From: Candidatus Omnitrophota bacterium
Lineage (GTDB): Bacteria; Omnitrophota; Gorgyraeia; Gygaellales; Profunditerraquicolaceae
Assembly: GCA_025453445.1 (NCBI GenBank)
Contig: JALOQJ010000001.1
Location: 9,155-73,154, forward strand
Direction of reading: 5' to 3'
DNA length: 64,000 nucleotides
Shown here: piece by piece, positions 1 through 64,000 of the stretch
How the letters are laid out: each line of letters begins with the position of its first letter
Position numbering within the stretch: position 1 is the first letter of the stretch
Notes under the pieces: generated by a model
What the model was told of the DNA's origin: nothing
The model's input: the letters and a program-made list of their open reading frames with translations, nothing else
The model's database searches: none
Translations under genes and position numbers: made by a program

Positions 1-432
1 GAAATTTTTGTAATCACAAAGAAAAAATTCACCGCCCCAAAGAGTATTATCTGTGCCCAAGCCCGTGCCGTCAAAAGCTACTCCGATTACTTTTTGATTT
101 TTCAGGCCATTATCAATCATACAAGAAACAATGTGGCTATGGTGATGCTGAGTAGGCAGTAGATAGTAGGTAGTAGGTAGGGATAAAGCGTATTTGGTAG
201 ACTGATATTCCGAGTGTAAGTCATGGGCGATAATTTTAGGATGTTTACGCAGAAAATATTTTACGTCCTTTTCAAAGCTGAAAAAGTCAGCCGGATTGCT
301 TAAATCCGAATGCAGCCCGCTTAAATAAGCAAACTCGCCCCGCAGGAAACAGACGGTATTCTTAGTCTGACTACCAACACTCAAAATTGCCTTTTTCGCC
401 TTAAAGGGTAATTTAATTTTTTTTAGCTGCAT
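1..432 (-). CDS. Carbamoyltransferase Kae1-like domain protein (HypF C-terminal domain-like), partial. The gene starts at ATG 432-430 and its C-terminus lies beyond the window.
   Basis: Manual reverse-strand translation (not in the ORF track because it is truncated by the window edge): MQLKKIKLPFKAKKAILSVGSQTKNTVCFLRGEFAYLSG...IIAHDLHSEYQSTKYA...VQHHHSHIVSCM...VIGVAFDGTGLGTDNTLWGGEFF. This matches the HypF Kae1-like domain signatures KNTFCL, IAHDLHPxYxST, QHHHAH and DGTGxGxDGxxWGGE. Confidence 0.55.
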   Translation of the reverse strand, partial: MQLKKIKLPFKAKKAILSVGSQTKNTVCFLRGEFAYLSGLHSDLSNPADFFSFEKDVKYFLRKHPKIIAHDLHSEYQSTKYALSLPTTYYLLPTQHHHSHIVSCMIDNGLKNQKVIGVAFDGTGLGTDNTLWGGEFFLCDYKNF

Positions 433-1165
433 ATAAAAGCTCACAATATTTCTTGCGCAATAATTGCGTCATTGAACCTGCGCCTCTGCCGATTCGGATT
501 TTATTCACCTTTTTAAGAGGCATTATCCCAATAAGAGAGTTGGTCACAAATGCCTCGTCTGCATCGAATAAATCATAAATGGTAAAATTTCCTTCCTTGA
601 TTTTAATTTTATGCTTTTTAGCCAAATCCGATACTGCCATTCTGGTAATCCCGTTTAAGCAGCCGCATTTTAAAGAAGGAGTAAATAAAACTTTATCTTT
701 TACAAAAAAAACGTTAGTCTTCGAGCCTTCGGCAAGCAGGCCGCGGCTATTGAGTATAATCGCTTCGTCAAACCCCCGGGCCTTTGCCTCATGAAAACTT
801 AATTCATACAAAAGCCGCTCAGTAGTTTTAATCCCAGATAAGGCATTACATTCATCCTTCCAAAAATTAGAAACCAATCCGGAAAAACCTTCTCTGTATT
901 TTTGGGCAGTTAAAGGCTGGTATTTTTTTACTTCCAGCGTTAAACGAGCAGCAATGCTTGATTTCAATAACGTCAATTTGATATATACGTCCTTAAAGCG
1001 CGTATTGCGCAGCGCGGTTTGTATCATTTTTTTTAGCCGCAGCAGGGAATGTGGGTTTTTTATTTTAATCGCCTTAGCAGCACTAGTGATCCTTTTGATG
1101 TGCTCATTCAGATAAACTATCTTTTTATTATGCGCGCGCATCGTCTCAAATATTCCGGACATCAA
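413..1165 (-). CDS. pabC: Aminodeoxychorismate lyase / class IV (branched-chain or D-amino-acid) aminotransferase fold protein
   Basis: 250 aa with a class IV aminotransferase-like C-terminus (EAFVTNSLIGIMPL). Overlaps and is co-directional with pabB. Confidence 0.6.
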   Translation of the reverse strand: MMSGIFETMRAHNKKIVYLNEHIKRITSAAKAIKIKNPHSLLRLKKMIQTALRNTRFKDVYIKLTLLKSSIAARLTLEVKKYQPLTAQKYREGFSGLVSNFWKDECNALSGIKTTERLLYELSFHEAKARGFDEAIILNSRGLLAEGSKTNVFFVKDKVLFTPSLKCGCLNGITRMAVSDLAKKHKIKIKEGNFTIYDLFDADEAFVTNSLIGIMPLKKVNKIRIGRGAGSMTQLLRKKYCELLYAAKKN

Positions 1166-2477
1166 TCGCCTCCTTTATGCCTTTGGCTTTTACTAAAGTC
1201 TCTTCGTATTCCTGCGCAGGATCCGAATCCGCAACAATGCCTGCGCCTACCCAGAAATAAACTTGTTTATTTTTCTTGAGGATCGTGCGAATTAGAATAT
1301 TAAAATCCATATTTCCGGAAAAACTCAAATACCCCAAAGCTCCGGTATAAATCGAGCGCGGCAGAGGCTCCAATTCTTTGATAATTTCCATAGCGCGGAT
1401 TTTTGGGCAGCCGGTAATTGAACCTCCGGGAAAACACGCCTGCAATAAATCAATCCTGTTTTTATCTTTATGCAACCTGCCTTCTACCGTGGCAGTAGTC
1501 TGATACACCGTACTATAAGTTTCTAATGTGCGCGGGGCAGTGACTTTGATGGAATCATATTCGCAGACTTTTCCTAAATCATTTCTTTCCAAATCCACGA
1601 TCATCACCAATTCTGCCTTGTCTTTGGCGCTTTTAAGCAGTTCTTTTTTCAGCCGTGTATCGTGTTTTTTATTTTTGCTGCGCGGCCGGGTGCCTTTCAT
1701 CGGCCGAGTGGTCACTTTATCTTCTGTAACGCTTAAAAATCTTTCCGGAGACGAACTGATTATCTCAAAATCTTCTGAGCTAAAATAAGCGCTGAAAGGC
1801 GCTGGGCTGGTTTTACGCAGGCGCTGATAAATTTGTGCGCCGGATAAATTACTGATGCCCTCAAAACGCTGAGATAAATTAACCTGATAAATATCTCCCT
1901 GACGAATATACTCTTTGGCTCTTTTTACTGCTGCGATATATTCGGCCTTGCCAAAATTTGACCTAAGCCCTACGTTCCCTCGAGAACACTCATTCTGCGG
2001 AGTAATTTTTGTGCTGGCTGAGTCGGATACCTGCTGCAATAATTTCTTAAAATTGGTTTCTGCCAAAGCCTTGCTAAGATGATGTTTTTTCTCCGGAAAA
2101 CCAGAGGCAAAAAGATAAAGTAATTTTTTATGCTGATCAACAATCAGGCAGCTGTTATAAAGCCCAAACCCGCAATCCGGCACAGCTAAGCCGGAATCAT
2201 AAGCTAAATACCCCACTGCCCCTCCTAAAAAAGGCGGGCAATCGCCGGAAAGAGTAATTTTGTATTGCTGCAGCGCCTCTCTGAGTTTTTTAAACTGCTC
2301 ATCGCCTTTGCTTTTTATTTTTAAAAACGGCTCAAATCCCAGAAAGGAATACCTGCCAATACCCTGATCATTCAGGCCTGAGTCAAGAAAGAAACAATCC
2401 TTCTTTTGGCTTAAGCATGCAAAAAGCTGCAAAGGATCGCTTTTTAATTTATATGATTTCAAGATGTAATATGCCAT
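1146..2477 (-). CDS. pabB: Aminodeoxychorismate (or anthranilate) synthase component I
   Basis: 443 aa chorismate-binding enzyme with motifs MVIVDLERNDLGKV and GGSITGCPKIRAMEII. Confidence 0.75.
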   Translation of the reverse strand: MAYYILKSYKLKSDPLQLFACLSQKKDCFFLDSGLNDQGIGRYSFLGFEPFLKIKSKGDEQFKKLREALQQYKITLSGDCPPFLGGAVGYLAYDSGLAVPDCGFGLYNSCLIVDQHKKLLYLFASGFPEKKHHLSKALAETNFKKLLQQVSDSASTKITPQNECSRGNVGLRSNFGKAEYIAAVKRAKEYIRQGDIYQVNLSQRFEGISNLSGAQIYQRLRKTSPAPFSAYFSSEDFEIISSSPERFLSVTEDKVTTRPMKGTRPRSKNKKHDTRLKKELLKSAKDKAELVMIVDLERNDLGKVCEYDSIKVTAPRTLETYSTVYQTTATVEGRLHKDKNRIDLLQACFPGGSITGCPKIRAMEIIKELEPLPRSIYTGALGYLSFSGNMDFNILIRTILKKNKQVYFWVGAGIVADSDPAQEYEETLVKAKGIKEAIDVRNI

Positions 2478-3273
2478 CTATCCTAAAAGTACGCTCCTCA
2501 TTGCGTAAAGAACAAAACCCTACTAAATACAAATTGCGGCCGTTTTCCTGCTTGATCTGGCCGGGAACCACCTCTCTTTCAGATACCTCAGCTCCGGCAG
2601 AAGACAAATACCTGATTTTTAATTTTGCCCGCAAATCAATTGCTTTCTGAATTTGGTTTATTTTTTGCGCATGGATACTATCTAAAAAAAGCGGATCAAT
2701 CGCAAAAAGGCCGGAAAAATTATGAAAATCAATGATCCCTTTTGCCTCTAAGATATCTTTGAGCCGGTAGAATACATCTAAAGTCATCTCTACATCGGAA
2801 AACGCCCTGTGCTCCTGCTGTTGACGGACACCCAACCTATTTGCCACAAACCACAGCGCGTAACGCTGCATACCCGGCAAAAGCCGCTTTGCCATTTTTA
2901 AAATATCTGCAACAACAATGCCTTCCAGCTCGCCCTTACCAAGAAGCTTCAATTCATTGTTCAAGAAACCCATATCAAATCCGGCATTATATGAGCACAA
3001 ACAGCTGCCTTGTATAAAATCCAAGAATTTCGGAATTACTTCTTCCATTTCCGGCGCGTTTTCAAGCATTTCAGGTGTAATATTGTTTACCCTGAATGCT
3101 GCTTCAGAAATCGCACGCTTAGGATTTACTAAACTTTGGAATAAGGCGATTTTCTGCCTGCCTTTGAATCGTATTGCGGCAATTTCCACAATCCGATCCC
3201 CAGCCCTCGGCTCTAAGCCTGTCGTCTCCGTATCAAAAATTACAAATTCAACTTCATTAATGTCTATATTCAT
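2449..3273 (-). CDS. DEDDh 3'-5' exonuclease (DNA polymerase III epsilon-like) with a C-terminal WYL-like domain
   Basis: N-terminal FVIFDTETTGL Exo I motif and YNAGFDMGFL Exo II. The C-terminus LYLVGFCSLRNEERTFRIDGI resembles a WYL-domain core. Confidence 0.7.
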   Translation of the reverse strand: MNIDINEVEFVIFDTETTGLEPRAGDRIVEIAAIRFKGRQKIALFQSLVNPKRAISEAAFRVNNITPEMLENAPEMEEVIPKFLDFIQGSCLCSYNAGFDMGFLNNELKLLGKGELEGIVVADILKMAKRLLPGMQRYALWFVANRLGVRQQQEHRAFSDVEMTLDVFYRLKDILEAKGIIDFHNFSGLFAIDPLFLDSIHAQKINQIQKAIDLRAKLKIRYLSSAGAEVSEREVVPGQIKQENGRNLYLVGFCSLRNEERTFRIDGILHLEII

Positions 3274-3365
3274 TAGTTAAATTTCCTGTTAGATTCCAGC
3301 CTTTTATGCGTCTATTATAGTCAAAAGGAGGTGAAGATTAAAGTATTAATATTAAATAACTTACA

Positions 3366-3396
3366 AACTTGAGGTCACAATTTGTGACCTCAAGTT
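3366..3396. promoter_or_regulatory. Perfect 13-14 bp-arm palindrome (operator-like) located 23 bp upstream of the ORF6N gene
   Basis: AACTTGAGGTCACAA-T-TTGTGACCTCAAGTT, immediately before the SD AAAGGAG and ATG 3419. Confidence 0.4.
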
Positions 3397-3418
3397 ATGG
3401 CAACAAAAGGAGAAAAAT

Positions 3419-3931
3419 ATGAAAGAGCTGGTACCTTTAGAAAAAATTGAACAAAAGATATTTTTCATCAGAAACCAGAAGGTTATGTTAGACAAAGACT
3501 TAGCTGAGTTATTTGGCGTTCCGACAAAACAATTGAATCGCCAAGTAAAACGCAATATTGAACGGTTCCCTCGGGAATTTATGTTCCAACTCACTCGTCA
3601 AGAAAGAGATGAACTGGTGCCAAATTGGCACCAGTTTAAAACAATGAAGCATTCCTCTACTATGCCTTATGCTTTCACAGAACACGGAGTAGCTATGCTT
3701 GCTACTGTTTTGAATAGTGCAAATGCGATAAAAATGAGCATAATTATTATTAAAACTTTTGTCAAATTGCGGGAGATAATTTCGACCCACAAAGAGCTAA
3801 CGCAAAAATTAGAAGCGCTGGAGCGAAAAGTCGATAAGCATGACGTCGAAATTCAGGCAATCTTTGAAGCTATAAAACAACTTGCTATGCCTCCTGAGCC
3901 ACCCAAGCGTTCAATCGGGTTTCATACGTGA
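3419..3931 (+). CDS. ORF6N-domain (KilA-N/antirepressor-like) DNA-binding protein
   Basis: The N-terminus IRNQKVMLDKDLAELFGVPTKQLNRQVKRNIERFPREFMFQLTRQE is the characteristic ORF6N domain signature. The C-terminus is a coiled coil. This is the only plus-strand gene in the left arm. Confidence 0.7.
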   Translation: MKELVPLEKIEQKIFFIRNQKVMLDKDLAELFGVPTKQLNRQVKRNIERFPREFMFQLTRQERDELVPNWHQFKTMKHSSTMPYAFTEHGVAMLATVLNSANAIKMSIIIIKTFVKLREIISTHKELTQKLEALERKVDKHDVEIQAIFEAIKQLAMPPEPPKRSIGFHT

Positions 3932-3961
3932 TTTTTCACGTTCTTTATTATTCCCCGCTCA

Positions 3962-4003
3962 AGCTGTAGGGGAGGTTTAAACCTCCCCTACAGCTGTGGA
4001 TAA
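3962..4003. repeat. GTTTAAAC-centred palindrome (17 bp arms) followed by TGTGGATAA; copy a of a 4-member family. Probable bidirectional terminator between convergent genes.
   Basis: AGCTGTAGGGGAGGTTT|AAACCTCCCCTACAGCT followed by GTGGATAAC. Confidence 0.55.
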
Positions 4004-4032
4004 CTCTACTCCACTAAAAATATAGCCATTTC

Positions 4033-4647
4033 CTACCTTAACTCTTTCATTTTCGGTACAACATTAATGAGATCGCTAGAAGCAGCAAAATTTAGTAATT
4101 TAATTAAATCTGTATCATCGTAATCATCTGGATGATATAGAAAACTCTCCTTAAAGATATTTTTATAAAGTCCGCATAATAAACCAAATAAATATTTTAG
4201 CCCTTCACTTAATTCCCTACCTTTTATATCTGCTTCTTGCCAAATTTTATGGTGATCTAAGATACCATTTTTATCTAAATGAAAGTGTGTTTTGTCACGA
4301 ACGTGTTTTAGTTTCACTGCCAAGCTTTGCAAAGAATATATTTTTTCCTCTGAATAATCCTTTAAATTTTTTAAGACCAGCGTATCGGTTTTTAGGATAT
4401 ACCAAAAAGTAGAAGAATCTCCGCATTTATCAAGCTCGAGCACTTTAATAGCGTGACTTACCATATCGTTAAATAAAGCTTTTTGAGATATAGAAAAGTA
4501 GCTTTCACCATGAACATAGATTTCATTCTCATCGGTATATCGATCCCATGCCGTTAAGGCCTTTAATTCTAATAATGCGTGAGCAAGTTCGAAGAGATTT
4601 CTTTTTATGGCCGTATTATATCTAATACCATTCGCCAAATTTACCAC
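4033..4647 (-). CDS. Hypothetical protein, possibly HEPN-like (carries an Rx4-6H-type motif)
   Basis: 204 aa with no recognisable family. Contains HVRDKTHFH. Convergent with the ORF6N gene. Confidence 0.45.
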   Translation of the reverse strand: MVNLANGIRYNTAIKRNLFELAHALLELKALTAWDRYTDENEIYVHGESYFSISQKALFNDMVSHAIKVLELDKCGDSSTFWYILKTDTLVLKNLKDYSEEKIYSLQSLAVKLKHVRDKTHFHLDKNGILDHHKIWQEADIKGRELSEGLKYLFGLLCGLYKNIFKESFLYHPDDYDDTDLIKLLNFAASSDLINVVPKMKELR

Positions 4648-4689
4648 CTTTTAATTCTTTCCATGTATTAAATGAATCTGGCGCGTTTT

Positions 4690-4900
4690 CGAGCGAATGT
4701 CGATTTTGCCCCGCCTATGGCGGGGCAAAATCGACTCTGAGCGAGAAAATGCGACAGATTCATAGATAGCGTCCGCGCGAGAAACTGAACAAGGCACACG
4801 CAAAACAGTTATGCCTCGGCAGAACCCGCGGTCAATTTAATCGCTGCAAACGTTCCCGCAAAAATACAGACAAGGCACACGCGAAACTGCTATGCCTTTC
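4690..4900. repeat. MITE-like GC-rich repeat, locus A. A 17 bp-stem hairpin at 4699-4735 is followed by tandem R-modules.
   Basis: GTCGATTTTGCCCCGCC-TAT-GGCGGGGCAAAATCGAC. R-modules at 4768-4832 and 4845-4900 are about 85% identical to 63247-63316 and to the reverse complement of 59666-59712. The last module overlaps the final codons of the downstream gene. Confidence 0.6.
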
Positions 4901-5786
4901 TTTTTACAATGAACGCCGGAACAAACTTCACCGGATGATATGATAATTTAACGCGCTTGAGATTTTCCAGTCCTGAATCATCCATGATATTGATATATTT
5001 ATACTCGCTTAGCTCGCGGCAGAATTCGCGGAAGATAAATTGCGCTAAGCCTTTGATGCTTAAGTCGGTAATTTCATAAAGCACGCAGAAGGTATCATCA
5101 TTTAATTTGAATCCAAAAGTAAAACCTTTGAGCTCACCTTCAATTCTCACCAATCTGCCAAGGCAATTGAAATCCTGATAATTGTCGAGCAAAAGGCCTA
5201 AAGTCTTAAAACTGTCCTCGAGCATAAAACGATATGCATCGTCTTTGCTGTTTCCCCTGCGCTGCTCTGCCCATAATTTGTATAACTTAAGACAATCAGC
5301 TTTATCAAGCCTAGTAAACGGCGCGTATGCAAAATGGTAGTGCTTAGTAAAATAATTGAAGCTCGCCCGTTTTGATTTGAATTTATCGCTGCTTAATTCT
5401 GCCAGCTGACGCCTTGAACACAGATAATCCGATGATTTTTGTACACACTCTAGTCCTAAGCCGCGATAAAACTCCAAATCCTTTTCTTCAGCGTTTTCAA
5501 TCCGGGCAAATTCTTTATTGACGTTAAACTTATCTAAAATCTTAAAGCTCTCAGTTACAGCTTCAGAAGATATTTTCTTCCCAAGCGGCGACAGATATAA
5601 AAATGCCCCGATTTTATCCCGGAAAATAATGCAAAGATTGCCTGTAATCTCCAGCCAGCTGATTTCAAAGAGCCCTTTCCAGAGATAAATATTCTCCCAA
5701 GCATAAACCGACAACTCGTGGTTGTCGTAATGAAGATATTTGCTAAATCTTGATTTATCCTTTAAGGATAATTTATTTAATTTCAT
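4890..5786 (-). CDS. DUF2156-like protein (aminoacyl-phosphatidylglycerol synthase C-terminal domain fold)
   Basis: 298 aa with weak recognition of a LPG_synthase_C / GNAT-like fold. Confidence 0.45.
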   Translation of the reverse strand: MKLNKLSLKDKSRFSKYLHYDNHELSVYAWENIYLWKGLFEISWLEITGNLCIIFRDKIGAFLYLSPLGKKISSEAVTESFKILDKFNVNKEFARIENAEEKDLEFYRGLGLECVQKSSDYLCSRRQLAELSSDKFKSKRASFNYFTKHYHFAYAPFTRLDKADCLKLYKLWAEQRRGNSKDDAYRFMLEDSFKTLGLLLDNYQDFNCLGRLVRIEGELKGFTFGFKLNDDTFCVLYEITDLSIKGLAQFIFREFCRELSEYKYINIMDDSGLENLKRVKLSYHPVKFVPAFIVKRKA

Positions 5787-6282
5787 GCGGATCTTGTAAT
5801 TCCACCACGTCGAGGACTTCTTCGTATGCTTGAAGGATCTGCGGGTTGTCTTTTAAAACCTTTAACTGTTGGGGAGAATTTAAAAAGTCGGTTAAATACT
5901 GCACATAATCTTTGAATTCCTGACTGTTTGCTTTCTCAGCGACATATGGACAATTTAAATCAATAGTGAGGAGTATTTTTTTATCCCTGAAGGCAATAAG
6001 AAACGGATAGAGCTGGCATTCAAACGGCCGGGTTGCATAAATTTTACATTTATTATCTTCCAGGTTAAGAAACGGACAAACAAAACTTTTATTTCCTATA
6101 TCGGGAATCGGAATGATTTTTTTTTCTATTGAGATATTCACCGCGGGAATCCCCGGCCGGTCTGCTAATTCCAGCATTTCTTCTTCCAAAAGACAAGGCG
6201 ACCAGGCTGATTCCTGTTTTTGGAATCGGCAGCAGCCACGGCATTCCAAACAAGCACTCTCTGCAACAAACTGCTTGATCAC
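5773..6282 (-). CDS. YkgJ-family CxxCxxCC putative zinc/iron-chelating protein
   Basis: Has the CLECRGCC motif and additional Cys pairs; 169 aa. Confidence 0.6.
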   Translation of the reverse strand: MIKQFVAESACLECRGCCRFQKQESAWSPCLLEEEMLELADRPGIPAVNISIEKKIIPIPDIGNKSFVCPFLNLEDNKCKIYATRPFECQLYPFLIAFRDKKILLTIDLNCPYVAEKANSQEFKDYVQYLTDFLNSPQQLKVLKDNPQILQAYEEVLDVVELQDPHEIK

Positions 6283-6599
6283 TTCACAATGCTCCCAGGT
6301 TTTATTTCCCTTAACGGGCTGATAATCGCAAGCCCTGTTTCATCAGATGCCGCCAAAAGCATACCCTGACTTTCCACTCCGCGCAAAGTTGCCGGCTCCA
6401 AATTATCCACTACAATCACCTGCTTGCCGATTAATTCTTCTTTCTGATAAGCAAGCCTGATTCCTGCAACTAATTGCTTGGTTTTATCACCTAAGTCAAC
6501 TGTCACAATATATAACTTATCAGCATTAGGATGTTCTATAACTTCTTTGATTACAGCAACTTTAAGCTCTATTTTTCTGAAATCTTCAATGGTAATCAT
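6279..6599 (-). CDS. tRNA-binding domain protein (CsaA/Trbp111/MetRS C-terminal domain-like)
   Basis: 106 aa OB-fold protein. DLRVGKI-like motif (FRKIELKVAVIKEVIEHPNADKLYI) and ESQGMLLA. Confidence 0.7.
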   Translation of the reverse strand: MITIEDFRKIELKVAVIKEVIEHPNADKLYIVTVDLGDKTKQLVAGIRLAYQKEELIGKQVIVVDNLEPATLRGVESQGMLLAASDETGLAIISPLREIKPGSIVK

Positions 6600-6663
6600 G
6601 CGTATTTCCTCCTTATTATTATAATAATTATGATAACACGCTGGCAGCTAAAATACAAGGCGA

Positions 6664-6696
6664 AATAAAGAGGGACGGCTCAAAAGAACCGTCCCT
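6664..6696 (-). terminator. Rho-independent terminator downstream of the minus-strand tRNA pair
   Basis: 8 bp GC stem AGGGACGG/CCGTCCCT. On the minus strand it is followed by CTTTATTTCG. Confidence 0.5.
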
Positions 6697-6784
6697 TTAC
6701 GATATACGCTTGCTCCTCGCCTCTACCCTACAAATAATCGTAGGCTCGGAGTTAATTTCTGACCATAAAATAGCGGGAAATTAA

Positions 6785-6860
6785 CGGGGCCGACGAGATT
6801 TGAACTCGCGATCTTCGCCGTGACAGGGCGACGTGTTAGACCGGGCTACACCACGACCCC
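6785..6860 (-). tRNA. tRNA-Asp (anticodon GTC)
   Basis: Manual cloverleaf: acceptor GGGGUCG/CGGCCCC, anticodon loop CUGUCAC, T-loop UUCAAAU. Confidence 0.9.
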
Positions 6861-6914
6861 AAACATAAGGTGCTAATTGTAGACTAAATTCCTGCCTTTT
6901 GCAACAGATATTTA

Positions 6915-6991
6915 TGGTGGGCGGTAGAGGACTTGAACCCCTGACCTTCTGAATGTAAATCAGACGTTCTAACCAGCTGAACTAACCGCCC
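6915..6991 (-). tRNA. tRNA-Val (anticodon TAC), CCA encoded
   Basis: Manual cloverleaf: acceptor GGGCGGU/ACCGCCC, anticodon loop UUUACAU, 3' ACCA. Confidence 0.9.
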
Positions 6992-6997
6992 GAAAAA

Positions 6998-7438
6998 TTA
7001 AAACTTTCCCAACAACCCTAGGGTAAACGCCATCACAAAAAGTGCTACGGTTTCAATAATACCGATAACAACTATATAGTTACCAAAACCTTTCCCGGTT
7101 TCACCCATAGCATCGCAGGCACAGGCAGCAGCCTTGCCCTGCCAATAAGCGGATATCCCCATAGCTAAACCGGCAAAAGCGCCGATTCCCCATAAATATA
7201 AGCCTTTGTTGACGATTTCCATCATCCGGTTCATAACAATCATTCCGTAAACCGTCTGAGTCAACGGTGCACCGACAAAAGCCACTAACATAAAAGAGGC
7301 CGGCTTGTTTTGAATAAAATTTTTCTTCCATGCGCCAATAGCAGCCATTCCTGCCACACCGGCACCCGCGCCTGAACCTACTGCAGAAAGCGCCATCGCC
7401 ATAATTGCCCCTAAATCCTTTAATTGATCCAACATACT
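6998..7438 (-). CDS. atpK: V-type ATP synthase subunit K (proteolipid)
   Basis: Gly/Ala-rich TM hairpins. Start assigned to the internal Met, which is preceded by GGAGG. Confidence 0.8.
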   Translation of the reverse strand, partial: SMLDQLKDLGAIMAMALSAVGSGAGAGVAGMAAIGAWKKNFIQNKPASFMLVAFVGAPLTQTVYGMIVMNRMMEIVNKGLYLWGIGAFAGLAMGISAYWQGKAAACACDAMGETGKGFGNYIVVIGIIETVALFVMAFTLGLLGKF

Positions 7439-7446
7439 ATTCCTCC

Positions 7447-9219
7447 TTAATCTTTTTTCAACGGCTGATAAGGCCTTCCACTCCAAGACACGCTGGCATG
7501 GCCGCTGAATTCCAAAACATTAAGCCTAATACCGTGTACTATTACAGACATCGGGCCAAGGACAAGGTTCAAAGCATGGCCCATTATAATTATAATCGCG
7601 CTTAAAATCAAAGCGAAAAAACTTCCCCTCCCAACATTGCCTGCCATGGCATTGAATGTATCGGCGATCGCCACACCTGCCAAGCCTACGGCAAAAAGGC
7701 GCACGTAAGAAACTACGTCGGTAAAATTGTTCATTAGGCTCAGAGCTACTGTTCCTAAGCCGCTGCCGATACATTTCAAAATATTTTTTTGCGGATTACT
7801 AAATAGAACTACTAAGGCGATACTAATACTCACCATCAATATTCCGAAACCCGGGAAGATATCGCCTAAAATCAGCGTATTCGCCAGAAAAAATGCTGTC
7901 CAAAGTACCCCAATCCAGCCAAAATCTGCCAACGCGGTCAAGGAAGGTAATTTAACTGCGATGCGCCAGGAATGTGCAATGGTTAATTGCAGCGCCCCGA
8001 GAAAAAAACAAAAACGCTGGGCGATTTGAGCATTGTTTAAACCCGGCAGGAGCGGCTTTAAACCTGAATGCATCAGCCAAGCTTGCCCGAAAAATGTTCC
8101 GGTCAACAACCCCCATATAATAGCGCAAAAACTTAAGAGATAAAAGAGAAAAAATGCTGACTTATCGCGGATTTTTTTGCCTAATTTTTTATGCAACCAA
8201 AAGGTGAGAATAAAATACACTGCGCCATAACCGGCATCACCGATTAACATACCGAAAAAAAGGCTTAAGAATATTAAAAATACCGGACTGATATCCAATT
8301 CATGATAACCGGGAACAATCTCCAACAGCTTAAAAACCGGTTGCATCAACCGGAAAAAACGGCCGCTACGCAACAAAACAGGCACATCCTCATCGTCGGA
8401 AGGCTCACTGATTACAATACCCCATTGTTTAATCTTAGCCTGAGAGAATAATTTATCAACAGCATCAAACGGAATATAGCCGGTTACATAGGAAAGCGTA
8501 CCTGTGCTGCCCATACCGGCAATCGCTTGCAGGAATTCGATTTCTTTCTCCAATCTTTTCCGTTCTCTGAGAAACGCCGCGGCCAAACGTAAATTACGGT
8601 CAATATCATACCCCAATTCTTTGATAACTCTTTCTTCCTCCACAAGCCTCAAGCGCATTGCTAAGAGGCCTTGTTTAGGCAATACTATTTCTTTGAACGG
8701 GCAATCAAATTTAGCAAGCGAAACAACTACGCAATAGCCGAATCCTGAGCGCGTGAAAAGCGGGCTTACAAAAACTCCTTGCGGAAAATCTTTTATTTGG
8801 CGCAAAGGTACATGATATAACCTAAGGTATACGCCTTTTTCTGCCAACTGGAGTATTTTTTCAGGCGAAAAATCCCCCCAAGCCTCCCAATCGCTGATTT
8901 GCTGCCGGAGATTCCGGGCAAAGGATTCTAGTTGATCGCGCCTTTTCGCCAAATCAATAATGTGCCGGGCCTTTAGTTTCCATCCATCGGGAATTTCCGG
9001 CTCCTGCATGGCCTTTTTTTTATTTTCTGCAGCCTGAGAAATAATTGCCAGGCAATTATCCAAAAGGGTTAAATTATCCCGCAGGACATTTATATCCTGG
9101 CTCTGTGCCGGATTTTGATGTTCGATATGTAAAAAACCTAAAGCGCGTAACTCATCCAATGCGCTCCAGCTGTCTTTCTGCTGGATAATTACCGTTGCTT
9201 TTTTCATCGGGACAATCAT
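7447..9219 (-). CDS. atpI: V-type ATP synthase subunit I
   Basis: 590 aa with an N-terminal cytoplasmic domain plus a multi-TM C-terminus. Operon context. Confidence 0.85.
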   Translation of the reverse strand: MIVPMKKATVIIQQKDSWSALDELRALGFLHIEHQNPAQSQDINVLRDNLTLLDNCLAIISQAAENKKKAMQEPEIPDGWKLKARHIIDLAKRRDQLESFARNLRQQISDWEAWGDFSPEKILQLAEKGVYLRLYHVPLRQIKDFPQGVFVSPLFTRSGFGYCVVVSLAKFDCPFKEIVLPKQGLLAMRLRLVEEERVIKELGYDIDRNLRLAAAFLRERKRLEKEIEFLQAIAGMGSTGTLSYVTGYIPFDAVDKLFSQAKIKQWGIVISEPSDDEDVPVLLRSGRFFRLMQPVFKLLEIVPGYHELDISPVFLIFLSLFFGMLIGDAGYGAVYFILTFWLHKKLGKKIRDKSAFFLFYLLSFCAIIWGLLTGTFFGQAWLMHSGLKPLLPGLNNAQIAQRFCFFLGALQLTIAHSWRIAVKLPSLTALADFGWIGVLWTAFFLANTLILGDIFPGFGILMVSISIALVVLFSNPQKNILKCIGSGLGTVALSLMNNFTDVVSYVRLFAVGLAGVAIADTFNAMAGNVGRGSFFALILSAIIIIMGHALNLVLGPMSVIVHGIRLNVLEFSGHASVSWSGRPYQPLKKD

Positions 9220-9830
9220 ATTGCCACCTCTAGCATATCCGCTTCAATCTTATTTTTGGCAATTTTGCTGCGTCCGACGGCATTGCTCATCTGATCGCCG
9301 ATATAAATTTTAATCCTCCGGATTGCTTCTGTCGCCTCGGGGATCTTAACTTTTTCAAAAAGATTGACCCGTTGCGTAGTAATGCGCAATTCTGCCTTCA
9401 GAATAACTATGCCCTGCTCTATCAAATTAATTTCCTGCCTTAAAGCACCGATTCCTTTTAAGGCCTCTATGGCCGCATCTACCCAAAGCGGCGTTAAAAA
9501 CAAGTCGTATTCAGCAACTTCAAAATCTATTGACTGAAAAACCGGAATATCCACTCCGGCAACATTTTTCTCTGTAGCCATTACCTTTTTAACTTTCAGC
9601 AGGCCAGATAAAAACGCTTGCTCGCCGCTGAACAACCCTGCCCATGCCACGAGTGCGGCCTTTTTAGCACTAATATCTTTTTGCCTTTCCTCTAAAAAAT
9701 GGTATTGCTGCAGAATCTCCAGTTGCAATTGTTGTTTTTTTAACTGCAAGGTCGGCAAGTACCGCTCATATTGTTTTAAGTCATCCCGCTGCCGTTTCAG
9801 TTCACCTTTAGTTAATTTTATTCTCGCCAT
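9216..9830 (-). CDS. atpD: V-type ATP synthase subunit D
   Basis: 204 aa coiled-coil protein beginning MARIKLTKGELKRQRDDLKQ. Confidence 0.85.
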   Translation of the reverse strand: MARIKLTKGELKRQRDDLKQYERYLPTLQLKKQQLQLEILQQYHFLEERQKDISAKKAALVAWAGLFSGEQAFLSGLLKVKKVMATEKNVAGVDIPVFQSIDFEVAEYDLFLTPLWVDAAIEALKGIGALRQEINLIEQGIVILKAELRITTQRVNLFEKVKIPEATEAIRRIKIYIGDQMSNAVGRSKIAKNKIEADMLEVAI

Positions 9831-9840
9831 ATTAACATCT

Positions 9841-9878
9841 GTGGGGCGGGTTTAAACCCGCCCCACCTCTGTGTATAA
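9841..9878. repeat. GTTTAAAC-centred palindrome followed by TGTGTATAA (copy b)
   Basis: GTGGGGCGGGTTT|AAACCCGCCCCAC followed by CTCTGTGTATAAT. Confidence 0.5.
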
Positions 9879-9882
9879 TTTA

Positions 9883-11181
9883 TTATTGCCTATTCGGCCA
9901 ATATTTCTCAATCATCGACTTCTTAATTCCGGTTTCCTCAGGAGAGAAACACTCTGCCATAATCCGCCACCCCTCATCAAGGGCTTTCTCGAGGGGAATA
10001 TTTACTTTTAATGACATCATTTTCTCTTCAAAAATTTTTCCGTAGCGCAGCAGTTTATTATCCCAGCTGCTCATCTGAAAACCCATTGCCCGCTTTTCCA
10101 GCGCCTGGCGATAACTGGCAAAGAGCTGAATCATTGTATCCATAATCGTCCTGTGGTCATCGCGGGTTTTACCATTTACCTGCTGCTTTAGCCGGCTTAA
10201 TGACCCAAATGGCTCAATCACTGCGTTCTTCAAATAAAACTGGCCTTCAGTAATGTAGCCGGTATTATCCGGCACTGGATGTGTCACATCATCACCGGGC
10301 ATAGTAGTCACTGCCAAGATAGTAATTGATCCGGCATTATCAAAATCAACTGCTTTTTCATAACGCGCTGCCAATTGGCTGTATAAATCTCCGGGATAAC
10401 CGCGGTTAGAAGGAATCTGCTCCATGGTGATAGCAATTTCTTTTAAGGAATCGCAGAAATTGGTCATATCTGTCAGTAGAACCAAAACTCGCTTGCCTTC
10501 TAAAGCAAAAGCTTCTGCCACTGCCAGGCTGATATCAGGCACAAGCAGGCATTCTACAATTGGATCTGCTGCAGTATGCACAAACATAATCGAGCGGGAA
10601 AGAGCGCCGTGTTGCTGCAGGGTATTCCTGAAAAAGAGGTAATCGTCGTATTTCAGGCCCAGCCCGCCTAAAATAATAATATCCACTTCAGATTGAATAG
10701 CAATCCGCGCCAATAATTCATTATAAGGCTCTCCGGGAATAGAAAATATCGGTAATTTCTGCGACTCGACCAGGCTGTTAAAAACATCGATCATCGGAAT
10801 ACCGGTGCGGATCATCCTACGCGGGATAACTCTTTTCACCGGATTCACCGGCGGAGTGCCGATATCAATAAGATTATCTGATAATTGAGGGCCGTTATCC
10901 AAGGGTGTGCCGCTGCCGTTAAAAATGCGGCCCAATAAATCATGCCCTGAAGCTACGCGCATGGCATGGCCAAAAAATTTCACCTTATCTCCTGTAGAAA
11001 CCCCGCGGCTTCCGGAAAAAACCTGTAAATATACTTTTTTCCCGTCGATACGGATAACTTGCGCCAGGGAAATGCCGAATCTTGTGGACACTTGAGCAAT
11101 ATCAGAATACCCTACGCCTTCTGCTTCTACAGTAATTACGTCCCCGGAAATCTGAATAATATTAGTGTATACTTTCTGCAT
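9883..11181 (-). CDS. atpB: V-type ATP synthase subunit B
   Basis: 432 aa non-catalytic nucleotide-binding subunit. Confidence 0.9.
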
Positions 11182-11191
11182 TGTCTTCCTT

Positions 11192-12931
11192 TTAAATTTT
11201 AGCTGCTACTTTTTCTTTTATCAGCGCGCGGATTTCCGCTTCGTTATTTTTAAACTCCGCGCTTAAATACGCATTGGAATTCCATCCTTTAAAAAGCTGC
11301 CTTAACTGTTGAAAATAATGCAAGGCTTCGTCTTTGGAAGTAAAAGAAAAATCCGTCTCTAATATCTGGTAGATAAAATTAAAGACATAAATCTGCCTTT
11401 CTTTAGGAGTAGCTTCATCCACCGGATCAAAAGCATTCTGCTGCAAATATACAAAATCAAAAAATTCACCCTTCAGGTAATCAATATAATCCTCAAGCGA
11501 CGTACCTTCCTCACCTATAACTTTCATCATTTGAGCGACATCAAAACTTTTGCGCAAAATATTATGCCCTGCTTCTTTTTGCTTCTCGTCAATAAAACTC
11601 CTGTATTTGCTCCAACTCAGCAATGGATCAATTGCCGGATAGCGCCTTGCATCTGAACGTTCGCGGGAAAGCCCGTGAAATGCGCCCACGACTTTTAAAG
11701 TTGCCTGAGTTACTGGTTCTTCAAAGTTCCCTCCGGCAGGGCTGACTGCCCCTCCGATAGTAACTGATCCGAGGCTGTTGTCATATAATTTTACTAAACC
11801 CGCCCGTTCATAGAACGAAGCGATACGCGACTCTAAATATGCTGGGAATGCTTCTTCCCCGGGAATTTCTTCCAGCCTGCCGGACATTTCGCGCATTGCC
11901 TGTGCCCAGCGCGAAGTTGAATCTGCTAAAAGTAAAACATTCAGCCCCATTTGGCGGTAATATTCAGCAATAGTTACAGCAGTGTAGACACTGGACTCCC
12001 TTGCAGCAACCGGCATAGAACTGGTATTACAGATAATTACCGTGCGATCCATCAAAGGCCGTGCAGTGCGCGGGTCAATTAATTCAGGAAATGTTTTTAA
12101 AGTTTCCACAACTTCCCCTGCGCGCTCACCGCAGGCAGCAATTACCACAACATCCACTTCTGCGTGGCGGCTGGTAAGCTGTTGTAAAACGGTTTTACCT
12201 GCGCCAAAAGGCCCGGGGATACAATACGTACCGCCCTTAGCCACAGGAAACAGCGAATCAATTAAACGCATTTTAGTTACCAGCGGCTCGTCGGGCTGAA
12301 GTTTTTCTTTGTAGGCTTTAATTGGGATTTTTACCGGCCAATACTGGCTTAAATAAACCGGATGGATTTTCCCGTCAGCATCTTTAATTTTAGCAACCGG
12401 CGATTTTAGATTATACCGTCCGGCAGGGACAATTTCCAGCACTTCAGAAATTCCCTGCATACCAAAAGGAGTCATAATCCTGTGTTGAAAGATTTTTTCC
12501 GGCACCACCCCTATTTTTTCTCCCGGCCGCAACTTATCTCCCGGGCTGACGCAGGGAGTAAAATCCCATTGTTCGTCGGCAACAAGCGGATCAAGGTACA
12601 GCCCGCGCTTTAAGAAAAATCCTGTTTTCTCCGCTAATAAAGGAAGCGGATTCTGTAATCCATCGAAAATCTGGCCTAACAGCCCGGGGCCAAGCTCCAC
12701 GGAAAGCAGCTCTCCGCTGAATTCAACTTCATCGTTAATCTTCAAACCGCTTGTATTTTCATAAACCTGCATTTCGGCGAGGTTTCCCTTAATCCGGATT
12801 ACTTCTGATTTTAATTTCTGCTCGCCGTGCACAACATAAGCCACTTCGTTCTGCACTACAAAAGTATCAAATTCTGTAGTAACCATATTGGCATTAATTT
12901 TTGCGATTCTGCCTTTTCTCTGTGTCTGCAT
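11192..12931 (-). CDS. atpA: V-type ATP synthase catalytic subunit A
   Basis: 579 aa with P-loop GPFGAGKT. Confidence 0.9.
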
Positions 12932-12941
12932 AAGATCCCTC

Positions 12942-13475
12942 TTAAATGTTAGAAAGTGTATTTTCCATTAAAGTATTTTTATCTGCAGCCTGTATTTTTT
13001 CCCAGTGCGCTAAAATCTTCAACTTATAGGCGTAGGTAATCAGTTGCTGGAGGTTAAAAAAATTACCCACTGCCAGCTCATCCAGTAAGCGCCAGCGCTC
13101 ATGGTCTAAAATCTTTTCTGCTTCAAGCGGCGATGGACTCCTCTGCGCTGCTGAAGCTGCCTGCGCTAAAGCAGCATCCAGGTATCCGTCGCCACGTAAA
13201 TATTTCGCAGCATCAATATGCTTACGGCTGGAACGAATCTTTACCAGTTCATTGCGTAATGCCGTATCCATGGCAACCCATTGTTTCACTAATGGATATT
13301 CTGAAACTATTAAATCATAATCAGTTGCCGCCGGAAGATTTTTTAATATTTGACTGTCTTCTTCAGGGACAAATTCTTTACAGAGTTCCAAAAAACGCTC
13401 GAAAGAAAATGGCGGTTTCATCCCGAAATGCAAAACCGGCAGGCTGGAAATAAGATAAACGTAAAATGACCCCAT
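12942..13475 (-). CDS. Hypothetical protein of the V-ATPase operon. Its position corresponds to the conserved hypothetical between atpE and atpA in chlamydial/spirochaetal operons.
   Basis: 177 aa with no motif recognised. Confidence 0.5.
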   Translation of the reverse strand: MGSFYVYLISSLPVLHFGMKPPFSFERFLELCKEFVPEEDSQILKNLPAATDYDLIVSEYPLVKQWVAMDTALRNELVKIRSSRKHIDAAKYLRGDGYLDAALAQAASAAQRSPSPLEAEKILDHERWRLLDELAVGNFFNLQQLITYAYKLKILAHWEKIQAADKNTLMENTLSNI

Positions 13476-14081
13476 TTAAACTATCTCTGTTAACCTCTGA
13501 TTTAATTCCGGCTTAAGGCAAGTGCCGATATATTCTGCCAGCGCTTTATCTGTAAAATCATATTCTGATTTTCCACCGTCATAGCTGATGGTAAAGCCAC
13601 CGCGGATTTCTTCGGATGATTTTAAAGTCACGCCCTGCCGTGTCTCTTCTTTTAATTTGGGCAGGAATTCTTTCTCTAAAACGTGCAGGTCTTCTTTTTT
13701 TAAACTGATAATAATATTTTGTTTGCCTTTTTCGAAAGAACTAGAAACCATCTTGCTTAAGATATCCGATAACACGCCGTGATCAAGCCCGCGGTGCACA
13801 TCAGAAAGAATAATTTTATCGAGCATAACATTAATCTCTTTTTTTAAAGAGAGCAGGACGTCACGCGCTGCCTGCGCCAGCAAAGCGTTTTCTTTTGTCT
13901 TTGCCCGTTCGCTTTTTTCCTTGGCTGAAGAAATTATAATTTCTGCTTCCTGTTTTGCCTGTTCGATAATATTACATGTCTTTTTCAGCGCTTCGTTTTC
14001 AATCTGCCTGGCTTTTTCTTGGGCTGCTACAACACCTTCCTGATTGATTTTTTCGATTAAATTTTTAATCTCTTCTGTCAT
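13476..14081 (-). CDS. atpE: V-type ATP synthase subunit E
   Basis: Charged coiled-coil N-terminus (MTEEIKNLIEKINQEG...). Start moved to the internal Met because the track's 5' extension is encoded by an intergenic repeat. Confidence 0.7.
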   Translation of the reverse strand: MTEEIKNLIEKINQEGVVAAQEKARQIENEALKKTCNIIEQAKQEAEIIISSAKEKSERAKTKENALLAQAARDVLLSLKKEINVMLDKIILSDVHRGLDHGVLSDILSKMVSSSFEKGKQNIIISLKKEDLHVLEKEFLPKLKEETRQGVTLKSSEEIRGGFTISYDGGKSEYDFTDKALAEYIGTCLKPELNQRLTEIV

Positions 14082-14096
14082 GACAATCTCCCGTCT

Positions 14097-14182
14097 GTCA
14101 TTGCGAGGGAGCACAGCGACCGAAGCAATCCTGTTTTTGAGATTGCTTCCTGCTTCGGCTTCGCCTCGCAGTCGCAATGACA
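14097..14182. repeat. Nested inverted-repeat element (family 2, copy 1). It fills the pyrF-atpE intergenic gap.
   Basis: TGTCATTGCGAGG...CCGAAGCAATC...GATTGCTTC...CGCAATGACA. A near-identical copy lies at 55965-56035. Confidence 0.55.
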
Positions 14183-14183
14183 A

Positions 14184-14942
14184 TTAGTGTGTTTCCATTA
14201 ATAACCCCGCAACTGCTTTTAGCGGATCCTTTGCCTCCAATATCGGCCTACCTACGACTATATAGGTAGCTCCTGCTTCAATCGCCTCTTTTGCTGTCGC
14301 AACCCTCTTCTGGTCATCCACAGCTACTCCCTTAGGTCTTATCCCAGGAGTCACAATGATAAAATCTTTACCAAATTCTGTTCTTATTTTTTTAGCTTCG
14401 TAGGCTGAACATACTACACCATCAAGGCCAGCTTCTTTCGCATTTCTCGCCGATTCTAAAACTTCTTCTTCTGTAGCTAGCCTACTGGTCAAGACCGTAA
14501 CACCGATAATAAAAGGTCTATCAATATTTAACTCTCTAGCTTTTACGGTTGCTCCTTCTACTGCTTGTTTAAGCATTTCTGTCCCGCCTTGAATATGGAC
14601 TGTCATCATAAAAACCGGAAAAGCTGTCGCTTTTTTCACCTGCTCTTTAATCTTTATTTCGCCTGATCCGGACAGAATTGAATGTAATGCTATAGTACTC
14701 GCAGTACCCGAGGCTACGGCACTATATACAGTTTTTGGAATATCATAAAATTTTAGATCTAAAAATACCCGGCCACCTTTTTCTCCAATCATTTTTATAG
14801 CATCTTGGCCGCAAGAAGTAAATAACTGGCTGCCAATTTTATAAAATTTAACCTTATCGCCAAGGACATCTACGATTTTCTTTGCTTTTTCTAATGTATC
14901 CACGTCCAAAGCTACAATTAATTTATCTTTTAATTCTGACAT
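14184..14942 (-). CDS. pyrF: Orotidine-5'-phosphate decarboxylase
   Basis: N-terminus LIVALDV...KVKFYKIG; 252 aa. Confidence 0.85.
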   Translation of the reverse strand: MSELKDKLIVALDVDTLEKAKKIVDVLGDKVKFYKIGSQLFTSCGQDAIKMIGEKGGRVFLDLKFYDIPKTVYSAVASGTASTIALHSILSGSGEIKIKEQVKKATAFPVFMMTVHIQGGTEMLKQAVEGATVKARELNIDRPFIIGVTVLTSRLATEEEVLESARNAKEAGLDGVVCSAYEAKKIRTEFGKDFIIVTPGIRPKGVAVDDQKRVATAKEAIEAGATYIVVGRPILEAKDPLKAVAGLLMETH

Positions 14943-15850
14943 TTTAATGACCCGGTTAATTTTTTTATTGAATCTATATTATGTTCTTGGCAATACTTCT
15001 TGAGGCCACTGATTATTTCAATAGCTGTCCGGGGATTGACAAAATTAGCTGTGCCGATACTCACAGCTGTTGCTCCGGCAAGCATAAATTCCAAAGCATC
15101 ACAGGTATTCATTATCCCGCCCATTCCGATAATAGGAATTTTTACTTTCTGAAAAACTTCCCAGACCATGCGCACAGCTACTGGCCGCACTGCCGGGCCA
15201 CTCAAACCACCGGTAACGCAGGCAAGCTTAGGCATTCTTTTTTCTACATCGATGCATAGGCCGGGTAATGTATTAATTAACGAAACCGCATCGCTTCCTG
15301 CGCTTTCTGCTGCCTGCGCTATATCAGCAATACAAGCAACATTCGGAGACAACTTGGTAATAATTATTTTATGTGTAACCTTACGCACTTCCTTTACCAC
15401 CTCGTAGGTAGAATGCGCATCTTGAGAAATTAATTTGGTTTTCTGCAAATTTGGGCAGGAAATATTCAGTTCCACTGCAGCTACTGTTTTAATTTTATCC
15501 AGCTGCCTGGCTAAAATAACAAGCTCCTGAGGATTATCTTCCGACGATATGCTGATGATCAAAGGTACGCCGATTTTTTGCAAAGCCGGAAGTTTTTCTT
15601 TAATAAATCCTTCCATTCCCGGATTTTCCAAGCCGATGGAATTCAGCATGCCTGAGGGAGTTTCGCAGGTGCGCGGACTAGGATTTCCCTGCCGCGGCTT
15701 CAATGTGATTGTTTTCGTAACAATCGCCCCAAGTTGTTTTAAATCAATAAAATCCTTGAACTCTTCGGCATAACCAAAGGTGCCTGAGGCAACCATTACC
15801 GGGTTTTTGAGTTTTAATTTTCCAATATTAACAGAAAGCTTGTTTTGCAT
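14930..15850 (-). CDS. pyrD: Dihydroorotate dehydrogenase catalytic subunit (class 1B)
   Basis: 306 aa TIM-barrel flavoprotein with motifs LKNPVMVASGTFG and IIGMGGI. Confidence 0.85.
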   Translation of the reverse strand: MQNKLSVNIGKLKLKNPVMVASGTFGYAEEFKDFIDLKQLGAIVTKTITLKPRQGNPSPRTCETPSGMLNSIGLENPGMEGFIKEKLPALQKIGVPLIISISSEDNPQELVILARQLDKIKTVAAVELNISCPNLQKTKLISQDAHSTYEVVKEVRKVTHKIIITKLSPNVACIADIAQAAESAGSDAVSLINTLPGLCIDVEKRMPKLACVTGGLSGPAVRPVAVRMVWEVFQKVKIPIIGMGGIMNTCDALEFMLAGATAVSIGTANFVNPRTAIEIISGLKKYCQEHNIDSIKKLTGSLKCQN

Positions 15851-15851
15851 T

Positions 15852-16223
15852 CTATTTACCTAAAATCATTTTTAAAGAAATAAGCAGCAGAAAAACGCCG
15901 AATGCTTTTTTTAACACCTGCTCCGGAATATTCTGCACCAGGCCTGCTCCAATATATCCTCCCAGAAAAAATCCCACGCATATTAATGCGGCTACCGATA
16001 TGTTTACGTTACCTGACTGCCAATAACGCAGCGCAGCCAAAAGCCCGATTGGCGGAACCATTGCCGCCAAAATCGTCCCCTGTGCCTGGAGTTGCGTAAA
16101 ACCGGCTAAATATACCAACGCCGGGATAATTACTGAAGCACCACCTATACCAAAAGCCCCTCCGAAAACTCCTGCCACCAAACCCAATAAAATAAACAGC
16201 AATGAACTCATAAGCCCTCCCAA
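15852..16223 (-). CDS. TauE/SafE (TSUP) family membrane protein, half-size
   Basis: 123 aa with 4 TM segments and Gly-rich motifs typical of a DUF81 repeat unit. Confidence 0.5.
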   Translation of the reverse strand: MGGLMSSLLFILLGLVAGVFGGAFGIGGASVIIPALVYLAGFTQLQAQGTILAAMVPPIGLLAALRYWQSGNVNISVAALICVGFFLGGYIGAGLVQNIPEQVLKKAFGVFLLLISLKMILGK

Positions 16224-17035
16224 ATTATCTCTCTGCTGTTAAACACCGGGCCTTCTTTACAAACACGCTGAAAACCTGTTGTGGTTTTCACAACACAGCC
16301 TAAGCAAGCGCCGATACCACAACTCATATGCTCCTCAAGAGAAATTTGTGCCGGAATACCATGATCTTGAGAAATCCTGCTAACAGCCTTCAACATCGGC
16401 TTTGGCCCGCAAGCATAAATATAGCTTTGGGCTTTGAGCCCTGAGTTTTCGGATAAAATCTTTTTCAATAAATCTGTTACCCTGCCCCTGGAACCACACG
16501 AGCCGTCATCAGTAACTATTTTAACACTACAGCCTAATTTTTTAAATTCTTTTTCGCAGAGAATCTGACTTTTTGTTCTTGCGCCGATTAAAACCAAAGG
16601 TTTTTGCTGTTTAATCCGCTCTGCCAAAAAATACAGCGGCGCAACTCCCATCCCCCCTGCCACAATAATTGGCTGAAAGCTTCCGCCGAAGGCGGACCCG
16701 CCTGCGGCGGGGATAGCTGAAAGCTGAAAGCTGAATCCATTCCCCAGCGGGCCGATTATATCCAGATATTCCCCGGCTGCTTTATGAGACAATGCTCTTG
16801 TTGCCGGCCCGACTATTTCCACCAAAATATTACAACTCTTGCTGCTAACAGAATGCACGCCTATAGGCCGGCGCAGAAGCAGGCCGTCGCAATCAGGAAC
16901 CCTTACTTCCACAAATTGCCCCGGGCAAGCCGCAGCACTAATTTCTGGCGATACAAAAGTAAGCTTAAAATAATCCCTGCCGATTTTTTTATTGGCTAAG
17001 ATTTTAAAGTTACTCTGTAAAACTTTTTTTATCAT
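16208..17035 (-). CDS. pyrK: Dihydroorotate dehydrogenase electron-transfer subunit
   Basis: FAD/NAD-binding region plus C-terminal 2Fe-2S motif CGIGACLGC. Confidence 0.8.
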   Translation of the reverse strand: MIKKVLQSNFKILANKKIGRDYFKLTFVSPEISAAACPGQFVEVRVPDCDGLLLRRPIGVHSVSSKSCNILVEIVGPATRALSHKAAGEYLDIIGPLGNGFSFQLSAIPAAGGSAFGGSFQPIIVAGGMGVAPLYFLAERIKQQKPLVLIGARTKSQILCEKEFKKLGCSVKIVTDDGSCGSRGRVTDLLKKILSENSGLKAQSYIYACGPKPMLKAVSRISQDHGIPAQISLEEHMSCGIGACLGCVVKTTTGFQRVCKEGPVFNSREIIWEGL

Positions 17036-17038
17036 AGT

Positions 17039-17620
17039 CTAAAGATACAGGTGTATCAAAATTTTTATCCCGATGATTAAAACAAGGGTCATTGCTAACG
17101 AAGGAAGTTCTTTCTTGAGCCACGATAATTTAAAAGCAAGATAATCCCCGGGGTTTGTTGCTAATAACTTTTTTATCTTCGGAAAAAACCTCGGGGTCTG
17201 GTTGCAATAATCAATAAACACGCCTTTAAAAAAAATCATCAGCTTAACTTCTTCCTTCCTGATCTGAGGAATATATATTACCAAATAAATTATCAGGAAA
17301 ATAGCACTCACCCACCATCTTAAAAGTGCCATAATAAAACCTATCCCGATGAGCAAAGTGCCCAGATACATCGGGTTACGGGTCAAAGCATAAGGGCCTT
17401 TTACCACAAGAGTTTTACCGTCGGGATTTAATTCTGCTTTCACTCCTCTTGCAGAAATCCGTAATAAATACCCCAGAAGCACCATGCCTAACCCCAGAAT
17501 CTCCCATGCTAAGCCCTGCCCGTGTGCCGGAAGAATATGGCGGTAAAAAATAGCTATCACCGCAAAACCTGCAGCCATTAATAAACCCTGTATTTTTATT
17601 CTTTTTTTCATCTTTGACAA
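17039..17620 (-). CDS. ICMT/PEMT-family membrane methyltransferase
   Basis: GPYALTRNPMYLG motif and multiple TM segments. Confidence 0.6.
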   Translation of the reverse strand: MSKMKKRIKIQGLLMAAGFAVIAIFYRHILPAHGQGLAWEILGLGMVLLGYLLRISARGVKAELNPDGKTLVVKGPYALTRNPMYLGTLLIGIGFIMALLRWWVSAIFLIIYLVIYIPQIRKEEVKLMIFFKGVFIDYCNQTPRFFPKIKKLLATNPGDYLAFKLSWLKKELPSLAMTLVLIIGIKILIHLYL

Positions 17621-18465
17621 TGTGGGCAGAAATATGTACCCCGGCCCCCTAAAGCAATCCTTTTAATCAAAGTCTTACAAACCAAACAAGGCTTGCCTTC
17701 ACGGCCGTAAACCTTATGGTATTTTGCATAACTGCCGGCTTCTCCGCTTAACTGCACATATTGATCCACAGAAGAGCCTTTATAATGTATCGCCTCAGAA
17801 AGCGTATCTTTTATTTCCTTAAATAAGGCGGCCTTTTCTTTAGCTGATAAAGACGAAGCTGGCCGCAGCGGATTAATTTTCGCCCTGAATAAAACTTCTG
17901 CCGCGTAAAGGTTACCTATTCCGGCAATAAACGCCTGATCCAGCAACAAGGGCTTGATTTTGGTTTTTTTTAGCGCCAGCATTCCGCTGAAACGCTCTAA
18001 AGTTAAATCAAACGGCTCAGGCCCCAGCCCCTGAATAAATTTTAATTTCTTCCAATCATCAACCAACCGTAATTCCGCAAACAACCTCTGGTCATTAAAA
18101 TCAAGGATTTTACCGTCGGAAAGCTTAAAGCTTACCCGGCTTAAACGGGCATTTCCCGGATATACAAGCCTTTCGGCTCGCTTCGCTCGCTCAGGGCTGG
18201 TGCTAGGCGGCATTCGAAGCACCAGTTGTCCGGTCATCTTTAGATGTATGGCTAAAGCTCTGCCTGAGGCGAGTTCCAGAATCAAAAGCTTGCCTTTACG
18301 TAAGACATTTTTTATTGTTTCATTGGTAAGCCCTTTAACAAAAAGCTCTTTTTTCGGCTCGCGGATCACTTTAGGATTATTTATCACTACATCAACAATC
18401 TTTTTACCTAAGATGTGTTTAACTAATCCTCTTTTAACGGTCTCAACTTCCGGCAACTCCGGCAT
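17608..18465 (-). CDS. mutM: Formamidopyrimidine-DNA glycosylase
   Basis: MPELPEVETV N-terminus and C-terminal zinc finger CLVCKT...CPHCQ. Confidence 0.8.
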   Translation of the reverse strand: MPELPEVETVKRGLVKHILGKKIVDVVINNPKVIREPKKELFVKGLTNETIKNVLRKGKLLILELASGRALAIHLKMTGQLVLRMPPSTSPERAKRAERLVYPGNARLSRVSFKLSDGKILDFNDQRLFAELRLVDDWKKLKFIQGLGPEPFDLTLERFSGMLALKKTKIKPLLLDQAFIAGIGNLYAAEVLFRAKINPLRPASSLSAKEKAALFKEIKDTLSEAIHYKGSSVDQYVQLSGEAGSYAKYHKVYGREGKPCLVCKTLIKRIALGGRGTYFCPHCQR

Positions 18466-18866
18466 TAATTTTTCTCTCCGATAATTTTCACCCAAACTTC
18501 ACGGTTACGCGGCCCATCCCATTCGCAAAAATATACCCCCTGCCATGTACCGAAGAGAAGCTGGCCCCCTTCGATAAAAATATTCAGGGATATGCCGAAT
18601 ACTCCGGATTTAATATGGCTGTCGGCATTACCTTCGCTGTGCGTATAATCCGCGCCTTCCGGGACAAGCTTGCTCAAGGCCTTAATAATATCGCGCTTTA
18701 CTGCAGGATCGGCATTTTCATTAATCGTCAGGCCTGCGGTAGTATGCGGACAAAAAACATAACAGATGCCATCTTTAATTCCACTTTTAGATACCACTTC
18801 ACGTATCTGATTGGTAATATCCACCAGTTCCGATCTTTTTGTAGTTTTTATCAACAGTTTTTCCAT
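18465..18866 (-). CDS. YjbQ/UPF0047 family protein
   Basis: 133 aa with CPHTTAGLTINEN-type motif. Confidence 0.7.
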   Translation of the reverse strand: MEKLLIKTTKRSELVDITNQIREVVSKSGIKDGICYVFCPHTTAGLTINENADPAVKRDIIKALSKLVPEGADYTHSEGNADSHIKSGVFGISLNIFIEGGQLLFGTWQGVYFCEWDGPRNREVWVKIIGEKN

Positions 18867-18868
18867 GT

Positions 18869-21800
18869 CTACCTCTTGGTTTTTGCTTTCTTATGATATT
18901 CCTGCAGTGATTTAACTCCCAGCCCTTTTTTCAGCATCGCTTCCATGCCATTAACAGTGGCCTGGGCACCGGAAATCGTCGTGGTATAAGGTATACCGTA
19001 AAGGATTACCTGTGAGCGGATTTTAATTTCATCCTGCCGCGGAATTCTCCCTGTCGGGGTATTGATTACCAGCTGGATTTTTCCGTCTTTCATCAAATCC
19101 AAGACGTTAGGCCTGCCTTCGGCTATTTTGGGAAGAATTTTAACCGTAATCCCGCTCGTTTCCAATGCTGCTGCTGTGCCGCTGGTAGCATAAATATGAA
19201 ATCCCAGATCCTGTAATTTCTTAGCCACAAAAACTATCGCCCGCTTATCTTTATCCCGCACAGAAATAAACACATTTCCCTTAGACGGAATGTTTTGCCC
19301 GGCAGCAAGCTGGCTTTTTATATATGCCAGGCCAAAATCACGGTCAATGCCCATGACTTCGCCGGTAGATTTCATTTCCGGGCCTAAGATTACATCCACT
19401 CCCGGGAAACGATTAAAAGGAAATACCGATTCTTTAACTGCAACATGTTTCGGAATAATCTCCTGGGTAAATTTCAGGTTTTTCAGTTTTTCTCCCAGCA
19501 TAATTTTAGTGGCTAATTTCGCTAAAGGAACACCTACTACCTTGGAAACAAAAGGCACGGTGCGGCTTGCCCGGGGATTAACCTCTAAAACATAAACTTT
19601 CTCATCCTTAACAGCATACTGTACATTCATCAGGCCTAAAACATTTAATTCTTTAGCCATCTTATAACTAGCCTCTCTAACTTTCTCCAGTATATCCTTT
19701 GATAAGGTGTATGTTGGTAAAGACATCGCTGAGTCACCAGAATGAATCCCTGCTTCTTCGATGTGCTCCATGATCCCGCCGATAACAAAGGTTTCGCCGT
19801 CGCCGATTAAATCCACATCCACTTCAATCGCATCCTCAAGGAATTTATCAATTAACACCGGGTGCTCTCCGGAAACCTCTGCTGCTTCTTTGATAAAACC
19901 TTCGAGTTTTTCTTCATCATAAACAATTTCCATTGCCCGGCCGCCCAAAACATATGATGGACGCACCAAGACCGGATAACCGATTTTTCTTGCTACTTCC
20001 CGGGCTTCAGTAAAATTAAAAGCAGTGCCGTTCTCCGGCTGTAATAAATCCAGCTTGTGCAACATCTGTTTAAAGCGCTTTCTGTCTTCGGCAATATCAA
20101 TACTCTCGGCGCTGGTGCCGAGAATATTTACTCCTGCCTTACGCAAAGAAACCGCTAAATTCAGAGGAGTTTGTCCCCCAAACTGCACAATTACTCCCAT
20201 CGGCTTTTCCTGTTCGATGATATTCATAATATCTTCAAAGGTCAGCGGCTCAAAATACAGCCTGTCCGAAGTATCATAGTCGGTAGAAACCGTTTCCGGG
20301 TTGCAATTTACCATAACGCTATCAATACCTTCTTCTTTCAAAGCATATGCTGCATGGCAACAACAATAATCAAACTCAATGCCCTGTCCTATGCGGTTAG
20401 GCCCGCCGCCTAAAATAACTACTTTTTTATTTTTACTCGGCCTTGCCTCGTCATTAGTTTCATAAGTAGAGTAGTAATACGGCTGCTTGGCATTAAACTC
20501 GCCTGCGCAGGTATCAACTAATTTATAAGTCGCTAATAAATTCTGTTTCTTGCGCGCTTCCCGCACTTTATCCTCCTTGGAATTCAATAAAAAACCCAAC
20601 TGCCTATCGGAGAAGCCGTCTTTTTTCGCCTCAAGCAACAACTCATAAGGGACTTTTACTTCATCCTCCGGCTTATGGCTCCTGAATTTTTTAATCTCTT
20701 CTTCCATCTCAACTAATTGTTTCATATTGTCAATAAACCACCTGTCAATATGTGTTAGTTCATAAATCTCATCTATCGACAGGCCTGCTTTCAGGGCGTA
20801 ACGGATATAAAAAAATCTTTCATCATTGGGAACACGGATTTTATCTTTAATTACTTTCAGCAGCCCGTTTTCCGGTTTTACCAGCATCTCGTCGGTAATT
20901 TTATCTTTGCCGTCTGCGCCAAAACCAAAGCGGGAAATCTCAATAGAGCGGATGCCTTTTTGCAAAGCCTCCTTAAAGTTCCTGCCGATGGACATTGCTT
21001 CGCCCACTGCTTTCATGGAAGTGTTCAAAACCCGCTCAGCGCGGGGGAATTTCTCAAAAGTAAATCTGCAGATTTTAAATACGCAATAATCAACTGTTGG
21101 CTCAAAGAAAGAAGTAGTTTTGCCGGTAATCTGATTCATTACTTCCGGCAGGGTAAAACCTATTGCTAATTTTGTTGCCACGCGGGCAATAGGAAAACCA
21201 GTGGCTTTGGAAGCCAGGGCAGAAGAACGGCTCAGCCGAGGATTAACCTCGATAATCACGATATGCCCATTATCGGGATTTTGCGCAAACTGAATATTCG
21301 CCCCGCCGCCGGAAATCCCGATTCTGCGGATAATTTTTTTGGATAGATTAACGAAGTTTGTATATTCTTCGGCGGTTAAAGTCTGGGCAGGTGCGACAAC
21401 TGCACTATCACCAGTATGCACACCCATGGGATCCACATTTTCCATGGAAGTAATCATAATTACATTGTCAGCGCAGTCACGCATAACCTCAAATTCAATT
21501 TCTTTCCAGCCTAAAACCGACTGCTCTACTAAAATCTGATGCACCGGGCTTGTTTCCAGGCCCTTAGCAAGAAATTTCTCCAATTCTTCTTTGTTATAAG
21601 CAGTTGCGCTGCCTGAGCCGCCTAAACAATATGCCGGCCGAAGAATTAAGGGAAAGCCGATACCTAATCCTATTTTCATTCCTTCTTCTACAGAAGTCGC
21701 AATTCCGCTTTTAGGCACATCCACACCGATTTCCTGCATTGCTTTTTTAAAAAGCTCACGGTCTTCTGCGCAGGAAATTGCTTCAACCGACGATCCGATT

Positions 21801-22144
21801 GACTCAACCCCGTATTTTTTTAAAATTCCCTGCTTCATCAGGAAAAATGCCAGATTAAGCCCGGTCTGGCCGCCCAGCGTCGGTAAAATTGCATCCGGCC
21901 TCTCTTTTTTGATAATTTCCGTAACCATTTGTACTGATAATGGCTCGATATAAGTTACATCTGCTAAGCCCGGATCAGTCATGATTGTTGCCGGGTTAGA
22001 ATTTACCAATATCGTAAAATAACCTTCCTCGCGCAGCGCCTTGCAGGCCTGCGAGCCGGAATAATCAAATTCACAGGCTTGTCCGATAATAATCGGGCCT
22101 GATCCAATCATAAGAATTTTTTTAATGTCTTTACGCCTTGGCAT
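18869..22144 (-). CDS. carB: Carbamoyl-phosphate synthase large subunit
   Basis: 1091 aa with duplicated ATP-grasp halves and an MGS-like C-terminus. Confidence 0.95.
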
Positions 22145-22155
22145 AAGTGTTCTCC

Positions 22156-23229
22156 TTAATTAAGCATTTTAATAAATTTTTTCAATACCGGGTTGACTTC
22201 ATTAAAACCCGGGCTGGTTAAGTAATACTGCACGCCGAGAAGCTTCATTTTTTTGCTTTCCATTTCCTCGACGGTACGGTCATTCAGGTTAAACCCAGTA
22301 ACTTTAATACCCTTAATCTTATTCAGCGAATCAATATCCACCACCCAAGAATGGTTTTGAACGGTAATTTCACCTTTATAAACCGCCCTGCTAAGCACAG
22401 GGTAATTTACTCCCCGGTGCCCGAGTTTTAATTTGCTTAATTTAGCTCCTAAAGCACGAGCCAAAACCTGATGCCCGCTCGATATACCCAATATCGGCAG
22501 TTTATTAATCAGCCTTTTTAAATTCTCTGCCACTACATCCAAGCCGCTATCTTCTTCCGGGCCGTTGGAAACAATCAGGCCGTCTGGCTTCAAGCGTAAA
22601 ATCTCCTCAGCGCTGGTATTATACGGCAAGAGGATTAAAGAAAGGCCCAAAGTTTCCAGTTGTTTTACTATGCCTCGAGTAATCCCTAAATCCAAAACAG
22701 CAATTTTCTTCTTTGCCTTTGCCTTACCCAGATGGGTTATTTTATTTACCGAAATCTGCGCTAACAAACTTTCTTGTTGTTTTTTACGGAAGCGTTCGAT
22801 TTTTAAAAGCAAATCCTTGGGATCAAAACTTTCTGTAGAAATAATTCCTAACATCTGGCCTTTCTGTCTCAGGTGAACTGCCAAGGTGCGCGTATCTACG
22901 CCTGTTATCGAAAGCAATCCTTGCTCTTTGACAAAATCATCGAAGCTTGCCTTTGCTTGCCAGTTAGAATAAATCCGTGTTTTTTCTTTAATTACCAAAC
23001 CCGCCAGCCAAACTTTTTTTGATTCATTAAATTTAGGAGCAACTCCATAATTTCCGATCAAGGGATAGGTAAATACCAAAATTTTCCCGGCATTTGCAGG
23101 ATCTGTCATCATCTCCTGATAGCCCACTACTGCGGTATTGAGAATCACCTCACCAATAGCCTCACCTTTTACGCCTAGCGCTGTAGCGCTAAAACTCTTC
23201 CCATCAGCTAACATTATAATTGCCTTCAT
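22156..23229 (-). CDS. carA: Carbamoyl-phosphate synthase small subunit (glutamine amidotransferase)
   Basis: 357 aa; GATase with GISSGHQ. Confidence 0.9.
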
Positions 23230-23346
23230 ATTTTCTTCCTCCGCTCCACTTTTGCCATTTTTTTGCCTAATTTATGGGTCAAATACTCCACTTTTCTAGA
23301 ACAGCTATACATCCGATTAGTGTTATAACTTTTCCCCCGCATATAT

Positions 23347-23386
23347 TTATCCACATAGTAGGGGACGTTTAAACGTCCCCTACTAT
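23347..23386. repeat. TTATCCACA followed by a GTTTAAAC-centred palindrome (copy c, inverted orientation), abutting the tRNA-Arg 3' end
   Basis: TTATCCACA then ATAGTAGGGGACGTTT|AAACGTCCCCTACTAT. Confidence 0.5.
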
Positions 23387-23388
23387 TA

Positions 23389-23463
23389 TGGTGCGCCTGA
23401 CAGGAGTCGAACCTGTACCAACAGCTTCGGAGGCTGATGCCCTATCCATTGGGCCACAGGCGC
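23389..23463 (-). tRNA. tRNA-Arg (anticodon CCG), CCA encoded
   Basis: Acceptor GCGCCUG/CAGGCGC, anticodon loop CUCCGAA, T-arm ACAGG-UUCGACU-CCUGU. Confidence 0.9.
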
Positions 23464-23470
23464 ATTATTA

Positions 23471-24709
23471 TCAGAATAAGCTTAATTGTTTTTCACCTTG
23501 TGTTGCTTTTTCTTCATCCCCGAAAATCGAGATTTTGCCGTATTCGCCATCAAAACCCGGATCAATTTTAACCTTGCCTTTACGTACACGCAAAACCCCC
23601 TCTGCTATTCTAGCTGGTAGCCCTTTTAATAATTCTTCTTCTGAGGCACGCAGCAGAATATCAAACTCTGTGCCGAATTTTGCCACTAAAGAACGATATT
23701 CTCTTTCCACTGACACTGCGGTCTTAGCTACGCCTTTTGCCTCAGCCACAATCTCATCAAAAGGAACCATGTTTTTATAGGGAACTGCGTTGGACGGCAT
23801 ATATCCTTGCGGCCGGTCAGCCAACACATCTACCCGGTTCATTACACCCACAGTAACCGGTTTGCCGCATTCAGGGCATTTGCCTTGGAGCTTTTTAGTT
23901 TCTTCCGGCGAAAGCCGCGTATTACAAAGGCGGTGCCCGTCAAAATGGTATTTACCTTCTTCCGGAAAAAATTCTATAGTCGATAAAAATCTTTTCTTGT
24001 CTTTTGTTTTCAGCACTTCTCTGATGGTGCTGTAATTTAAATCGCAGTTAAAAATATTTGCCTCGCGGCCGATTTTAGCCGGCGAATGGCTGTCTGAATT
24101 ACTGATTAAACTGAATTTATCCAAGGCTGATACTCTCCAATTCATTGCCGGATCGCTCGATAAGCCGGTTTCCAAAGCAAATATTTTCGGGGTCTGATCC
24201 TCAAAACAGTCTTCAATCCGGTTAAATCCGGACATCGAACCAAAGACAGAAAACCACGGGGTCCAGGCATGTGCAGGAATAACCATACAATTCTCGTCGA
24301 TATCAAAGACAATCCGCGCTAATTCCGCGGCATCTAACCCCAGTATCGGCCGGCCGTCAGAAGCTAAATTCCCGCAGTTAGAAAGCGCGGCGTTAATTTT
24401 ATCCGTAGTTTTAAACGATGGGCTATAAATTAGGTTATGAATCCTGTAAGTTTTATTTTTCTTCGAATATATGCTGCTGATTTCCGCGCTTAAAATAAAG
24501 TTTATCCCCCGGTATTTAAACAAACCGTTGCCGGTATCCTCTAAATTATTTTTCAGCTCTTCCAGCCAGAGGTGGTGGGTAAAATCCCCTGTAGCCATCA
24601 GGTGAATGCCTTTTATTTTTGCCCACTCCGCAATATGCTGCACATCCATATCCCTGCTTGTAGCGCGCGAATACTTGGAATGGATATGAAAATCAGCAAT
24701 AAATTCCAT
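23471..24709 (-). CDS. PHP-domain nuclease, endonuclease Q-like (TIGR00375-type)
   Basis: N-terminal DFHIHSKYSRATS PHP motif plus C-terminal zinc ribbon CPECGKPVTVGV. Confidence 0.6.
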   Translation of the reverse strand: MEFIADFHIHSKYSRATSRDMDVQHIAEWAKIKGIHLMATGDFTHHLWLEELKNNLEDTGNGLFKYRGINFILSAEISSIYSKKNKTYRIHNLIYSPSFKTTDKINAALSNCGNLASDGRPILGLDAAELARIVFDIDENCMVIPAHAWTPWFSVFGSMSGFNRIEDCFEDQTPKIFALETGLSSDPAMNWRVSALDKFSLISNSDSHSPAKIGREANIFNCDLNYSTIREVLKTKDKKRFLSTIEFFPEEGKYHFDGHRLCNTRLSPEETKKLQGKCPECGKPVTVGVMNRVDVLADRPQGYMPSNAVPYKNMVPFDEIVAEAKGVAKTAVSVEREYRSLVAKFGTEFDILLRASEEELLKGLPARIAEGVLRVRKGKVKIDPGFDGEYGKISIFGDEEKATQGEKQLSLF

Positions 24710-25975
24710 TATTTACATACCTCCTCGTAAACAATTTTACCGCTCAGGATTGTATATTCTACCACGCCTTTAACTTTTCTGCCTAAAAAAGGAGAATTTT
24801 TAGATTTGGACACAATGGTTTCTTTCGTCAGAATGAATTCTCGGGCTGGATCTATAATTATTATATCCGCATCCTGCCCAACGCTCAATTGCCCTTTATC
24901 TACCCCAAGGATTTTTGCGGGGTTAAGCGATATTTTCCTAACCAATTCCGGCCAATCCAGTATTTGTTTTCCAATTAATTCCTGGACGCACACTGCCAAA
25001 CCGGATTCCAGGCCGATTTTACCGAATTCTGCCCGGTCAAACTCAATATCTTTTTCGTTTTCAGTATGTGGTGCATGGTCTGAAGCAATAGCATCAATAA
25101 TGCCGCTTCTTAATCCTTCCCGGATAGCTGCCAGATCTTCTTTGGCCCTCAAGGGCGGATTTATTTTCATATTAGTATCGTATCCTACAACATCTTCCTC
25201 TGAAAGAGTAAAATAATGAGGGGCAGTTTCACAAGTTACAGTAATGCCTTTTTTCTTTGCCTTGGCAATTATTTCTACGGACTCTTTGCAACTAACATGT
25301 GCAATATGGATTGCAGCCTTTGCCTTTTGCGCAAGCCCGATATCGCGCTCAACACGCAGGTATTCTGATTCCCGGGAAATACCGCGTAAACCAAGCTTTG
25401 TGGAAATAAACCCTAAATTTACTACGCCGTTTTTAGAGAGGGCTTTATCCTCGCAATGCGCAATGACTAAAATCTTCTCTTTGGCGGCTTTCTGCAGTGC
25501 CTTTAAAAATATCTTTTCATCATCTACTGACGCACCGTCATCAGTAATCGCAATCGCTCCGGATTTTTTTAAGCCGGCGATATCGGTAATTTCTTTTCCC
25601 AGGCGCGACTTCGTAATCGCTGCACTGATCAAAACATTGCACTGTGCGCTTTTTTTAATAATGCCTTTTAACAGCTCCGCATTCTCAGAAGAATCTATTG
25701 CCGGGCAGGTATTAGGCATTGCTAAAAGTGAAGTTACTCCGCCCTTTAAAGCCGCCTGTGTGCCGCTGGCAACGGTTTCTTTATCTTCCCTACCGGGCTC
25801 TCGTAAATGCACATGCATATCTACAATGCCGGGAATGACGATTTTAGCGCTGGCATCAATTATTTTGTCAGCTTTACTGGTAATTTCCTTTTGCAGGCAG
25901 GCAACTTTACCGTTTTCTATAAGCACGTCTAAGACGCTGTCGATGTTATTTGCCGGGTCGATTACGCGGCCGGAT

Positions 25976-25992
<17 letters not shown>
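24709..25992 (-). CDS. pyrC: Dihydroorotase
   Basis: DMHVHLREPG metal-binding motif; 427 aa. Confidence 0.85.
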
Positions 25993-27897
<1,905 letters not shown>

Positions 27898-27924
27898 TTA
27901 CTTTTTCCTCAGTGCCTCAGTGAC

Positions 27925-28074
27925 AAAAAAAACCCAACTGTTTATTTTATACAGTTGGGCTATTGTTTCGGTAATCTCCTTCATTGCTTCTCTCCCCTTG
28001 TCAGCCTCTCTGAGCTGAACTTAAAGGTTATTAATATTAACAATAACTATATCATTTCCGATACAAGATGTCAA
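27925..28074 (-). promoter_or_regulatory. pyr operon promoter plus PyrR-binding attenuator
   Basis: Minus strand: TTGACA, 17 nt, TATAGT (28074-28046). A PyrR-binding loop UUCAGCUCAGAGAGGCUGACAAGG at about 28015-27993. A terminator hairpin CCCAACUGU/ACAGUUGGG followed by U8 (27959-27925). Confidence 0.7.
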
Positions 28075-28081
28075 GGAGATA

Positions 28082-29563
28082 TTATAAATTCATGGTTTTA
28101 ATCAGGGCGTCGACAACTTTCTTCTCATAGCGCTCACCCACATGCCGCAGCAATTCTTCTTTTGCCTGAGCAAAATCCTTGGCTTTTTGGTACGGCCGGT
28201 CTGTAGTCATAGCGTCGAAGCAATCTGTTACCGCCAAGATCTTTGCTTCCAGTGATATCTGATCTCCTTTAAGATGATCCGGGTAGCCCTGGCCGTTCAG
28301 CCACTCATGATGGTGGCGGATAGCATCGCGCAAATGAGAAAAACCGTGCAAGGGAATAATAATGCCTTCGCCGATAACCGGATGCTGTTCTATAATTTGC
28401 CGCTCAGTATCATTGAGCATGCCGGCCTTGAGCAATATCTCGTCGCTGATGCCGATTTTTCCGACATCATGCAACTGGGCAGCCTCCTGAATTGCTTTAA
28501 TGCGCTGCTCGGGCAATTGCAGCTCCCGGGCAATTTTTACCGAGTATTCACCAATACGATCAGAGTGGCCGCGGCTGTAAACATCCCGCGCCTCTACTGC
28601 CATGGCCAATGCAGAAATAGTTTCAAAATAGGCCTTTTCATTATCGGCATTTAAGCGTGCGTTCTCTAATGCCAAAGCCACCTGCGCGGAGATATTGGAG
28701 AGAATTGCCAGCTCGTCTTCTTCGAAATTATTACCCTCTTTTTTGCCGCTTAATAAAATTACTCCCAAGACCGTATTATGGAACACCAGCGGCGCAGCAA
28801 TCAAAGGAAGCTCAAAAGCAGCTGTTGTGCTAGCCTTATGCAGGCGCGGGATAAATAAAGGCTTTTTATGTTTAATTACCCAACCGGCTACTTCTTCCTC
28901 GACGGGAATTCTCCTGCCTTTTTCATACCCGGGGTCAAGATTATAAGCTGACCTTACTACCAATTCATTTTTTTCCGTATCCAGCATCAGCAATAGCCCT
29001 GTTTTCGCACCCAGGGCATCCACCGTAGTATTTAAAATCAACTCAAGAAAAGTATCGATATTTTCCGCAAAAGATACACCGCTGGCGATTTTCAGCAGGA
29101 TATCCTGAACTATCTTCCTGGATTTTTCCAGCTGCTTGATATTATCTTCTAATTGGCGCACAATCTCATTAAATGAATGCGCCAGCTGGTTTACTTCGTT
29201 ATCTCCTCCTGTTTTTATATGAATCCGCCGGGTTAAATCGCCCTTCAGTATATTTTGCGCATCTTTGGAGACCCGGGTTAAATTAATAAAAGTCTGGCGC
29301 ATACTGATAAATCCGATTAAAGCGAAAATACCGATTAAAAACACTGCCCAGAAAAAAAGCGTAGAACTGATCTTAATTGTGCCGGTTGAAACAGAAAGAA
29401 AAAACAAAATGGCAAGCACAATAAAGGGGAAAAAAGACATGAGAGAGAAAAATACGGAGAATTTTCTAATTACAGGGGCATCGTCAACGGATTTTAACTT
29501 CTGAATGGGTGACTTCGCTATTCTTTTCATTGCGATAGGTTTATTATACAAAGAGGGCTGCAT
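28082..29563 (-). CDS. Membrane-anchored HAMP-GAF-HD-GYP domain protein (cyclic-di-GMP phosphodiesterase type)
   Basis: N-terminal TM segments, with HD...HHEWLNGQGYP and DAMTTDRPY motifs. Confidence 0.8.
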   Translation of the reverse strand: MQPSLYNKPIAMKRIAKSPIQKLKSVDDAPVIRKFSVFFSLMSFFPFIVLAILFFLSVSTGTIKISSTLFFWAVFLIGIFALIGFISMRQTFINLTRVSKDAQNILKGDLTRRIHIKTGGDNEVNQLAHSFNEIVRQLEDNIKQLEKSRKIVQDILLKIASGVSFAENIDTFLELILNTTVDALGAKTGLLLMLDTEKNELVVRSAYNLDPGYEKGRRIPVEEEVAGWVIKHKKPLFIPRLHKASTTAAFELPLIAAPLVFHNTVLGVILLSGKKEGNNFEEDELAILSNISAQVALALENARLNADNEKAYFETISALAMAVEARDVYSRGHSDRIGEYSVKIARELQLPEQRIKAIQEAAQLHDVGKIGISDEILLKAGMLNDTERQIIEQHPVIGEGIIIPLHGFSHLRDAIRHHHEWLNGQGYPDHLKGDQISLEAKILAVTDCFDAMTTDRPYQKAKDFAQAKEELLRHVGERYEKKVVDALIKTMNL

Positions 29564-29598
29564 GATGTCAATTAATGAATAGGGCTAAAGATCGGCCT

Positions 29599-30252
29599 TT
29601 ATATTATTACAACAAATTCCCCGCGCGGCCTCTGGGATTTAAGTTTTTCTGAAATTTCTTTTGCGCTTCCGCGTATTACCTCTTCGAACTTTTTGGTCAG
29701 CTCCCGGCAACAGGCAATCTCCCTGTCTCCAAAAATAGCTTCAACATCTTCCAGGGCAGCCAAAATCCTGTGGCAGGATTCATAAAAAATCAGCGTATAT
29801 TTTAGTTGTGCCAATTCTTTCAGCCGGTTACGCCGGCTAACAGGCTTATTCGGCAGGAAACCTTCGAAAATAAATTTATGCGCCGGCTTGCCGGAAAGCA
29901 CCAGAGCATTGACAAACGCAGCTGCGCCCGGGATAACCGTTATTTCAATATTGTTCTCTATGGCTAAATTAATAATATTATACCCGGGATCGAGTATGCC
30001 CGGTGTGCCGGCATCAGAAACTAACGCTACGGATTTGCCTCCCTGCAGTAATTTAAGCAGATACTGAGCTTTGGTTAGACGGTTATGCTGATAAAAACTG
30101 GTAGTAGGACGTTTAATGCCATAATGGCTAAGCAGGATATTGGTATGGCGGGTATCCTCACAAGCAATCAAATCAACGGATTTCAAAACTTCTAAGGCAC
30201 GAAGTGTTATGTCTTTAAGATTGCCTATTGGAGTAGCAACGATATACAACAT
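29599..30252 (-). CDS. rsmI: 16S rRNA (cytidine1402-2'-O)-methyltransferase
   Basis: Tetrapyrrole-methylase fold with MLYIVATPIGNLKDIT. Confidence 0.8.
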   Translation of the reverse strand: MLYIVATPIGNLKDITLRALEVLKSVDLIACEDTRHTNILLSHYGIKRPTTSFYQHNRLTKAQYLLKLLQGGKSVALVSDAGTPGILDPGYNIINLAIENNIEITVIPGAAAFVNALVLSGKPAHKFIFEGFLPNKPVSRRNRLKELAQLKYTLIFYESCHRILAALEDVEAIFGDREIACCRELTKKFEEVIRGSAKEISEKLKSQRPRGEFVVII

Positions 30253-30254
30253 GA

Positions 30255-32093
30255 TTATTCAACCGTGACTGACTTGGCTAAATTACGTGGCTGGTCCACA
30301 TCACAGCCGCGCTTAACCGCAACATAATATGCCAACAACTGTAAAGGAATGGCTGTAAGCAGCGGAGAGAGAAATTCTTCCATCCTGGGGATATAAATAA
30401 CTTCGTGGGTCAGGTCTTTAATTTTTTCATCGCCGCTTGTGGCAATAGCAATAATAATTCCGCGGCGCGAGCGTATCTCCTGAATATTGGAGACCATTTT
30501 TTCATAAACTTTTGATTCGGGAGCAATACAGACAACTGCGCGGTATTCATCAATTAAAGCAATCGGCCCATGTTTCATCTCGCCGGCAGCATAACCTTCG
30601 GCAGGAATATAGGAAATCTCTTTCAGCTTCAAAGCGCCTTCCAAAGCCATCGGATAATTGATATTCCTGCCTAAAAATAAGAACGAACCGAAATGATGGT
30701 GCTTATGGGCAGTGACTTTAATAGCATTTTGTTTCTTTAAGATATCTACCTGCATCCGCGGAATTGCAGCAAGCTGATTCAAGAGCTTATTTAACTTATC
30801 AACGGCTAGAGTTTTTTTCAACTGCCCCAAATACAGGGCAAACACGTATAACACTGCCAGCTGCGCAGTAAAAGCCTTGGTAGATGCCACTCCGATTTCC
30901 GGGCCGGCGTGTGTATAAATTACCCCGTCGGATTCCCGCACCAGCGTCGAGCCTAAAACATTACAAATAGTTAAAGTAATTGCTCCTTTAAACTTGGCCT
31001 CCCTGACTGCAGCTAAAGTATCCGCGGTTTCACCGGACTGGCTGATCGAAATCACCAGGTCGCCTCTATTCACTAATGGGTTACGGTAGCGGAATTCGCT
31101 GGAGACATCCACAGAAACAGGCAGCGGGCAAACTTCTTCCAAAATATACTTACCGCATAAACCGGCATGATATGCCGTGCCGCAGGCAACGATGATAATA
31201 TTTTTCGCTGCCGCCAGCTTGGCCTGAGGGATTTTTAGTTCTTCAAACGCTATCCTCCGGCTGCCCTGTTTTATCCTCTGCCCCAGAATATCTTCTAAAA
31301 CTTTGGGCTGCTCATTAATTTCTTTGAGCATAAAATGCGGGTAGCCCTGTTTTTGCGCCTGAGAAATATCCCAGGTAATATGCACAGGCTGCCTTTTCAC
31401 CGGCTTACCTGAAAAATCGATAATTTTAGCGTTGCGGCCGGTTAAAACCGCAATTTCATCATCTTCTAAAAAAATAGCATCTTTTGCAAAATCAAGCAGC
31501 GCAGGAATATCTGAAGCAAGAAAGTTTTCTTCCCGGCCTACGCCAATTACCAGAGGGCTGCCCCTGCGCGCGCCGATTAATTTCCCCGGCTCTTTTTTAG
31601 AGATAACCGCAATGGCAAATGAACCATCGAGCAATGCCGCTGCTTTTTTTACCGCTTCTTCCAGAGGAACGCCGCGATAAAACTTTTCTATTAAATGCAC
31701 GATTACCTCGGTATCAGTCTGGCTTAAAAAAACGTGCCCTTCTCTAATTAAGTCTTTTTTTAATTGTGAATGGTTTTCAATGATGCCATTATGCACCAGA
31801 GCGATTTCGCTTTTACAGTCCAGATGTGGATGGGCATTTGCCTGATTAGGGGCTCCGTGTGTGGCCCAGCGGCAATGGCCAATACCACAGCTACCGGAGA
31901 GCGGTTTGCTTTTAAGTAATTTTTCTAAATCTTTGACTTTACCGGGAAGTTTTCTTACGGAAAGGGATTTTTTCTGATCAAGGTATGTGACGATGCCGCA
32001 GGAATCATACCCTCGATATTCTAAACGCTGCAGGCCATCCAAAAGAATGGGCTGTGCAACTCTTTCGCCTACATAACCGATTATCCCGCACAT
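30255..32093 (-). CDS. glmS: Glutamine--fructose-6-phosphate aminotransferase
   Basis: MCGIIGYVG N-terminus and two SIS domains; 612 aa. Confidence 0.95.
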   Translation of the reverse strand: MCGIIGYVGERVAQPILLDGLQRLEYRGYDSCGIVTYLDQKKSLSVRKLPGKVKDLEKLLKSKPLSGSCGIGHCRWATHGAPNQANAHPHLDCKSEIALVHNGIIENHSQLKKDLIREGHVFLSQTDTEVIVHLIEKFYRGVPLEEAVKKAAALLDGSFAIAVISKKEPGKLIGARRGSPLVIGVGREENFLASDIPALLDFAKDAIFLEDDEIAVLTGRNAKIIDFSGKPVKRQPVHITWDISQAQKQGYPHFMLKEINEQPKVLEDILGQRIKQGSRRIAFEELKIPQAKLAAAKNIIIVACGTAYHAGLCGKYILEEVCPLPVSVDVSSEFRYRNPLVNRGDLVISISQSGETADTLAAVREAKFKGAITLTICNVLGSTLVRESDGVIYTHAGPEIGVASTKAFTAQLAVLYVFALYLGQLKKTLAVDKLNKLLNQLAAIPRMQVDILKKQNAIKVTAHKHHHFGSFLFLGRNINYPMALEGALKLKEISYIPAEGYAAGEMKHGPIALIDEYRAVVCIAPESKVYEKMVSNIQEIRSRRGIIIAIATSGDEKIKDLTHEVIYIPRMEEFLSPLLTAIPLQLLAYYVAVKRGCDVDQPRNLAKSVTVE

Positions 32094-32108
32094 TTAAGCA
32101 CCTGATAG

Positions 32109-32183
32109 AATGTCCCCAACCGGATTTGAACCGGTGTCGAGAGCTTGAAAAGCTCTTGTCCTAGACCAGGCTAGACGATGGGG
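32109..32183 (-). tRNA. tRNA-Glu (anticodon TTC)
   Basis: Acceptor GUCCCCA/UGGGGAC, anticodon loop UUUUCAA. Confidence 0.9.
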
Positions 32184-32251
32184 ACGATATTTTACTAATC
32201 CTCAATCCCGTGATCTGCCGAAGGCAGATTTTACGGGATGGGGACGTAATA

Positions 32252-34684
32252 TTATTCTTCCGCGTCGGCAATTACAGGTGCAACGCAGGAAACATGATCC
32301 TTATCTTGTAATTTAATCAACCGCACGCCCTGCGCAGACCTGCCGGTAGTGCGTATATCTTTAATCGCACAGCGCAAGAACATCCCGTTTTGTGTAATTA
32401 CCATTAGTTCATCATTATCACTGACGGTTTTCATACTCACTGCTTCGCCATTCTTGCTGGTAACTTTAATATTAATAACGCCTTTCCCGCCGCGGCTGGT
32501 TAAACGGTATTCTTCGATAGGCGTACGCTTGGCAAAACCTAACCCTGTAACAGTCAATATGTTTGTATCTTTTTGCGCCAGGACCATGGCAATTACTTCG
32601 TCTTTTTTAGCCAAAGAAATGCCGCGCACGCCGCGCGCGCCCCTGCCCATATCGCGTACTTTTGCTTCTAAAAATCTGATTGCTTTACCCTGCCGGGTGC
32701 CAATCAACAATTCTTGTTTACCATCAGTAAGTTCAACTCCGATTAACTCGTCGTCTTTGTCTAAAGTAATCCCGATAATCCCACCTTTGCGCGGATTACT
32801 GTAAGCATCGAGTTTGGTTTTTTTAATTGCGCCGCACTTAGTTACCATAACTAAATATTTGTCAGGAGAAAATTCTTTTACCGGTACGGTAGAGCTGACT
32901 TTATAGCCTGCTTCCATCTGTACCAAATTAACAATCGCCTTGCCTTTGGAAATACGGCTACCTTGCGGAATCTCATAAACCTTCAACCAATGTACCTGTC
33001 CTTTATCTGTAAAAATCAGCAGGTAATCTTTTGTCGAAGCAACAAAAAGATGCTCGATAAAATCTTCGTCTTTGACTTCTGCTCCGGTTGCCCCGCGGCC
33101 GCCGCGCTTTTGTTTACGGTAAGCACTCACCGGCAGGCGCTTAATATATCCGCCGTGGCTGATTGTTACAACCACATCTTCTTCGGCAATTAAATCTTCT
33201 ATTTCTAATTCTTCCACTTCTCCGACGATATCCGTGCGGCGCTGATCCGCGTATTTTTTCTTCAGGTTTTCCAACTCTTCTTTAATAATCCCTTCGATCT
33301 TTTTCTCCGATGCTAAAATCGCCCGGCAAATCTCGATTTTCTTCAAAAGCTCCAGGTATTCAGCATCAATTTTATCACGCTCAAGCGCGGTCAGGCGCTG
33401 CAGCTGCATTTCCAAAATTGCCTGCGCCTGAATTTCAGACAACTCGAATTCTTCCATCATCCGCTCTTTAGCGTCCTGCGTATTTTTGGAAGTTTTAATC
33501 GTCTTGATGATCCGGTCGATAAATTTCAGGGCGATTTTTAAACCCTCTAGAATATGCGCCCGTTTTAAAGCCTTGTCTAATTCAAACTGTGTCCTGCGCC
33601 GAATAATCACCTTGCGGTGCGCGATATATGCCTCAAGCATCTGGCGTAAAGTCAAAACACGCGGCCGGTTATCTACCAGCGCCAGCATAATAATCCCAAA
33701 TGTCCCTTCCAGCTGTGTATGCTTAAATAGCTGGTTTAAAATAATCTGCGGCTCAGTATCGCGCTTGAGCTCCACCACAATACGCATACCGTCTTTATCA
33801 GACTCATCGCGGATATCAGAAATCCCTTCCAGTTTCTTATCATCTACAAGGCCGGCGATAGCTTCAATCAGGCCGGCTTTTTGCACCTGATAAGGGATTT
33901 CCGTAATCACAATCAGATCTTTGCCATTCTTTTGATGTTCGATTGTAGCCCGGGCGCGAACAGTGATTTTGCCTCTACCAGTAGTATAGGCTTCTTTAAT
34001 CCCGGTTTTGCCACAAATTACACCGCCCGTGGGAAAATCCGGCCCCTTAACAAAACGCATCAACTCTTTTATATCTGCCTCAGGATTATCCAGCAGGTGC
34101 ATAATCGCATCAGCGATTTCATTTAAATTATGCGGCGGGATATTCGTTGCCATACCTACGGCAATGCCGCTTGAGCCATTGACTAATAAATTAGGCAGGG
34201 CTGCCGGCAATAATAACGGCTCCTGCAGAGAAGCGTCAAAGTTCGGGCCAAAATTTACCGTATCTTTATCAATATCAGCCAGCATATCATCAGAAACTGC
34301 TGCCAGGCGCGCCTCAGTATAACGCATTGCTGCCGCGGAATCGCCATCAACTGAACCAAAGTTGCCCTGACCATCCACTAAAGGATAACGCAGAGAAAAA
34401 TCCTGTGCCATTCTTACTAGAGTATCATAGACTGCAACATCTCCATGGGGATGATATTTACCTAAGACCTCGCCGACGATACGCGCGCATTTTTTATATG
34501 ATTTAGAATGATCGAGGTTCAATTCCTGCATCGCATAAAGGATCCTGCGGTGCACCGGCTTTAAGCCGTCGCGCACATCCGGCAAAGCGCGGCCGACTAT
34601 AACGCTCATCGCGTAATTAAGGTAAGAATCCTTTACTTCCTCTTCAATATAAATCGGGATTATTTTCTCGTTGCGTGTATACAT
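32252..34684 (-). CDS. gyrA: DNA gyrase subunit A
   Basis: 810 aa with the [10 protein letters not shown] active-site region and C-terminal beta-pinwheel repeats. Confidence 0.95.
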
Positions 34685-34685
34685 T

Positions 34686-37145
<2,460 letters not shown>

Positions 37146-37427
37146 TTAATCCCCCAAAGAAAAACGGATATCTTTTATTGCCTCTGATTCACGCTGCATT
37201 TTTTTTAGCAAATCTTGTTTTTGCACACTCAAGTAATACAGCCAAGTTGACGAATCTACTTTAATGCTCAGTATCCCTTTACGGAAATTGTATAATTTTA
37301 CATGGCTTAGGGCTTTTTTGGCAAGAGTTTTTTTTAACCAGGCGCCGGGCTCGTCGGAAGAAACGGGTTTATTTTTTCCCTGCCATCCCTCAAAGACCTG
37401 TTGGATCGTATTTTTAATCGGCTCCAT
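37146..37427 (-). CDS. DUF721 (DciA-like) protein
   Basis: 93 aa in the typical position between dnaN and gyrB. Confidence 0.65.
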   Translation of the reverse strand: MEPIKNTIQQVFEGWQGKNKPVSSDEPGAWLKKTLAKKALSHVKLYNFRKGILSIKVDSSTWLYYLSVQKQDLLKKMQRESEAIKDIRFSLGD

Positions 37428-38519
37428 TTAACTCAAGCGCATCGGCAACACAATATAAGTATAGCCATCCACGCGGATAACTCCGGGCTTTTCACTATCA
37501 CTCACCTCAAAGCCCACACGTTCTTCGCTAAGGTTTTTCAACACATCGATAATATACACTGGATTAAAACCAATCGCCATTTCTTTGCCATGGTATTCCA
37601 CGTTCAATTCTTCGCGCGATTCACCAATGTCCGGGGTAGATTTTGACACCACCATCCGGTCTTTAAACATTTCCAGTTTTACTGCCTGGTAGTCCGGCGT
37701 AGCTAATAACGCCGCGCGCTTTACTGCCAGTAAAAATTGCTCTCTATCTACCACCACTTTACTTTCAGAAACCGCGGGAATAACCTGACGGTAGTCCGGG
37801 AATTCCCCTTCAATCAGCCGGGAAATTACCACAATCGGGCCCAAATCAAACAAAACCTGATTATTCCCCAAAATCAGCGATAACTCACCATCTTCCCGCA
37901 AATTCCGGTTGAGCTCATGAATGGTTTTAATCGGTACAATCATATTCACAGCCTTGTCGGTTTCTTGCGTCAATTTTTTATCTACAATCGCCAACCGTTT
38001 CCCGTCGGTAGCCACCAGGGTTAGTGTATTTTTATCAATCTTAAATAATATACCATTTAACACATAACGAGTTTCATCAAAAGAAACCGCAAAAGAGGTA
38101 AGATTCAAAATTGCTTTTAACACCCCCTGATCTAACTTAACTACCTCTTTATCTTTAAACTCGGGCAATTTAGGGAACTCTTCTTTACTTAATCCCATAA
38201 TCTTAAATTGACAAGTATCAGTCTCAATAATCACCAAATTGTTTTTTTTCGTGCTTAAATTCACTTCTTCCCCCGGCAATTCCCGAATAATATCACTAAA
38301 ACGCTTAGCCGGCACAGTGATCGAGCCAGGTTCCTGGATATCCACAGGGATTAAACAGGTTATCCCGATATCCAAATCCGTAGCAGTAAGTTTTAATTGA
38401 TTTGTATGTGTTTCTATTAATATGTTGGATAGTATTGGTAATGCTGATTTAGGAGTAATAACATTTTGTACTGTTTGTATACCGGTCAATAATACTTCTT
38501 TGGTGGTTTTAAACTTCAT
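37428..38519 (-). CDS. dnaN: DNA polymerase III beta sliding clamp
   Basis: 363 aa three-domain clamp, located after dnaA. Confidence 0.9.
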   Translation of the reverse strand: MKFKTTKEVLLTGIQTVQNVITPKSALPILSNILIETHTNQLKLTATDLDIGITCLIPVDIQEPGSITVPAKRFSDIIRELPGEEVNLSTKKNNLVIIETDTCQFKIMGLSKEEFPKLPEFKDKEVVKLDQGVLKAILNLTSFAVSFDETRYVLNGILFKIDKNTLTLVATDGKRLAIVDKKLTQETDKAVNMIVPIKTIHELNRNLREDGELSLILGNNQVLFDLGPIVVISRLIEGEFPDYRQVIPAVSESKVVVDREQFLLAVKRAALLATPDYQAVKLEMFKDRMVVSKSTPDIGESREELNVEYHGKEMAIGFNPVYIIDVLKNLSEERVGFEVSDSEKPGVIRVDGYTYIVLPMRLS

Positions 38520-40218
38520 TTATCCTCCCTATTAATATTAATTATATATAAAATACTTATATAGTCTTCGTAATAAAGGATTTTTGTTTCTGTTAACAAA
38601 CCTATTAACTCATTGAATCTATATAAATTATAATTTCAATATTCTGTGCACAAGTTGAGGTTTTATTGTTGAATAAACTGTATAAGTCGCTCTACCTTGT
38701 TTTTTAACCCCTCATCAGTGGTAATTGCCCCTTTGATTTTATTATAAGAATGCAAAACAGTAGTATGATCTTTACCGCCGAAAAAATCCCCAATTTCCGG
38801 CAAAGATAAATCTGTGAGCTCTCTGCTGATATACATGGCAATTTGGCGCGGCAAGACTATTTGTTTATTGCGCCTTTTAGTTTTTAGGTCGTGTAATGAT
38901 ACACCAAATTCTTCTGAAATACAACGCTGTATAAAATCTATTGTAATCAATTTTTTAGGTTCTTTTAATAGGTCTTTTAAAACTGCCTGAGTTAATTCTA
39001 AGGTGATGGGTTTTTCTTCTAATAAAGAATAAGCGATAGTGCGGATTAATGCGCCTTCCAATTCCCGGATATTGGTTTTAATCAGCTGGGCGATAAAAAA
39101 GATTACATCGTCGGGAACCGACACAGGCTCACGCTCAATTTTTTTCTTTAAAATCGCCACCCGGGTTTCTAGATCCGGCGCCTGAATATCAGTAGAGAGC
39201 CCCCAACTAAAACGCGACACCAAACGGTCCTGGAGGTTAGCTATATCTTTGGGTGGCCGGTCAGAAGAAATAATAATTTGTTTATGCGCGTCGTGCAAAG
39301 CGTTAAAAGTATGAAAAAATTCTTCCTGCGTTGATTCTTTGCCGGCAATAAATTGGATATCATCAATTACCAAAACATCTATGTTTCTGTATTTTTGCCT
39401 GAAAGCAGGAGTGGAATGATGCTGTATGCCGTCGATAAGTTCATTGGTGAATCTTTCCGAAGTAATGTAACAAATTTTAGTATTGGGTATTTGTTTTTTT
39501 ATCTGGTGGCAAATCGCCTGCATCAAATGGGTTTTACCTAAGCCCACCCCGCCATAAATGAATAAAGGGTTATAGGTTTTGGCCGGTGCATCTGAGACTG
39601 CCAAACAATAAGCGTGGGCATGGCGGTTAGAAGCGCCAATAACAAAATTTTCAAAGGTATAACGGGGATTAAGCCCGGCAATCGCCGGGTTTTCCGCGGG
39701 GAAGATATTTTTAGTGCTAAGCTGCGGGCTTGTTGGCTTTACCGTGGCTCCTACGCTTACCTCTAAGCTGACTTCTACCTCTTGTTTGCAGCTGGCACGC
39801 ACTGCTTCCCGGATACTATGTTTGTAGTGTTTCTCTACCCAATCTTTAAAAAAGGCGTCCGGAGCTTCCAGGATCAGCTGTTTGTCTGAGCCTAAGCAAG
39901 GTTTTAACGGTAAAATCCAGGTTTCAAAAGGAGTTTTCCCCAGTTCGGTTTTCAGCCCTTCCGATGCCTTTTCCCAAATGTTTTGAACGTCCAAATTCAC
40001 TCCTCATTTCAGCTATCCACAATTTATACACAACTTGAATAACTCTGTGGAAATATTATAACAGGCAGAAACCTCTTTGCAAATAAAAAAGTTAAGTGCG
40101 ATTTATTATACAAGAATTTTTTCAGCAGTCAACTAAATTTAACAATGGAAAAATAGTTGACGCAGCCGCGCTTTGTGTTATAATTACACCCTATTATAAA
40201 AAAAGGAGTAAAACTAAT
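38520..40218. other. Putative oriC region. AT-rich unwinding element between dnaN and dnaA, plus DnaA-box-like 9-mers upstream of dnaA.
   Basis: 38520-38662 is about 80% AT. CTATCCACA at 40013-40021 and TTTCCACA-like at 40046-40054. Gene orientation switches completely at this point. Confidence 0.5.
38663..40000 (-). CDS. dnaA: Chromosomal replication initiator DnaA
   Basis: AAA+ domain (GGVGLGKTHL), C-terminal DnaA-box-binding HTH. Start is probably the TTG at 39994, which is preceded by AGGAG. Confidence 0.95.
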   Translation of the reverse strand: MNLDVQNIWEKASEGLKTELGKTPFETWILPLKPCLGSDKQLILEAPDAFFKDWVEKHYKHSIREAVRASCKQEVEVSLEVSVGATVKPTSPQLSTKNIFPAENPAIAGLNPRYTFENFVIGASNRHAHAYCLAVSDAPAKTYNPLFIYGGVGLGKTHLMQAICHQIKKQIPNTKICYITSERFTNELIDGIQHHSTPAFRQKYRNIDVLVIDDIQFIAGKESTQEEFFHTFNALHDAHKQIIISSDRPPKDIANLQDRLVSRFSWGLSTDIQAPDLETRVAILKKKIEREPVSVPDDVIFFIAQLIKTNIRELEGALIRTIAYSLLEEKPITLELTQAVLKDLLKEPKKLITIDFIQRCISEEFGVSLHDLKTKRRNKQIVLPRQIAMYISRELTDLSLPEIGDFFGGKDHTTVLHSYNKIKGAITTDEGLKNKVERLIQFIQQ

Positions 40219-40356
40219 ATGAAAAAACATCTTACAACACCGTCAAACCGAATCGGTAAGCGTAAGCATGGTTTCCGCAGCAGGATGAGTTCCAAAACCG
40301 GCCGGGCAGTCCTGGCTCGTCGTCGGCAAAAGGGCAGAAAAAAGATTTGCATTTAA
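40219..40356 (+). CDS. rpmH: 50S ribosomal protein L34
   Basis: [23 protein letters not shown]...; SD AAGGAG 11 nt upstream. Confidence 0.9.
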
Positions 40357-40571
40357 TGCTAAAAACTATTGTCCTGAAGCTGATTAAATACTACCAGAGG
40401 TATGTACGGCCAGCATTGCCTTGCAGTTGCCGATTTGTACCCAGCTGTTCTGAGTATGCTGCGCAGGCAATTATAAAATATGGCCTGTTTAAAGGTAGTA
40501 TTTTAGCCGCTGCAAGATTATTGAGGTGCCACCCGTTCTCTTGTCACGCTGTGGATGACCCTTTGGTATAA
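40356..40571 (+). CDS. yidD: Membrane protein insertion efficiency factor YidD
   Basis: CRFVPSCSEYA motif. Starts at the rpmH stop. No rnpA lies between them. Confidence 0.8.
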   Translation: MLKTIVLKLIKYYQRYVRPALPCSCRFVPSCSEYAAQAIIKYGLFKGSILAAARLLRCHPFSCHAVDDPLV

Positions 40572-40591
40572 CCTGATTTGAGGAGTAAAAT

Positions 40592-42115
40592 ATGGAAAAA
40601 CGCTTAGTTTTAGCTACAACCCTTTCAATTTTAATTCTTTTGCTTTGGTCGGCTATGCTGCCTAAAAAGCCGGTAATGGCGCCTATAGCTGTGCAGAATG
40701 AACAATCTAAGCCGCAAGGCCTAAACTTACCAGCTGAAGTAATGGAAGCACCAGCTGAGGTGCTTATGCCCCCCCTGCTATATTCTCAACCTCAAGAGGA
40801 AATTAGCTTTGTTGAGTCGCAAGCAGCTATCCAAAAAGTAATTTTTAAGAACTATCGTAATCATGAATTATTGCTTAAAAATGCGTTTTTCCTTAGAGGG
40901 CAGAACCTTTCGTTTAAAAAAATTAGTAGTACGCCAAACGAGATCGTTTTTGTCCATTCTGACCAAAATAAAAAGATTATTAAACGTTTTTTAATCAATA
41001 ACTCTAATTATACCATAGATTTAGAAATCAATGTCCAAAATAACTCTGTAACCCCTTTGCCAGTGAATTACGCCATTTCTATAGGCATCTTAGACTTTAA
41101 AACAGACCCAGCAGCCGGACGCTATAGGGATGTGGCTATAGCTACACCGAATAATGGTTTATTGCGTACAACATATGTGAATGGCCGCAAAGATCTGGCG
41201 GTAGAGCAGCCTAGTTTTGTGGCAGTGCGGGATCAATATTTTTGTAATATAGTTGAGCCGCTGAGTGCAGGCCAAACAGTGATTGTCAAAAAACTTAATC
41301 CTAATGAAACTGAAGTCATGCTTGCTCCTAAAGAAATTATACTGGTAGCTGGGGAAAGTGTTGAGCAAAAATTTCGTATATATTTGGGGCCACAAGACTT
41401 AGGAATGATAAAAGCCACTAATCCCGCTTGGGCAAGCGTAATTAATTATGGTTTTTTTGATTTTATTTCTCAACTGCTTTTACAGCTATTAGGCTTCTTT
41501 TATAGCTTGGTGCATAATTGGGGTTTAGCAATTATTATTCTGAGTGTGGCAGTATACTTCCTTCTCTATCCGCTGACTTTGAAGCAAATGCGTTCAATGA
41601 AAGCAATGCAGGCTTTACAGCCGCGGATGGAAGAATTAAAAAAGCTCTATAAAGATAATCCGCAGAAATTACATAAAGAGACCTTAGAGTTATACCGCGA
41701 ACATAAAGTAAATCCCCTTGGCGGATGCCTCCCTCTATTGTTGCAAATGCCCATCTTTTTTGCTCTTTATCAGGCGTTAGCACGCTCAATCGCTTTAAAA
41801 GGCGCGCATTTCTTATGGATCAAAGACTTATCTGAGCCGGATCGCTTAGCCCGGCTGCCGTTTAATTTGCCGGTGCTGGGTAATGAATTTAATATATTGC
41901 CGATTCTTATGGCAGTAGTGATGTTTTTCCAGCAAAAAGCCTCTTCAGCGTCTATGGGTAGCGAACATGCTGAACAGCAGAAAATTATGCTCATTGTAAT
42001 GCCGATATTGTTTGGTATGATTTTTTACCGCATGCCTGCTGGGTTAGTTTTGTATTGGTTCGTGAATAGCCTTCTTATGGCCACTTACCAATTTAAAATT
42101 AATAAAGCAAAATGA
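40592..42115 (+). CDS. yidC: Membrane protein insertase YidC (long periplasmic domain, diderm type)
   Basis: 507 aa with N-terminal TM, a large periplasmic domain, and a C-terminal 5-TM core with a basic tail. Confidence 0.9.
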   Translation: MEKRLVLATTLSILILLLWSAMLPKKPVMAPIAVQNEQSKPQGLNLPAEVMEAPAEVLMPPLLYSQPQEEISFVESQAAIQKVIFKNYRNHELLLKNAFFLRGQNLSFKKISSTPNEIVFVHSDQNKKIIKRFLINNSNYTIDLEINVQNNSVTPLPVNYAISIGILDFKTDPAAGRYRDVAIATPNNGLLRTTYVNGRKDLAVEQPSFVAVRDQYFCNIVEPLSAGQTVIVKKLNPNETEVMLAPKEIILVAGESVEQKFRIYLGPQDLGMIKATNPAWASVINYGFFDFISQLLLQLLGFFYSLVHNWGLAIIILSVAVYFLLYPLTLKQMRSMKAMQALQPRMEELKKLYKDNPQKLHKETLELYREHKVNPLGGCLPLLLQMPIFFALYQALARSIALKGAHFLWIKDLSEPDRLARLPFNLPVLGNEFNILPILMAVVMFFQQKASSASMGSEHAEQQKIMLIVMPILFGMIFYRMPAGLVLYWFVNSLLMATYQFKINKAK

Positions 42116-42312
42116 TCAAGAGAACCAGCATTGAAATTGAAGGCAAGACCGTTGAGGAAGCAGTTAAGATTGCTTTACAGGAACTCAAACTGCCTCGAGA
42201 TAAAGTCAAAATTGAGGTACTTTCTGAAGAAGAAAAAGGCCTTTTTGGCATGCCTGGAGCAAAACCAGCCAAGGTACGAGTTACGCTGATTAAAGACAAA
42301 GAAAAGGCTTGA
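42112..42312 (+). CDS. Jag N-terminal domain protein (short)
   Basis: 66 aa resembling Jag_N only, with no KH/R3H. Overlaps the yidC stop. Confidence 0.55.
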   Translation: MIKRTSIEIEGKTVEEAVKIALQELKLPRDKVKIEVLSEEEKGLFGMPGAKPAKVRVTLIKDKEKA

Positions 42313-42427
42313 CAATAGCCTTAATTTTTAGATAATAAAGGTAAAGCTAAAGCAATGTTGCCCGTAGAACATGTTTCCATAGGAACATTTTGATATGTTC
42401 CTCGTACAACATTTCGTAACCTAATAC

Positions 42428-43231
42428 ATGACAATGGGTAAAATTATCACGGTTTGTAATCAAAAAGGCGGCACAGGCAAAACCACCTCGGCAATTAATT
42501 TAGCAGCCTATTTGGCAATAGCCGCTAAAAAAGTCCTTTTGGTTGATTTGGATCCGCAGGCTAATGCCACTAGCGGTTCAGGCGTCAATAAACATAATAT
42601 TAAAAAAAGCACCTACCATGTTTTGCTGGAGGAAATGGATATTAAAGAAATCCTGCAGCCTACAGCAATTCCCGGTTTATATTTAGCCCCTTCTAATTTG
42701 GACCTTACCGGCGCAGAAGTAGAATTAGTCAGCGCCTTAGGCAGGGAGTATAGATTAAAAAGAGCCCTGGCCAAAGAAAGAGATAATTTTGATTTTATTA
42801 TTATTGATTCGCCGCCATCCTTGGGGCTTTTAACCATTAATGCCTTGTGTGCTGCAGATTCAGTATTGGTGCCGGTTCAATGTGAATATTATGCTTTAGA
42901 AGGCGTGTCGCAACTCATTAATACTGTTAAACTTGTGAAAGATAATCTCAATCCGAATTTAGATATCGAAGGCGTTTTATTAACTATGGCAGATTTCCGT
43001 ACTAATCTGACTAAAGAAGTAGTGCAGGAAGTAAAGAATCATTTTAAAGGTAAGGTTTATCAAACTATTATTCCGCGCAGCATTCGTTTAACCGAAGCAC
43101 CTAGTTATGGCAAGCCAGTTGCTCTATACGATAAAGATTCTTTAGGCGCGAAAAAATACGAAGACTTAGCTAAAGAAGTAATGGGAATAAAATTGTCCAA
43201 TCTGCCAGTTGAGGCAGTTGAAGGAGAGTAA
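42428..43231 (+). CDS. parA: Chromosome partitioning ATPase ParA/Soj
   Basis: Deviant Walker A KGGTGKTT; 267 aa. Confidence 0.9.
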   Translation: MTMGKIITVCNQKGGTGKTTSAINLAAYLAIAAKKVLLVDLDPQANATSGSGVNKHNIKKSTYHVLLEEMDIKEILQPTAIPGLYLAPSNLDLTGAEVELVSALGREYRLKRALAKERDNFDFIIIDSPPSLGLLTINALCAADSVLVPVQCEYYALEGVSQLINTVKLVKDNLNPNLDIEGVLLTMADFRTNLTKEVVQEVKNHFKGKVYQTIIPRSIRLTEAPSYGKPVALYDKDSLGAKKYEDLAKEVMGIKLSNLPVEAVEGE

Positions 43232-43233
43232 TT

Positions 43234-44088
43234 ATGGAAAGAAGAGCTCTTGGTAAGGGAATCAGCGCGTTAATACCTGCAACAGATGCTCCGGGTAAAG
43301 AAACTATTATGTTTTTAAAACTTAGCCAGGTCAGGCCAAATCCTTTTCAGCCAAGGGAAGACTTTGACAGTCAAAGTTTGGAAGAGTTGATTCAGTCTGT
43401 GAAAGAAAAAGGAGTGATACAGCCGATTTTAGTCAGGCGCACCGGAGATACTTATGAATTGATTGCCGGAGAAAGGCGCTTGCGCGCAGCCACTGCTTTG
43501 CAGCTAGAACAGATACCAGCTATTGTTAAAGATGTAGAAGATCAGGATTCTTTGGAATTGTCCTTAATCGAGAATATTCAAAGACAGGAATTAAATCCTA
43601 TTGAAGAAGCGCGCGCTTTTCAATTCCTGATTAATAAATTCAATTTAACTCAGGAGAGAGTGGCAGAGGTTTTGGGTAAGGCACGGGTTACAGTTACCAA
43701 CACATTGCGGCTATTGAAGTTACCGCAAGAAGTGCAGGAGGATATCCGTAAAAACCGGATTTCATTTGCGCATGGTAAAACCCTGCTGGAAATAGAAGAC
43801 CCTAATCAACAGCGCAGGTTGGCCCATGAAATAATTGCCAAAGGTTTATCCGTGCGCGAATTGGAGAGCCTGGTAAAAATGCACCGGCCTAAAATATCCA
43901 AACAGAAAATGCGCACAGCTAACCGTGAGCCATTTATCGCTGTTTTAGAAGAAGAGCTACAACATGCCTTGGCAACGAAAGTAAGGATCAGTAAAAATAA
44001 AAAACGCGGGCACATTACCATTGACTTTTATTCACAGGAGGATCTGCAAAGAATTGCTCATAAAATCAGAGGAGGAAATACTACATGA
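43234..44088 (+). CDS. parB: Chromosome partitioning protein ParB/Spo0J
   Basis: GERRLRAA ParB box, HTH, 284 aa. Confidence 0.9.
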   Translation: MERRALGKGISALIPATDAPGKETIMFLKLSQVRPNPFQPREDFDSQSLEELIQSVKEKGVIQPILVRRTGDTYELIAGERRLRAATALQLEQIPAIVKDVEDQDSLELSLIENIQRQELNPIEEARAFQFLINKFNLTQERVAEVLGKARVTVTNTLRLLKLPQEVQEDIRKNRISFAHGKTLLEIEDPNQQRRLAHEIIAKGLSVRELESLVKMHRPKISKQKMRTANREPFIAVLEEELQHALATKVRISKNKKRGHITIDFYSQEDLQRIAHKIRGGNTT

Positions 44089-44588
44089 ATCAGGCAACTT
44101 TAATTTTGGTTAAGCCCGACGGGTTGAAAAAATCCCTTACCGGAAATATTCTTACACGGCTTTCCGAGACAAAATTGGAAATTGTGGCATCGAAAATGTC
44201 CCGGGTTTCCAAGCAGCTGGCAGAGGAACATTATAAGCATCTGAAAGATAAGCCGTTTTTCAAGGAGTTAATTCAATATCTGCAGGGTGAACTGCATGAT
44301 CGGCGCAAAGTAATGGCATTGGTTTATTACGGAGAGGATGCGATTACCAAATGCCGCCAGCTCGCCGGTGCTACGAATCCGGAAGAAGCAGAATCAACAT
44401 CAATCCGCGGCTCATACGGCAGGATTACTACAGCAGGGGTTTATGAAAATGTAATTCATGTTTCTTCTAATCCGTCGGAAGCGGAACGGGAAATAAAACT
44501 TTGGTTTAAGCCTGAAGAGATTATTGTTGATTTATATCCAGCCAAAGACGTTATTGAAGAAAAGAGAAAAACCAAGGGCTGGATTTAA
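44085..44588 (+). CDS. ndk: Nucleoside diphosphate kinase (divergent)
   Basis: LILVKPDG, GATNP...IRG and NVIHVS regions (active-site His retained). Confidence 0.65.
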   Translation: MNQATLILVKPDGLKKSLTGNILTRLSETKLEIVASKMSRVSKQLAEEHYKHLKDKPFFKELIQYLQGELHDRRKVMALVYYGEDAITKCRQLAGATNPEEAESTSIRGSYGRITTAGVYENVIHVSSNPSEAEREIKLWFKPEEIIVDLYPAKDVIEEKRKTKGWI

Positions 44589-44607
44589 GAAAGAAGGGGA
44601 GAACATA

Positions 44608-45435
44608 ATGGTTGTGAGTATGACAGGATTTGGAGGAGGCGAAATCAAGAGCAGCCCCTTCGGCAAAATCAACGTAGAATTAAGGAGCACTAACCATAAG
44701 TTTTTAGAAATTGTCCTGCATTTGCCCGAGGGTTTTTTGCCTTTGGAAGAGCGGATTAAAAAAGCTATCGAAGCGCGGTTAAGAAGAGGCAGGGTAACTT
44801 GCGTGGTAAATATCAGTGCAGCCCCGGCAAGCGATATTTGTATCAATCAGAGTTTATTGCAAAAATACGCCGTAGTTTTAAAGGCAATAGAAAAACAATT
44901 CCGTTTAAAAAACGACCTGACTGCAGAAGCTTTAATCCGGCTGCCGGGCGTTTTGTCTTTGGAGGATAAAGGCGTTAATAAGGCTGCTGCCTGGTTAAAA
45001 TTAGAGGCACTTCTGGCCCGCGCGTTGAATGATTTAGTCCAGATGCGCCGGAAAGAAGGCCGTGCCTTGGCAGGGTTCTTAAAAAAAGGCGCCCTGAAAA
45101 TTCAATCGGAATTGGAAGCAGTACATGCTCGTTTTCAAAAAGCTGTGAAGAATAAAGTCAGCAGGCTTGCTTCCGACGAGGAACGCGCCAATTTTTTAAA
45201 AGATGCGGATATCGCAGAGGAGCTCGACCGTTTAAGTTTTCATATTAAAAATTTTCTGCAGAAGCTTACTAAAGACTGCGCCGTGGGCAAAGAACTGGAT
45301 TTTATTGCCCAGGAAATGCAGCGGGAAGCAAATACCATGGGCGCTAAATCTTTTGACGCGGAAATTTCCGGTATGGCAGTGCAGTTGAAAAGTCAAATTG
45401 AGAAACTCAGGGAACAGGTGCAGAATATAGAGTGA
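44608..45435 (+). CDS. yicC: YicC family protein
   Basis: MTGFG N-terminus and the C-terminal DUF1732 conserved motif ELDFIAQEMQREANT. Confidence 0.8.
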   Translation: MVVSMTGFGGGEIKSSPFGKINVELRSTNHKFLEIVLHLPEGFLPLEERIKKAIEARLRRGRVTCVVNISAAPASDICINQSLLQKYAVVLKAIEKQFRLKNDLTAEALIRLPGVLSLEDKGVNKAAAWLKLEALLARALNDLVQMRRKEGRALAGFLKKGALKIQSELEAVHARFQKAVKNKVSRLASDEERANFLKDADIAEELDRLSFHIKNFLQKLTKDCAVGKELDFIAQEMQREANTMGAKSFDAEISGMAVQLKSQIEKLREQVQNIE

Positions 45436-46013
45436 AGAAAAAAGGAACAGTATTTGTAATCTCCGGGCCTTCCGGTTCGGGCAAAACCACATTATTAAAA
45501 AATGTCCTGCGGGATAAAGTTTTGCGCAGGAAACTGGCACATTCGGTTTCTCTGACTACCCGGCCGAAAAGATCTTGTGAAAGAAATAAAAAAGATTATT
45601 TTTTCGTCAGTGAAAAGGAGTTTAAGGCGCAGCTGAAGCAGAAAAAAATCCTTGAATGGACCAGGTATTTAGGGTATTATTACGCCACGCCAAAAGGGCC
45701 TGTTGATGAACAGCTCCGAGGCGGAAAAAGTATTGTTTTGTGCCTTGATTTAAAAGGCGCCCGTCGGATCAGGCAGCTTTATCCGAGAAATAACCTGACG
45801 ATTTTTGTTAAGCCTCCGACGCTGCGAGTGCTGACGCAAAGGATTCAAAACCGCTGCCATAAAACCAAAGCCCTGGAAATTACTGAGCGGGTAAAACTGG
45901 CCAGGCAGGAAATGTTGGCGGCGCGCCATTACGATTATTGCCTGATTAATCAGGATCTGGAATGCGTTACCCGGGAATTAAAAGATATAATATTAGCAAA
46001 CCTGAAAGTTTAA
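45432..46013 (+). CDS. gmk: Guanylate kinase
   Basis: P-loop GPSGSGKTT and TTRPKR motif. Confidence 0.9.
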   Translation: MKKKGTVFVISGPSGSGKTTLLKNVLRDKVLRRKLAHSVSLTTRPKRSCERNKKDYFFVSEKEFKAQLKQKKILEWTRYLGYYYATPKGPVDEQLRGGKSIVLCLDLKGARRIRQLYPRNNLTIFVKPPTLRVLTQRIQNRCHKTKALEITERVKLARQEMLAARHYDYCLINQDLECVTRELKDIILANLKV

Positions 46014-46031
46014 AAAGAAGGAAGGTATAAT

Positions 46032-46238
46032 ATGGAATATGTTGCCTTGGAGAATCTTATAGATAAGACCAATTATTCAATTTATAAATTAGTAATTTTG
46101 GCGGCAAAACGGGCTTTGGAAATTGCTGAGGGCCAGCCCAAGCTCGTCGCTGTCAGCGCCTCGTTAAAGCCTTCTACGATTGCCCTGTTTGAGATTGCCG
46201 CCGGCTGCATACAATACAAAAAATCCAAGGTTGATTAA
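46032..46238 (+). CDS. rpoZ: DNA-directed RNA polymerase subunit omega
   Basis: 68 aa with KLVILAAKRALEIAEG. Confidence 0.85.
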   Translation: MEYVALENLIDKTNYSIYKLVILAAKRALEIAEGQPKLVAVSASLKPSTIALFEIAAGCIQYKKSKVD

Positions 46239-46777
46239 TGGCAAGAGAAAAAAATGTTTTGTTAGGCGTGACAGCGAGCATTGCTATATATAAAGCCTGC
46301 GACATAGTGCGTAAACTACGTGCGGAATCTTTGCAGGTTACAGTAGCAATGACCAAAGAAGCAGAGGAGCTGATCCGGCCGATAGTTTTTCAAAGTTTAA
46401 GCGGTAATAAAGTTTACCGGGGTTTATTTCAGGAACCGGAAGCGTGGGAAATAGAGCATATTGCTTTGGCAGAGAAAGCGGATTTAGTTTTGATTGCGCC
46501 GGCAACAGCAAATATTATCGCTAAATTTGCCAATGGAATTTGCGATGATTTATTAACTTGTGTAGTTGCAGCAATTAAAGCGCCGGTCGTAATTGCTCCG
46601 GCGATGAATACCAACATGTACCAGAATAAAATTGTCCAGGCAAATATCAAGAAATTACAGAATAATGGTTATAAATTTGTCGGGCCAAGAGAAGGTAAAC
46701 TTGCCTGTGGCAAAGAAGGCGTTGGTTGCTTGGCTAGCGTAGAAGAAATTGTAAAAGAAGTTAGAAAGATTCTTTGA
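46238..46777 (+). CDS. coaC: Phosphopantothenoylcysteine decarboxylase (flavoprotein CoaC domain only)
   Basis: 179 aa with VLLGVTASIAIYKA. No CoaB ligase half precedes the downstream tRNA-Cys. Confidence 0.75.
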   Translation: MAREKNVLLGVTASIAIYKACDIVRKLRAESLQVTVAMTKEAEELIRPIVFQSLSGNKVYRGLFQEPEAWEIEHIALAEKADLVLIAPATANIIAKFANGICDDLLTCVVAAIKAPVVIAPAMNTNMYQNKIVQANIKKLQNNGYKFVGPREGKLACGKEGVGCLASVEEIVKEVRKIL

Positions 46778-46792
46778 AATAGAACTTAGTGC

Positions 46793-46864
46793 GGCGCGGT
46801 AGCCAAGAGGTAAGGCGACTGTCTGCAAAACAGTTATTCAGCGGTTCGATTCCGCTCCGCGCCT
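46793..46864 (+). tRNA. tRNA-Cys (anticodon GCA)
   Basis: Acceptor GGCGCGG/CCGCGCC, anticodon loop CUGCAAA, T-loop UUCGAUU. Confidence 0.9.
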
Positions 46865-46946
46865 CTGAATTTCCTTGCTATTACAAAGCGAGGGAATCCA
46901 TCTCGAGCGCCGTCTATTTTAAGGGTTCGCGAGGGACAAATAATAT

Positions 46947-47615
46947 ATGCCCGCTAAAAGAAAAGAATTAAAAATCGAAGGTGCGAATCTCTGGTACTTG
47001 GTGGGGTTAATTACTAGCGACGGGTGTTTGTCCGGAGACGGCAGACATATTGATATTACTTCAAAGGACTATGAATTTCTGAGCAGATTAAAAGATACAT
47101 TAGGTTTTACGAATAAAATTGGCACTAAAAATAACGACAGGGTTAACCAGGCATATTATTTACAATTTTCGAATAAGAATTTTTATGAATTTTTAGTATC
47201 AATAGGTTTAACACCAAATAAATCCTTAAGCTTAAGTAGTCTTAATATCGCCAAAGAGCTTTTTGGTGATTTTTTTAGGGGCTTGATTGATGGCGATGGA
47301 TCTATTCGCCGGTGGGTGCACCCCTCCAATAATAATGAACAGTGGAGCTTAAGAATTTATTCGGGCTCCGAAAAATTTATTAATTGGTTAAATATAGCAG
47401 CAGAACAATTATTAAAAGTTCGTGGCAAAGTGCATAAAAATGCGAATAATACGTGGGTATTGAAATACGGCAAAATGGCCGCGAAACAGATTGCAGAACA
47501 ATGTTATTATAAAGACTGTTTCGGTTTAGACAGAAAAATAAAATTAGCCCAAGAATGCATTCATTCATACGCGGGCTGGAGTAAAAGTAAGACAATTAGT
47601 CCGTTTTGCTCCTAG
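46947..47615 (+). CDS. Double-motif LAGLIDADG homing endonuclease
   Basis: Two motifs: LVGLITSDGCL and FRGLIDGDGSI. Ends 7 nt before tRNA-Leu. Confidence 0.8.
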   Translation: MPAKRKELKIEGANLWYLVGLITSDGCLSGDGRHIDITSKDYEFLSRLKDTLGFTNKIGTKNNDRVNQAYYLQFSNKNFYEFLVSIGLTPNKSLSLSSLNIAKELFGDFFRGLIDGDGSIRRWVHPSNNNEQWSLRIYSGSEKFINWLNIAAEQLLKVRGKVHKNANNTWVLKYGKMAAKQIAEQCYYKDCFGLDRKIKLAQECIHSYAGWSKSKTISPFCS

Positions 47616-47622
47616 AAAATTT

Positions 47623-47705
47623 GGGCAGGTGTCGGAATGGCAGACGATGGGGACTTAAAATCCCCCGCTCGTAAGAGCGTGAGGGTTCAACTCCCTCCCT
47701 GCCCA
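47623..47705 (+). tRNA. tRNA-Leu (anticodon TAA), class II long variable arm
   Basis: Anticodon stem-loop GGGGA-CUUAAAA-UCCCC and variable arm GCUC-GUAA-GAGC. Confidence 0.9.
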
Positions 47706-47871
47706 TGAGTATTTTTTGAAAATATGGCAGTGAGTGAGCGTTAACGACCCGACAAGGGCCGTAGCGAGCGCAGTGCCTTGGTTGGTTTTGACAGAAGATT
47801 ACTCCCTCACAGCTTGATAGGAAAATTGAGTTCGGGATCAATTTTCAGAAGGTTAATAGCGGGAAAATTGA

Positions 47872-47888
47872 GGGCTCATAGCTCAGTT
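47872..47888 (+). pseudogene. tRNA 5'-end fragment (GGGCTCATAGCTCAGTT) with no matching 3' half
   Basis: The first 17 nt are typical of Ala/Ile-type tRNAs. The sequence then diverges into a CCGCC-GTAG-GGCGG hairpin. Confidence 0.3.
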
Positions 47889-47933
47889 TCCGCCGTAGGC
47901 GGGTTCGCCTGCAGCTGGAATAGATGAATTATA

Positions 47934-48010
47934 GGGCGGTTAGCGCAGTTGGTTAGCGTACCACATTGACATTGTGGTGGTCACTGGTTCGAGTCCAGTA
48001 CCGCCCACCA
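47934..48010 (+). tRNA. tRNA-Val (anticodon GAC), CCA encoded
   Basis: Acceptor GGGCGGU/ACCGCCC, anticodon loop UUGACAU. Confidence 0.9.
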
Positions 48011-48016
48011 GATAAT

Positions 48017-48616
48017 ATGTTAGAAAAACAGCTGTTACAAAAACTTTATTACACTGAAAAACTTTCTATGTTAGAAATAGCCAAAGTTTTATCTTTGACC
48101 CCGGCTACTGTCAAGTATTGGATGGATAGACATCAACTCAATCGCCGTTCTGGCAGCGACAGTGCTTATGTAAAACAGAATCCAGAAGGAGACCCTTTTG
48201 CAATTAAGGGCAGCTTAACAAATAGAGACAGAGAGTTATTTATATGTGCCTTAATGTTATATTGGGCAGAAGGTAGCAGAAAAAACAAACATGTTATTCA
48301 GATAGCAAATTTAGATCGAAGAATGCTTCTGCTGTTCACGAGGTTCTTAAAAACTATTTGTGGGGTCAGAGAAGAAAAAATTTGTCTTACCGTTCAGCTT
48401 TTTAGAAAATTCGACGTAAGTAAGACTAAAAATTATTGGTCGAGAGAACTGGGTATTACCAAACGCTTTATAAAGGTTAATATTCATACTGATATAAGAA
48501 GCAAACCAAACCAGCAATGGTCTCAATACGGGATTGCCCGCATAGAGGTACGTAACGTAAAATTGAAGCAGTGGCTCGATAGTGCATTAGAGAAATATTT
48601 AACCAAATGGCTTTAA
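48017..48616 (+). CDS. HTH plus single LAGLIDADG-like domain protein (homing-endonuclease-related)
   Basis: N-terminal HTH (LSMLEIAKVLSLTPATVKYW). A motif LMLYWAEGS resembles a LAGLIDADG variant. The downstream fold resembles the C-terminal half of the 46947 protein. Starts 6 nt after tRNA-Val. Confidence 0.5.
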   Translation: MLEKQLLQKLYYTEKLSMLEIAKVLSLTPATVKYWMDRHQLNRRSGSDSAYVKQNPEGDPFAIKGSLTNRDRELFICALMLYWAEGSRKNKHVIQIANLDRRMLLLFTRFLKTICGVREEKICLTVQLFRKFDVSKTKNYWSRELGITKRFIKVNIHTDIRSKPNQQWSQYGIARIEVRNVKLKQWLDSALEKYLTKWL

Positions 48617-48617
48617 T

Positions 48618-50336
48618 ATGGACTTAAATATTTTAAGACATTCTTGTTCGCATGTGATGGCTAAAGCCGTAAAAGAGCTTTGGCCGGAGGCTAAATTAGG
48701 AATCGGCCCTTCGATTGAAGACGGTTTTTATTATGACTTTGATAAAAGCGAGCCGTTTTCCGACGATGATTTAGCTAATATCGAAAAGAAAATGCGCCAG
48801 ATCATTGCTAAAAATGAATCCTTCGTGCGCGAAGAATTAACTAAATCCGCTGCTATTAGTTTGTTTGAAAGCCTGAAAGAAGATTATAAAGTGGACCTGA
48901 TAAAAGCATTGCCCGATGATAAGGTATCTATTTATAAAACCGGCGATGATTTTATAGATCTCTGCCGCGGGCCGCACCTGAATTCTACAGGAGAGATTAA
49001 AGCTTTTAAATTATTATCGGTTGCCGGCGCTTACTGGCACGGGATAGAAACCAATCCTATGTTGCAGAGGATCTACGGCACCTGTTTTGAAACACAGAAA
49101 GAAATAGACGAGTATTTAAAAAATTTGGAAGAAGCAAAAAAGCGCGACCACAGAAAAATCGGGCCGCAATTAGGTATTTTTGATATCTATTATGAAGAAG
49201 CTGGTGCAGGCCTTGTGTTTTATCATCCTAAAGGTGCAATATTGCGCACGCTGATTGAAAATTACGAAAAAATGGAACATTACAAGCGCGGCTATCAGAT
49301 GGTGATTACTCCGCATATTATGCAGGCAGGGTTATGGCAGACTTCCGGGCATTACGATTATTATAAAGAAAATATGTATACTTTAAAAATCGAGGACCGG
49401 GAATTTGTTTTAAAGCCGATGAACTGCCCCGGGCACATTCTGATTTATAAATCTCAGACGAGAAGTTACAAAGATTTGCCTTTGCGCCTTTTTGAGCTGG
49501 GCACAGTTTATCGCCATGAAAAAGCCGGAGTCCTGCATGGCTTGTTGCGCGTGCGCGGATTTACCCAGGACGACGCGCACATATTTTGTTTGCCTGCGCA
49601 GTTGAAACCGGAGATTAAAGCAGTGATTGATTTTGTTTTTGATACAATGAAAACCTTTGGTTTTAATGAAGTCGGCATCGAGCTTAGTACGCGGCCGGAA
49701 AAATATATCGGCTCAGATGAAGACTGGATCAGGGCAACAGCTGCTTTGGAAGAATCCCTGAAAGAAAAAAGCTTAAGCTATGAGATTAATGAAGGAGACG
49801 GTGCTTTTTACGGCCCTAAGATTGATATCAAATTAAAAGATGCCCTGAAAAGGACATGGCAATGTGCAACCATCCAATGCGATTTTGCCCTGCCGAAAAG
49901 GTTTAATCTGGAGTATGTTGATAGCGACGGGCAGAATAAGCAGCCGATTATGCTGCATCGCGTGCTTTTAGGCAGCCTAGAGCGTTTTACCGGCGCATTG
50001 ATCGAACATTATGCCGGAGCGTTTCCGGTTTGGCTTGCTCCTGTGCAGGTTGTGATTATTCCGGTTAATGAATCTGTGGATGATTATGCCGGTGTTGTAA
50101 AAAAGAAGTTGGAAGATAAGTCTATTAGAGTTATGATGAGCAACGGCAGCGATACCTTAAATAAGCGCATCCGTAATGCCGAAGTCGAAAAAATTCCCTA
50201 TGCTTTGATTGTTGGCGAGCGCGAAGCCCAGGCAGGCGCAGTAGCAGTACGCAAAAGAAGCAAGGGTGATACAGGGACAATGGCGATAGATGATTTTATC
50301 AGGCAAATTACAGAAGAGATAGACAACAAACAATGA
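48618..50336 (+). CDS. thrS: Threonine--tRNA ligase (short form lacking the TGS N-terminus)
   Basis: Class II core with HRDLRV-like RGFTQDDAHIF and a C-terminal anticodon-binding domain. Confidence 0.9.
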   Translation: MDLNILRHSCSHVMAKAVKELWPEAKLGIGPSIEDGFYYDFDKSEPFSDDDLANIEKKMRQIIAKNESFVREELTKSAAISLFESLKEDYKVDLIKALPDDKVSIYKTGDDFIDLCRGPHLNSTGEIKAFKLLSVAGAYWHGIETNPMLQRIYGTCFETQKEIDEYLKNLEEAKKRDHRKIGPQLGIFDIYYEEAGAGLVFYHPKGAILRTLIENYEKMEHYKRGYQMVITPHIMQAGLWQTSGHYDYYKENMYTLKIEDREFVLKPMNCPGHILIYKSQTRSYKDLPLRLFELGTVYRHEKAGVLHGLLRVRGFTQDDAHIFCLPAQLKPEIKAVIDFVFDTMKTFGFNEVGIELSTRPEKYIGSDEDWIRATAALEESLKEKSLSYEINEGDGAFYGPKIDIKLKDALKRTWQCATIQCDFALPKRFNLEYVDSDGQNKQPIMLHRVLLGSLERFTGALIEHYAGAFPVWLAPVQVVIIPVNESVDDYAGVVKKKLEDKSIRVMMSNGSDTLNKRIRNAEVEKIPYALIVGEREAQAGAVAVRKRSKGDTGTMAIDDFIRQITEEIDNKQ

Positions 50337-50343
50337 AAGGGGG

Positions 50344-50859
50344 GTGGTTAACATAAACAAGTTTATCCGTATTAACGATAAAATCCGCGTACCGCAGGTG
50401 CGCCTGATCGGTCCGGATGGTAATCAGTTGGGTATAATGGCGACCAGCCGCGCGTTGGAGCTGGCTAATCAACACGAATTAGACCTGGTAGAAGTGGCAG
50501 CAACTGCAAGCCCGCCGGTCTGCCGGATTATTGATTTTGCCAAGTTTAAATATGACCAGGAGAAAAAAGAGCGCGAGGCGAAAAAACACCAGAAGATGAC
50601 GCACTTAAAAGAAATCCGCGTTAAGCCTAATATCGATAACCATGATTACGAGACCAAGCTTAAGCAGGCAATTACGTTCTTAAAAAAAAGAGACAAGGTC
50701 AAAATTAATCTTTTCTTCCGCGGCAGGCAAATGGAGCATCTGGACTTAGGAAGAAAAATTTTAGATAAATTTATCGCCGATACTCAGAATGACGGACAAA
50801 TAGAAAGAGAACCTATATTGGAAGGCAGGGTTATTTCATTAGTTGTCGGTCCAAAATAA
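50344..50859 (+). CDS. infC: Translation initiation factor IF-3
   Basis: INDKIRVPQVRLIGPDGNQLG. Non-ATG start, typical for infC. Confidence 0.85.
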   Translation: MVNINKFIRINDKIRVPQVRLIGPDGNQLGIMATSRALELANQHELDLVEVAATASPPVCRIIDFAKFKYDQEKKEREAKKHQKMTHLKEIRVKPNIDNHDYETKLKQAITFLKKRDKVKINLFFRGRQMEHLDLGRKILDKFIADTQNDGQIEREPILEGRVISLVVGPK

Positions 50860-50868
50860 GAGGAGAAA

Positions 50869-51069
50869 ATGCCAAAATTAAAAACTAAAAAAGGAGTGGC
50901 CAAAAGGTTTAAATTAAGCAAGAGAGGCAAGGTAAAATATTTTACCTGCGGCAATAAACACCTTGCATCAAGCAAAACAAGAAAGAAAAAACGGCACCTG
51001 AGGAAAAAGGGCCTAATTAGCGGTTCAAAAGAAATCAAATATCTCAAGAGAGTATTACCTTATGGTTAA
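50869..51069 (+). CDS. rpmI: 50S ribosomal protein L35
   Basis: MPKLKTKKGVAKRFK... Confidence 0.9.
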   Translation: MPKLKTKKGVAKRFKLSKRGKVKYFTCGNKHLASSKTRKKKRHLRKKGLISGSKEIKYLKRVLPYG

Positions 51070-51083
51070 AAGGAGTTTAAGTC

Positions 51084-51434
51084 ATGGCTAAAATTAAACA
51101 CAGTGTAGCAACAAGGCGCAGAAAAAAAAGGCTTTTAAAAAAAGCAAAAGGCTTTTGGGGTGACCGCAGTAAGCAATTTCAGCAGGCGAAGAGGGCGCTG
51201 ATGCACGCGGAGGTTTATGCAACCCGCGACCGTAAAGTTAAAAAACGTGAGTTCCGCCATCTCTGGGTCGCGCGGATTAACGCAGCCTGCCGGTTAGAAG
51301 GCACTACTTACAGTAAGTTTATCAGCGGCCTGAAAAAAGCCAAGGTCAGCATTGATAGGAAAATGTTGGCTGATCTGGCAGTAAATGATGCTAAGGCGTT
51401 TGAGAAATTGGTAGATATAGCGCAAGCAAAATGA
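51084..51434 (+). CDS. rplT: 50S ribosomal protein L20
   Basis: [24 protein letters not shown]... Confidence 0.9.
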
Positions 51435-51462
51435 TAAATTCCAATATACAATACACAAATCA

Positions 51463-51546
51463 CAAACAATACCAAAAGCACAACACCGAATTTCGTTTGT
51501 AATTTTGGTCATTTGGTATTGTAATTTGTTTGTAATTTGGAATTTA
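51463..51546 (+). promoter_or_regulatory. Long imperfect inverted repeat in the trk leader (terminator/attenuator-like)
   Basis: ACAAATCACAAACAATACCAAAA ... TTTTGGTCATTTGGTATTGTAATTTGTTTG, ending at the trkA SD. Confidence 0.3.
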
Positions 51547-51558
51547 AGGGGAGTAAAT

Positions 51559-52203
51559 ATGTATGTGATCATAGTTGGATGCGGCAGAGTGGGGTCTGAA
51601 TTGGCCAAGCTTCTCTCCGGCGAAGGCCACAACGTAGTGGTTATTGACAAGAACCAGAATTCGTTTGACCGCCTTGGAGGGTCATTTAACGGTTTAACTA
51701 TCGTCGGCAATGGTTTTGATATGGCACTTTTAAAACAGGCCGGGGTGGAAAAAGCAGATGCTTTTTGCGCGGTCACAAATGGAGATAATACGAATTTAAT
51801 CTCTGCGCAGGTAGCCAAGAAAATTTTTAAGGTCCCCAAGGTTATTGCCCGGGTTTATGATCCGCACCGCGCGCATATCTACGCGGCTTTAGGCCTGGAT
51901 ATTTTAAGCGGAACAGTTCTTTTTGCTTCCATGATCAGGGATAAGATTATCGAAAGCCGTTTTTCCAGCTACCTGATTGAAACTAAGGATTTAGGTGTTT
52001 TGGAAATTGAAGTGAAGGACGGTTTGGCCGGTAAAGTTATTCAGGATGTCAATATCCCGCAGGAATTTTTGGTTGTGGCTATCCGCAGGCTGGAAGGGGT
52101 ACTTATCCCGGAACCCCAGACGGTTTTAAAACCCCAGGATATCCTGATGGGAGTAGTGAAAGTAGCGCACCTGGAGAAAATTAAAGAAAAATTTAATTTG
52201 TAA
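51559..52203 (+). CDS. trkA: TrkA/KtrA-family K+ uptake regulatory protein (NAD-binding)
   Basis: MYVIIVGCGRVGSELA Rossmann N-terminus plus TrkA-C. Confidence 0.8.
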   Translation: MYVIIVGCGRVGSELAKLLSGEGHNVVVIDKNQNSFDRLGGSFNGLTIVGNGFDMALLKQAGVEKADAFCAVTNGDNTNLISAQVAKKIFKVPKVIARVYDPHRAHIYAALGLDILSGTVLFASMIRDKIIESRFSSYLIETKDLGVLEIEVKDGLAGKVIQDVNIPQEFLVVAIRRLEGVLIPEPQTVLKPQDILMGVVKVAHLEKIKEKFNL

Positions 52204-52215
52204 AGAGAGGCCGGT

Positions 52216-52878
52216 ATGTATATCGTTATCGTGGGTGCGGGGAAAGTCGGTTATTTTTTAGCCAAGCGGCTTGCCAGCGGCAAGCACACGGTGAGCATCA
52301 TTGATAAAGACAGGGTAATTTGTGAAGAAATCGCCAAGCAAATAGAGGCCTTGGTAATTAACGGTGATGGTTGTGACCCTCACATTTTAGAAGAAGCCGG
52401 CCTGGCGCGCGCCGATGTAATTGCCGCGGTTACCGGCGAAGATGAAGATAACCTGATTATCTGCCAGCTGGCCAAAGAGAAATTCAATACCGGCCGCACT
52501 GTCGGCAGGGTAAATAATCCCGACAATGAACATGCTTTTTTTGAATTAGGCATTGATGTGCCGATTGATTCCACAAAAATTATCGCCAAGATTATCGAAG
52601 AAGAAGTATCTTTTTCGGATTTTGTCAATCTGATGAGTTTTAAACGCGGCAAGCTTGCTATTGTGCGCGTTGACCTGCCCAAAGATTCCCCGATTATCCA
52701 TAAACAAGTGCATGAAATCCAGCTCCCCCAAGATTCCGTACTGGTTTCTATCGTCCGTGGCGAAGAGGTTATTGTCCCCAAAGGCAATACCATGCTTAAG
52801 CCCGGAGATGATATTATTGCTTTAACTTTAGTTGGCAATGAGCCCCAGTTATTGAATTTATTGGTAGGGAAACTATGA
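52216..52878 (+). CDS. trkA: Second TrkA/KtrA-family regulatory protein
   Basis: MYIVIVGAGKVGYFLA Rossmann N-terminus plus TrkA-C. Confidence 0.8.
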   Translation: MYIVIVGAGKVGYFLAKRLASGKHTVSIIDKDRVICEEIAKQIEALVINGDGCDPHILEEAGLARADVIAAVTGEDEDNLIICQLAKEKFNTGRTVGRVNNPDNEHAFFELGIDVPIDSTKIIAKIIEEEVSFSDFVNLMSFKRGKLAIVRVDLPKDSPIIHKQVHEIQLPQDSVLVSIVRGEEVIVPKGNTMLKPGDDIIALTLVGNEPQLLNLLVGKL

Positions 52879-52989
52879 AAATCAAGACGGTTAATAATGC
52901 TATTTTAGGCATTGGCACAGAAATTATTTATGCCGCTTCAATTATTACTGTTGCTTTTTTAATCTGCTTAATTTTAGCCCTGACTTAAA

Positions 52990-54492
52990 ATGATCCTGCG
53001 CCCCAACCTAGTTGACCTGAAAAATATCGGTTATTATTTAGGGAAAATCATTATTGGTTTGGCCCTGACGATGTGTTTACCGTTTTTATTAGGCCTATCC
53101 TGCGGGGAAATTAACCCGGCGCTGGATTTTTTAATCGGCATAGAAGTAGCGTTTATATTTGGCTTGGTTTTATGCAAACTCTGTTACACAGAAAATGATT
53201 TAAGCTGGGCTCAAGGGATGATCGTGGTAAGCCTTGCATGGCTGGCTGCCACGGTGTTAGGCGCAATACCGTTGTATTTAAGCGGCCACTGGCAGTCTTT
53301 TCTCGATGCTGCTTTTGACGCAATGTCCGGTTTTGCTACTACGGGCCTGGCCTTAGTGCAGGATTTGGATCACATGTCCTTCGCGCATAATTTTTGGCGG
53401 CATTTTATTATGTTCATCGGCGGGCAAGGCATTGTTATTGTTGCACTTTCTTTATTTGTCAAGGGTATGTCTGGCGCGTTTAAGATGTACGTAGGCGAGG
53501 CGCGGGATGAGAGGATCATGCCGAATATTATCGATACTTCAAGATTTATTTGGCTGGTAAGTATCACTTTTTTAGTGTTGGGCACATTTGCCTTGGGCAT
53601 TACCGGCGTTTTAAACGGAATGAAACCGGGGAATGCTTTTTTTCACGGCGCCTGCATCTTTATGGCGGCATTTGATACCGGAGGGTTTGCCCCGCAGTCA
53701 CAAAGTATACTTTATTACCACAGCATGGTTTATGAGCTGATTACGGTTGTGATTATGATTTTGGGAGCAATTAATTTTAAATTACATTACCATGTATGGA
53801 TGGGCAACCGTAAAGAAATTTGGAAGAATATTGAAACCACAGTACTTTTTATTGCTGTAACGGTCACTTTGATTATTACCGCGGTCGGTTTGGACAGGGC
53901 AGGAGTATACCCGACGGCAATAATGCTTTTCCGCAAAGGTTTTTATCAGCTTATCTCAGGCCATACCGGTACAGGATTTCAGACAATCTATCCTGCGCAG
54001 TTCGTCAACGAATGGAATCATCTTGCTTTAACCGGCGTAATTTGTGCTATGGCCTTAGGCGGCGCAGTATGTTCTACTACCGGCGCAATTAAAATGCTGC
54101 GCTTGGGGATTACTCTGAAGGCGTTGATAGAAGACATCAAGAGAATTATCTTGCCTGAAAAAGCTATTGTCCTGCAGAAATTCCATCATATTAAGACAAT
54201 TTTTCTTGAGGATAAACAGGCGCGCTCCGCGCTTTTAATCACTCTTTGTTATCTGGTTCTTTACGGATTCGGGGCTTTGGTGGGGATGTTTTTCGGCTAT
54301 CCTTTTGTTGAATCTTTATTTGAATCTACCTCAGCAGCTGCTAATGTCGGATTATCCTGCGGGATAACTGCCGTGGCTATGCCGGCGGCATTGAAATTAA
54401 CTTATATTTTTCAGATGTGGGCAGGCCGTTTGGAATTTATGTCGGTATTTGTTTTGGCAGGGTTTGTTGTAGCAGCGATAAAGGGGAAATAA
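52990..54492 (+). CDS. trkH: TrkH/KtrB-family potassium transporter
   Basis: 500 aa polytopic protein with repeated Gly-containing selectivity-filter-like loops (GFATTG, GFAPQS, GTGFQT, NVGLSC). Confidence 0.85.
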   Translation: MILRPNLVDLKNIGYYLGKIIIGLALTMCLPFLLGLSCGEINPALDFLIGIEVAFIFGLVLCKLCYTENDLSWAQGMIVVSLAWLAATVLGAIPLYLSGHWQSFLDAAFDAMSGFATTGLALVQDLDHMSFAHNFWRHFIMFIGGQGIVIVALSLFVKGMSGAFKMYVGEARDERIMPNIIDTSRFIWLVSITFLVLGTFALGITGVLNGMKPGNAFFHGACIFMAAFDTGGFAPQSQSILYYHSMVYELITVVIMILGAINFKLHYHVWMGNRKEIWKNIETTVLFIAVTVTLIITAVGLDRAGVYPTAIMLFRKGFYQLISGHTGTGFQTIYPAQFVNEWNHLALTGVICAMALGGAVCSTTGAIKMLRLGITLKALIEDIKRIILPEKAIVLQKFHHIKTIFLEDKQARSALLITLCYLVLYGFGALVGMFFGYPFVESLFESTSAAANVGLSCGITAVAMPAALKLTYIFQMWAGRLEFMSVFVLAGFVVAAIKGK

Positions 54493-54986
54493 TGACAAAA
54501 AAAGTTATAACATTGTTATTTTTGCTATCAGCTATCAGCTATCAGCTATCAGCTTGTTTTGCCCAGCCTATCTCCAGCAGTGAACTGATTAGAAACGCCA
54601 AGTCATACGATGGTAAAATGGTAGTTTATGCAGGCGAAGTAATCGGCGATGTGATGCCGCGCGGCAGGTATGCCTGGATAAATATTAACGACGGGAATAA
54701 TGCCATTGGTATCTGGGTAAGCAGAGCTGTGGCTAAAAGTATTTTTTATACCGGCAGTTACCGAGCTAAGGGCGACGTAGTAGAGGTCAGCGGTATTTTT
54801 CATCGCGCCTGCCCGGAACACGGCGGCGACTTGGATATACACGCTCAGCTATTGCGTAAAGTAACCAGCGGTAGAGTATTGGCGGAACGGATCAATATTG
54901 ATAAAAAGAATTTAGCTATTATATTAGCGGGAATATTATGCATAATCTTGATCTTGCGGCAATTCAAGCCGAAATCGAAAAAGTAA
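54492..54986 (+). CDS. Hypothetical secreted/membrane-anchored protein
   Basis: Signal peptide, C-terminal TM and basic tail. The N-terminal coding region contains the (AGCTATC)x3.5 tandem repeat. Confidence 0.5.
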   Translation: MTKKVITLLFLLSAISYQLSACFAQPISSSELIRNAKSYDGKMVVYAGEVIGDVMPRGRYAWININDGNNAIGIWVSRAVAKSIFYTGSYRAKGDVVEVSGIFHRACPEHGGDLDIHAQLLRKVTSGRVLAERINIDKKNLAIILAGILCIILILRQFKPKSKK

Positions 54987-55948
54987 ATTCTTCTGTTGAG
55001 CTGGAAGAATTGCGCCTTAAATATCTAGGCAGGAAAGGCCTAATTGCTCAGATGATGAGTATTATTCCCGACTTAGCTCCGGAAGAACGCAGCCAAGCAG
55101 GCCAGGAAGCCAACGCCTTAAAAAATCAGATTACAGCTTTCCTGCGGCAGAAAGGATCATCCTTAGCCGGCCCTGAGCCTAAGGCAACAGCTGATGCACT
55201 GGATATTACTATGCCGGGCATTGCCCAGGAACTAGGGCAAATGCATCCGATTACTCAGGTAATCAACGAGATTTGTGATATCTTTATGCGTATGGGGTTT
55301 TCTATCGTCGAAGGCCCGGAAATTGAAACGGAATTTAATAATTTTACCGGTTTAAATATCCCGCTGGATCATCCGTCGCGTGATGCATTCGATACTTTTT
55401 ACTTAAGGGATACAACGAAGTTGTTATTACGCAGCCACACTTCCCCGGTACAAATCCGCGCGATGAAAGAAAAAAAGCCGCCTTTAGCAGTAGTTGTACC
55501 GGGCAGGGTATATCGTCCGGATGCTACTGATGCATCGCATTTGTTTATGTTTCATCAGATCGAAGGTTTTATGGTGGATAAGGGGATAAAGTTTTCTGAT
55601 TTAAAAGGTATGTTGGAAATTTTTGCCAAAAGTGTTTTCGGCCCGGATATTAAAATGCGATTCCGGCCGCACTTTTTTCCATTTACCGAGCCTTCTGCAG
55701 AAGTGGATATTTCCTGCGTTATCTGTCATGGCAAAGGATGTTCTTCCTGCGGCAGAAAAGGGTGGCTGGAAATCTTAGGTTCCGGTATGATTCATCCCAA
55801 TGTGTTTAAACATGTCGGTTATGACCCGAAAAAATATACTGGTTTTGCTTTTGGCATGGGCGTGGAACGCATTGCCATGCTTAAATACGGCATTAATGAT
55901 ATCAGGTTATTCTGTGAGAATGATTTAAGGTTTTTAAAACAATTCTAA
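54938..55948 (+). CDS. pheS: Phenylalanine--tRNA ligase alpha subunit
   Basis: Class II motifs FRPHFFPFTEPS and GFAFGMGVERIAM. Confidence 0.9.
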   Translation: MHNLDLAAIQAEIEKVNSSVELEELRLKYLGRKGLIAQMMSIIPDLAPEERSQAGQEANALKNQITAFLRQKGSSLAGPEPKATADALDITMPGIAQELGQMHPITQVINEICDIFMRMGFSIVEGPEIETEFNNFTGLNIPLDHPSRDAFDTFYLRDTTKLLLRSHTSPVQIRAMKEKKPPLAVVVPGRVYRPDATDASHLFMFHQIEGFMVDKGIKFSDLKGMLEIFAKSVFGPDIKMRFRPHFFPFTEPSAEVDISCVICHGKGCSSCGRKGWLEILGSGMIHPNVFKHVGYDPKKYTGFAFGMGVERIAMLKYGINDIRLFCENDLRFLKQF

Positions 55949-55964
55949 AAACGTATTAACAATT

Positions 55965-56035
55965 GTCATTGCGAGGGCGATAGCCCGAAGCAATCCCGGA
56001 ATTCAGAGATTGCTTCGCCTTCGGCTCGCAATGAC
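55965..56035. repeat. Nested inverted-repeat element (family 2, copy 2) in the pheS-pheT gap
   Basis: GTCATTGCGAGGGCGATAGCCCGAAGCAATC...GATTGCTTCGCCTTCGGCTCGCAATGAC. Confidence 0.55.
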
Positions 56036-56045
56036 GGTGGAACAG

Positions 56046-58073
56046 ATGAAATTTACTTATAATTGGCTGAAAGATTTTCTAGATTTAAAAATTTCCGCTG
56101 CTGAGCTGGCTGAAAAACTTACCATGGCCGGCTTGGAAGTAACATCTTTAGAAGAGCGCGCAGGGGATTTTATTTTTGAGGTGGAAATTACTTCCAATCG
56201 CCCTGATTGGCTGAGTGTAATCGGTATAGCCCGGGAAGTAGCAGCGATTACAAATTCAAAACTAAGAACGCAAGGCACAAAATCAAAACTCAAAGTTCAA
56301 AACAAAAGCCAGGCGTTCAAAATAAACATTGAGGATAAAAAAGATTGCCCGTTATATACGCTAAAAATTATTCAAGGCGTCAATGTCGGGCCATCTCCGG
56401 ATTGGCTGAAAAATAGGCTGGAATTAATCGGCTGCCGCAGCGTCAACAATATAGTGGATATTACCAATTATGTTTTGTTTGAAACCGGCGAGCCATTGCA
56501 TGCTTTTGATCTGGATAAATTGGCTCCCGGTGCAATCAGCGTCAGGCGGGCAAAGAAGGATGAGAAACTTACAACTATAGATGCAGCGCAAAGAGTGCTG
56601 AATCAGGAAATTCTAGTGATTGCTGACGGGCAAAAAGCGCTGGCAGCTGCCGGGATTATGGGCGGCAAAGGCAGCGAAGTAAGCTACGCTACAAAAAATA
56701 TTCTTTTAGAGGCGGCGATTTTTCATCCGGTGGTTATCCGCAGGGCAAGGCAGATGCTCGGGCTGCAGACTGATTCGTCATACCGCTTTGAGAGAGGAAT
56801 TGACGCCGAAACTGTCCGCAGTGCTTCTTTACGGGCTACACAGCTGATTACAGAATTATCCGGAGGGAAATGTGTTAGCGCGATAGAATCAGGCAGTGCG
56901 AAAATCAGCAAAAAAACCGTCTCTTTTGATATGCAGAGAATGAATAAGTTTTTAGGTTCAAAAATTCCTGCGGTAAAAATAAAAAATATTTTATCGCATC
57001 TTGGGTTTCAGATACGCTCAAAAAGTCAATATGTTTTAACGGCTGTTGTTCCTCCTTGGCGGGCAGATGTGAGCCTGGAAGTCGATTTAATCGAGGAGGT
57101 ATCGCGCATTTTTGGCTACGAACATATACCGTCCAGTTTGCCTGAGGTAAAGCCGCAAGTAAATATCAATACCCCGCGGGATTTGGTTGTTTTAATAAAA
57201 AATACACTGGTTAGCCTCGGACTGAATGAGGTGATTACTTACAGCCTGATAGACCGCGATTGGCTGAAAGATTTTAATTTATCCGTAGTGCAGCCGGTAG
57301 AAGTCCAGAATCCTTTGAGCAAAGAGCAGGAAATTTTACGGCCTAGTATTGTGCCTTCTTTGGCGCGGGTAGTAGCATTTAATTTAAACCGCAAACAAAA
57401 TTATCTGAATATTTTTGAAGTAAGCAAGGTATTTTGCGCTGGCAAGCCGGACCCTAACGAAGATTTGGTTTTAGGTATTGCTCTTTGCGGAGAAAAAGCA
57501 ATGCTTTTAAATCAGGGGATGGTCAGAGAAGAATTAAATCTCCTGCATTTGAAAGGAATAATCGAAAGTGTCTTAAAAGGGTTAGGCATTTCAGGATATA
57601 GCTTTAATCTGGGCAGCGGGCACACCATTATTTTGGAAAAAGATAATCAACAGCTAGGTACATTGGGGCAATTACCGCCGCGGGTATTAGGGAATTTAGA
57701 TATAAAAAATAAAGAAGTAGTAGCTGCGGAAATTAATCTTAAGAAAATTTTTCCATTGGTAAACTTGCACAAAAAATTTATCAGCCTGCCAACATATCCG
57801 GGGATTACCCGGGATATCAGCCTGTTGCTGAAAAACGGAATTAAAATCGAGGATGTTTTATGCGCAATCCGCAAGCAGGCAGAGCCGTTGTTGAAAGAAG
57901 CAGCTGTGGTGGATTTTTATAAAGGGAAACAAATTCCTTCCGGCCATAAAGGCCTGACGATTTCTTGCCTTTATCGTTCAGATACACGCACGCTTACTGA
58001 AGAAGAAGTAAATCCGTTACATGCCGCGATTTTAGCGGTTTTGCAGGAAAAATTCAACGCGCAGTTGAGATAA
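56046..58073 (+). CDS. pheT: Phenylalanine--tRNA ligase beta subunit
   Basis: MKFTYNWLKDFLDL N-terminus, with B3/4, B5 and FDX-ACB domain order. Confidence 0.9.
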   Translation: MKFTYNWLKDFLDLKISAAELAEKLTMAGLEVTSLEERAGDFIFEVEITSNRPDWLSVIGIAREVAAITNSKLRTQGTKSKLKVQNKSQAFKINIEDKKDCPLYTLKIIQGVNVGPSPDWLKNRLELIGCRSVNNIVDITNYVLFETGEPLHAFDLDKLAPGAISVRRAKKDEKLTTIDAAQRVLNQEILVIADGQKALAAAGIMGGKGSEVSYATKNILLEAAIFHPVVIRRARQMLGLQTDSSYRFERGIDAETVRSASLRATQLITELSGGKCVSAIESGSAKISKKTVSFDMQRMNKFLGSKIPAVKIKNILSHLGFQIRSKSQYVLTAVVPPWRADVSLEVDLIEEVSRIFGYEHIPSSLPEVKPQVNINTPRDLVVLIKNTLVSLGLNEVITYSLIDRDWLKDFNLSVVQPVEVQNPLSKEQEILRPSIVPSLARVVAFNLNRKQNYLNIFEVSKVFCAGKPDPNEDLVLGIALCGEKAMLLNQGMVREELNLLHLKGIIESVLKGLGISGYSFNLGSGHTIILEKDNQQLGTLGQLPPRVLGNLDIKNKEVVAAEINLKKIFPLVNLHKKFISLPTYPGITRDISLLLKNGIKIEDVLCAIRKQAEPLLKEAAVVDFYKGKQIPSGHKGLTISCLYRSDTRTLTEEEVNPLHAAILAVLQEKFNAQLR

Positions 58074-58097
58074 TTTTGCTCGTGCGCCTAACCGGCA

Positions 58098-58125
58098 TTG
58101 ACTTCTCTTGAAAATGTGTTATACT
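58098..58125 (+). promoter_or_regulatory. Sigma70-type promoter with extended -10
   Basis: TTGACT, 16 nt, TGtTATACT. Confidence 0.6.
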
Positions 58126-58132
58126 TTTTTTG

Positions 58133-58320
58133 TAAAGAGACAGTTATTTGATATAAATTCCCTGCAGTGCCCGTTAGGAAATAGATGATTGGTGATCCAA
58201 CACCAAAATCAAGGGGGTCACATGCTTCTTTAGCGCTTCGGCTCTAGAGAGACGACTCCCACCTGAATCCAAGTAGGTTCAGCCAATCATGTCCAACGGC
58301 ACAGGCGGGGATTTTTTTTA
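58133..58320 (+). ncRNA. ssrS: Structured small RNA, candidate 6S RNA (SsrS)
   Basis: About 180 nt between the promoter and a GGCGGGG+U8 terminator. The ends pair (CCCUGC.../...GCGGGG, AUGAUUGG/CCAAUCAU). The 3' side of a central bubble carries the internal hairpin CACCUGAAUCCAAGUAGGUUCAG, which resembles the E. coli 6S CACCUUGAACCAAGGGUUCAAGG. The 5' bubble strand is A/C-rich and unpaired. The apical stem is capped by a UUCG loop. Confidence 0.45.
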
Positions 58321-58333
58321 ATGAGCGCATAAC

Positions 58334-59656
58334 ATGCCCAATCCTACCGACTTATTTCATGAATCCAAACCAGAGAATATCAAAGATCTGCCTCTTGCTG
58401 TGCGTATGCGGCCAAGCTCGCTCGATGATTTTATCGGCCAAGAGCATATTATCGGGAAAAATAAATTACTCCGCCGGGCAATCGAAGCAGACAGGGTAAG
58501 TTCATTAATTTTATTCGGCCCTCCGGGAGTAGGTAAAACTTCTCTTGCTTGGTGTATTGCCAATGTCACCAAGGCCAATTATGCTGCTATTAACGCTACG
58601 ACCTCTAATGTTGAAGAGCTGAGAAAAGCTATTCAGCGTGCCAAACAAATCAAAGCCAATTCCGGCAAGAAAACAATTCTTTTTATCGACGAGATTCACC
58701 GTTTCAACAAAGCTCAGCAGGATGTTTTATTGCCTGATGTAGAAGAAGGAAATCCTATTCTTATCGGAGCAACTGTGCATAATCCATTTTTTTCACTCGC
58801 TGCTCCGCTTTTATCGCGATCGCTAGTCTGTGAATTAAAAACTTTAAAAGAAAAAGAAGTGCTATCAATATTGAATGCTGCTTTAAAAGATAAAACCAGG
58901 GGCCTGGGAAATCTGGATATCAAAGCAGAAAAAAAGGCTTTGGAATTTTTGGCAAAAATCTGCGAAGGGGATGCCCGCCGGGCGCTGAATGCATTGGAAG
59001 TGGGAGCCTTAACTACCCCGCCGCAAAAAGACGGGACAATTAAATTTGATTTAGAAGTAGCTGCCGAGTCAATCCAGAAAAAACCCGTGATCTATGATCA
59101 CGACGAAGACGGCCATTATGATACTGCTTCGGCATTTATAAAATCTATGCGCGGCTCTGATCCTGATGCTGCAATATATTGGATGGCAAAGATGCTTTAT
59201 GCCGGTGAGGATCCGCGTTTTATTGCCCGCAGGATTTGTATTCTGGCAGCAGAGGATGTGGGCAATGCTGATCCTTTGGCAATAGTTTTAGCTAATGCTG
59301 CATTGCAGATTTCTGAATTTGTCGGCATGCCTGAGGCGCGTATTCCGCTGGCACAGGCATGTATTTATGTATCTTGTGCGCCCAAGTCTAATGCCAGTTA
59401 TCTGGCAATTGATAAAGCTTTGCAGGATATTGAAAGTAATAAAGTGCAGGAAGTGCCGGATCATTTGAAAGACGGTACTCTGGACGGAGATGTTCTTGGC
59501 CACGGGAAAGATTATAAATATGCCCATGATTTTCCCGGCCACCACGTCAAGCAAAAATATACCCGTAAAAAAGTCCGCTACTATGAACCCACTGACATTG
59601 GCCACGAAGCGAAAATCAAACAAAGATTAGAGCAGTTGCGAAATAGCGAAGAATAA
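58334..59656 (+). CDS. rarA: Replication-associated recombination protein A (AAA+ ATPase)
   Basis: Walker A GPPGVGKTS and the conserved MgsA C-terminal region. Confidence 0.9.
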   Translation: MPNPTDLFHESKPENIKDLPLAVRMRPSSLDDFIGQEHIIGKNKLLRRAIEADRVSSLILFGPPGVGKTSLAWCIANVTKANYAAINATTSNVEELRKAIQRAKQIKANSGKKTILFIDEIHRFNKAQQDVLLPDVEEGNPILIGATVHNPFFSLAAPLLSRSLVCELKTLKEKEVLSILNAALKDKTRGLGNLDIKAEKKALEFLAKICEGDARRALNALEVGALTTPPQKDGTIKFDLEVAAESIQKKPVIYDHDEDGHYDTASAFIKSMRGSDPDAAIYWMAKMLYAGEDPRFIARRICILAAEDVGNADPLAIVLANAALQISEFVGMPEARIPLAQACIYVSCAPKSNASYLAIDKALQDIESNKVQEVPDHLKDGTLDGDVLGHGKDYKYAHDFPGHHVKQKYTRKKVRYYEPTDIGHEAKIKQRLEQLRNSEE

Positions 59657-59657
59657 A

Positions 59658-59895
59658 CAGTTCCGCGTGTGTCTTGTCTGTATTTTTGCGGGAACGTTTG
59701 CCCCGCCCCAGCGTGGCGGGGCTGCACTTCGTTCCAGCCCCTCGCTCTCTCGCAGCCGGGCCCTGAATAAAATCGTTTTTAATAATTTGGAGCCGGCTGC
59801 TCGAACCGTGCCCGCTCGGGGCTTTCAAGATCCCGCAAAAACACAGCCAAGCCACCCGCTAAAACTCTCCTGCTCGCAACAGCCACTCGCTCAAA
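59658..59895. repeat. MITE-like GC-rich repeat, locus B (inverted relative to locus C), with internal subterminal inverted repeats
   Basis: The reverse complement aligns across about 180 bp with 63120-63300. TIR-like TGTCTGTATTTTTGCGGGA (59677-) and TCCCGCAAAAACACAG (-59851). Hairpin GCCCCGCC-N7-GGCGGGGC. Confidence 0.6.
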
Positions 59896-59930
59896 TGTAG
59901 TATATATTAATAAAGTAAGAAAAATAATAC

Positions 59931-59959
59931 TTGACGTACCTTTTTACATATGGTATACT
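59931..59959 (+). promoter_or_regulatory. Sigma70-type promoter of the antitoxin-toxin-GHKL operon
   Basis: TTGACG, 17 nt, TGgTATACT. SD AAGGGGGAA lies before ATG 59984. Confidence 0.55.
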
Positions 59960-59983
59960 TATTTTAGAAAGGGGGAAATAGAT

Positions 59984-60220
59984 ATGACGACGACAATTGT
60001 AACTACAAAAGGACAGATTGTGATACCCTCAAAGATCCGCCGAAGGCTCAATATCAAAAAAGGCACAAAATTATATATTGAGGAAAGAGGGGATGAGTTG
60101 ATTCTAAAGGCAGTTACTCCTGCTTATTTCGAGAAGATAGCAGGTGTTCTACAGACCAAAGGAAAATTATCCAAAGCGCTGGTTGAAGAGCGCACCAGGG
60201 AAAAAGAAAGAGAGGCTTAA
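59984..60220 (+). CDS. AbrB/MazE/SpoVT-family antitoxin (VapB-like)
   Basis: 78 aa; swapped-hairpin motif KGQIVIPSKIRRRLNIKKGTKLYIEERGDELILKA. Confidence 0.75.
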   Translation: MTTTIVTTKGQIVIPSKIRRRLNIKKGTKLYIEERGDELILKAVTPAYFEKIAGVLQTKGKLSKALVEERTREKEREA

Positions 60221-60223
60221 TCT

Positions 60224-60622
60224 ATGACAAGGATTATTGATGCTCATGGCCTCTTAGTTTTCTTGGAAAAAGAGGCTGGTTACGAAAAGGTGGAGCAATA
60301 TTTTATTTCTGCAACAGAGAAAGAGAAACAATTATTAATGGCTTCTGTGAATTTTGGAGAAGTATATTATATTGTCTTACGTGAATGTGGCCAAGAGAAA
60401 GCCCATGAAATAGAAAAAATAATCAGGACTTTACCTATCGCCATAGTTGATGTAGATATGCAGCTTGCTAGAGAAGCCGCTCGTTTTAAAGCCAGTCACA
60501 AAATATCATATGCTGACTGTTTTGCCGCCGCCTTAGCAAAGCTGCACAAAGGCGAAGTTATAACAGGAGATAAAGAGTTTAAAACAATAGAACAAGAGGT
60601 AAAAATCGCATGGATAGCCTAG
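60224..60622 (+). CDS. PIN-domain toxin (VapC-like)
   Basis: 132 aa with acidic residues in PIN positions: IIDAH, SYADCFAAALA, ITGDKEF. Confidence 0.75.
   Translation: MTRIIDAHGLLVFLEKEAGYEKVEQYFISATEKEKQLLMASVNFGEVYYIVLRECGQEKAHEIEKIIRTLPIAIVDVDMQLAREAARFKASHKISYADCFAAALAKLHKGEVITGDKEFKTIEQEVKIAWIA

Positions 60623-64000: not shown

Follow-up and report, generated by a model that had tools for sequence, protein, structure and literature searches.

The 64,000-nt window analysed here, from a Candidatus Omnitrophota bacterium, carries at positions 3274-4889 (about 1.6 kb) a lineage-specific insertion between two core genes, an exonuclease-WYL fusion and a DUF2156 gene (Table 1). In six of six Omnitrophota relatives (L013-L018), the conserved exonuclease gene directly adjoins the DUF2156 gene, with a gap of 1-201 bp from DUF2156 stop to exonuclease start, and the wider order of tRNA-binding, CxxCxxCC, DUF2156, exoWYL, pabB and ilvE-like genes is kept across relatives. 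Because these relatives have the two genes side by side, the accessory insertion amid core genes proposed in an earlier note on this DNA is borne out by the comparative synteny check for an indel that it had suggested. The islet is thus a lineage-specific variable hot spot that splits a conserved DUF2156-exonuclease pair. The features that the note listed are all present, at or near where it had placed them, and three details are corrected below.

Table 1. Features of the islet and its two flanking genes (window coordinates).
Feature	Position	Strand	Basis or remark
RNase_T (DEDDh) exonuclease-WYL fusion, 274 aa, core, left flank	2449-3273	-	Pfam RNase_T 6e-39, WYL 4e-14
Promoter-like box, TTAGAT-N18-TATTATAGT	3289-3321	+	Common to other ORF6N loci
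Perfect palindrome in ORF6N leader, 15-bp arms, 1-nt centre, AACTTGAGGTCACAA-t-TTGTGACCTCAAGTT	3366-3396		Inverted-repeat search
ORF6N-domain protein, 170 aa: N-terminal winged-helix/KilA-N-like domain, C-terminal long helix	3419-3931	+	Pfam ORF6N
Intragenic palindrome, TGAACTGGTGCCAA-a-TTGGCACCAGTTTA	3610-3638		Inverted-repeat search; encodes ELVPNWHQF (residues 64-73)
Small hairpin and T-rich tail over ORF6N stop codon	3926-3941	+	Terminator scan match, consensus only
Perfect palindrome between convergent genes, 17-bp arms, no spacer, AGCTGTAGGGGAGGTTT/AAACCTCCCCTACAGCT	3962-3995		Inverted-repeat search
Stand-alone HEPN_AbiU2-family protein, 204 aa, R117-x5-H123	4033-4647	-	Homologue profiles, motif, model
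Nested inverted repeat upstream of HEPN gene	4672-4763		Inner arms 17/17 (100%), outer 17/19 (89%)
Two 47-nt direct repeats (4770-4816, 4851-4897), dispersed intergenic family	4770-4897	+	Repeat search
DUF2156 / LPG_synthase_C, 298 aa, core, right flank	4890-5786	-	Pfam 8e-28; conserved synteny

The islet also stands out in composition. GC content over the HEPN gene is 30-34%, compared with 39-44% for the flanks, and all long ORFs of positions 1-9000 lie on the minus strand except the ORF6N gene, which is, as first noted, the sole plus-strand gene of the left arm. Palindromes with at least 11 matched arm pairs number eight in the 64-kb window, and the four of these that fall inside the 1.6-kb islet exceed chance expectation. 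An Rfam scan of positions 3200-5000 gave nothing real, as its miRNA-like matches merely reflect hairpins.

The plus-strand gene was correctly recognised as ORF6N from the start: its product matches Pfam ORF6N (PF10543) at 113.4 bits against a cut-off of 27.8, with residues 12-97 spanning model positions 1-86 of 86, and its structural matches in a fold search are winged-helix/APSES-type DNA-binding domains. The protein also matches PADLOC model PDLC04856 at 2e-59 (residues 2-160 against model positions 2-166 of 177), and this near full-length match, together with its character as a single gene dropped into variable spots, makes it a member of the candidate defence family PDC-S05. In E. coli, plating of T7 and T5 fell about 1000-fold with a representative of this family (bioRxiv 10.1101/2024.09.26.614923). 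That representative, the only one with a reported phenotype, has a Virulence_RhuM domain (bioRxiv 10.1101/2024.09.26.614923), whereas the window protein comprises ORF6N and a coiled coil only, without RhuM; we found no mechanism described for PDC-S05. The window protein may also act in phage defence.

The ORF6N family counts more than 7,900 close homologues. In the contexts examined they occur alone or in tandem between housekeeping genes, and no conserved partner gene was seen. The window protein shares its ORF6N DNA-binding domain, and palindromic sites near gene starts, with the phage antirepressor/Rha/KilA-N regulators (PHROG 4792 and relatives), and relatives of it exist in phage and plasmid records. 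However, it has neither a repressor partner nor a prophage context, and phage collections gave only distant relatives that are 36-42% identical; a scan of viral contigs with the single protein gave no match, and one with the ORF6N alignment gave one distant locus. The phage/ICE association mentioned in the earlier note does not apply at this locus, because the flanking genes are housekeeping genes in conserved synteny, and no repressor, integrase or structural genes of a prophage or ICE accompany the gene. Near-identical copies of the upstream box (..GTTAGATT..N..CGTCTATTA(T/A)(A/G)GT..) precede ORF6N in L026, L027, L028, L029, L039 and L051, and the box is a putative promoter, one that a sigma-70 scan did not report. 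At the other end of the gene, the hairpin over the stop codon is a possible terminator. A promoter-like site in antisense orientation (3765-3737) was also seen within the gene and is apparently not conserved in the homologues read.

The leader palindrome lies 22 nt upstream of the ORF6N start codon and, as a DNA hairpin, has a dG of -14.9 kcal/mol (z = -7.9). It had been described as a perfect operator palindrome with 13-bp arms; the symmetry is indeed perfect, the arms measure 15 bp rather than 13, and the operator label, while plausible, is reinterpreted here, as this element is a copy of a palindrome type carried inside all ORF6N genes examined. The ORF6N gene of L039 contains the same 31 nt as its internal palindrome, L050 has the same arms with another centre base, and L051 has the same palindrome at the same position relative to ORF6N. 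Two observations weigh against recognition of the palindrome by the protein: a leader copy is present in only about a quarter of ORF6N loci, and the leader and internal palindromes of the window gene differ at +/-4-5 (GGTCACAA and GGTGCCAA, respectively). We also considered the leader copy as a fossil of a disrupted older ORF6N gene, since one of its frames reads LTNLRSQFVTSSYGNKRRKI; this is conceivable, but an N-terminal remnant is missing upstream, and unrelated loci show the same layout.

The internal palindrome of the window gene (dG -12.6, z = -6.0) has a counterpart at the same codon position, residues about 64-73, in 42 of the 42 ORF6N genes examined. In this 42-gene comparison, synonymous-codon shuffles matched the observed palindrome score in 1% of cases, the covariation score was 0.66 as opposed to 0.17 for shuffles, 90.6% of cells were paired (62% in shuffles), and 168 cells had changed on both sides (57 in shuffles). 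CAA-N-TTG at the core and T/A at +/-6 never vary, symmetric co-variation reaches +/-13-15 bp, and the palindrome is retained in two reading frames. The residues that it encodes fall within the lowest-confidence insert of the ORF6N structure model. The element also turns up in cultured Bacteroidota, where ORF6N genes of Segatella and Bacteroides carry it, in those of Legionella and Sulfuricurvum and in that of an IMG/VR contig, and in weaker form in a Butyrivibrio ORF6N gene. Among viral contigs, 22 contain an exact 25-nt version; in 6 of these the palindrome is solo and intergenic, with no ORF6N gene in the contig DNA examined, and L095 carries the 25-nt version about 45 nt before an ORF6N start. 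Some proteins act on cis sites that lie within their own genes, as with ori-lambda within gene O and pac within the small-terminase gene. The likeness lies in a symmetric DNA element placed in a permissive coding segment; no replication or packaging role is indicated for the ORF6N palindrome, so the comparison is an analogy only. In the papers searched on ORF6N and on KilA-N, palindromes and antirepressors, we found no description of an ORF6N protein/palindrome unit. The generalisation that ORF6N genes, across at least five bacterial phyla and phages, carry an obligatory coding palindrome (13-15-bp arms, core T-N2-CAA-N-TTG-N2-A) in the codons of a permissive DNA-binding-domain loop, maintained by compensation and surviving changes of frame, with the same element occurring solo in leaders and in phage intergenic DNA, is offered tentatively, and we would put it at slightly under an even chance.

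The palindrome is most likely a binding site of the protein or a DNA hairpin, both putative. Hairpins in the ORF6N mRNA that stabilise the 5' UTR, are cut by RNase III or make translation pause are an improbable third reading. The leader copy would be transcribed, since it follows the promoter-like -10 box and precedes the Shine-Dalgarno sequence, and the computed hairpins are stable. In the class-B genes read, moreover, the internal copy is usually followed by G-rich glycine codons (W/Y/R-G-G), and in three of these genes the run reads TGGGGAGG; because TGGGGAGG resembles a Shine-Dalgarno sequence, the combination of palindrome and Shine-Dalgarno would recur in leader and gene. However, 94% of the pairs are strictly Watson-Crick with no clear G:U excess, the mismatched cells of the inner 13 pairs (n = 30: 10 G:T, 5 A:C, 15 other types) give no clear wobble signature, no Rfam family is matched, and the solo phage copies stand in either orientation relative to neighbouring genes.

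This same strict pairing, with symmetry that co-varies over the whole 13-15-bp arm, would suit a hairpin or cruciform that serves recombination or mobility of the ORF6N cassette, as a point of insertion or half-gene exchange, rather than a transcriptional operator. The symmetry, to +/-13-15 bp, is wider than a winged-helix dimer requires, and a base-paired hairpin or cruciform would explain it better than would a simple operator. A further point against the operator view comes from L051: its ORF6N domain is about 40-65% identical to that of the window, while the leader palindrome is kept at 30/31. The two loci form a mosaic, in which an ORF6N domain at about 55-60% identity stands between a leader about 92% identical and a C-terminal third about 93% identical. 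Comparison of the filled locus L023 (CinA, ORF6N, RecA) with the empty L020 (CinA, RecA) shows an insert that starts exactly at the palindrome GTCACAAgTTGTGAC and stops at the ORF6N stop codon, with a half-site-like CACAAATTG on the right flank of both. In addition, the leader palindrome of L044 is the same as the internal one of L035, down to the same two mismatches, a 5'-truncated ORF6N remnant in L035 begins at the palindrome, and tandem palindromes occur inside the L037 and L023 genes. We nevertheless consider a role in mobility unlikely, at roughly one chance in five. In the contexts examined, the cassettes have no recombinase, transposase or HUH/Rep gene beside them, the filled/empty comparison is a single pair, and L020 could be a deletion scar instead, because the promoter-like box is present there too. 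The solo intergenic phage copies, just upstream of unrelated genes, look regulatory.

The minus-strand gene that converges on ORF6N starts with GTG, with an alternative TTG at codon 4 behind GGTGG. The RDKTHFH motif of its product, previously flagged as Rx4-6H-like, is confirmed at residues 117-123, inside a VRDKTHFH(I/L)D block that 15 homologues share without change; R117, H123 and D125 are at least 90% conserved among 99 relatives, and the structure model is all-helical with a HEPN-like fold. The protein itself has no direct match to PF18734 at E <= 1, scans of Pfam, NCBIfam, PADLOC and PHROG gave no match, searches of PDB sequences, whether with the single protein or the 99-sequence profile, gave noise only, and a viral-contig scan with the HEPN alignment gave none. 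A HEPN/Abi profile search, as had been advised, does succeed through homologues: 70 of the 99 relatives match PF18734 at E <= 0.01 (best 8.5e-13), and homologues P0005 (58% identical; 31.9 bits) and P0008 (32.5 bits) exceed the cut-off of 26.8 bits, over about positions 22-188 of 193 of the model. By transitivity through these homologues, the protein belongs to a stand-alone branch of HEPN_AbiU2, a HEPN family that retains Rx4-6H (Anantharaman et al. 2013, PMC3710099).

Compared with HEPN_AbiU2 (PF18734; AbiU2 of the Lactococcus lactis AbiU system), the window protein shares the all-helical HEPN-like fold, the conserved R-x5-H, close homologues that exceed the Pfam cut-off across almost the whole model, and variable, defence-type neighbourhoods; it differs in being too divergent for a direct HMM match, short (about 200 aa) and stand-alone, without a conserved partner. 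The lactococcal AbiU2 gene adjoins that of AbiU1. No conserved co-oriented antitoxin, such as an MNT nucleotidyltransferase, accompanies the window gene, its neighbours being the convergent ORF6N gene and repeats. Its homologues, almost all stand-alone proteins of about 180-200 aa, occur alone among housekeeping genes, beside toxin-antitoxin pairs or on a plasmid-like contig, with no common partner gene across these contexts. Neither of the AbiU2 contexts described by Anantharaman et al. (PMC3710099), Sel1-repeat and R-M operons, is seen at the window locus. RNase activity and an abortive-infection phenotype are suggested by HEPN family membership only (PMC3710099).

The earlier note further likened the two genes to an abortive-infection or toxin module. 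In such a toxin/antitoxin or abortive-infection pair, ORF6N would control the HEPN toxin. The genes are adjacent and convergent, and each of the two families is over-represented among defence or mobile genes. However, no ORF6N gene occurs in any of the eight HEPN-homologue contexts, tblastn found no HEPN match in any of about 50 ORF6N loci, convergent transcription excludes an operon, and the HEPN family is, as stated, almost entirely stand-alone. Locus L051, which is collinear with window positions 427-3927 at 81% nucleotide identity, palindrome and ORF6N included, runs past the ORF6N stop into repeats and a different minus-strand ORF that fills the HEPN position. The two-gene module is therefore very improbable and close to refuted; the two genes are cassettes independent of each other that share a variable hot spot.

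The remaining elements are repeats. The 3962-3995 palindrome (dG -18, z = -8.4) had been read as a 17-bp palindromic terminator. The 17-bp palindrome between convergent genes is real, but it is not an intrinsic terminator: neither strand has a T-run after it, and it is missing from the terminator scan, which lists the 3926-3941 hairpin with its T-run instead. It is absent from L051 and belongs to a small family in the window, with similar GGGG..GTTTAAAC..CCCC palindromes at 9841-9866 and 23355-23386. An integron attC reading of the palindromes was rejected by eye, because the R''/R' core sequences misfit, the palindromes are perfect and an integrase is absent. The nested inverted repeat at 4672-4763 (dG -40.3, z = -11) has related pieces in L051, and about 60 nt of it recur in front of the gene in L077, the closest HEPN homologue. 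What had been termed MITE-like repeat locus A (4672-4897) does contain repeats, including the nested inverted ones, and is better described as genome-specific REP-like intergenic repeats. Its other copies in the window are partial, at 63254-63315 (90%) and 59658-59701 (95%, inverted). Stable nested hairpins, dispersed partial copies in the intergenic DNA of the window and the GTAG-containing palindrome at 3962-3995 resemble REP/RAYT- or MITE-type repeats; in contrast, the window has no RAYT or transposase, no target-site duplication was identified, and there are only three loci in 64 kb.

Overall, the islet is probably best explained as a hot spot holding two unrelated, independently acquired single-gene cassettes together with REP-like repeats. 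Cassette 1 would comprise the promoter-like box, the leader palindrome and ORF6N, the latter a dimeric winged-helix (KilA-N/APSES-like) DNA-binding protein of PDC-S05 that may recognise the T-N2-CAA-N-TTG-N2-A palindrome. It would regulate itself, because copies lie in its own leader (3366-3396) and its own coding sequence (3610-3638), and as a defence protein it could occupy the same palindromes on incoming phage DNA. Cassette 2 would be the stand-alone HEPN_AbiU2-family protein, a putative phage-triggered RNase that aborts infection.

Finally, it should be noted that the islet on its own is an ordinary small defence hot spot of a poorly studied phylum. It contributes a divergent, stand-alone branch of HEPN_AbiU2 that comprises about 430 clusters. 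Its wider value lies in ORF6N, a very abundant family and a candidate defence family with a reported phage-resistance phenotype. A palindrome that is conserved independently of frame in all ORF6N genes examined, and that has further copies in leaders and phage DNA, provides a concrete, testable cis-partner for the ORF6N protein. If the proposal holds, binding of the protein to its own encoding DNA and to the same sites on phage genomes would provide a mechanism for PDC-S05 defence; alternatively, the palindrome hairpin would drive the mobility of the ORF6N cassette.

The 1,616 bp lying between the genes for an RNase_T-WYL exonuclease (exoWYL) and DUF2156/LPG_synthase_C in the window are an insertion. 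Scanning the DUF2156 protein against one genome per species yielded seven Omnitrophota loci, six of which are long enough to show both genes. Each of the six has the exonuclease start 1-201 bp past the DUF2156 stop, within a kept gene order of tRNA-binding protein, CxxCxxCC, DUF2156, exoWYL, pabB and ilvE-like. Neither the ORF6N protein nor the 204-aa protein of the window is encoded in any of these loci, which bears out the accessory islet between core genes proposed in the earlier note. GC content over the 204-aa gene is 30-34%, as against 39-44% in the flanks. The exonuclease itself, an RNase_T (DEDDh) and WYL fusion with synteny kept across Omnitrophota, matches the PADLOC models DEDDh, WYL and PDC-S48, yet behaves as a core gene. 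The features, listed in the table, had been described accurately overall, except that the first palindrome has arms of 15 bp rather than 13. Eight long palindromes occur over the 64 kb of the window, four of them inside the 1.6-kb islet, and DNA hairpin folding of these four is far above that of shuffled sequence (z -6 to -11).

Features of the islet and its flanks, with related palindromes elsewhere (window positions unless a locus is named)
Feature	Position	Strand	Remark
RNase_T-WYL exonuclease	2449-3273	minus	left flank
Promoter-like box	3289-3321		
Leader palindrome	3366-3396		perfect, 15-bp arms
ORF6N gene	3419-3931	plus	170 aa
Internal ORF6N palindrome	3610-3638		
Small hairpin	3926-3941		T-tail
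Palindrome	3962-3995		perfect, 17-bp arms
204-aa ORF	4033-4647	minus	
Nested inverted repeat	4672-4763		
Two 47-nt direct repeats	4770-4897		
DUF2156/LPG_synthase_C	4890-5786	minus	right flank
GGGG..GTTTAAAC..CCCC palindromes	9841-9866 and 23355-23386		perfect
Solo TTGAGGTCRCAANTTGYGACCTCAA copies (IMG/VR)	L080 3142, L085 10889, L086 3999, L092 7681, L094 71, L097 2530		phage intergenic

The plus-strand gene matches the ORF6N family over its full length, as had been proposed. Its product also matches, at almost full length, PADLOC PDC-S05 (2e-59) and 'anti-repressor' PHROGs, and has more than 7,900 homologues, with about 70% identical ones across Omnitrophota, WOR-3, Nitrospirota and Deltaproteobacteria. 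One PDC-S05 representative, which has a RhuM domain, is reported in a preprint to reduce plating of T7 and T5 about 1000-fold in E. coli (bioRxiv 10.1101/2024.09.26.614923).

The 204-aa protein has no direct match in Pfam, NCBIfam, PADLOC or PHROGs. A word-indexed search gave 14 homologues and an exhaustive profile search 427 clusters at E <= 1e-3, nearly all of them stand-alone and 180-200 aa long. The Pfam model PF18734 HEPN_AbiU2 is hit above its gathering score, along almost its entire length, by two homologues (58% and 42% identical), and at E <= 0.01 by 70 of 99 representatives. In the VRDKTHFHxD block, R117, H123 and D125 are each at least 90% conserved, so that the HEPN Rx4-6H signature takes the form R-x5-H, and the AlphaFold model is all-helical (pLDDT 86). 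Through homologues, motif and model, the protein is a member of the HEPN_AbiU2 family, in line with the initial HEPN-like guess. Anantharaman et al. 2013 place AbiU2 among the HEPN families that keep the Rx4-6H motif and predict RNase action in abortive infection (PMC3710099); for the 204-aa protein, activity as an RNase and a role in defence are likewise predictions.

The proposed pairing of the two genes as a toxin or abortive-infection module did not hold, leaving the earlier note confirmed in its observations and supported only in part in its interpretation. None of eight HEPN-homologue contexts has an ORF6N neighbour; these genes lie between GroEL and other genes, beside MazE or BrnT/BrnA pairs, in an aminotransferase/SHMT interval, on a ParA/NikA plasmid-like contig or beside NUDIX. 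Conversely, no HEPN match was found across about 50 ORF6N loci, where ORF6N genes stand singly or in tandem among housekeeping genes, for example at giant protein|LigT, CinA|RecA and an exosortase locus. The strongest case is L051, a 5-kb metagenome contig from a close relative. Its sequence is collinear with positions 427-3927 of the window (nucleotide identity 81%, exoWYL protein identity 93%); the leader palindrome recurs there, as does an ORF6N gene in the corresponding place, so the ORF6N insertion is older than the split between the two genomes. Homology ends at the ORF6N stop codon; beyond it L051 has REP-like repeats and, in the HEPN place, another ORF on the minus strand (at least 229 aa), for which Pfam and PADLOC gave no match. 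Different cargo fills this position in the two genomes, which makes it a variable hot spot. As a whole, the islet is a variable defence hot spot with two genes of known kinds, one ORF6N/PDC-S05 and the other a HEPN_AbiU2 gene that is divergent and stand-alone. Both the ORF6N gene and the ORF in the HEPN place of L051 (3001-3509 and 3940-4648) thus differ from the window: the former appears frameshifted into ORFs of 65 and 115 aa and, in the N-terminal domain, has only about 40% identity to the window protein.

Repeat locus A, the inverted and direct repeats upstream of the HEPN gene, is part of a dispersed family, of which other pieces lie at 59658-59701, at 63254-63315 and in L051. The closest HEPN homologue (L077) has about 60 nt of this repeat in common upstream of its gene, and the repeat therefore probably carries the HEPN promoter. 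The supposed terminator with 17-bp arms is a real palindrome without a U-tract, and could be a terminator or a REP-like element. It resembles one upstream of an ORF6N gene in L052 and the two GGGG..GTTTAAAC..CCCC palindromes listed for the window, which perhaps represent a terminator or REP element typical of the phylum; of these two, 23355-23386 lies directly beside a tRNA gene (23392-23463). Rfam also identifies a 6S RNA gene (61.9 bits, 58156-58315) and seven tRNA genes (6785-6991 and others), all unrelated to the islet.

The palindrome ahead of the ORF6N gene, previously called an operator, is real, and its type recurs within ORF6N coding sequences. Many ORF6N loci in a metagenome scan have a palindrome centred on CAA-N-TTG 5-62 nt 5' of the start codon. 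Furthermore, all 42 distinct ORF6N genes compared (40-73% identical at the protein level) have one at residues ~64-73 with 10-18 matched arm pairs, a score comparable in 1% of synonymous-codon shuffles. Among 39 distinct 35-mers, 90.6% of cells pair, compared with 62% with shuffled and 30-41% with slid partners (0/500 shuffles reach the observed value), and both sides have changed at 11 of 15 pairs (168 cells, 57 expected). Of the pairs, 94% are strictly Watson-Crick, without an excess of wobble; a role as an RNA hairpin is not favoured and appears very unlikely. C15 A16 / T20 G21 and A24 never vary and T12, A17 and T19 hardly do, giving T-N2-CAA-N-TTG-N2-A. The encoded peptide varies with the arms (RSQFVT, MFQFGT, ISQIVI, VPNWHQ), and the palindrome is translated in a different frame in each of two gene classes: in the window gene it encodes ELVPNWHQF, and the other frame of that DNA gives NWCQIGTS, like class-B NLRCQFGTS. 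Selection for the symmetry thus acts on the nucleic acid, not on the protein. The residues concerned fall in the lowest-confidence insert of the ORF6N model, which lies after strand 55-57 and before strand 84-86. Plasmid-borne ORF6N genes of Segatella hominis, Legionella pneumophila, Bacteroides finegoldii and Sulfuricurvum kujiense have the palindrome too, as do, in weaker form, Butyrivibrio and, in addition, one IMG/VR contig with the usual form. A co-varying palindrome with 13-15-bp arms was likewise seen at the same codon position in ORF6N genes from cultured Bacteroidota, Legionella and Sulfuricurvum. No description of it was found in the library searched, where none of the papers mentioning ORF6N concerns a palindrome.

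Copies also occur at other positions and loci. All 31 nt of the window leader palindrome agree with the one inside the L039 ORF6N gene, and in L050 the arms are unchanged and the centre base differs. In 22 viral contigs there is an exact 25-nt version, TTGAGGTCRCAANTTGYGACCTCAA, where by our own estimate well under one would be expected by chance below 10^12 bases. Thirteen of these contigs have it within ORF6N genes, at the customary place, and three have it outside the ORF6N gene of the locus (in L095 about 45 nt before its start). In the other six it stands alone between genes, and the stretch examined contains no ORF6N gene; the L085 solo copy is about 20 nt ahead of the start of an unrelated gene. 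At L047 (1519-2785), four ORF6N-type palindromes within 1.5 kb upstream of an ORF6N gene surround two small ORFs (118 and 103 aa), which looks like a cassette array with palindromes between. At L035 (418-5075), a 448-aa ORF is enclosed by two ORF6N genes and an ORF6N remnant truncated at its 5' end (2660-2881), and a 466-aa ORF follows them. Judged by eye, the two ORFs resemble an AlbA_2/ATPase-type regulator and a DNA methyltransferase, and the surroundings look R-M-like.

Overall, we consider it rather probable that ORF6N is a dimeric DNA-binding protein and the palindrome its putative cognate site, which the dimer would bind. With copies in both the transcribed leader and the gene, autoregulation would be possible, and ORF6N, as a PDC-S05 protein, might also target these sites in the DNA of phages. 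A simple operator is opposed by symmetry that co-varies across the entire 13-15 bp arm, by differences at +/-4-5 between the leader and internal palindromes of the window, and by a leader palindrome that the window and L051 share at 30/31 positions despite divergence of the ORF6N domain. The main rival, that a DNA hairpin or cruciform is used in cassette insertion or exchange, seems to us unlikely; it is consistent with the single filled/empty pair available, in which the insert runs exactly from palindrome to stop codon, and with mosaicism and remnants bounded by the palindrome. That pair is an ORF6N cassette between cinA and recA (L023 6317-7091, empty in L020 6410-6606), and the empty site still has the promoter-like box and a CACAAATTG half-site. 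In the window, a 22-nt direct repeat (77% identical, 3322-3343 and 3404-3425; CAAAAGGAGGTGAAGATTAAAG and CAAAAGGAGAAAAATATGAAAG) flanks the leader palindrome and duplicates the ORF6N Shine-Dalgarno/start region, hinting that the leader was assembled through partial duplication. It is the intragenic, frame-independent ORF6N palindrome that is the part of this islet worth following.

Follow-up and report, generated by a model that had tools for sequence, protein, structure and literature searches.

The window, i.e., the whole 64,000-nucleotide stretch of Candidatus Omnitrophota DNA that was analyzed, contains two full units plus fragments of a GC-rich repeat family. We consider it probable that this family is of the MITE/ERIC/bcr1 kind and forms a structured repeat that is non-autonomous and specific to its lineage; it would be multiplied in trans and co-transcribed with the 3′ ends of genes. 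The sequence-only reading of the window had proposed a non-autonomous MITE-like family at three intergenic loci, here termed A, B, and C. This proposal held in that the element is non-coding and modular, carries inverted terminal arms of ~30 nt, is present in several copies per genome, and has no transposase of its own; neither a target-site duplication nor an autonomous partner was found.

Repeat copies in the window

The three loci have a GC content of 0.595 to 0.60 compared to 0.42 for the window, confirming the contrast reported before, and besides tRNA genes they are the only clear intergenic GC peaks of the window. The similarities between them are real and far above chance, as a self-comparison of the window with blastn recovered each one listed in the sequence-only reading, with E values for the repeats from 1e-32 to 1e-12. 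The match of ~85% between 4768-4832 and 63247-63316 was measured as 90% identity over 62 nt between 4768-4829 and 63254-63315 (E 9e-16), and the match of ~180 bp between the reverse complement of locus B and locus C as 72% identity over 219 nt between 59647-59863 and 63088-63304 (E 1.5e-32). A GC hairpin had been claimed for every locus and is present in all three, with stems at 59700-59707/59715-59722 in B and 63230-63237/63245-63252 in C and as the perfect 17-bp stem 4699-4715/4719-4735 in A. All three loci fold far better than shuffled controls (z −3.8 to −6.5). The units, arms, and fragments found in the window are the following.

4672..4763, plus strand: mini-unit of locus A, consisting of a partial left arm, a GC hairpin, and a partial right arm; the P2-P3 domain is absent
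4768..4829, plus strand: A1, solo type-2 right arm with the end of a type-3 arm (nhmmer E 2e-9)
4842..4905, plus strand: A2, solo type-1 right arm (nhmmer E 7e-11)
59656..59870, minus strand: unit B, full copy with type-1 arms (CM R1 206.5 bits, E 2e-54)
63043..63056, plus strand: left arm of a third subtype, GCGGGTGACGAGGC, outside unit C, pairing with 63300-63316 as read from the sequence
63080..63296, plus strand: unit C, full copy with type-2 arms (CM R1 214.9 bits)
63300..63316, plus strand: right arm of the third subtype, GCCTCGGCAGGACCCGC, directly after unit C in a nested/tandem arm arrangement

Unit B was also recognized by nhmmer with an E value of 1.6e-67. Its right arm directly abuts the stop codon of the RarA gene (59654-59656), and its inverted arms, already described for this locus, were located at 59665-59693/59831-59859 and are 86% complementary. 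Unit C is inverted with respect to unit B, to which it is 72% identical over the full unit, and its right arm points at the terminator of an sRNA/tRNA-Val block. The predicted fold of unit C has an MFE of −109 kcal/mol (z −3.8). Higher identities were found between unit C and units of relatives, namely 93% with the unit adjoining RarA in L032/L033 and 89% with the L038 unit adjoining the gene for an LPG-synthase-like protein. The additional type-3 arms that flank unit C on both sides (63043-63056 and 63300-63316) correspond to the true outer stem of two short variants, L055 (6595-6779) and L051 (136-321).

Locus A had been counted as a copy of the family, but it is not a full one and reads as a mosaic of a deleted mini-unit and two solo right arms. 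The mini-unit is 79.6% self-complementary over 93 nt (fold z −6.5), and homology of its arm motifs GTTTTCGAGCG and GAGCGAGAAAA to the arms of the full units was read by inspection; the covariance model matched locus A only weakly (4663-4810, 10.4 bits, E 0.77). The two tandem R modules described earlier were recovered at 4770-4816 and 4851-4897 with 74% identity. A1 is a copy of the right edge of unit C including the extra type-3 arm (90% identity to 63254-63315), and the junction of type-2 and type-3 right arms (R2+R3) at this edge recurs at 4813-4829 (90%). A2 overlaps a stop codon at 4890-4892, which ends a gene identified via Pfam as LPG_synthase_C-like. The 44-nt core of A2, 4846-4889, shows 95% complementarity to 59658-59701, and the longer segment 4846-4905 is 85% identical to the reverse complement of 59641-59701 (E 6e-12). 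The extra type-3 arms around unit C, together with the copying of its right junction in A1, indicate that the elements occur nested and with tandem arms. Beyond the full units B and C, the covariance model detected no further copies in the window.

Short ORFs of 43 to 79 aa overlap the units, as might be expected if the similarities were due to chance or if the loci were remnants of a decayed protein-coding gene. However, the E values are as low as 1e-32 within a 64-kb window, copies were found in either orientation as well as outside this genome, and the substitutions track base-pairing rather than codon structure. As the unit-overlapping ORFs also gave no significant match in Pfam (best E 0.1), we regard this explanation as refuted and its probability as practically nil.

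Architecture and conservation of the fold

A full unit typically comprises ~200 to 215 bp (range, 185 to 217 bp) with ~58 to 60% GC in a host genome of 42% GC, and it contains no transposase ORF. We describe it in the left-to-right (L-to-R) orientation, defined as that of unit C on the plus strand. The ends read GTTTYGCG...CGCRAAAC, and the outer stem P1 is formed by two inverted arms of about 29 to 33 nt each, the left one reading GYGGSTGRCTTGGC...GTTTYGAGCGCGG and the right one, formerly called the R module, pairing with it. The left arm is followed by the inner stem P2, with the conserved junction GAGCGGSCAYGG on one side and GAGAGCGA on the other, and by P3, an optional long hairpin (CCCGCAGCCGG/CCGGCTGCGGG) with an A/T-rich loop. 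A GAGCG-containing linker and the short GC hairpin P4 then lead to the right arm. Invariant purine-rich single-stranded motifs of the GAGCG type join the helices. At least three arm subtypes were distinguished, in which the central 4 bp co-vary (CTTG/CAAG, CAAG/CTTG, and CGAG/CTCG). Inspection by eye of several copies, outside the scored model, also suggested a tandem G·A mismatch in P1, i.e., GA opposite GA with covarying flanks. In the short variants L055 6595-6779 and L051 136-321, a small stem replaces P3 and the junction motifs are kept. Single units, head-to-head pairs, nested units, and solo or tandem arms were all observed.

An alignment of 12 full copies was used for fold prediction with RNAalifold, which yielded 47 base pairs; compensatory double changes were seen at 21 of these. 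Standard pairs were present in 95.4% of the cells compared to 85% in column shuffles, and 0 of 500 shuffles matched the observed pairing, the number of covarying pairs, or the covariation score. Sliding the partners by 1 to 3 columns lowered the pairing to 36 to 44%. The outer helix is 92% paired across the 12 copies. P4 occurs in the variants GCACCGCC/GGCGGTGC, GCCCCGCC/GGCGGGGC, GCAACGCC/GGCGTTGC, GCTTTTCC/GGAAAAGC, GCATTTCC/GGAAATGC, GTTTTGCC/GGCAAAAC, and GATTTTCC/GGAAAATC, and its loop is of a near-constant ACGCTGG type in most copies. For P2, which was compared by eye outside the scored model, the variants AAAATCCC/GGGGTTTT, AGCCCC/GGGGCT, GGAAAGCC/GGCTTTCC, and GAAAATT/AATTTTC were found. 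The predicted fold is thus maintained by compensatory changes.

Since the inner hairpins and the arms covary around invariant unpaired motifs, selection appears to act on a folded single strand, either RNA or single-stranded DNA. The covariation pattern exceeds what plain transposase-binding terminal inverted repeats need, and loop motifs that do not vary at all would be expected in a functional RNA or where a protein binds rather than in a passive MITE. This raises the question of whether the unit is primarily a functional structured RNA, such as a cis-acting 3′-UTR element or an independent small RNA of ~210 nt, with the fold and the GAGCG loops selected for protein binding, for protection or processing of mRNA 3′ ends, or for insulation, and with many genes as users. 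The 21 covarying pairs, the invariant unpaired motifs, and the optional stem of variable length are classic signatures of such an RNA, and the tandem G·A in P1 noted by eye in several copies would agree with it. A weak hint in the same direction is given by U·G pairs at two helix-end positions of the L-to-R strand, one of which alternates with C-G. Overall, this strand has 30 cells of the G·U type versus 9 of the A·C type, with 23 of the 30 coming from the two helix-end positions. The purine-rich loops lie on this strand, and it is the opposite one that would be produced if the unit is transcribed together with the upstream gene.

Distribution in Omnitrophota

RarA and other proteins assign the window to a Candidatus Omnitrophota MAG. 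Copies are not confined to the window, a possibility considered in the sequence-only reading, as six or more further Omnitrophota genomes or metagenomic populations carry the family, at non-orthologous sites. A 26-nt internal pattern scanned across one genome per species matched 12 contigs. Nine of these came from five further Omnitrophota MAGs, obtained from the Black Sea, from a lake at 400 m depth, and from other sites, and they carry either full-length copies of 181 to 230 bits or short variants of ~91 bits (nhmmer, CM). The remaining three matches belong to non-Omnitrophota genomes with a short similarity in the pattern region only. Relatives found via the RarA or the LPG-synthase-like protein (L032/L033, L034, and L038-L043) carry the family as well, the identity of RarA to that of the window genome being 93% for L032/L033 and 87% for L034. 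Units were absent from the more distant relatives L035-L037 and L056-L067, whose RarA is 83 to 84% identical. The right-arm pattern CAAGGCASACGCRAAACNNNTATGC was found in one real contig (L003) and one chance match (L004) of metagenome_contigs and gave no match in genome_contigs; scans of viral contigs returned chance matches only.

The suggestion that the unit might be a known small RNA was not borne out, as no copy examined had a relevant match at gathering score in Rfam 15. A permissive search gave no relevant match at E values up to 10 for the loci of the window and up to 1 for nine other loci, the matches returned being generic long-hairpin noise such as MIR6459 with 30 bits versus a gathering score of 100. 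The top 15 results of a search of the repeat literature contained no Omnitrophota paper. Given these negative results, the family appears to be undescribed so far; its kind, small dispersed and hairpin-forming intergenic repeats, is already known, though the degree of structure in this family is unusual.

Position and orientation of the units

Of 15 units, 12 have their right arm directed toward the 3′ end of the neighboring gene, at 0 to 45 nt past its stop codon. In the case of the RarA and LPG-synthase-like genes, the stop codon is located inside the conserved ATAAC-type end motif of the unit. Two of the three exceptions (L055 and L051) are second members of head-to-head (left-to-left) pairs with a spacing of 41 nt in L055 and 57 nt in L051, and the third, in L048, is an unpaired unit with its right arm directed toward the start of a gene. 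Units B and C show the same head-to-head layout with 3.2 kb of cargo between their left ends. Position and orientation lead us to infer that the units are probably co-transcribed within 3′ UTRs.

No promoter is conserved in the DNA that precedes the left arm of the aligned copies. We also considered whether the units could be intrinsic terminators and rejected this identity: no hairpin followed by a U-tract was found on either strand of the units, and their hairpins are flanked in the order T-run, stem, A-run. The terminator scan returned nothing terminator-like for locus A or locus B, and the only such site near unit C (63369-63338, minus strand) belongs to the adjacent small transcript.

A fixed orientation at 0 to 45 nt past stop codons would be in agreement with a primary role as functional RNA. 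So would the persistence of the element at corresponding intergenic sites of diverged genomes, namely at MurJ/UvrC (L045, L051), at RarA, and at the LPG site. On the other hand, the neighboring genes are functionally unrelated, the promoter is not conserved, and Rfam contains no match. Solo and tandem arms, nested copies, and head-to-head pairs fit selfish spread better, and so does the finding of nearly identical copies within a genome next to different subtypes in relatives at the orthologous RarA site. We therefore judge a primarily functional RNA to be possible but unlikely; it is compatible with the repeat interpretation that we prefer.

The window contains the genes dnaA (38663-40000, minus strand), dnaN, and yidC (40592-42115, plus strand), which places the replication origin near 40.0 to 40.6 kb, and the genes of the window are co-oriented with replication. 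With respect to fork movement, locus A and unit B are oriented alike, and unit C differs. An orientation bias of this type would be produced by insertion into the lagging-strand template if the unit were REPIN-like and mobilized as single-stranded DNA by a RAYT- or IS200/IS605-type HUH (Y1) transposase that is encoded elsewhere and recognizes the hairpins, following the REPIN/RAYT concept (PMC3116915, PMC2817692). The equal orientation of locus A (left replication arm) and unit B (right replication arm) to the fork supports such a mechanism, as do the absence of target-site duplications, the conservation of hairpins through compensation, and the inverted head-to-head pairs in L055, in L051, and formed by units B and C in the window. 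However, unit C violates the replication rule and yet keeps the rule of facing the 3′ end of a gene. The unit is 5 to 10 times as long as a REP and has no head of the GTAG/CGTC type, the ends of IS200/IS605 elements are without long terminal inverted arms, and the roughly 430 kb of DNA examined revealed no Y1 transposase. We consider a REPIN-like element quite improbable; it, a functional RNA, and the repeat interpretation that we prefer are not mutually exclusive.

Evidence for dispersal

Copies within one genome are similar to each other at unrelated sites. In the MAG BS750m-G77, three copies with 95 to 97% identity are located after MurJ and before UvrC (L045), after riboflavin synthase (L047), and after a family-9 glycosyltransferase, GT9 (L054). 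Copies were present on at least four contigs of this MAG and on two contigs of M_DeepCast_400m_m2_183, and L055 has two units. In the Ga0265297 metagenome, the copies at the RarA site (L032) and the LPG site (L038), which probably stem from one population, are 93% identical, and within the window A2 and the right arm of unit B share 95% identity despite their different upstream genes.

At the orthologous RarA site, unit presence varies among the relatives, and the subtypes do not correspond. Unit B is 72% identical to the unit of the relative, which in turn is 93% identical to unit C, located 3.4 kb from unit B in opposite orientation. This mismatch shows that copies are replaced or moved rather than simply inherited. 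Furthermore, at least eight contigs (L002, L039, L040, L041, L042, L043, L047, and L051) from independent assemblers (JGI, ENA, Logan, and NCBI) stop inside or beside a unit, which fits breaks caused by unresolved multi-copy repeats or by strain-variable junctions.

The aligned flanks of 12 copies, including the three that are 95 to 97% identical, showed no target-site duplication. A TA or TAA duplication with CAGT ends, as for IS630/Tc1-like elements, was rejected after alignment of the ends of these 12 copies, since the TAA or TAG beside the right arm is part of the conserved ATAAC/ATGAC end motif or is the stop codon of the host gene. In line with the earlier claim, no transposase was present among the neighboring genes scanned in Pfam or read from contig annotation, and the loci fetched (roughly 430 kb) contained neither an autonomous element nor a transposase, RAYT included. 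The close relatives compared did not provide a clean pair of an empty and a filled site, nor did the more distant, unit-free L035-L037 and L056-L067 offer a clean empty site; copies may have moved by transposition or, alternatively, by gene conversion or recombination.

Strain-variable sites and cargo

In this lineage, variable DNA adjoins the left arm at either site. Two intergenic hot spots of strain variation, one after RarA and one after the LPG-synthase-like gene, are marked by the units. At the RarA site, the variable DNA lies between the two full units of the window.

59905..62969, plus strand: cargo cassette between the left ends of units B and C, not part of the repeat (Pfam)

This cassette has a GC content of ~36% and consists of a promoter, a MazE-type antitoxin, a PIN toxin, and a protein of 786 aa that weakly matches GHKL ATPases. 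Over 3067 nt, promoter included, it is 83.7% identical to positions 3206-6260 of L068, a groundwater Omnitrophota contig in which the cassette follows tRNA-Val/tRNA-Asp and has no repeat units. As homologues of the 786-aa protein are found in several phyla, including on a contig labeled Methanomassiliicoccales archaeon, this protein is ordinary mobile cargo. In the window genome, the DNA after RarA comprises the MazE/PIN/786-aa genes and an extra tRNA-Val. The same position is occupied by an unknown 365-aa gene in L033, by a rearrangement to TrmE in L032, by repeat fragments only in L034, and by a HigB/HigA-like pair without repeats in L035-L037. The LPG-synthase-like gene is followed by a 204-aa gene and ORF6N in the window genome and by an apparently different, partial and unannotated ORF in L038. 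No HEPN or other domain was detectable in the 204-aa protein, which had been described as HEPN-like.

A 37-nt motif containing TATAAT is common to the far edges of both islands and was absent from the other loci examined.

The sequence-only reading had placed every copy beside accessory-looking genes. This is true in the present lineage; in other MAGs, units lie between housekeeping genes, for example between BirA and BioB, MurJ and UvrC, or DHH and GFO, or after EPSP synthase. Accordingly, the most plausible reading of the association with accessory genes is a joint build-up at permissive hot spots, and the best explanation is that repeats and horizontally acquired cargo accumulated there independently. 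The repeats may supply homology for exchange at the hot spots.

The inverted units B and C bracketing the low-GC toxin-antitoxin/786-aa cassette, and the differences in left-arm-adjacent DNA among close relatives at both hot spots, could also mean that the units are the ends of cargo islands or recombination sites, B, cargo, and C forming a composite transposon or the units being attC-like. This is largely refuted by the cassette of L068, which occurs without units after tRNA genes, and by the fact that most units elsewhere are cargo-free and lie between housekeeping genes. Moreover, the GTTT...AAAC polarity is reversed compared to attC, co-oriented arrays were not found, and no integrase was seen, so that we consider a role of the units in delimiting or integrating cargo very unlikely.

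Discussion

The interpretation that we prefer is that of a non-autonomous structured repeat that would multiply within genomes via a factor supplied in trans. This factor would recognize the folded single strand rather than duplex terminal inverted repeats, a mode of recognition with which the absence of target-site duplications fits. The unit would be transcribed along with the 3′ end of the upstream mRNA, where its stable fold may act as a 3′-end structure or insulator, by analogy with ERIC, REP, and bcr1.

A more far-reaching version, which we regard as doubtful, is that the family is a new class of structured nucleic acid of ~210 nt with a specific partner protein, and thus more than selfish DNA. 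The GAGCG junctions, the tandem G·A seen by eye, and the covarying helices would then form the recognition scaffold. The unit would be either the RNA or single-stranded DNA component of an undescribed Omnitrophota system for mobilization or recombination or a widespread 3′-UTR regulatory RNA, and head-to-head pairs would be capture sites for foreign cargo such as the MazE-PIN-786-aa cassette.

The Omnitrophota are uncultivated, and a well-supported structure with 21 covarying pairs among a total of 47 is suited for RNA and repeat catalogues. The family explains recurrent contig breaks in metagenome assemblies of Omnitrophota and marks two strain-variable hot spots beside core genes near the replication origin. 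If a dedicated protein does recognize the fold, the family would give access to a mobilization or regulatory mechanism not known so far; if there is no such protein, it would be one more MITE/ERIC-like repeat.

Similarities and differences exist with respect to several known systems. Like attC sites, the units are structured, sequence-variable palindromic sites located directly after ORFs and near toxin-antitoxin cargo. An attC site has R''(RYYYAAC)...R'(GTTRRRY) boxes and occurs in co-oriented cassette arrays in the context of an IntI integrase or CALIN. The Omnitrophota ends read GTTT...AAAC in contrast to AAC...GTT in attC, i.e., with opposite polarity, units B and C are inverted, most units are free of cassettes, and no integrase was seen; an identity with attC was rejected on these grounds.

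With REP, BIME, and REPIN sequences (PMC3116915, PMC2817692, PMC3733652), the units have in common that they are GC-rich extragenic palindromes forming mosaics and inverted pairs after genes, that they are free of target duplications, and that their hairpins are under selection. REP sequences of 20 to 40 nt carry a GTAG/CGTC head, and REPINs comprise ~100 nt, whereas the Omnitrophota unit has ~210 nt, a structured interior, and no such head.

The ERIC and Correia MITEs of enterobacteria and Neisseria are imperfect palindromes of 100 to 160 bp with terminal inverted repeats that lie at the 3′ ends of genes, are transcribed along with these, influence mRNA stability, and are found in regions of genome plasticity (PMC3184786). 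They are simple long hairpins with TA target duplications, in contrast to the Omnitrophota unit with its multi-helix junction, its invariant loops, and no duplication. The units share a small size of about 50 to 500 bp, terminal inverted repeats, and dispersed copies with MITEs, but a classical DDE-type MITE by the full definition was rejected because no target-site duplication was present at 12 aligned copies.

The MITE-like element bcr1 of the Bacillus cereus group (~155 bp) differs from the Omnitrophota unit in having 5-bp direct-repeat flanks, of which none were seen here, and in that its transcription was demonstrated, whereas that of the Omnitrophota unit is predicted. The latter is longer and branched, has an optional domain, belongs to another phylum, and shows no sequence similarity to bcr1. 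In agreement with the interpretation as a structured repeat, bcr1 is likewise small, non-coding, dispersed, and intergenic, has a strain-variable distribution, maintains its fold by compensatory changes, and presumably exerts its effect as RNA (PMC3184786). Repeats of the MITE type are located at the 3′ ends of genes, are co-transcribed with them, and modulate mRNA stability (PMC3184786).

Likely replication origin and other genes of the window

The genes dnaN and dnaA on one side and yidC on the other bound a gap of 590 bp at which the gene strands switch. Because this gap is flanked by these three genes, the window likely spans the replication origin.

Genes flanking the likely origin and two further genes of the window
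37428-38519, minus: dnaN
38663-40000, minus: dnaA
40592-42115, plus: yidC
2449-3273: a single protein with a DnaQ/RNase T-type exonuclease domain fused to a C-terminal WYL domain
46947-47615: ORF that stands on its own between tRNA-Cys and tRNA-Leu and carries a LAGLIDADG_3 homing-endonuclease-like domain

Operon and predicted RNAs near unit C

The MazE-PIN-786-aa operon (59984-62970) is 83.7% identical to the copy on the groundwater Omnitrophota contig L068 (3206-6260), which is located at a different site, and it moves as one unit. The 786-aa protein gave a sub-threshold match to HATPase_c_3 and no other match; its homologues, 40-60% identical, occur across several phyla, one of them on a contig labelled Methanomassiliicoccales archaeon.

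Features beside the PIN toxin gene (region 63335-63562, minus)
63486-63562, minus: tRNA-Val(GAC), second divergent copy, inside the variable island
63428-63400, minus: sigma-70-like promoter (11/12), adjoining this tRNA
63369-63338, minus: clean terminator, adjoining this tRNA

This tRNA-Val(GAC) has only the T-arm in common with the copy at 47934-48010. The promoter and terminator bound a predicted transcript of ~55 nt, the 5' part of which is reverse-complementary to positions 3-39 of the tRNA at 63486-63562, with 26 of 27 aligned bases matching and 9 tRNA bases skipped. The two could form an antisense RNA / tRNA-like pair. The PIN toxin gene is a neighbour of this putative pair.

Island edges and the gene pair near locus A

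Features at the island edges and near locus A
3288-3324, minus: 37-nt motif with TATAAT, TTSASTATAATAGACGCAKAAAA...GAAATCTAAC, far edge of one variable island
63592-63628, plus: second copy of this motif, far edge of the other island
3419-3931 and 4033-4647: ORF6N gene and convergent 204-aa gene
about 3962-3997: perfect palindrome CAGCTGTAGGGGAGGTTTAAACCTCCCCTACAGCTG, between these two genes

The two motif copies are 81% identical. Each points outward to the core gene that follows, the copy at 3288-3324 to the exonuclease-WYL gene and the copy at 63592-63628 to the DUF5981 gene. The motif was found neither in the near-empty site of the relative L034 nor in any other locus fetched.

PADLOC gives a match of the ORF6N protein to PDC-S05 (E 2e-59), a candidate defence family. 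The relatives L061-L063 have an ORF6N gene too, and there it adjoins DUF5981. For the 204-aa protein, no match was obtained in Pfam, NCBIfam or PADLOC. The palindrome has no kinship with the repeat family.

Repeat-carrying loci in other genomes

In L047, a contig of MAG BS750m-G77, a few kb separate an FMN riboswitch (5169-5364, 94.5 bits) from the repeat-carrying riboflavin synthase gene, an ordinary occurrence.

Short 'S' hairpins, TTTTTTGCGGGT...ACCCGCAAAAAA, in relatives of the window genome
L034, 11440-11532
L032, 11556-11646
L041, 10968-11126

These hairpins, which have type-3-like arms and a GAGCGA-like interior, adjoin full repeat units or solo arms and seem to belong to the wider repeat family as additional members of reduced size.

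What the first reader, a model, noticed from the sequence alone, without database searches (positions are those of the whole stretch)
46238..48616. Two LAGLIDADG endonuclease genes embedded within a tRNA array, with a truncated coaBC and a tRNA 5' fragment
The order is tRNA-Cys, a double-motif LAGLIDADG gene (GLITSDG / GLIDGDGS), tRNA-Leu(UAA) 7 nt later, a 228-bp spacer holding a 17-nt tRNA 5' fragment (GGGCTCATAGCTCAGTT), tRNA-Val(GAC), and 6 nt later an HTH plus LAGLIDADG-like gene, followed directly by thrS. Free-standing LAGLIDADG genes packed between tRNAs are unusual in bacteria; the family normally resides in inteins or group I introns of rRNA and tRNA. Immediately upstream, the normally bifunctional coaBC is represented only by the 179-aa CoaC half, ending 15 nt before tRNA-Cys. 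This is consistent with an insertion or rearrangement at this site.
Basis: partly seen in the sequence, partly recalled or inferred. Interest (0 to 1): 0.65.

Follow-up and report, generated by a model that had tools for sequence, protein, structure and literature searches.

The report
Homing-endonuclease cassettes that overwrite tRNA genes
Two selfish DNA-cutting-enzyme genes sit in a tRNA gene cluster of an uncultured Omnitrophota bacterium, and comparison with about 160 related loci indicates that each spreads by breaking a resident tRNA gene and pasting in itself plus a fresh, altered copy of that tRNA.

Summary
tRNA-Cys, a double-motif LAGLIDADG gene (LAG1, 46947-47615), tRNA-Leu(UAA), a 227-nt spacer, tRNA-Val(GAC), an HTH plus single-domain LAGLIDADG gene (ORF2, 48017-48616) and thrS lie as described.

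Both genes behave as mobile free-standing homing endonuclease genes:
- In a sample anchored on coaC, only about 15-20% of close relatives carry LAG1 and about 14% carry ORF2, independently. The closest relative (L078) has neither.
- LAG1 divergence is decoupled from host divergence. Between near-identical hosts only the LAG1 core drops to about 60% nucleotide identity.
- Each gene is linked to a distinct allele of the adjacent tRNA.
- Orphan tRNA fragments flank the insertions. In seven relatives LAG1's ATG is the D-loop ATG of a truncated tRNA-Leu.

Inferred mechanism: intronless homing into tRNA genes by cassettes that carry a replacement tRNA.

No group I intron is present. coaC is not truncated by this event: coaC and coaB are separate genes across the phylum, and coaB is also absent here in endonuclease-free relatives.

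This is a new variant of a known kind; the nearest precedent is phage T4 SegB. Cleavage was not tested.

The parts
46793..46865 (+). tRNA-Cys(GCA). Left flank and probable left homology arm of the LAG1 cassette. Its allele differs from that of the closest LAG1-free relatives, with compensatory changes in the acceptor and anticodon stems.
   Evidence: tRNA-Cys is the upstream neighbour of LAG1 in 58 of 63 loci.
46866..46946 (+). 81-nt leader of LAG1, with GAGGGA 10 nt before the ATG. It may contain a badly decayed remnant of the tRNA-Leu 5' end (GGGACAAATAATAT-ATG versus GGGCAAGTGGTGGA-ATG). This remnant is not demonstrated.
   Evidence: In 7 relatives the same position holds an intact 19-24-nt tRNA-Leu 5' fragment.
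46947..47615 (+). LAG1: a free-standing, monomeric double-motif LAGLIDADG homing endonuclease gene (222 aa). Both motif aspartates (D25, D117) are invariant in 25 aligned homologues.
   Evidence: I-Tsp061I, 2dch, 1.5e-6; phrog_4645 endonuclease, 6e-33. Mobility.
47622..47706 (+). tRNA-Leu(UAA), a LAG1-linked allele with a GGGCAGG acceptor and a 'b'-type D-arm and anticodon stem. Interpreted as the functional replacement or immune copy that travels with LAG1.
   Evidence: This allele type was seen only next to LAG1 (8 of 8). LAG1-free relatives mostly carry GGGCAAGTGGTGGAATGGCATACAC (39 of 50).
47707..47871 (+). Spacer partly homologous to the tRNA-Leu/tRNA-Val spacer of L078. It contains a hairpin-forming element (core CCCGACAAGGGCCGTAGCGAGCG at 47748-47770) that occurs twice after ORF2 in L150.
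47872..47888 (+). Orphan 5' fragment (positions 1-17) of the resident 'S-type' tRNA-Val(GAC) gene. It is the scar left where the ORF2 cassette entered.
   Evidence: unique, expected 0.01. (identical to the first 17 nt of the intact tRNA-Val of the closest relative L078).. Analogous scars in L136, L139 and L150.
47889..47933 (+). 45-nt leader of the incoming ORF2 cassette, between the scar and the replacement tRNA-Val.
   Evidence: It has no counterpart in L078.
47934..48010 (+). tRNA-Val(GAC), an ORF2-linked 'R-type' allele (GGGCGGT...ACCGCCC). It is the functional replacement copy carried with ORF2.
   Evidence: None of 14 ORF2+ loci has the GGGCTCA acceptor, against 61 of 88 ORF2-less loci (Fisher 6e-7).
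48017..48616 (+). ORF2: a free-standing endonuclease gene (199 aa). It has an N-terminal sigma-70-region-4-like HTH and one LAGLIDADG domain (motif GLMLYWAEGS; L81, Y82, E85 and G86 invariant), presumably acting as a homodimer. The LAGLIDADG domain is not recognised by Pfam.
48618..50336 (+). thrS: right flank and right homology arm. Identity to L078 returns to about 90% exactly at its start codon.

Best explanation
The segment 46.8-48.6 kb holds two independent, free-standing LAGLIDADG homing-endonuclease cassettes lodged in the conserved Cys-Leu(UAA)-Val(GAC) tRNA array of an Omnitrophota genome.

Each cassette is an endonuclease gene physically coupled to a complete, sequence-altered copy of one tRNA gene:
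- LAG1 lies 6 nt upstream of tRNA-Leu(UAA).
- ORF2 lies 6 nt downstream of tRNA-Val(GAC).

Proposed cycle (intronless homing):
1. The enzyme cuts the resident allele of that tRNA gene in a genome lacking the cassette. The cut is somewhere between the D-loop and the variable/T region.
2. The break is repaired from cassette-bearing DNA. The neighbouring conserved tRNA genes and thrS serve as homology arms.
3. The endonuclease gene and its linked, presumably uncleavable but functional tRNA allele are copied in, so the cell keeps an essential tRNA.
4. Imprecise repairs leave orphan 5' or 3' pieces of the old tRNA.
5. Later the endonuclease gene decays or is deleted, and the site can be re-invaded by a divergent allele.

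Shown here: protein family and fold, conserved catalytic residues, presence/absence at fixed sites, decoupling from host phylogeny, in-situ allele replacement, tRNA-allele linkage, tRNA scars, and decayed copies.

Inferred, not shown: that the proteins cleave DNA, that the tRNA gene itself is the target, that the linked alleles are immune, and how donor DNA reaches recipient cells.
For: **Enzymes**
- LAG1 is a two-domain LAGLIDADG_3 protein with both motif aspartates invariant. It is related to I-Tsp061I and to a phage endonuclease family.

**Sporadic occupancy of fixed sites**
- Among 80 metagenome loci anchored only on coaC, 50 have tRNA-Cys directly followed by tRNA-Leu (spacer 4-707 nt). 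Nine have LAG1, and four more show LAG1 running off a contig end.
- ORF2 is present in 7 of 50 loci, independently of LAG1.
- The three closest genomes show three states: the window is +/+, L077 is -/+ and L078 is -/-.

**Horizontal replacement**
- Distances among the flanking genes correlate with one another at r = 0.6-0.9. LAG1 correlates with them only at r = 0.30-0.46.
- LAG1 distance stays at about 0.3-0.45 from host distance 0.06 to 0.55.
- L002 versus L019: flanks are 90-95% identical in nucleotides, the LAG1 core 47-68%.
- The window and L077 are 15% apart in host genes, yet their ORF2 proteins are only 48% identical.
- Window versus L078: 85-92% nucleotide identity everywhere except 46.7-48.6 kb.

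**tRNA linkage**
- LAG1 with B-type tRNA-Leu: 9 of 9, against 11 of 50 in empty sites (Fisher 1.3e-5).
- ORF2 with the GGGCTCA-type tRNA-Val: 0 of 14, against 61 of 88 (6e-7).

**Scars**
- The window's 17-nt fragment equals the 5' end of L078's tRNA-Val.
- In L136 the cassette is bracketed by S-type 5' and 3' fragments. L139 and L150 carry 3' fragments after ORF2.
- A-type tRNA-Leu 5' fragments of 15-28 nt abut LAG1 in about 10 loci. In 7 of them the D-loop ATG is LAG1's start codon.
- A-type 3' fragments follow the complete tRNA-Leu in L011 and L017.

**Decay.** Frameshifted or truncated LAG1 copies occur in L062, L065-L071 and L129, and a frameshifted ORF2 in L137.

**Same site in other phyla.** The tRNA-Cys-LAG1-tRNA-Leu trio, or LAG1 with one of those two tRNAs, occurs without any other synteny in Elusimicrobia and 'Deltaproteobacteria' MAGs: L057, L058, L063, L064.

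**Hot spot.** Other endonuclease genes occupy the other junctions of the same array: a third LAGLIDADG paralogue before tRNA-Cys, and HNH genes before tRNA-Val.

**Precedent.** T4 SegB is a free-standing endonuclease in a tRNA cluster that recognises a tRNA T-psi-C motif and drags neighbouring tRNA genes along (PMC2330249).
Against: - No biochemical evidence of cleavage or of target identity exists.
- The allele linkage is statistical, not absolute. About 8 of 66 intact LAG1 loci sit beside the 'sensitive' a-type tRNA-Leu. Eleven of 50 empty sites carry the B type. Twenty-seven of 88 ORF2-less loci carry non-S tRNA-Val.
- These exceptions fit loss after invasion or differing specificities. They equally weaken the claim that the tRNA gene is the target.
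- The host tree from coaC+rpoZ is poorly resolved at 27-31% distance, so some phylogenetic confounding of the associations cannot be excluded.
- tRNA-Val 5' fragments also occur in many ORF2-less loci. Some scars may therefore come from other elements, such as the HNH genes, or have another origin.
- Most LAG1 copies are intact and as conserved as housekeeping proteins (mean pairwise distance 0.43, against 0.42 for coaC). This could also reflect a host-beneficial role.
- No transfer vehicle was found: one distant viral relative of LAG1 and none of ORF2.
Confidence: 0.72

Rival explanations
1. The two proteins are domesticated LAGLIDADG DNA- or RNA-binding factors (WhiA-like regulators, or maturase-like tRNA processing helpers). 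They would be vertically inherited as part of the tRNA operon and serve the host.
For: - Position is very constant and the spacing to tRNAs is tight.
- Protein conservation is similar to housekeeping neighbours.
- Most copies are intact.
- ORF2 carries a regulator-like HTH.
Against: - Both genes are absent from about 80% or more of close relatives, including the nearest one.
- LAG1 phylogeny is decoupled from the host, and the allele has been swapped between near-identical hosts.
- Decayed copies exist.
- The catalytic acidic residues are invariant, whereas to my knowledge WhiA lacks them.
- tRNA scars and tRNA-allele linkage are unexplained by a regulator.
Confidence: 0.1
2. They are relics of group I intron-encoded or intein-encoded endonucleases. 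A tRNA-Leu(UAA) intron, as in cyanobacteria, would have lost its ribozyme and left the ORF beside the tRNA.
For: - To my knowledge, tRNA-Leu(UAA) is the classic bacterial host of a group I intron.
- In 7 relatives LAG1 begins inside a tRNA-Leu 5' fragment.
- The closest solved relative is intron-encoded (I-Tsp061I).
Against: - Rfam finds only tRNAs in 46-49 kb at E<=1, with no group I core.
- The fragment ends at tRNA positions 19-28 (D-loop to the start of the anticodon stem), not in the anticodon loop where, to my knowledge, the cyanobacterial intron sits.
- A complete, uninterrupted tRNA-Leu follows the ORF.
- ORF2 lies outside its tRNA.
- There are no intein splice blocks or host extein: both ORFs have their own start and stop codons.
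Confidence: 0.06
3. The region is merely a recombination or insertion hot spot. Unrelated genes accumulate there through integrase-mediated or illegitimate events, and the LAGLIDADG genes are passive cargo that do not drive their own spread.
For: - Other cargo occurs in the same intergenic gaps in relatives: a NotI-type restriction-modification pair, a Bro-N protein, a pilin-like gene and a T2SSE ATPase.
- tRNA-Val 5' fragments exist without ORF2.
Against: - No integrase or transposase accompanies the 0.7-kb inserts.
- Each LAGLIDADG family keeps one precise junction across more than 100 loci and across phyla.
- The same junction (D-loop ATG) recurs with divergent LAG1 alleles.
- At least three nuclease families are concentrated at tRNA borders.
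Confidence: 0.1
4. The pattern is an artefact of metagenome assembly or binning, such as chimeric contigs at repeated tRNA genes.
For: Nearly all data are MAG or metagenome contigs. tRNA genes are repeats at which assemblers can mis-join.
Against: - The same architecture appears in more than 150 independent assemblies, in single-cell genomes (L035, L047) and in closed chromosomes (L007 CP070837, L057 CP064976).
- The window's own arrangement is reproduced in three independent contigs from different samples.
Confidence: 0.02

Closest known systems
Phage T4 SegB (GIY-YIG free-standing homing endonuclease in the T4 tRNA gene cluster; PMC2330249)
   Same: It is a free-standing endonuclease gene embedded among tRNA genes. 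Its recognition sequence includes a conserved tRNA structural motif. It spreads itself together with neighbouring tRNA genes into relatives that lack it (intronless homing with co-conversion).
   Different: - It belongs to a different nuclease family (GIY-YIG, not LAGLIDADG).
- It lives in a phage genome and spreads during co-infection, not in a bacterial chromosome.
- To my knowledge no truncated target tRNA plus full replacement copy has been described for it.
- SegB activity is demonstrated; here activity is inferred.
Intronless homing by other T-even Seg/Mob endonucleases (reviewed in PMC3984707)
   Same: The gene sits between conserved genes. Cleavage of the endonuclease-less allele is followed by repair from the endonuclease-bearing allele. 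Polymorphisms next to the gene confer immunity.
   Different: Those are phage systems with GIY-YIG or HNH enzymes and protein-coding targets. Here the context is cellular, the presumed targets are tRNA genes, and the enzymes are LAGLIDADG.
Archaeal and organellar intron-encoded LAGLIDADG enzymes (I-Tsp061I, I-DmoI; homodimeric I-CreI, I-MsoI, I-CeuI)
   Same: - The fold and motif chemistry are the same.
- LAG1 matches I-Tsp061I by sequence.
- LAG1 has the monomeric two-domain layout; ORF2 has the one-domain layout, presumably homodimeric.
   Different: Those enzymes reside in group I or archaeal introns of rRNA genes. Here there is no intron or intein. ORF2 also adds an N-terminal HTH and is too divergent for any Pfam LAGLIDADG model.
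WhiA (domesticated LAGLIDADG plus HTH transcription factor)
   Different: To my knowledge WhiA has two degenerate LAGLIDADG domains without catalytic acidic residues and a C-terminal HTH, and is ubiquitous and vertically inherited in Gram-positives. ORF2 has one domain with an invariant glutamate and an N-terminal HTH, and is sporadic.
tRNA-gene-targeting integrative elements (phage, ICE or genomic-island attP carrying the tRNA 3' end)
   Same: Insertion is into a tRNA gene, and the element carries sequence that restores a functional tRNA. Orphan tRNA fragments are left as scars.
   Different: Those elements use tyrosine or serine recombinases and duplicate only the 3' portion. Here there is no recombinase, the cassette carries a whole divergent tRNA gene, and the driver is presumed to be double-strand-break repair.
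Free-standing LAGLIDADG ORFs among tRNA genes in fungal and algal organelle genomes (for example PMC5626475, PMC6506933, listed)
   Same: These are LAGLIDADG ORFs outside introns and near tRNA genes, linked to genome plasticity.
   Different: The setting is organellar. To my knowledge no systematic pairing of one endonuclease family with one tRNA species and a replacement tRNA allele has been described. I did not read these papers in detail.

Membership tests
LAGLIDADG endonuclease superfamily (LAG1) | One or two LAGLIDADG helices, each ending in a conserved acidic residue followed by Gly | tested here: met
   LVGLITSDG and FRGLIDGDG are present. D25/G26 and D117/G118 are invariant in 25 homologues. 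PF14528 scores 7e-14 with two stretches.
LAGLIDADG endonuclease superfamily (LAG1) | Sequence or structure relationship to characterised enzymes | tested here: met
   I-Tsp061I (2dch) at 1.5e-6 over residues 15-148. phrog_4645 'endonuclease' at 6e-33. No structure was predicted for LAG1.
LAGLIDADG endonuclease superfamily (ORF2) | alpha-beta-beta-alpha-beta-beta-alpha core fold | tested here: met
LAGLIDADG endonuclease superfamily (ORF2) | Motif with catalytic acidic residue | tested here: met
   In GLMLYWAEGS, residues L81, Y82, E85 and G86 are invariant in 30 sequences, including relatives at only 25-28% identity. No Pfam LAGLIDADG model matches, so membership rests on fold plus motif.
LAGLIDADG endonuclease superfamily (both) | Mg2+-dependent site-specific DNA cleavage leaving 4-nt 3' overhangs | not testable with these tools
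   Requires enzyme assays.
Homing endonuclease gene (functional class: selfish, mobile) | Presence/absence polymorphism at one precise genomic site among related genomes | tested here: met
   LAG1 is present in 9-13 of about 60 coaC-anchored loci and ORF2 in 7 of 50. The empty sites are clean.
Homing endonuclease gene (functional class: selfish, mobile) | Gene phylogeny incongruent with host; horizontal replacement | tested here: met
   r is 0.30-0.46 for LAG1 against neighbours, versus 0.6-0.9 among the neighbours. LAG1 distance is flat against host distance. Nucleotide identity is mosaic. This is a distance-based test only; no tree reconciliation was done.
Homing endonuclease gene (functional class: selfish, mobile) | Co-conversion of flanking markers, or immunity polymorphism in the occupied allele | tested here: met
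   tRNA-Leu and tRNA-Val alleles are associated with occupancy (Fisher 1.3e-5 and 6e-7). There are exceptions.
Homing endonuclease gene (functional class: selfish, mobile) | Degeneration and loss phase of the homing cycle | tested here: met
   Frameshifted or truncated copies occur in L062, L065-L071, L129 and L137. Some empty sites retain the cassette-type tRNA-Leu (11 of 50).
Homing endonuclease gene (functional class: selfish, mobile) | The enzyme cleaves the empty allele and not its own | not testable with these tools
   Inferred only from scars that place the break between tRNA positions about 12-28 and 46-66.
Group I intron-encoded endonuclease | ORF embedded in a group I ribozyme (P3-P9 core) that interrupts a host gene | tested here: not met
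   Rfam at E<=1 on 46000-49000 finds only three tRNAs and chance hits. The tRNAs are uninterrupted.
Intein-encoded endonuclease | In-frame insertion in a host protein with splicing blocks (N-terminal Cys/Ser ... C-terminal His-Asn) | tested here: not met
   Both ORFs are free-standing, each with its own ATG and stop codon, between tRNA genes. There are no Hint/intein Pfam hits above threshold.
WhiA family | Two degenerate LAGLIDADG domains lacking catalytic residues plus a C-terminal HTH; universal vertical inheritance | tested here: not met
   LAG1 hits PF14527 only at 0.0016, below the cut-off. ORF2 has one domain, an N-terminal HTH and a conserved Glu. Both are sporadic.
Bifunctional CoaBC (the claim of truncation) | Fused N-terminal flavoprotein (CoaC) and C-terminal DFP (CoaB) domains in one polypeptide in relatives | tested here: not met
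   Relatives have a stand-alone coaC of 174-179 aa. Where coaB is present, it is a separate gene overlapping coaC by 4 nt. The 120 best CoaB homologues are all about 200-250 aa with the DFP domain only.

The most novel reading that the evidence does not exclude
Chromosomal LAGLIDADG genes in Omnitrophota, and sporadically in other phyla, form a class of 'tRNA-replacing' homing cassettes.

- Each endonuclease family is dedicated to one tRNA species. It destroys the resident gene and installs a recoded, compensatorily mutated but functional copy.
- tRNA genes thus serve at once as target, as immunity determinant and as near-universal homology arms that permit homing across species and even phyla.
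- Successive invasions by divergent alleles would drive unusually fast, compensatory turnover of tRNA stems. They would also make the Cys-Leu-Val array a permanent arena for at least three or four nuclease families.
- In the pristine junction LAG1 borrows its start codon from the tRNA-Leu D-loop. It would then be expressed only when correctly inserted in a transcribed tRNA operon.
Probability: 0.45. Interest if true: 0.75.

Novelty: new variant of a known kind. Interest (0 to 1): 0.62.

Why it matters
If the mechanism holds, it shows how a homing endonuclease can colonise an essential, intron-free RNA gene in a cellular chromosome without killing the host: it brings a spare, immune copy of the gene.

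- It extends intronless homing, known mainly from T-even phages, to bacterial chromosomes and to the LAGLIDADG family.
- It offers an explanation for orphan tRNA fragments and for sharply different tRNA alleles among close relatives in uncultured lineages.
- It implies that tRNA genes can act as cross-species homology arms for gene flow.

On the practical side, it points to two large untapped sets of natural meganucleases with predictable, conserved targets of about 20 bp. LAG1 has 891 detected homologues. The ORF2 family has at least 185 clusters at E<1e-30, and its nuclease domain is invisible to Pfam.

It also removes a false lead: the short coaC is a lineage trait, not damage from the insertion.

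Tried and rejected
- **Group I intron in the spacer or around the ORFs.** Rfam at E<=1 gave only tRNAs. Rejected.
- **Phylum-wide domesticated gene.** The first genome scan, seeded with LAG1 itself, suggested universal conservation. That was an ascertainment artefact, and the coaC-anchored scan reversed the picture.
- **One LAG1 clade per tRNA-Leu allele type (specificity classes).** LAG1 clusters do not sort by the adjacent tRNA type. Not supported.
- **Anticodon stem as the sole discriminator for ORF2.** The association is weaker (0/14 versus 38/88, p = 9e-4) than for acceptor positions 5 and 7 and position 26. The target position remains unresolved.
- **Phage vector.** The IMG/VR scans found one 31%-identical LAGLIDADG relative and nothing for ORF2.
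- **coaB elsewhere in the window.** None found. Whether the genome has coaB at all could not be determined.
- **Remnants of LAG1 in long empty spacers.** tblastn at 1e-4 found none. The L092 spacer holds a pilin-like ORF instead.
- **Literature.** No paper in the library links Omnitrophota to homing endonucleases in substance.

Full report
**1. What is in the window**

ARAGORN and Rfam place three tRNA genes: tRNA-Cys(GCA) at 46793-46865, tRNA-Leu(UAA) at 47622-47706 and tRNA-Val(GAC) at 47934-48010. Two ORFs lie between and after them.
- LAG1, 46947-47615, 222 aa.
- ORF2, most plausibly starting at ATG 48017 and ending at 48616, 199 aa.

Upstream are gmk, rpoZ and a 179-aa coaC. Downstream, 1 nt after the ORF2 stop, are thrS, infC, rpmI and rplT. 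The source is an uncultured Candidatus Omnitrophota bacterium. The identical LAG1 protein and arrangement occur on three independent contigs.

**2. The two proteins**

LAG1
- It hits Pfam LAGLIDADG_3 twice (7e-14), the archaeal intron enzyme I-Tsp061I (1.5e-6) and a phage 'endonuclease' PHROG (6e-33).
- In an alignment of 25 homologues both motifs are conserved, and the motif-terminal Asp-Gly pairs (D25/G26, D117/G118) are invariant.

ORF2
- It has only weak HTH hits in Pfam and NCBIfam.
- Its 30-sequence alignment shows an invariant L-Y-x-x-E-G in GLMLYWAEGS.
- The AlphaFold model (pLDDT 90.6) consists of a small helical HTH domain followed by an alpha-beta-beta-alpha-beta-beta-alpha domain.
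- ORF2 is therefore a one-domain, presumably homodimeric LAGLIDADG protein with an N-terminal HTH. That HTH resembles the one on phage HNH endonucleases.
- A full HMMER profile search finds at least 185 cluster representatives at E<1e-30. None of the members tested has a Pfam LAGLIDADG hit.

**3. A first, misleading picture**

A scan of one genome per species, seeded with LAG1, returned 71 loci. In nearly all Omnitrophota among them the order is ndk-yicC-gmk-rpoZ-coaC-tRNACys-LAG1-tRNALeu(UAA)-tRNAVal-thrS-infC-rpmI-rplT.
- LAG1 is followed by tRNA-Leu(UAA) in 67 of 67 cases.
- It is preceded by tRNA-Cys in 58 of 63 cases.

That looks like a phylum-wide housekeeping gene, but the sample was selected for LAG1.

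**4. The unbiased sample**

A metagenome scan anchored only on coaC gave 80 loci from close relatives, with coaC 68-86% identical.
- Fifty have tRNA-Cys followed directly by tRNA-Leu, with a spacer of 4-707 nt.
- Only 9 have LAG1 there, plus 4 in which LAG1 runs off the contig end.
- ORF2 is present in 7 of 50 loci where tRNA-Val to thrS is visible, independently of LAG1.
- The window's nearest relatives show all combinations: the window is LAG1+/ORF2+, L077 is -/+ and L078 (thrS 92% identical) is -/-.
- Window and L078 are 85-92% identical in nucleotides on both sides. Identity collapses only between the end of coaC and the thrS start codon.

**5. Decoupling from the host**

- Pairwise protein distances of seven flanking genes correlate with each other at r = 0.6-0.9. 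LAG1 correlates with any of them at only 0.30-0.46.
- LAG1 distance is nearly flat (0.30-0.47) across host distances from 0.06 to 0.6. Control genes rise steadily.
- Hosts that differ by 6-9% carry LAG1 proteins that differ by 31-41%.
- For L002 versus L019 the flanks are 90-95% identical in DNA, while the LAG1 core is 47-68%. The breakpoints lie inside the ends of the ORF.
- The ORF2 proteins of the window and L077 are only 48% identical, although the hosts differ by 15%.
- Decayed copies exist: frameshifts or large deletions in L062, L065-L071, L129 and L137.
- Outside Omnitrophota, LAG1 relatives (41-52% identity) again sit beside tRNA-Cys and/or tRNA-Leu(UAA), with no other shared synteny (L057, L058, L063, L064).

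These are the signatures of the homing-endonuclease cycle: invasion, fixation, decay, loss and re-invasion.

**6. Linkage to tRNA alleles**

*tRNA-Val(GAC).* ORF2-less loci mostly start GGGCTCATAGC... (61 of 88). None of 14 ORF2+ loci does; they start GGGCG(G/C/A)(T/A)T or GGACCCG. Fisher p is 6e-7, with further discriminating positions at tRNA positions 7, 26 and 66.

*tRNA-Leu(UAA), coaC-anchored sample.*
- All 9 LAG1+ loci carry a 'B' allele (GCCGGGG...).
- Thirty-nine of 50 empty sites carry an 'A' allele (GGGCAAGTGGTGGAATGGCATACAC...). Fisher p is 1.3e-5.
- The window has a third type: a GGGCAGG acceptor with a B-like D-arm and anticodon stem. This type was seen only next to LAG1, in 8 of 8 loci.

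The linkage is not absolute. About 8 of 66 intact LAG1 loci sit beside an A-type core, and LAG1 clusters do not sort by tRNA type.

**7. Scars**

It is identical to the first 17 nt of the intact tRNA-Val of L078 and of most ORF2-less relatives. It lies 45 nt upstream of the window's complete, different tRNA-Val allele. The resident gene was therefore broken after position 17, and a unit of leader + new tRNA-Val + ORF2 was installed.

*Other ORF2 loci tell the same story*.
- In L136 the unit is bracketed by an S-type 5' fragment (GGGCTCATAGCT) and a degenerate S-type 3' fragment.
- L139 has an S-type 3' fragment (positions about 46-77) right after ORF2.
- L150 has a 3' fragment of yet another allele.

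*LAG1.*
- About 10 loci have 15-28-nt 5' fragments of tRNA-Leu immediately upstream.
- In seven of them (L001, L020, L032, L069, L087, L129, L152) the sequence reads GGGCAAGTGGTGGA-ATG-GC..., so the ATG of the tRNA D-loop is the LAG1 start codon.
- L021 and L042 carry B-type 5' fragments instead.
- A-type 3' fragments (CAACTCCCTCCTTGCCCA) follow the complete tRNA-Leu in the LAG1+ loci L011 and L017. They also occur in the LAG1-free loci L078, L096 and L103, which suggests past invasions.
- In most LAG1+ loci no scar remains and LAG1 starts 5-15 nt after tRNA-Cys. That is what clean homologous repair through the flanking tRNAs would give.

*Where the break falls.* The scars place the lost part of the target between positions about 12-28 and 46-66, from the D-loop to the variable/T region. 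The exact cut sites are unknown. The discriminating tRNA-Val positions 5, 7 and 26 are roughly symmetric around position 16-17, where the fragments end. That would suit a homodimeric enzyme on the D-arm pseudo-palindrome, but this is inference only.

**8. Mechanism proposed**

I propose intronless homing of 'endonuclease + replacement tRNA' cassettes into tRNA genes, with the neighbouring tRNA genes and thrS as homology arms.

The nearest documented system is phage T4 SegB. It is a GIY-YIG enzyme encoded in the T4 tRNA cluster, recognises a 27-bp site containing the tRNA T-psi-C motif, and transfers itself and nearby tRNA genes into T2-type phages (PMC2330249). Intronless homing in general is reviewed in PMC3984707.

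Four things differ here: the LAGLIDADG family, a cellular chromosome, dedication of each family to one tRNA species, and carriage of a complete divergent tRNA gene. I found no paper describing this in Omnitrophota.

The array is a general arena for such genes.
- A third LAGLIDADG paralogue (24-29% identical to LAG1) sits just upstream of tRNA-Cys in L037, L048, L086, L104 and L112.
- HNH endonuclease genes sit upstream of tRNA-Val in L011 and L017.

**9. The coaC question**

- A stand-alone coaC of 174-179 aa is present in every relative, whatever the endonuclease content.
- In deeper lineages a separate coaB (DFP domain, about 216 aa) follows it, overlapping by 4 nt.
- The 120 best CoaB homologues in the database are all single-domain proteins, mostly from Omnitrophota.
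- The gene was therefore already split. coaB is missing from this site in the whole clade, including the endonuclease-free L078.
- It is not in the 64-kb window. Whether the genome has it elsewhere is open.

**10. Limits**

- No activity or target has been measured.
- The allele associations have exceptions and may be partly confounded by a poorly resolved host tree.
- Some tRNA-Val fragments occur without ORF2.
- No vehicle for DNA transfer was identified.
- The high conservation of intact copies leaves room for a host-beneficial side role.

**Verdict**

This is a new variant of a known kind.

Noticed in passing
L086:4542-5231, L104:4594-5247, L112:1200-1784, L037:2528-3106, L048:4234-4842: A third double-motif LAGLIDADG paralogue (24-29% identical to LAG1; PF14528) sits between coaC/rpoZ and tRNA-Cys, ending at or just before the tRNA. 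It marks a third endonuclease docking site in the same array. It is absent from the window.
   Followed up: partly
L011:6718-7362, L017:5818-6732 (also L011:5880-6713, Bro-N): HNH homing-endonuclease genes lie in the tRNA-Leu/tRNA-Val spacer of two relatives, one of them with 'homing endonuclease associated repeats'. The window's 227-nt spacer could be what remains after such an insertion.
   Followed up: partly
window 47726-47777 (core 47748-47770); L150:5919-5941 and 6008-6030: A hairpin-forming element (GGCAGTGAGTGAGCGTTAACGACCCGACAAGGGCCGTAGCGAGCGCAGTGCC) lies in the spacer. The same core occurs twice downstream of ORF2 in L150 and nowhere else in the window. It may be a small repeat or terminator travelling with these cassettes.
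   Followed up: partly
L078:4863-4880, L096:4732-4795, L103:4889-4906: Orphan 3' fragments of tRNA-Leu lie downstream of the intact tRNA-Leu in LAG1-free loci, including the window's closest relative. This suggests that 'empty' sites were invaded and cleared in the past.
   Followed up: partly
L018, L045 (two copies), L086, L091, L097, L103, L144, L146 (coordinates): 15-16-nt 5' fragments of tRNA-Val (GGGCTCATAGCTCAG) occur upstream of the intact tRNA-Val even where ORF2 is absent. They are either scars of other or older elements, or a short motif with its own function. This is unexplained.
   Followed up: no
window 63487-63561 (- strand): A second tRNA-like gene is called Val(GAC) by ARAGORN with the anticodon at an unusual offset (Rfam 53.8 bits). 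It has a long A-rich D-loop and a C at position 33. It lies next to a 786-aa ORF (60610-62970) of unknown function. Its identity is uncertain.
   Followed up: no
window 58156-58315 (+): A 6S/SsrS RNA gene (Rfam 61.9 bits, above the gathering score).
   Followed up: no
window 48618-50336: ThrRS is 572 aa and starts directly at the editing/SAD region, so no N-terminal TGS domain is present. The same holds in all relatives. It matches the TIGR00418 model end to end.
   Followed up: no
window 46777/46793; L007:4276-4926, L161:4001-4669, L162:4001-4663: coaB, a separate gene after coaC in deeper Omnitrophota lineages, is missing from this locus in the window's whole clade and from the 64-kb window. 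In some lineages a type IV pilin-like gene follows coaB.
   Followed up: partly
L006:6570-8359; L003:5893-6966, L086:6791-7867, L092:5568-6701; L092:4623-5138: Other cargo fills the same intergenic gaps in relatives: a NotI-like restriction enzyme with a D12 methyltransferase, a T2SSE/CpaF-like ATPase between tRNA-Val and thrS in several lineages, and a pilin-like ORF between tRNA-Cys and tRNA-Leu.
   Followed up: partly
P0182, P0187, P0189 and others: The ORF2 profile also hits 400-820-aa proteins made of 6-14 tandem copies of the same HTH module, a repeat architecture I did not examine.
   Followed up: no
window 47622-47706: The tRNA-Leu scored 51.6 bits when 3 kb was searched. It was not listed in the whole-window gathering-threshold run, presumably dropped by a speed filter. 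ARAGORN finds it in both cases.
   Followed up: no
P0029, P0046: Some database versions of ORF2 carry an N-terminal extension (...GSNPVAPT...). This is the translated T-arm and 3' end of tRNA-Val, so gene callers read through the tRNA. It is a recurrent mis-annotation for this family.
   Followed up: no

Follow-up and report, generated by a model that had tools for sequence, protein, structure and literature searches.

Evidence for a canonical 6S RNA gene between pheT and rarA in a Candidatus Omnitrophota bacterium

Results

The pheT-rarA interval

We analyzed a 64,000-nt stretch of DNA from a Candidatus Omnitrophota bacterium (the window) and examined the interval between two genes on its + strand. 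The interval is preceded by pheS and pheT, the latter (phenylalanine--tRNA ligase beta subunit; 56010-58073, + strand; TIGR00472, E 7.5e-187) being the conserved upstream neighbor. It is followed by rarA (replication-associated recombination protein A, an AAA+ ATPase; 58334-59656, + strand; NCBIfam PRK13341-type, E 1.9e-164). Read from a TTG start, the pheT product has 687 aa, and its match to the bacterial PheT profile is limited to positions 159-798; judged from this sequence, it seems to be without the N-terminal tRNA-binding domain. Relatives align to it from about residue 3-13, so the shortened N-terminus looks like a lineage feature. Beyond rarA are a gene for a small AbrB-family protein (59984-60220) and two ORFs, 60224-60622 (132 aa) and 60610-62970 (786 aa), that gave no NCBIfam match.

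The region 58098-58320 begins with a near-consensus promoter, present where an earlier note on this DNA had placed it: a -35 hexamer TTGACT (58098-58103, + strand), a 16-nt spacer, TG at 58117-58118 and TATACT at 58120-58125, the last two forming the extended -10 TGtTATACT (58117-58125, + strand). It scored 10/12 and was the top promoter-like site within 57800-58600. Scans for promoter consensus sequences generally yield false positives. In relatives TTGAyT stands in the same place and the -10 is kept as TGTGCTATACT or TATAAT, the shared pattern being TTGAyT-N16-18-TGTGCTATACT.

With a start inferred 7 nt past the -10, the transcript would open with a predicted 5' leader (58132-58155, + strand) that is unpaired in the minimum free energy (MFE) fold and is presumably trimmed off. 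Relatives fall into two spacing classes, in which the -10 ends either 22-32 nt or 3-4 nt before the 5' end of the structured RNA. In the first class, to which the window belongs, this spacing points to trimming of a short leader; in the second, transcription would begin at the mature 5' end. We also considered pairing between the leader (58132-58155) and the spacer downstream of the RNA and rejected it, as just three A-U pairs lengthen the closing stem.

Match to the 6S RNA family

6S RNA is a small RNA that mimics an open promoter and sequesters bacterial RNA polymerase; it is a textbook RNA, near-universal among bacteria. The earlier note had described the RNA in the interval as 6S-like and proposed a cmsearch with the Rfam 6S model, and that search was positive. 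RF00013 (6S/SsrS) matched 58156-58315 on the + strand over its full length (model positions 1-187) with 61.9 bits, above the gathering score of 46.4, and an E value of 7.6e-10 in the 64-kb window. At gathering thresholds, an Rfam 15 scan of the whole window returned this match and seven tRNAs, nothing more, and a more permissive search, at E<=1 over 57900-58500, found no family besides RF00013. The gene body (58156-58315, + strand) is taken as the RF00013 match; a lineage covariance model, R1, gave it 139.1 bits (23 bits on the reverse strand). With RF00013 the score is modest beside the 139.8 bits of E. coli ssrS, and the apical arm is truncated, 10 nt replacing 37 model positions.

To place the match in context, we fetched 80 related loci via the RarA protein from contigs representing one genome per species; the nearest of them belong to Candidatus Omnitrophota metagenome-assembled genomes (MAGs) whose RarA is 75-83% identical. 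Among the 40 closest relatives, Rfam 6S scored above threshold directly upstream of rarA and on the same strand in 29, with 16 among the first 20 loci and 13 among the second 20. The best score in that syntenic slot was 113.7 bits. R1 found 6S RNA upstream of rarA, on the strand of that gene, in 66 of the 80 loci, among them Verrucomicrobiota, Planctomycetota and Methylomirabilota MAGs. Its reverse-strand scores were about 100 bits lower, so the strand of the RNA is not in doubt. The remaining 14 rarA loci had neither an R1 nor an Rfam 6S match. In most Omnitrophota loci pheT lies upstream of the 6S RNA.

Several sequence signatures of 6S RNA are kept in the homologues: CCCUGC...GUG.CG; UGAnCCAAC with a start pyrimidine and A; CCCACCUG; GGUUCA; and ACGGCA...GCGGGG. 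These bear on whether the RNA could be some other RNA-polymerase-binding or structured small RNA (Ms1-like, or a novel rod) that is 6S-like just in being a long imperfect hairpin. The match exceeds the gathering threshold by only 15 bits and has a short apical arm, and long imperfect hairpins score somewhat by shape alone, as the R1 reverse-strand matches of 18-50 bits show. Such an RNA would not, however, be expected to carry conserved, sequence-specific 6S signatures, nor to occupy a slot in which relatives reach the Rfam scores given above, and no other family came up in the permissive scan. We regard this reading as a remote one.

Two loci in the set were unusual. In a close relative (L001:2836-2969) the 6S RNA is just 134 nt long and has no distal apical hairpin, but its Rfam score is still 60.4 bits; it is either a natural minimal 6S RNA or an assembly deletion. 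A Verrucomicrobiae MAG with no 6S RNA upstream of rarA carries, about 800 nt ahead of that gene, an Acido-Lenti-1 RNA (L080:2151-2197; RF01687; 48.4 bits, gathering score 37).

Fold and covariation

Folding of 58133-58320 gave an MFE of -63.7 kcal/mol (z = -4.33), a stability that not one of 200 dinucleotide shuffles reached. For comparative analysis we used a MAFFT alignment of the window and 23 homologues (A1; n = 24) that was not fitted to structure. Run on the plain MAFFT alignment, RNAalifold recovered the closing stem but no other part of the fold and added two short helices that were spurious, so the canonical and alternative structures were placed on A1 columns by hand and their pairs were then counted. 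The canonical 6S fold paired 88.4% of cells, compared with 37-47% when the 3' partners were slid by 1-3 columns, and showed compensatory changes at 15 pairs. On none of five measures were the observed values matched by any of 500 column shuffles. Covariation backs the closing stem, helix P2 and the base of the apical arm, upholding the 6S rod of closing stem, P2, large central bubble and apical arm.

The closing stem pairs 58157-58178 with 58292-58313 (both + strand). Complementarity of the two ends over more than 25 nt had been suggested; the stem is real, but it amounts to about 19 pairs spanning 22 nt per strand. Among the 24 sequences 89-95% of its cells were paired and 8 pairs showed compensatory change. 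Helix P2, the downstream helix, joins a 5' strand UUGGUGAUCC (58189-58198, + strand; from the Rfam alignment), which is also the pRNA template, to a 3' strand GGUUCAGCCAA (58276-58286, + strand; from the Rfam alignment and A1) and was 82% paired in A1. GGUUCA in its 3' strand is nearly invariant among homologues. One mismatch, U58196 against U58278, is specific to the window, which reads GAUCC where relatives read GAACC and form an A-U pair.

The central bubble has a 5' strand AACACCAAAAUCAA (58199-58212, + strand), unpaired in the Rfam consensus, and a 3' strand ACCUGAAUCCAAGUA (58261-58275, + strand; Rfam alignment) that forms the '-10-like' side and contains the conserved CCCACCUG. All of UGAUCCAACACCAAAAUCAA (58193-58212) had originally been taken for an unpaired strand; its AACACCAAAAUCAA portion does lie in the bubble, but its first six bases, UGAUCC, belong in the canonical fold to the 5' strand of P2. 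The apical (internal) arm (58213-58260, + strand; MFE fold) is shorter than that of E. coli. Its base was 86% paired with 4 compensatory pairs in A1, and the predicted UUCG tetraloop caps it as C(UUCG)G at 58236-58241. The apical loop sequence is not conserved across relatives.

That the whole might be a chance intergenic structure next to a fortuitous promoter-like match draws only on the general caveat about consensus scans. The z-score of -4.33 and the Rfam E value of 7.6e-10 speak against it, and conservation and covariation across 66 genomes already refute it; we assign it a negligible probability.

The central region has a second fold. The MFE structure prefers two central hairpins, UUGGUG/CACCAA (58189-58206) and CUGAAUC/GGUUCAG (58263-58282), to P2. 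The first, a 5'-strand hairpin UUGGUG-AUCCAA-CACCAA (58189-58206, + strand; seen in the MFE fold and A1), competes with P2. It occupies A1 columns 36-53, where 76% of cells were paired and 4 of its 6 pairs showed compensatory (double) changes, and its conserved loop AnCCAA contains the pRNA start region. Ensemble calculations covering 47 homologues put P2 close in energy to the two-hairpin fold, with the 3' hairpin beating P2 in 16 of the 47, the window included. For the free window RNA we obtained P(P2) = 0.20 and P(hairpin) = 0.72, a leaning that is partly due to the U-U mismatch in P2. From these models, the free 6S RNA of this clade appears to be bistable between an open-bubble and a two-hairpin fold, both of them covarying. 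Since the free RNA of the window is predicted to favor the two-hairpin fold, the polymerase would have to impose the open-bubble form.

Predicted pRNA start site and release hairpin

In E. coli, pRNA synthesis starts at U44, beside the conserved A45 (PMC9670815). When annotated E. coli ssrS was aligned to RF00013, U44 and A45 fell on model positions 45/46, which in the window are C58201 and A58202; we therefore predict 58201-58202 (+ strand) as the start-site template and its adjacent conserved A. The start base was C or U in 46 of 47 homologues and was followed by A in 45. GG stood at pRNA positions 4/5 in 41. A start pyrimidine and GG at positions 4/5 or 5/6 are among the hallmarks of pRNAs (PMC8414754). 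The window has both: its start base is a pyrimidine, and its predicted pRNA, 5'-GUUGGAUCACC... (in longer form 5'-GUUGGAUCACCAAUC), has GG at 4/5.

Release in E. coli follows when the lower strand of the downstream helix is copied and the upper strand forms a hairpin with the -10-like region (PMC9670815). A mini-hairpin in the 3' strand, CACCUGAAUCCAAGUAGGUUCAG (58260-58282), had been singled out in the earlier note for its likeness to the E. coli element, and this comparison held up well. The predicted release hairpin CUGAAUC-CAAGUA-GGUUCAG (58263-58282, + strand) is built from the 3' bubble strand and the P2 3' strand, and the MFE fold contains its CUGAAUC/GGUUCAG stem of 7 bp. When the template was constrained to stay single-stranded, imitating bound pRNA, the hairpin formed with P = 0.99, compared with 0.26 when the 3' bubble strand was shuffled; the value of 0.99 was common to the window and its close relatives. 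Under the same constraint P was at least 0.5 in 18 of 47 homologues and in none of 47 controls. In silico, then, the RNA has a refolding element of the 6S kind.

Distant homologues have a shorter hairpin of the ACCUG/CAGGU type instead. On the MAFFT alignment the 3' hairpin was only 69.7% paired, a figure lowered by gaps misplaced in the hairpin loop; since these made its support look poor, we replaced the pair count with per-sequence ensemble calculations. A hairpin of 3' bubble and P2 has been described as the gamma-proteobacterial release element, B. subtilis 6S-1 using a collapse helix instead (PMC8876501).

The 3' end and the junction with rarA

At the 3' end GGCGGGG (58304-58310) is followed by U8 (58312-58319, + strand), as the earlier note had it, with one A between them. 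We interpret the U-run, from the sequence and from relatives, as a probable (leaky) termination or 3'-end signal. A run of at least five U ends the 6S RNA in 50 of 66 homologues; in those without one, either a classical hairpin terminator stands slightly further downstream, by a few bases (L047, L049, L057, L071), or the RNA runs directly into the rarA start (L009, L035, L056). A terminator scan found no intrinsic terminator hairpin on the + strand. We rejected GGCGGGG plus U8 as a classical local hairpin terminator given this negative scan and the place of the G-tract in the 3' strand of the closing stem. With no local hairpin, the entire 6S rod would have to act as the terminator stem, and efficient termination at U8 is not assured.

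The proposal of a terminator 14 nt before the rarA ATG, with no Shine-Dalgarno (SD) sequence, thus stands as regards the spacing and the absence of a GGAG-type SD, but not as regards a local terminator hairpin. Roughly counted, a 4-mer SD is missing from about half of the window's long ORFs, so its absence before rarA is unremarkable. The 14-nt spacer, AAUGAGCGCAUAAC (58320-58333, + strand), is filled by a mini-ORF of three codons (ATG AGC GCA TAA, 58321-58332) whose stop codon falls 1 nt short of the rarA ATG; this may be a coincidence, or it may bear on SD-less initiation of rarA.

The spacer is the remnant of a longer structured spacer in relatives. In eight of them it measures 107-208 nt (L010:2793-3000, L016:2851-2997, L012:2031-2163, L011:2859-2997, L006:2844-2997, L008:2814-2932, L026:2238-2344, L043:2866-2997) and opens with a conserved long hairpin, UUGAGGCCACAACUUACGG...CGUAAGUUGUnUGGCCGAA, in which 10 of 19 predicted pairs show compensatory changes. 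A second hairpin comes next and ends in GGAUAAC. The window (58320-58333) retains the ends alone, AAUGAGCGC...AUAAC. The hairpin element matched no Rfam family; candidate roles are those of a processing site, a terminator and a part of the rarA 5'-UTR.

The promoter scan found no promoter-like site in 58126-58333, the stretch from the end of the 6S promoter to the rarA ATG. With no promoter of its own there, rarA, which begins on the same strand 14 nt past the U-run, is most likely read through the 6S gene, and the two are probably co-transcribed. In many relatives the gap between 6S and rarA is 2-35 nt, and in L005, L028, L038, L062 and L067 the ATG lies 2-4 nt past the end of the RNA.

In three further loci (L009:2829-3010, L035:2841-3010, L056:2812-3010) the closing stem abuts the rarA start codon without a U-run, so that rarA there must be transcribed through 6S. 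In L009 the pheT stop lies 7 nt before the 6S RNA and no promoter was seen; the 6S RNA there must derive from pheST read-through. In L009, pheST, 6S and rarA must make up one transcript from which 6S is excised.

Such a close attachment raises the question whether the RNA is mainly a cis-acting leader or attenuator of rarA, its closing stem and U8 serving as a regulated terminator that would control the amount of polymerase passing into rarA, with no role in trans. This had been the alternative in the earlier note. The 14-nt spacing with no intervening promoter, the loci in which the ATG follows within 2-4 nt, those in which rarA must be transcribed through the RNA and the two competing, covarying folds of the central region would all suit a leader. 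The competing folds are, however, confined to P2 and the bubble; the closing stem is 89-95% paired and has no conserved competitor, so they offer no terminator/antiterminator alternative.

Nor is the attachment constant, for the RNA lies 1238 nt (L073) and 1518 nt (L057) from rarA in two loci, has a classical hairpin terminator of its own downstream in the four loci named above and is missing from 14 of the 80 rarA loci. In Lactobacillales, 6S RNA is found downstream of rarA (PMC8414754). A leader would also leave unexplained the full-length Rfam 6S match with its conserved pRNA start site. We give a purely cis-acting role very little credence, and a rarA leader is unlikely to be the primary identity of this RNA; what survives of the idea is that transcription of rarA very probably passes through the 6S gene.

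Discussion

We conclude with high confidence that the region 58098-58320 is the ssrS gene of this Candidatus Omnitrophota bacterium and encodes a canonical 6S RNA. The analysis establishes membership in the family, the fold, its conservation, the synteny with rarA and the positional equivalence of the pRNA start site. The full-length RF00013 match, the synteny, the covariation and the start-site equivalence bear out the 6S-like identity that had first been proposed for the RNA.

By homology with E. coli and B. subtilis we infer polymerase binding, pRNA synthesis, processing and read-through, and the following model can be drawn. A strong sigma-70-type promoter (58098-58125) would give a transcript of about 188 nt, and trimming of the leader would leave a rod-shaped RNA of about 160-165 nt with closing stem, helix P2, central bubble and apical arm. 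Conservation of the promoter and of the U-run fits a discrete, abundant transcript of about 160-200 nt. The rod would mimic an open promoter and fill the active site of the housekeeping RNA polymerase holoenzyme, and this occupancy would dampen transcription when nutrients are scarce. Once NTPs return, the polymerase would use the 6S RNA as template, starting with GTP opposite C58201 and making the short pRNA 5'-GUUGGAUCACCAAUC. Copying of the P2 5' strand would free GGUUCAG to pair with CUGAAUC in the 7-bp hairpin at 58263-58282, and formation of this hairpin would eject sigma and release the polymerase, as in E. coli. The gene would end with the closing stem and then U8, and rarA, 14 nt on and without its own promoter, would most likely be expressed by read-through. 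6S and rarA would then be a dual-function transcription unit in the style of E. coli ssrS-ygfA.

As a discovery, the 6S RNA of the window carries little weight: it is already known in kind, and a curated model detects this copy at default settings. Its value lies in annotation, in that an uncultured Omnitrophota genome gains its ssrS gene, for which the promoter, the ends and the start and sequence of the pRNA are predicted.

The neighborhood adds a modest point of comparison. Linkage between 6S RNA and rarA is known from Lactobacillales and from B. subtilis 6S-1 (PMC8414754). Here it recurs in another arrangement: in genomes of Omnitrophota and the PVC group, pheT, 6S and rarA follow one another in the same direction, often abutting, and this recurrence strengthens the case that the linkage is functional, not accidental. 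In the literature searched, which the two main 6S surveys lie outside, we found neither a co-directional pheT-6S-rarA arrangement in Omnitrophota/PVC genomes nor any paper pairing '6S RNA' with 'Omnitrophica'; a search on 6S RNA in Verrucomicrobia and Planctomycetes gave nothing relevant.

A bolder reading, which we offer tentatively and consider rather doubtful, is that 6S-rarA is an obligatory dual-function unit from Omnitrophota into Verrucomicrobiota, Planctomycetota and Methylomirabilota, with rarA expressed only via read-through or processing at the 6S 3' end. If so, some genomes, with the AUG 2-4 nt past the 6S end, would have a nearly leaderless rarA mRNA. Taken with the linkage in Firmicutes, it would also suggest that the sequestration of RNA polymerase and a rescue factor for replication forks share a functional coupling of ancient origin.

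Among known systems, the RNA of the window resembles E. coli 6S (SsrS) in its rod architecture and model positions, in the equivalent pRNA start position with its adjacent conserved A, and in a release hairpin made from the 3' bubble strand and the 3' strand of the downstream helix (CACCUGAAUCCAAGUAGGUUCAG in the window, CACCUUGAACCAAGGGUUCAAGG in E. coli). In both, a protein gene follows on the same strand within about 20 nt (20 nt in E. coli, where ssrS is co-transcribed with the downstream ygfA; PMC2848244). The window RNA is shorter, 160 nt compared with 184 nt, its apical arm is much reduced, and its release hairpin has 7 bp, not 9 bp. Its start base is C, predicting initiation with GTP, whereas E. 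coli has U and initiates with ATP. The downstream gene is rarA and not that for 5-formyl-THF cyclo-ligase (ygfA/fau), and the U8 run at the 3' end is a feature of the window unlike E. coli.

The RNA also has parallels with B. subtilis 6S-1 (BsrA), whose pRNA is 5'-GUUCGGUCAAAACUA (PMC12005410). The predicted window pRNA is G-initiated and very similar (GUUGGAUCACC compared with GUUCGGUCAAA), although GG stands at positions 4/5 in the window and 5/6 in B. subtilis. As in the window, the 6S RNAs of B. subtilis (6S-1) and Lactobacillales are linked to rarA in the genome (PMC8414754) and can form a small 3'-bubble hairpin in the free RNA (PMC8876501). The Firmicutes gene order is the reverse, with rarA upstream of 6S (in B. 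subtilis in opposite orientation) and both genes regarded as monocistronic; in the window, 6S immediately precedes rarA on the same strand and the two are probably co-transcribed. Finally, where B. subtilis 6S-1 has a 'central bubble collapse helix', the window RNA is predicted to have the extended hairpin of the E. coli type.
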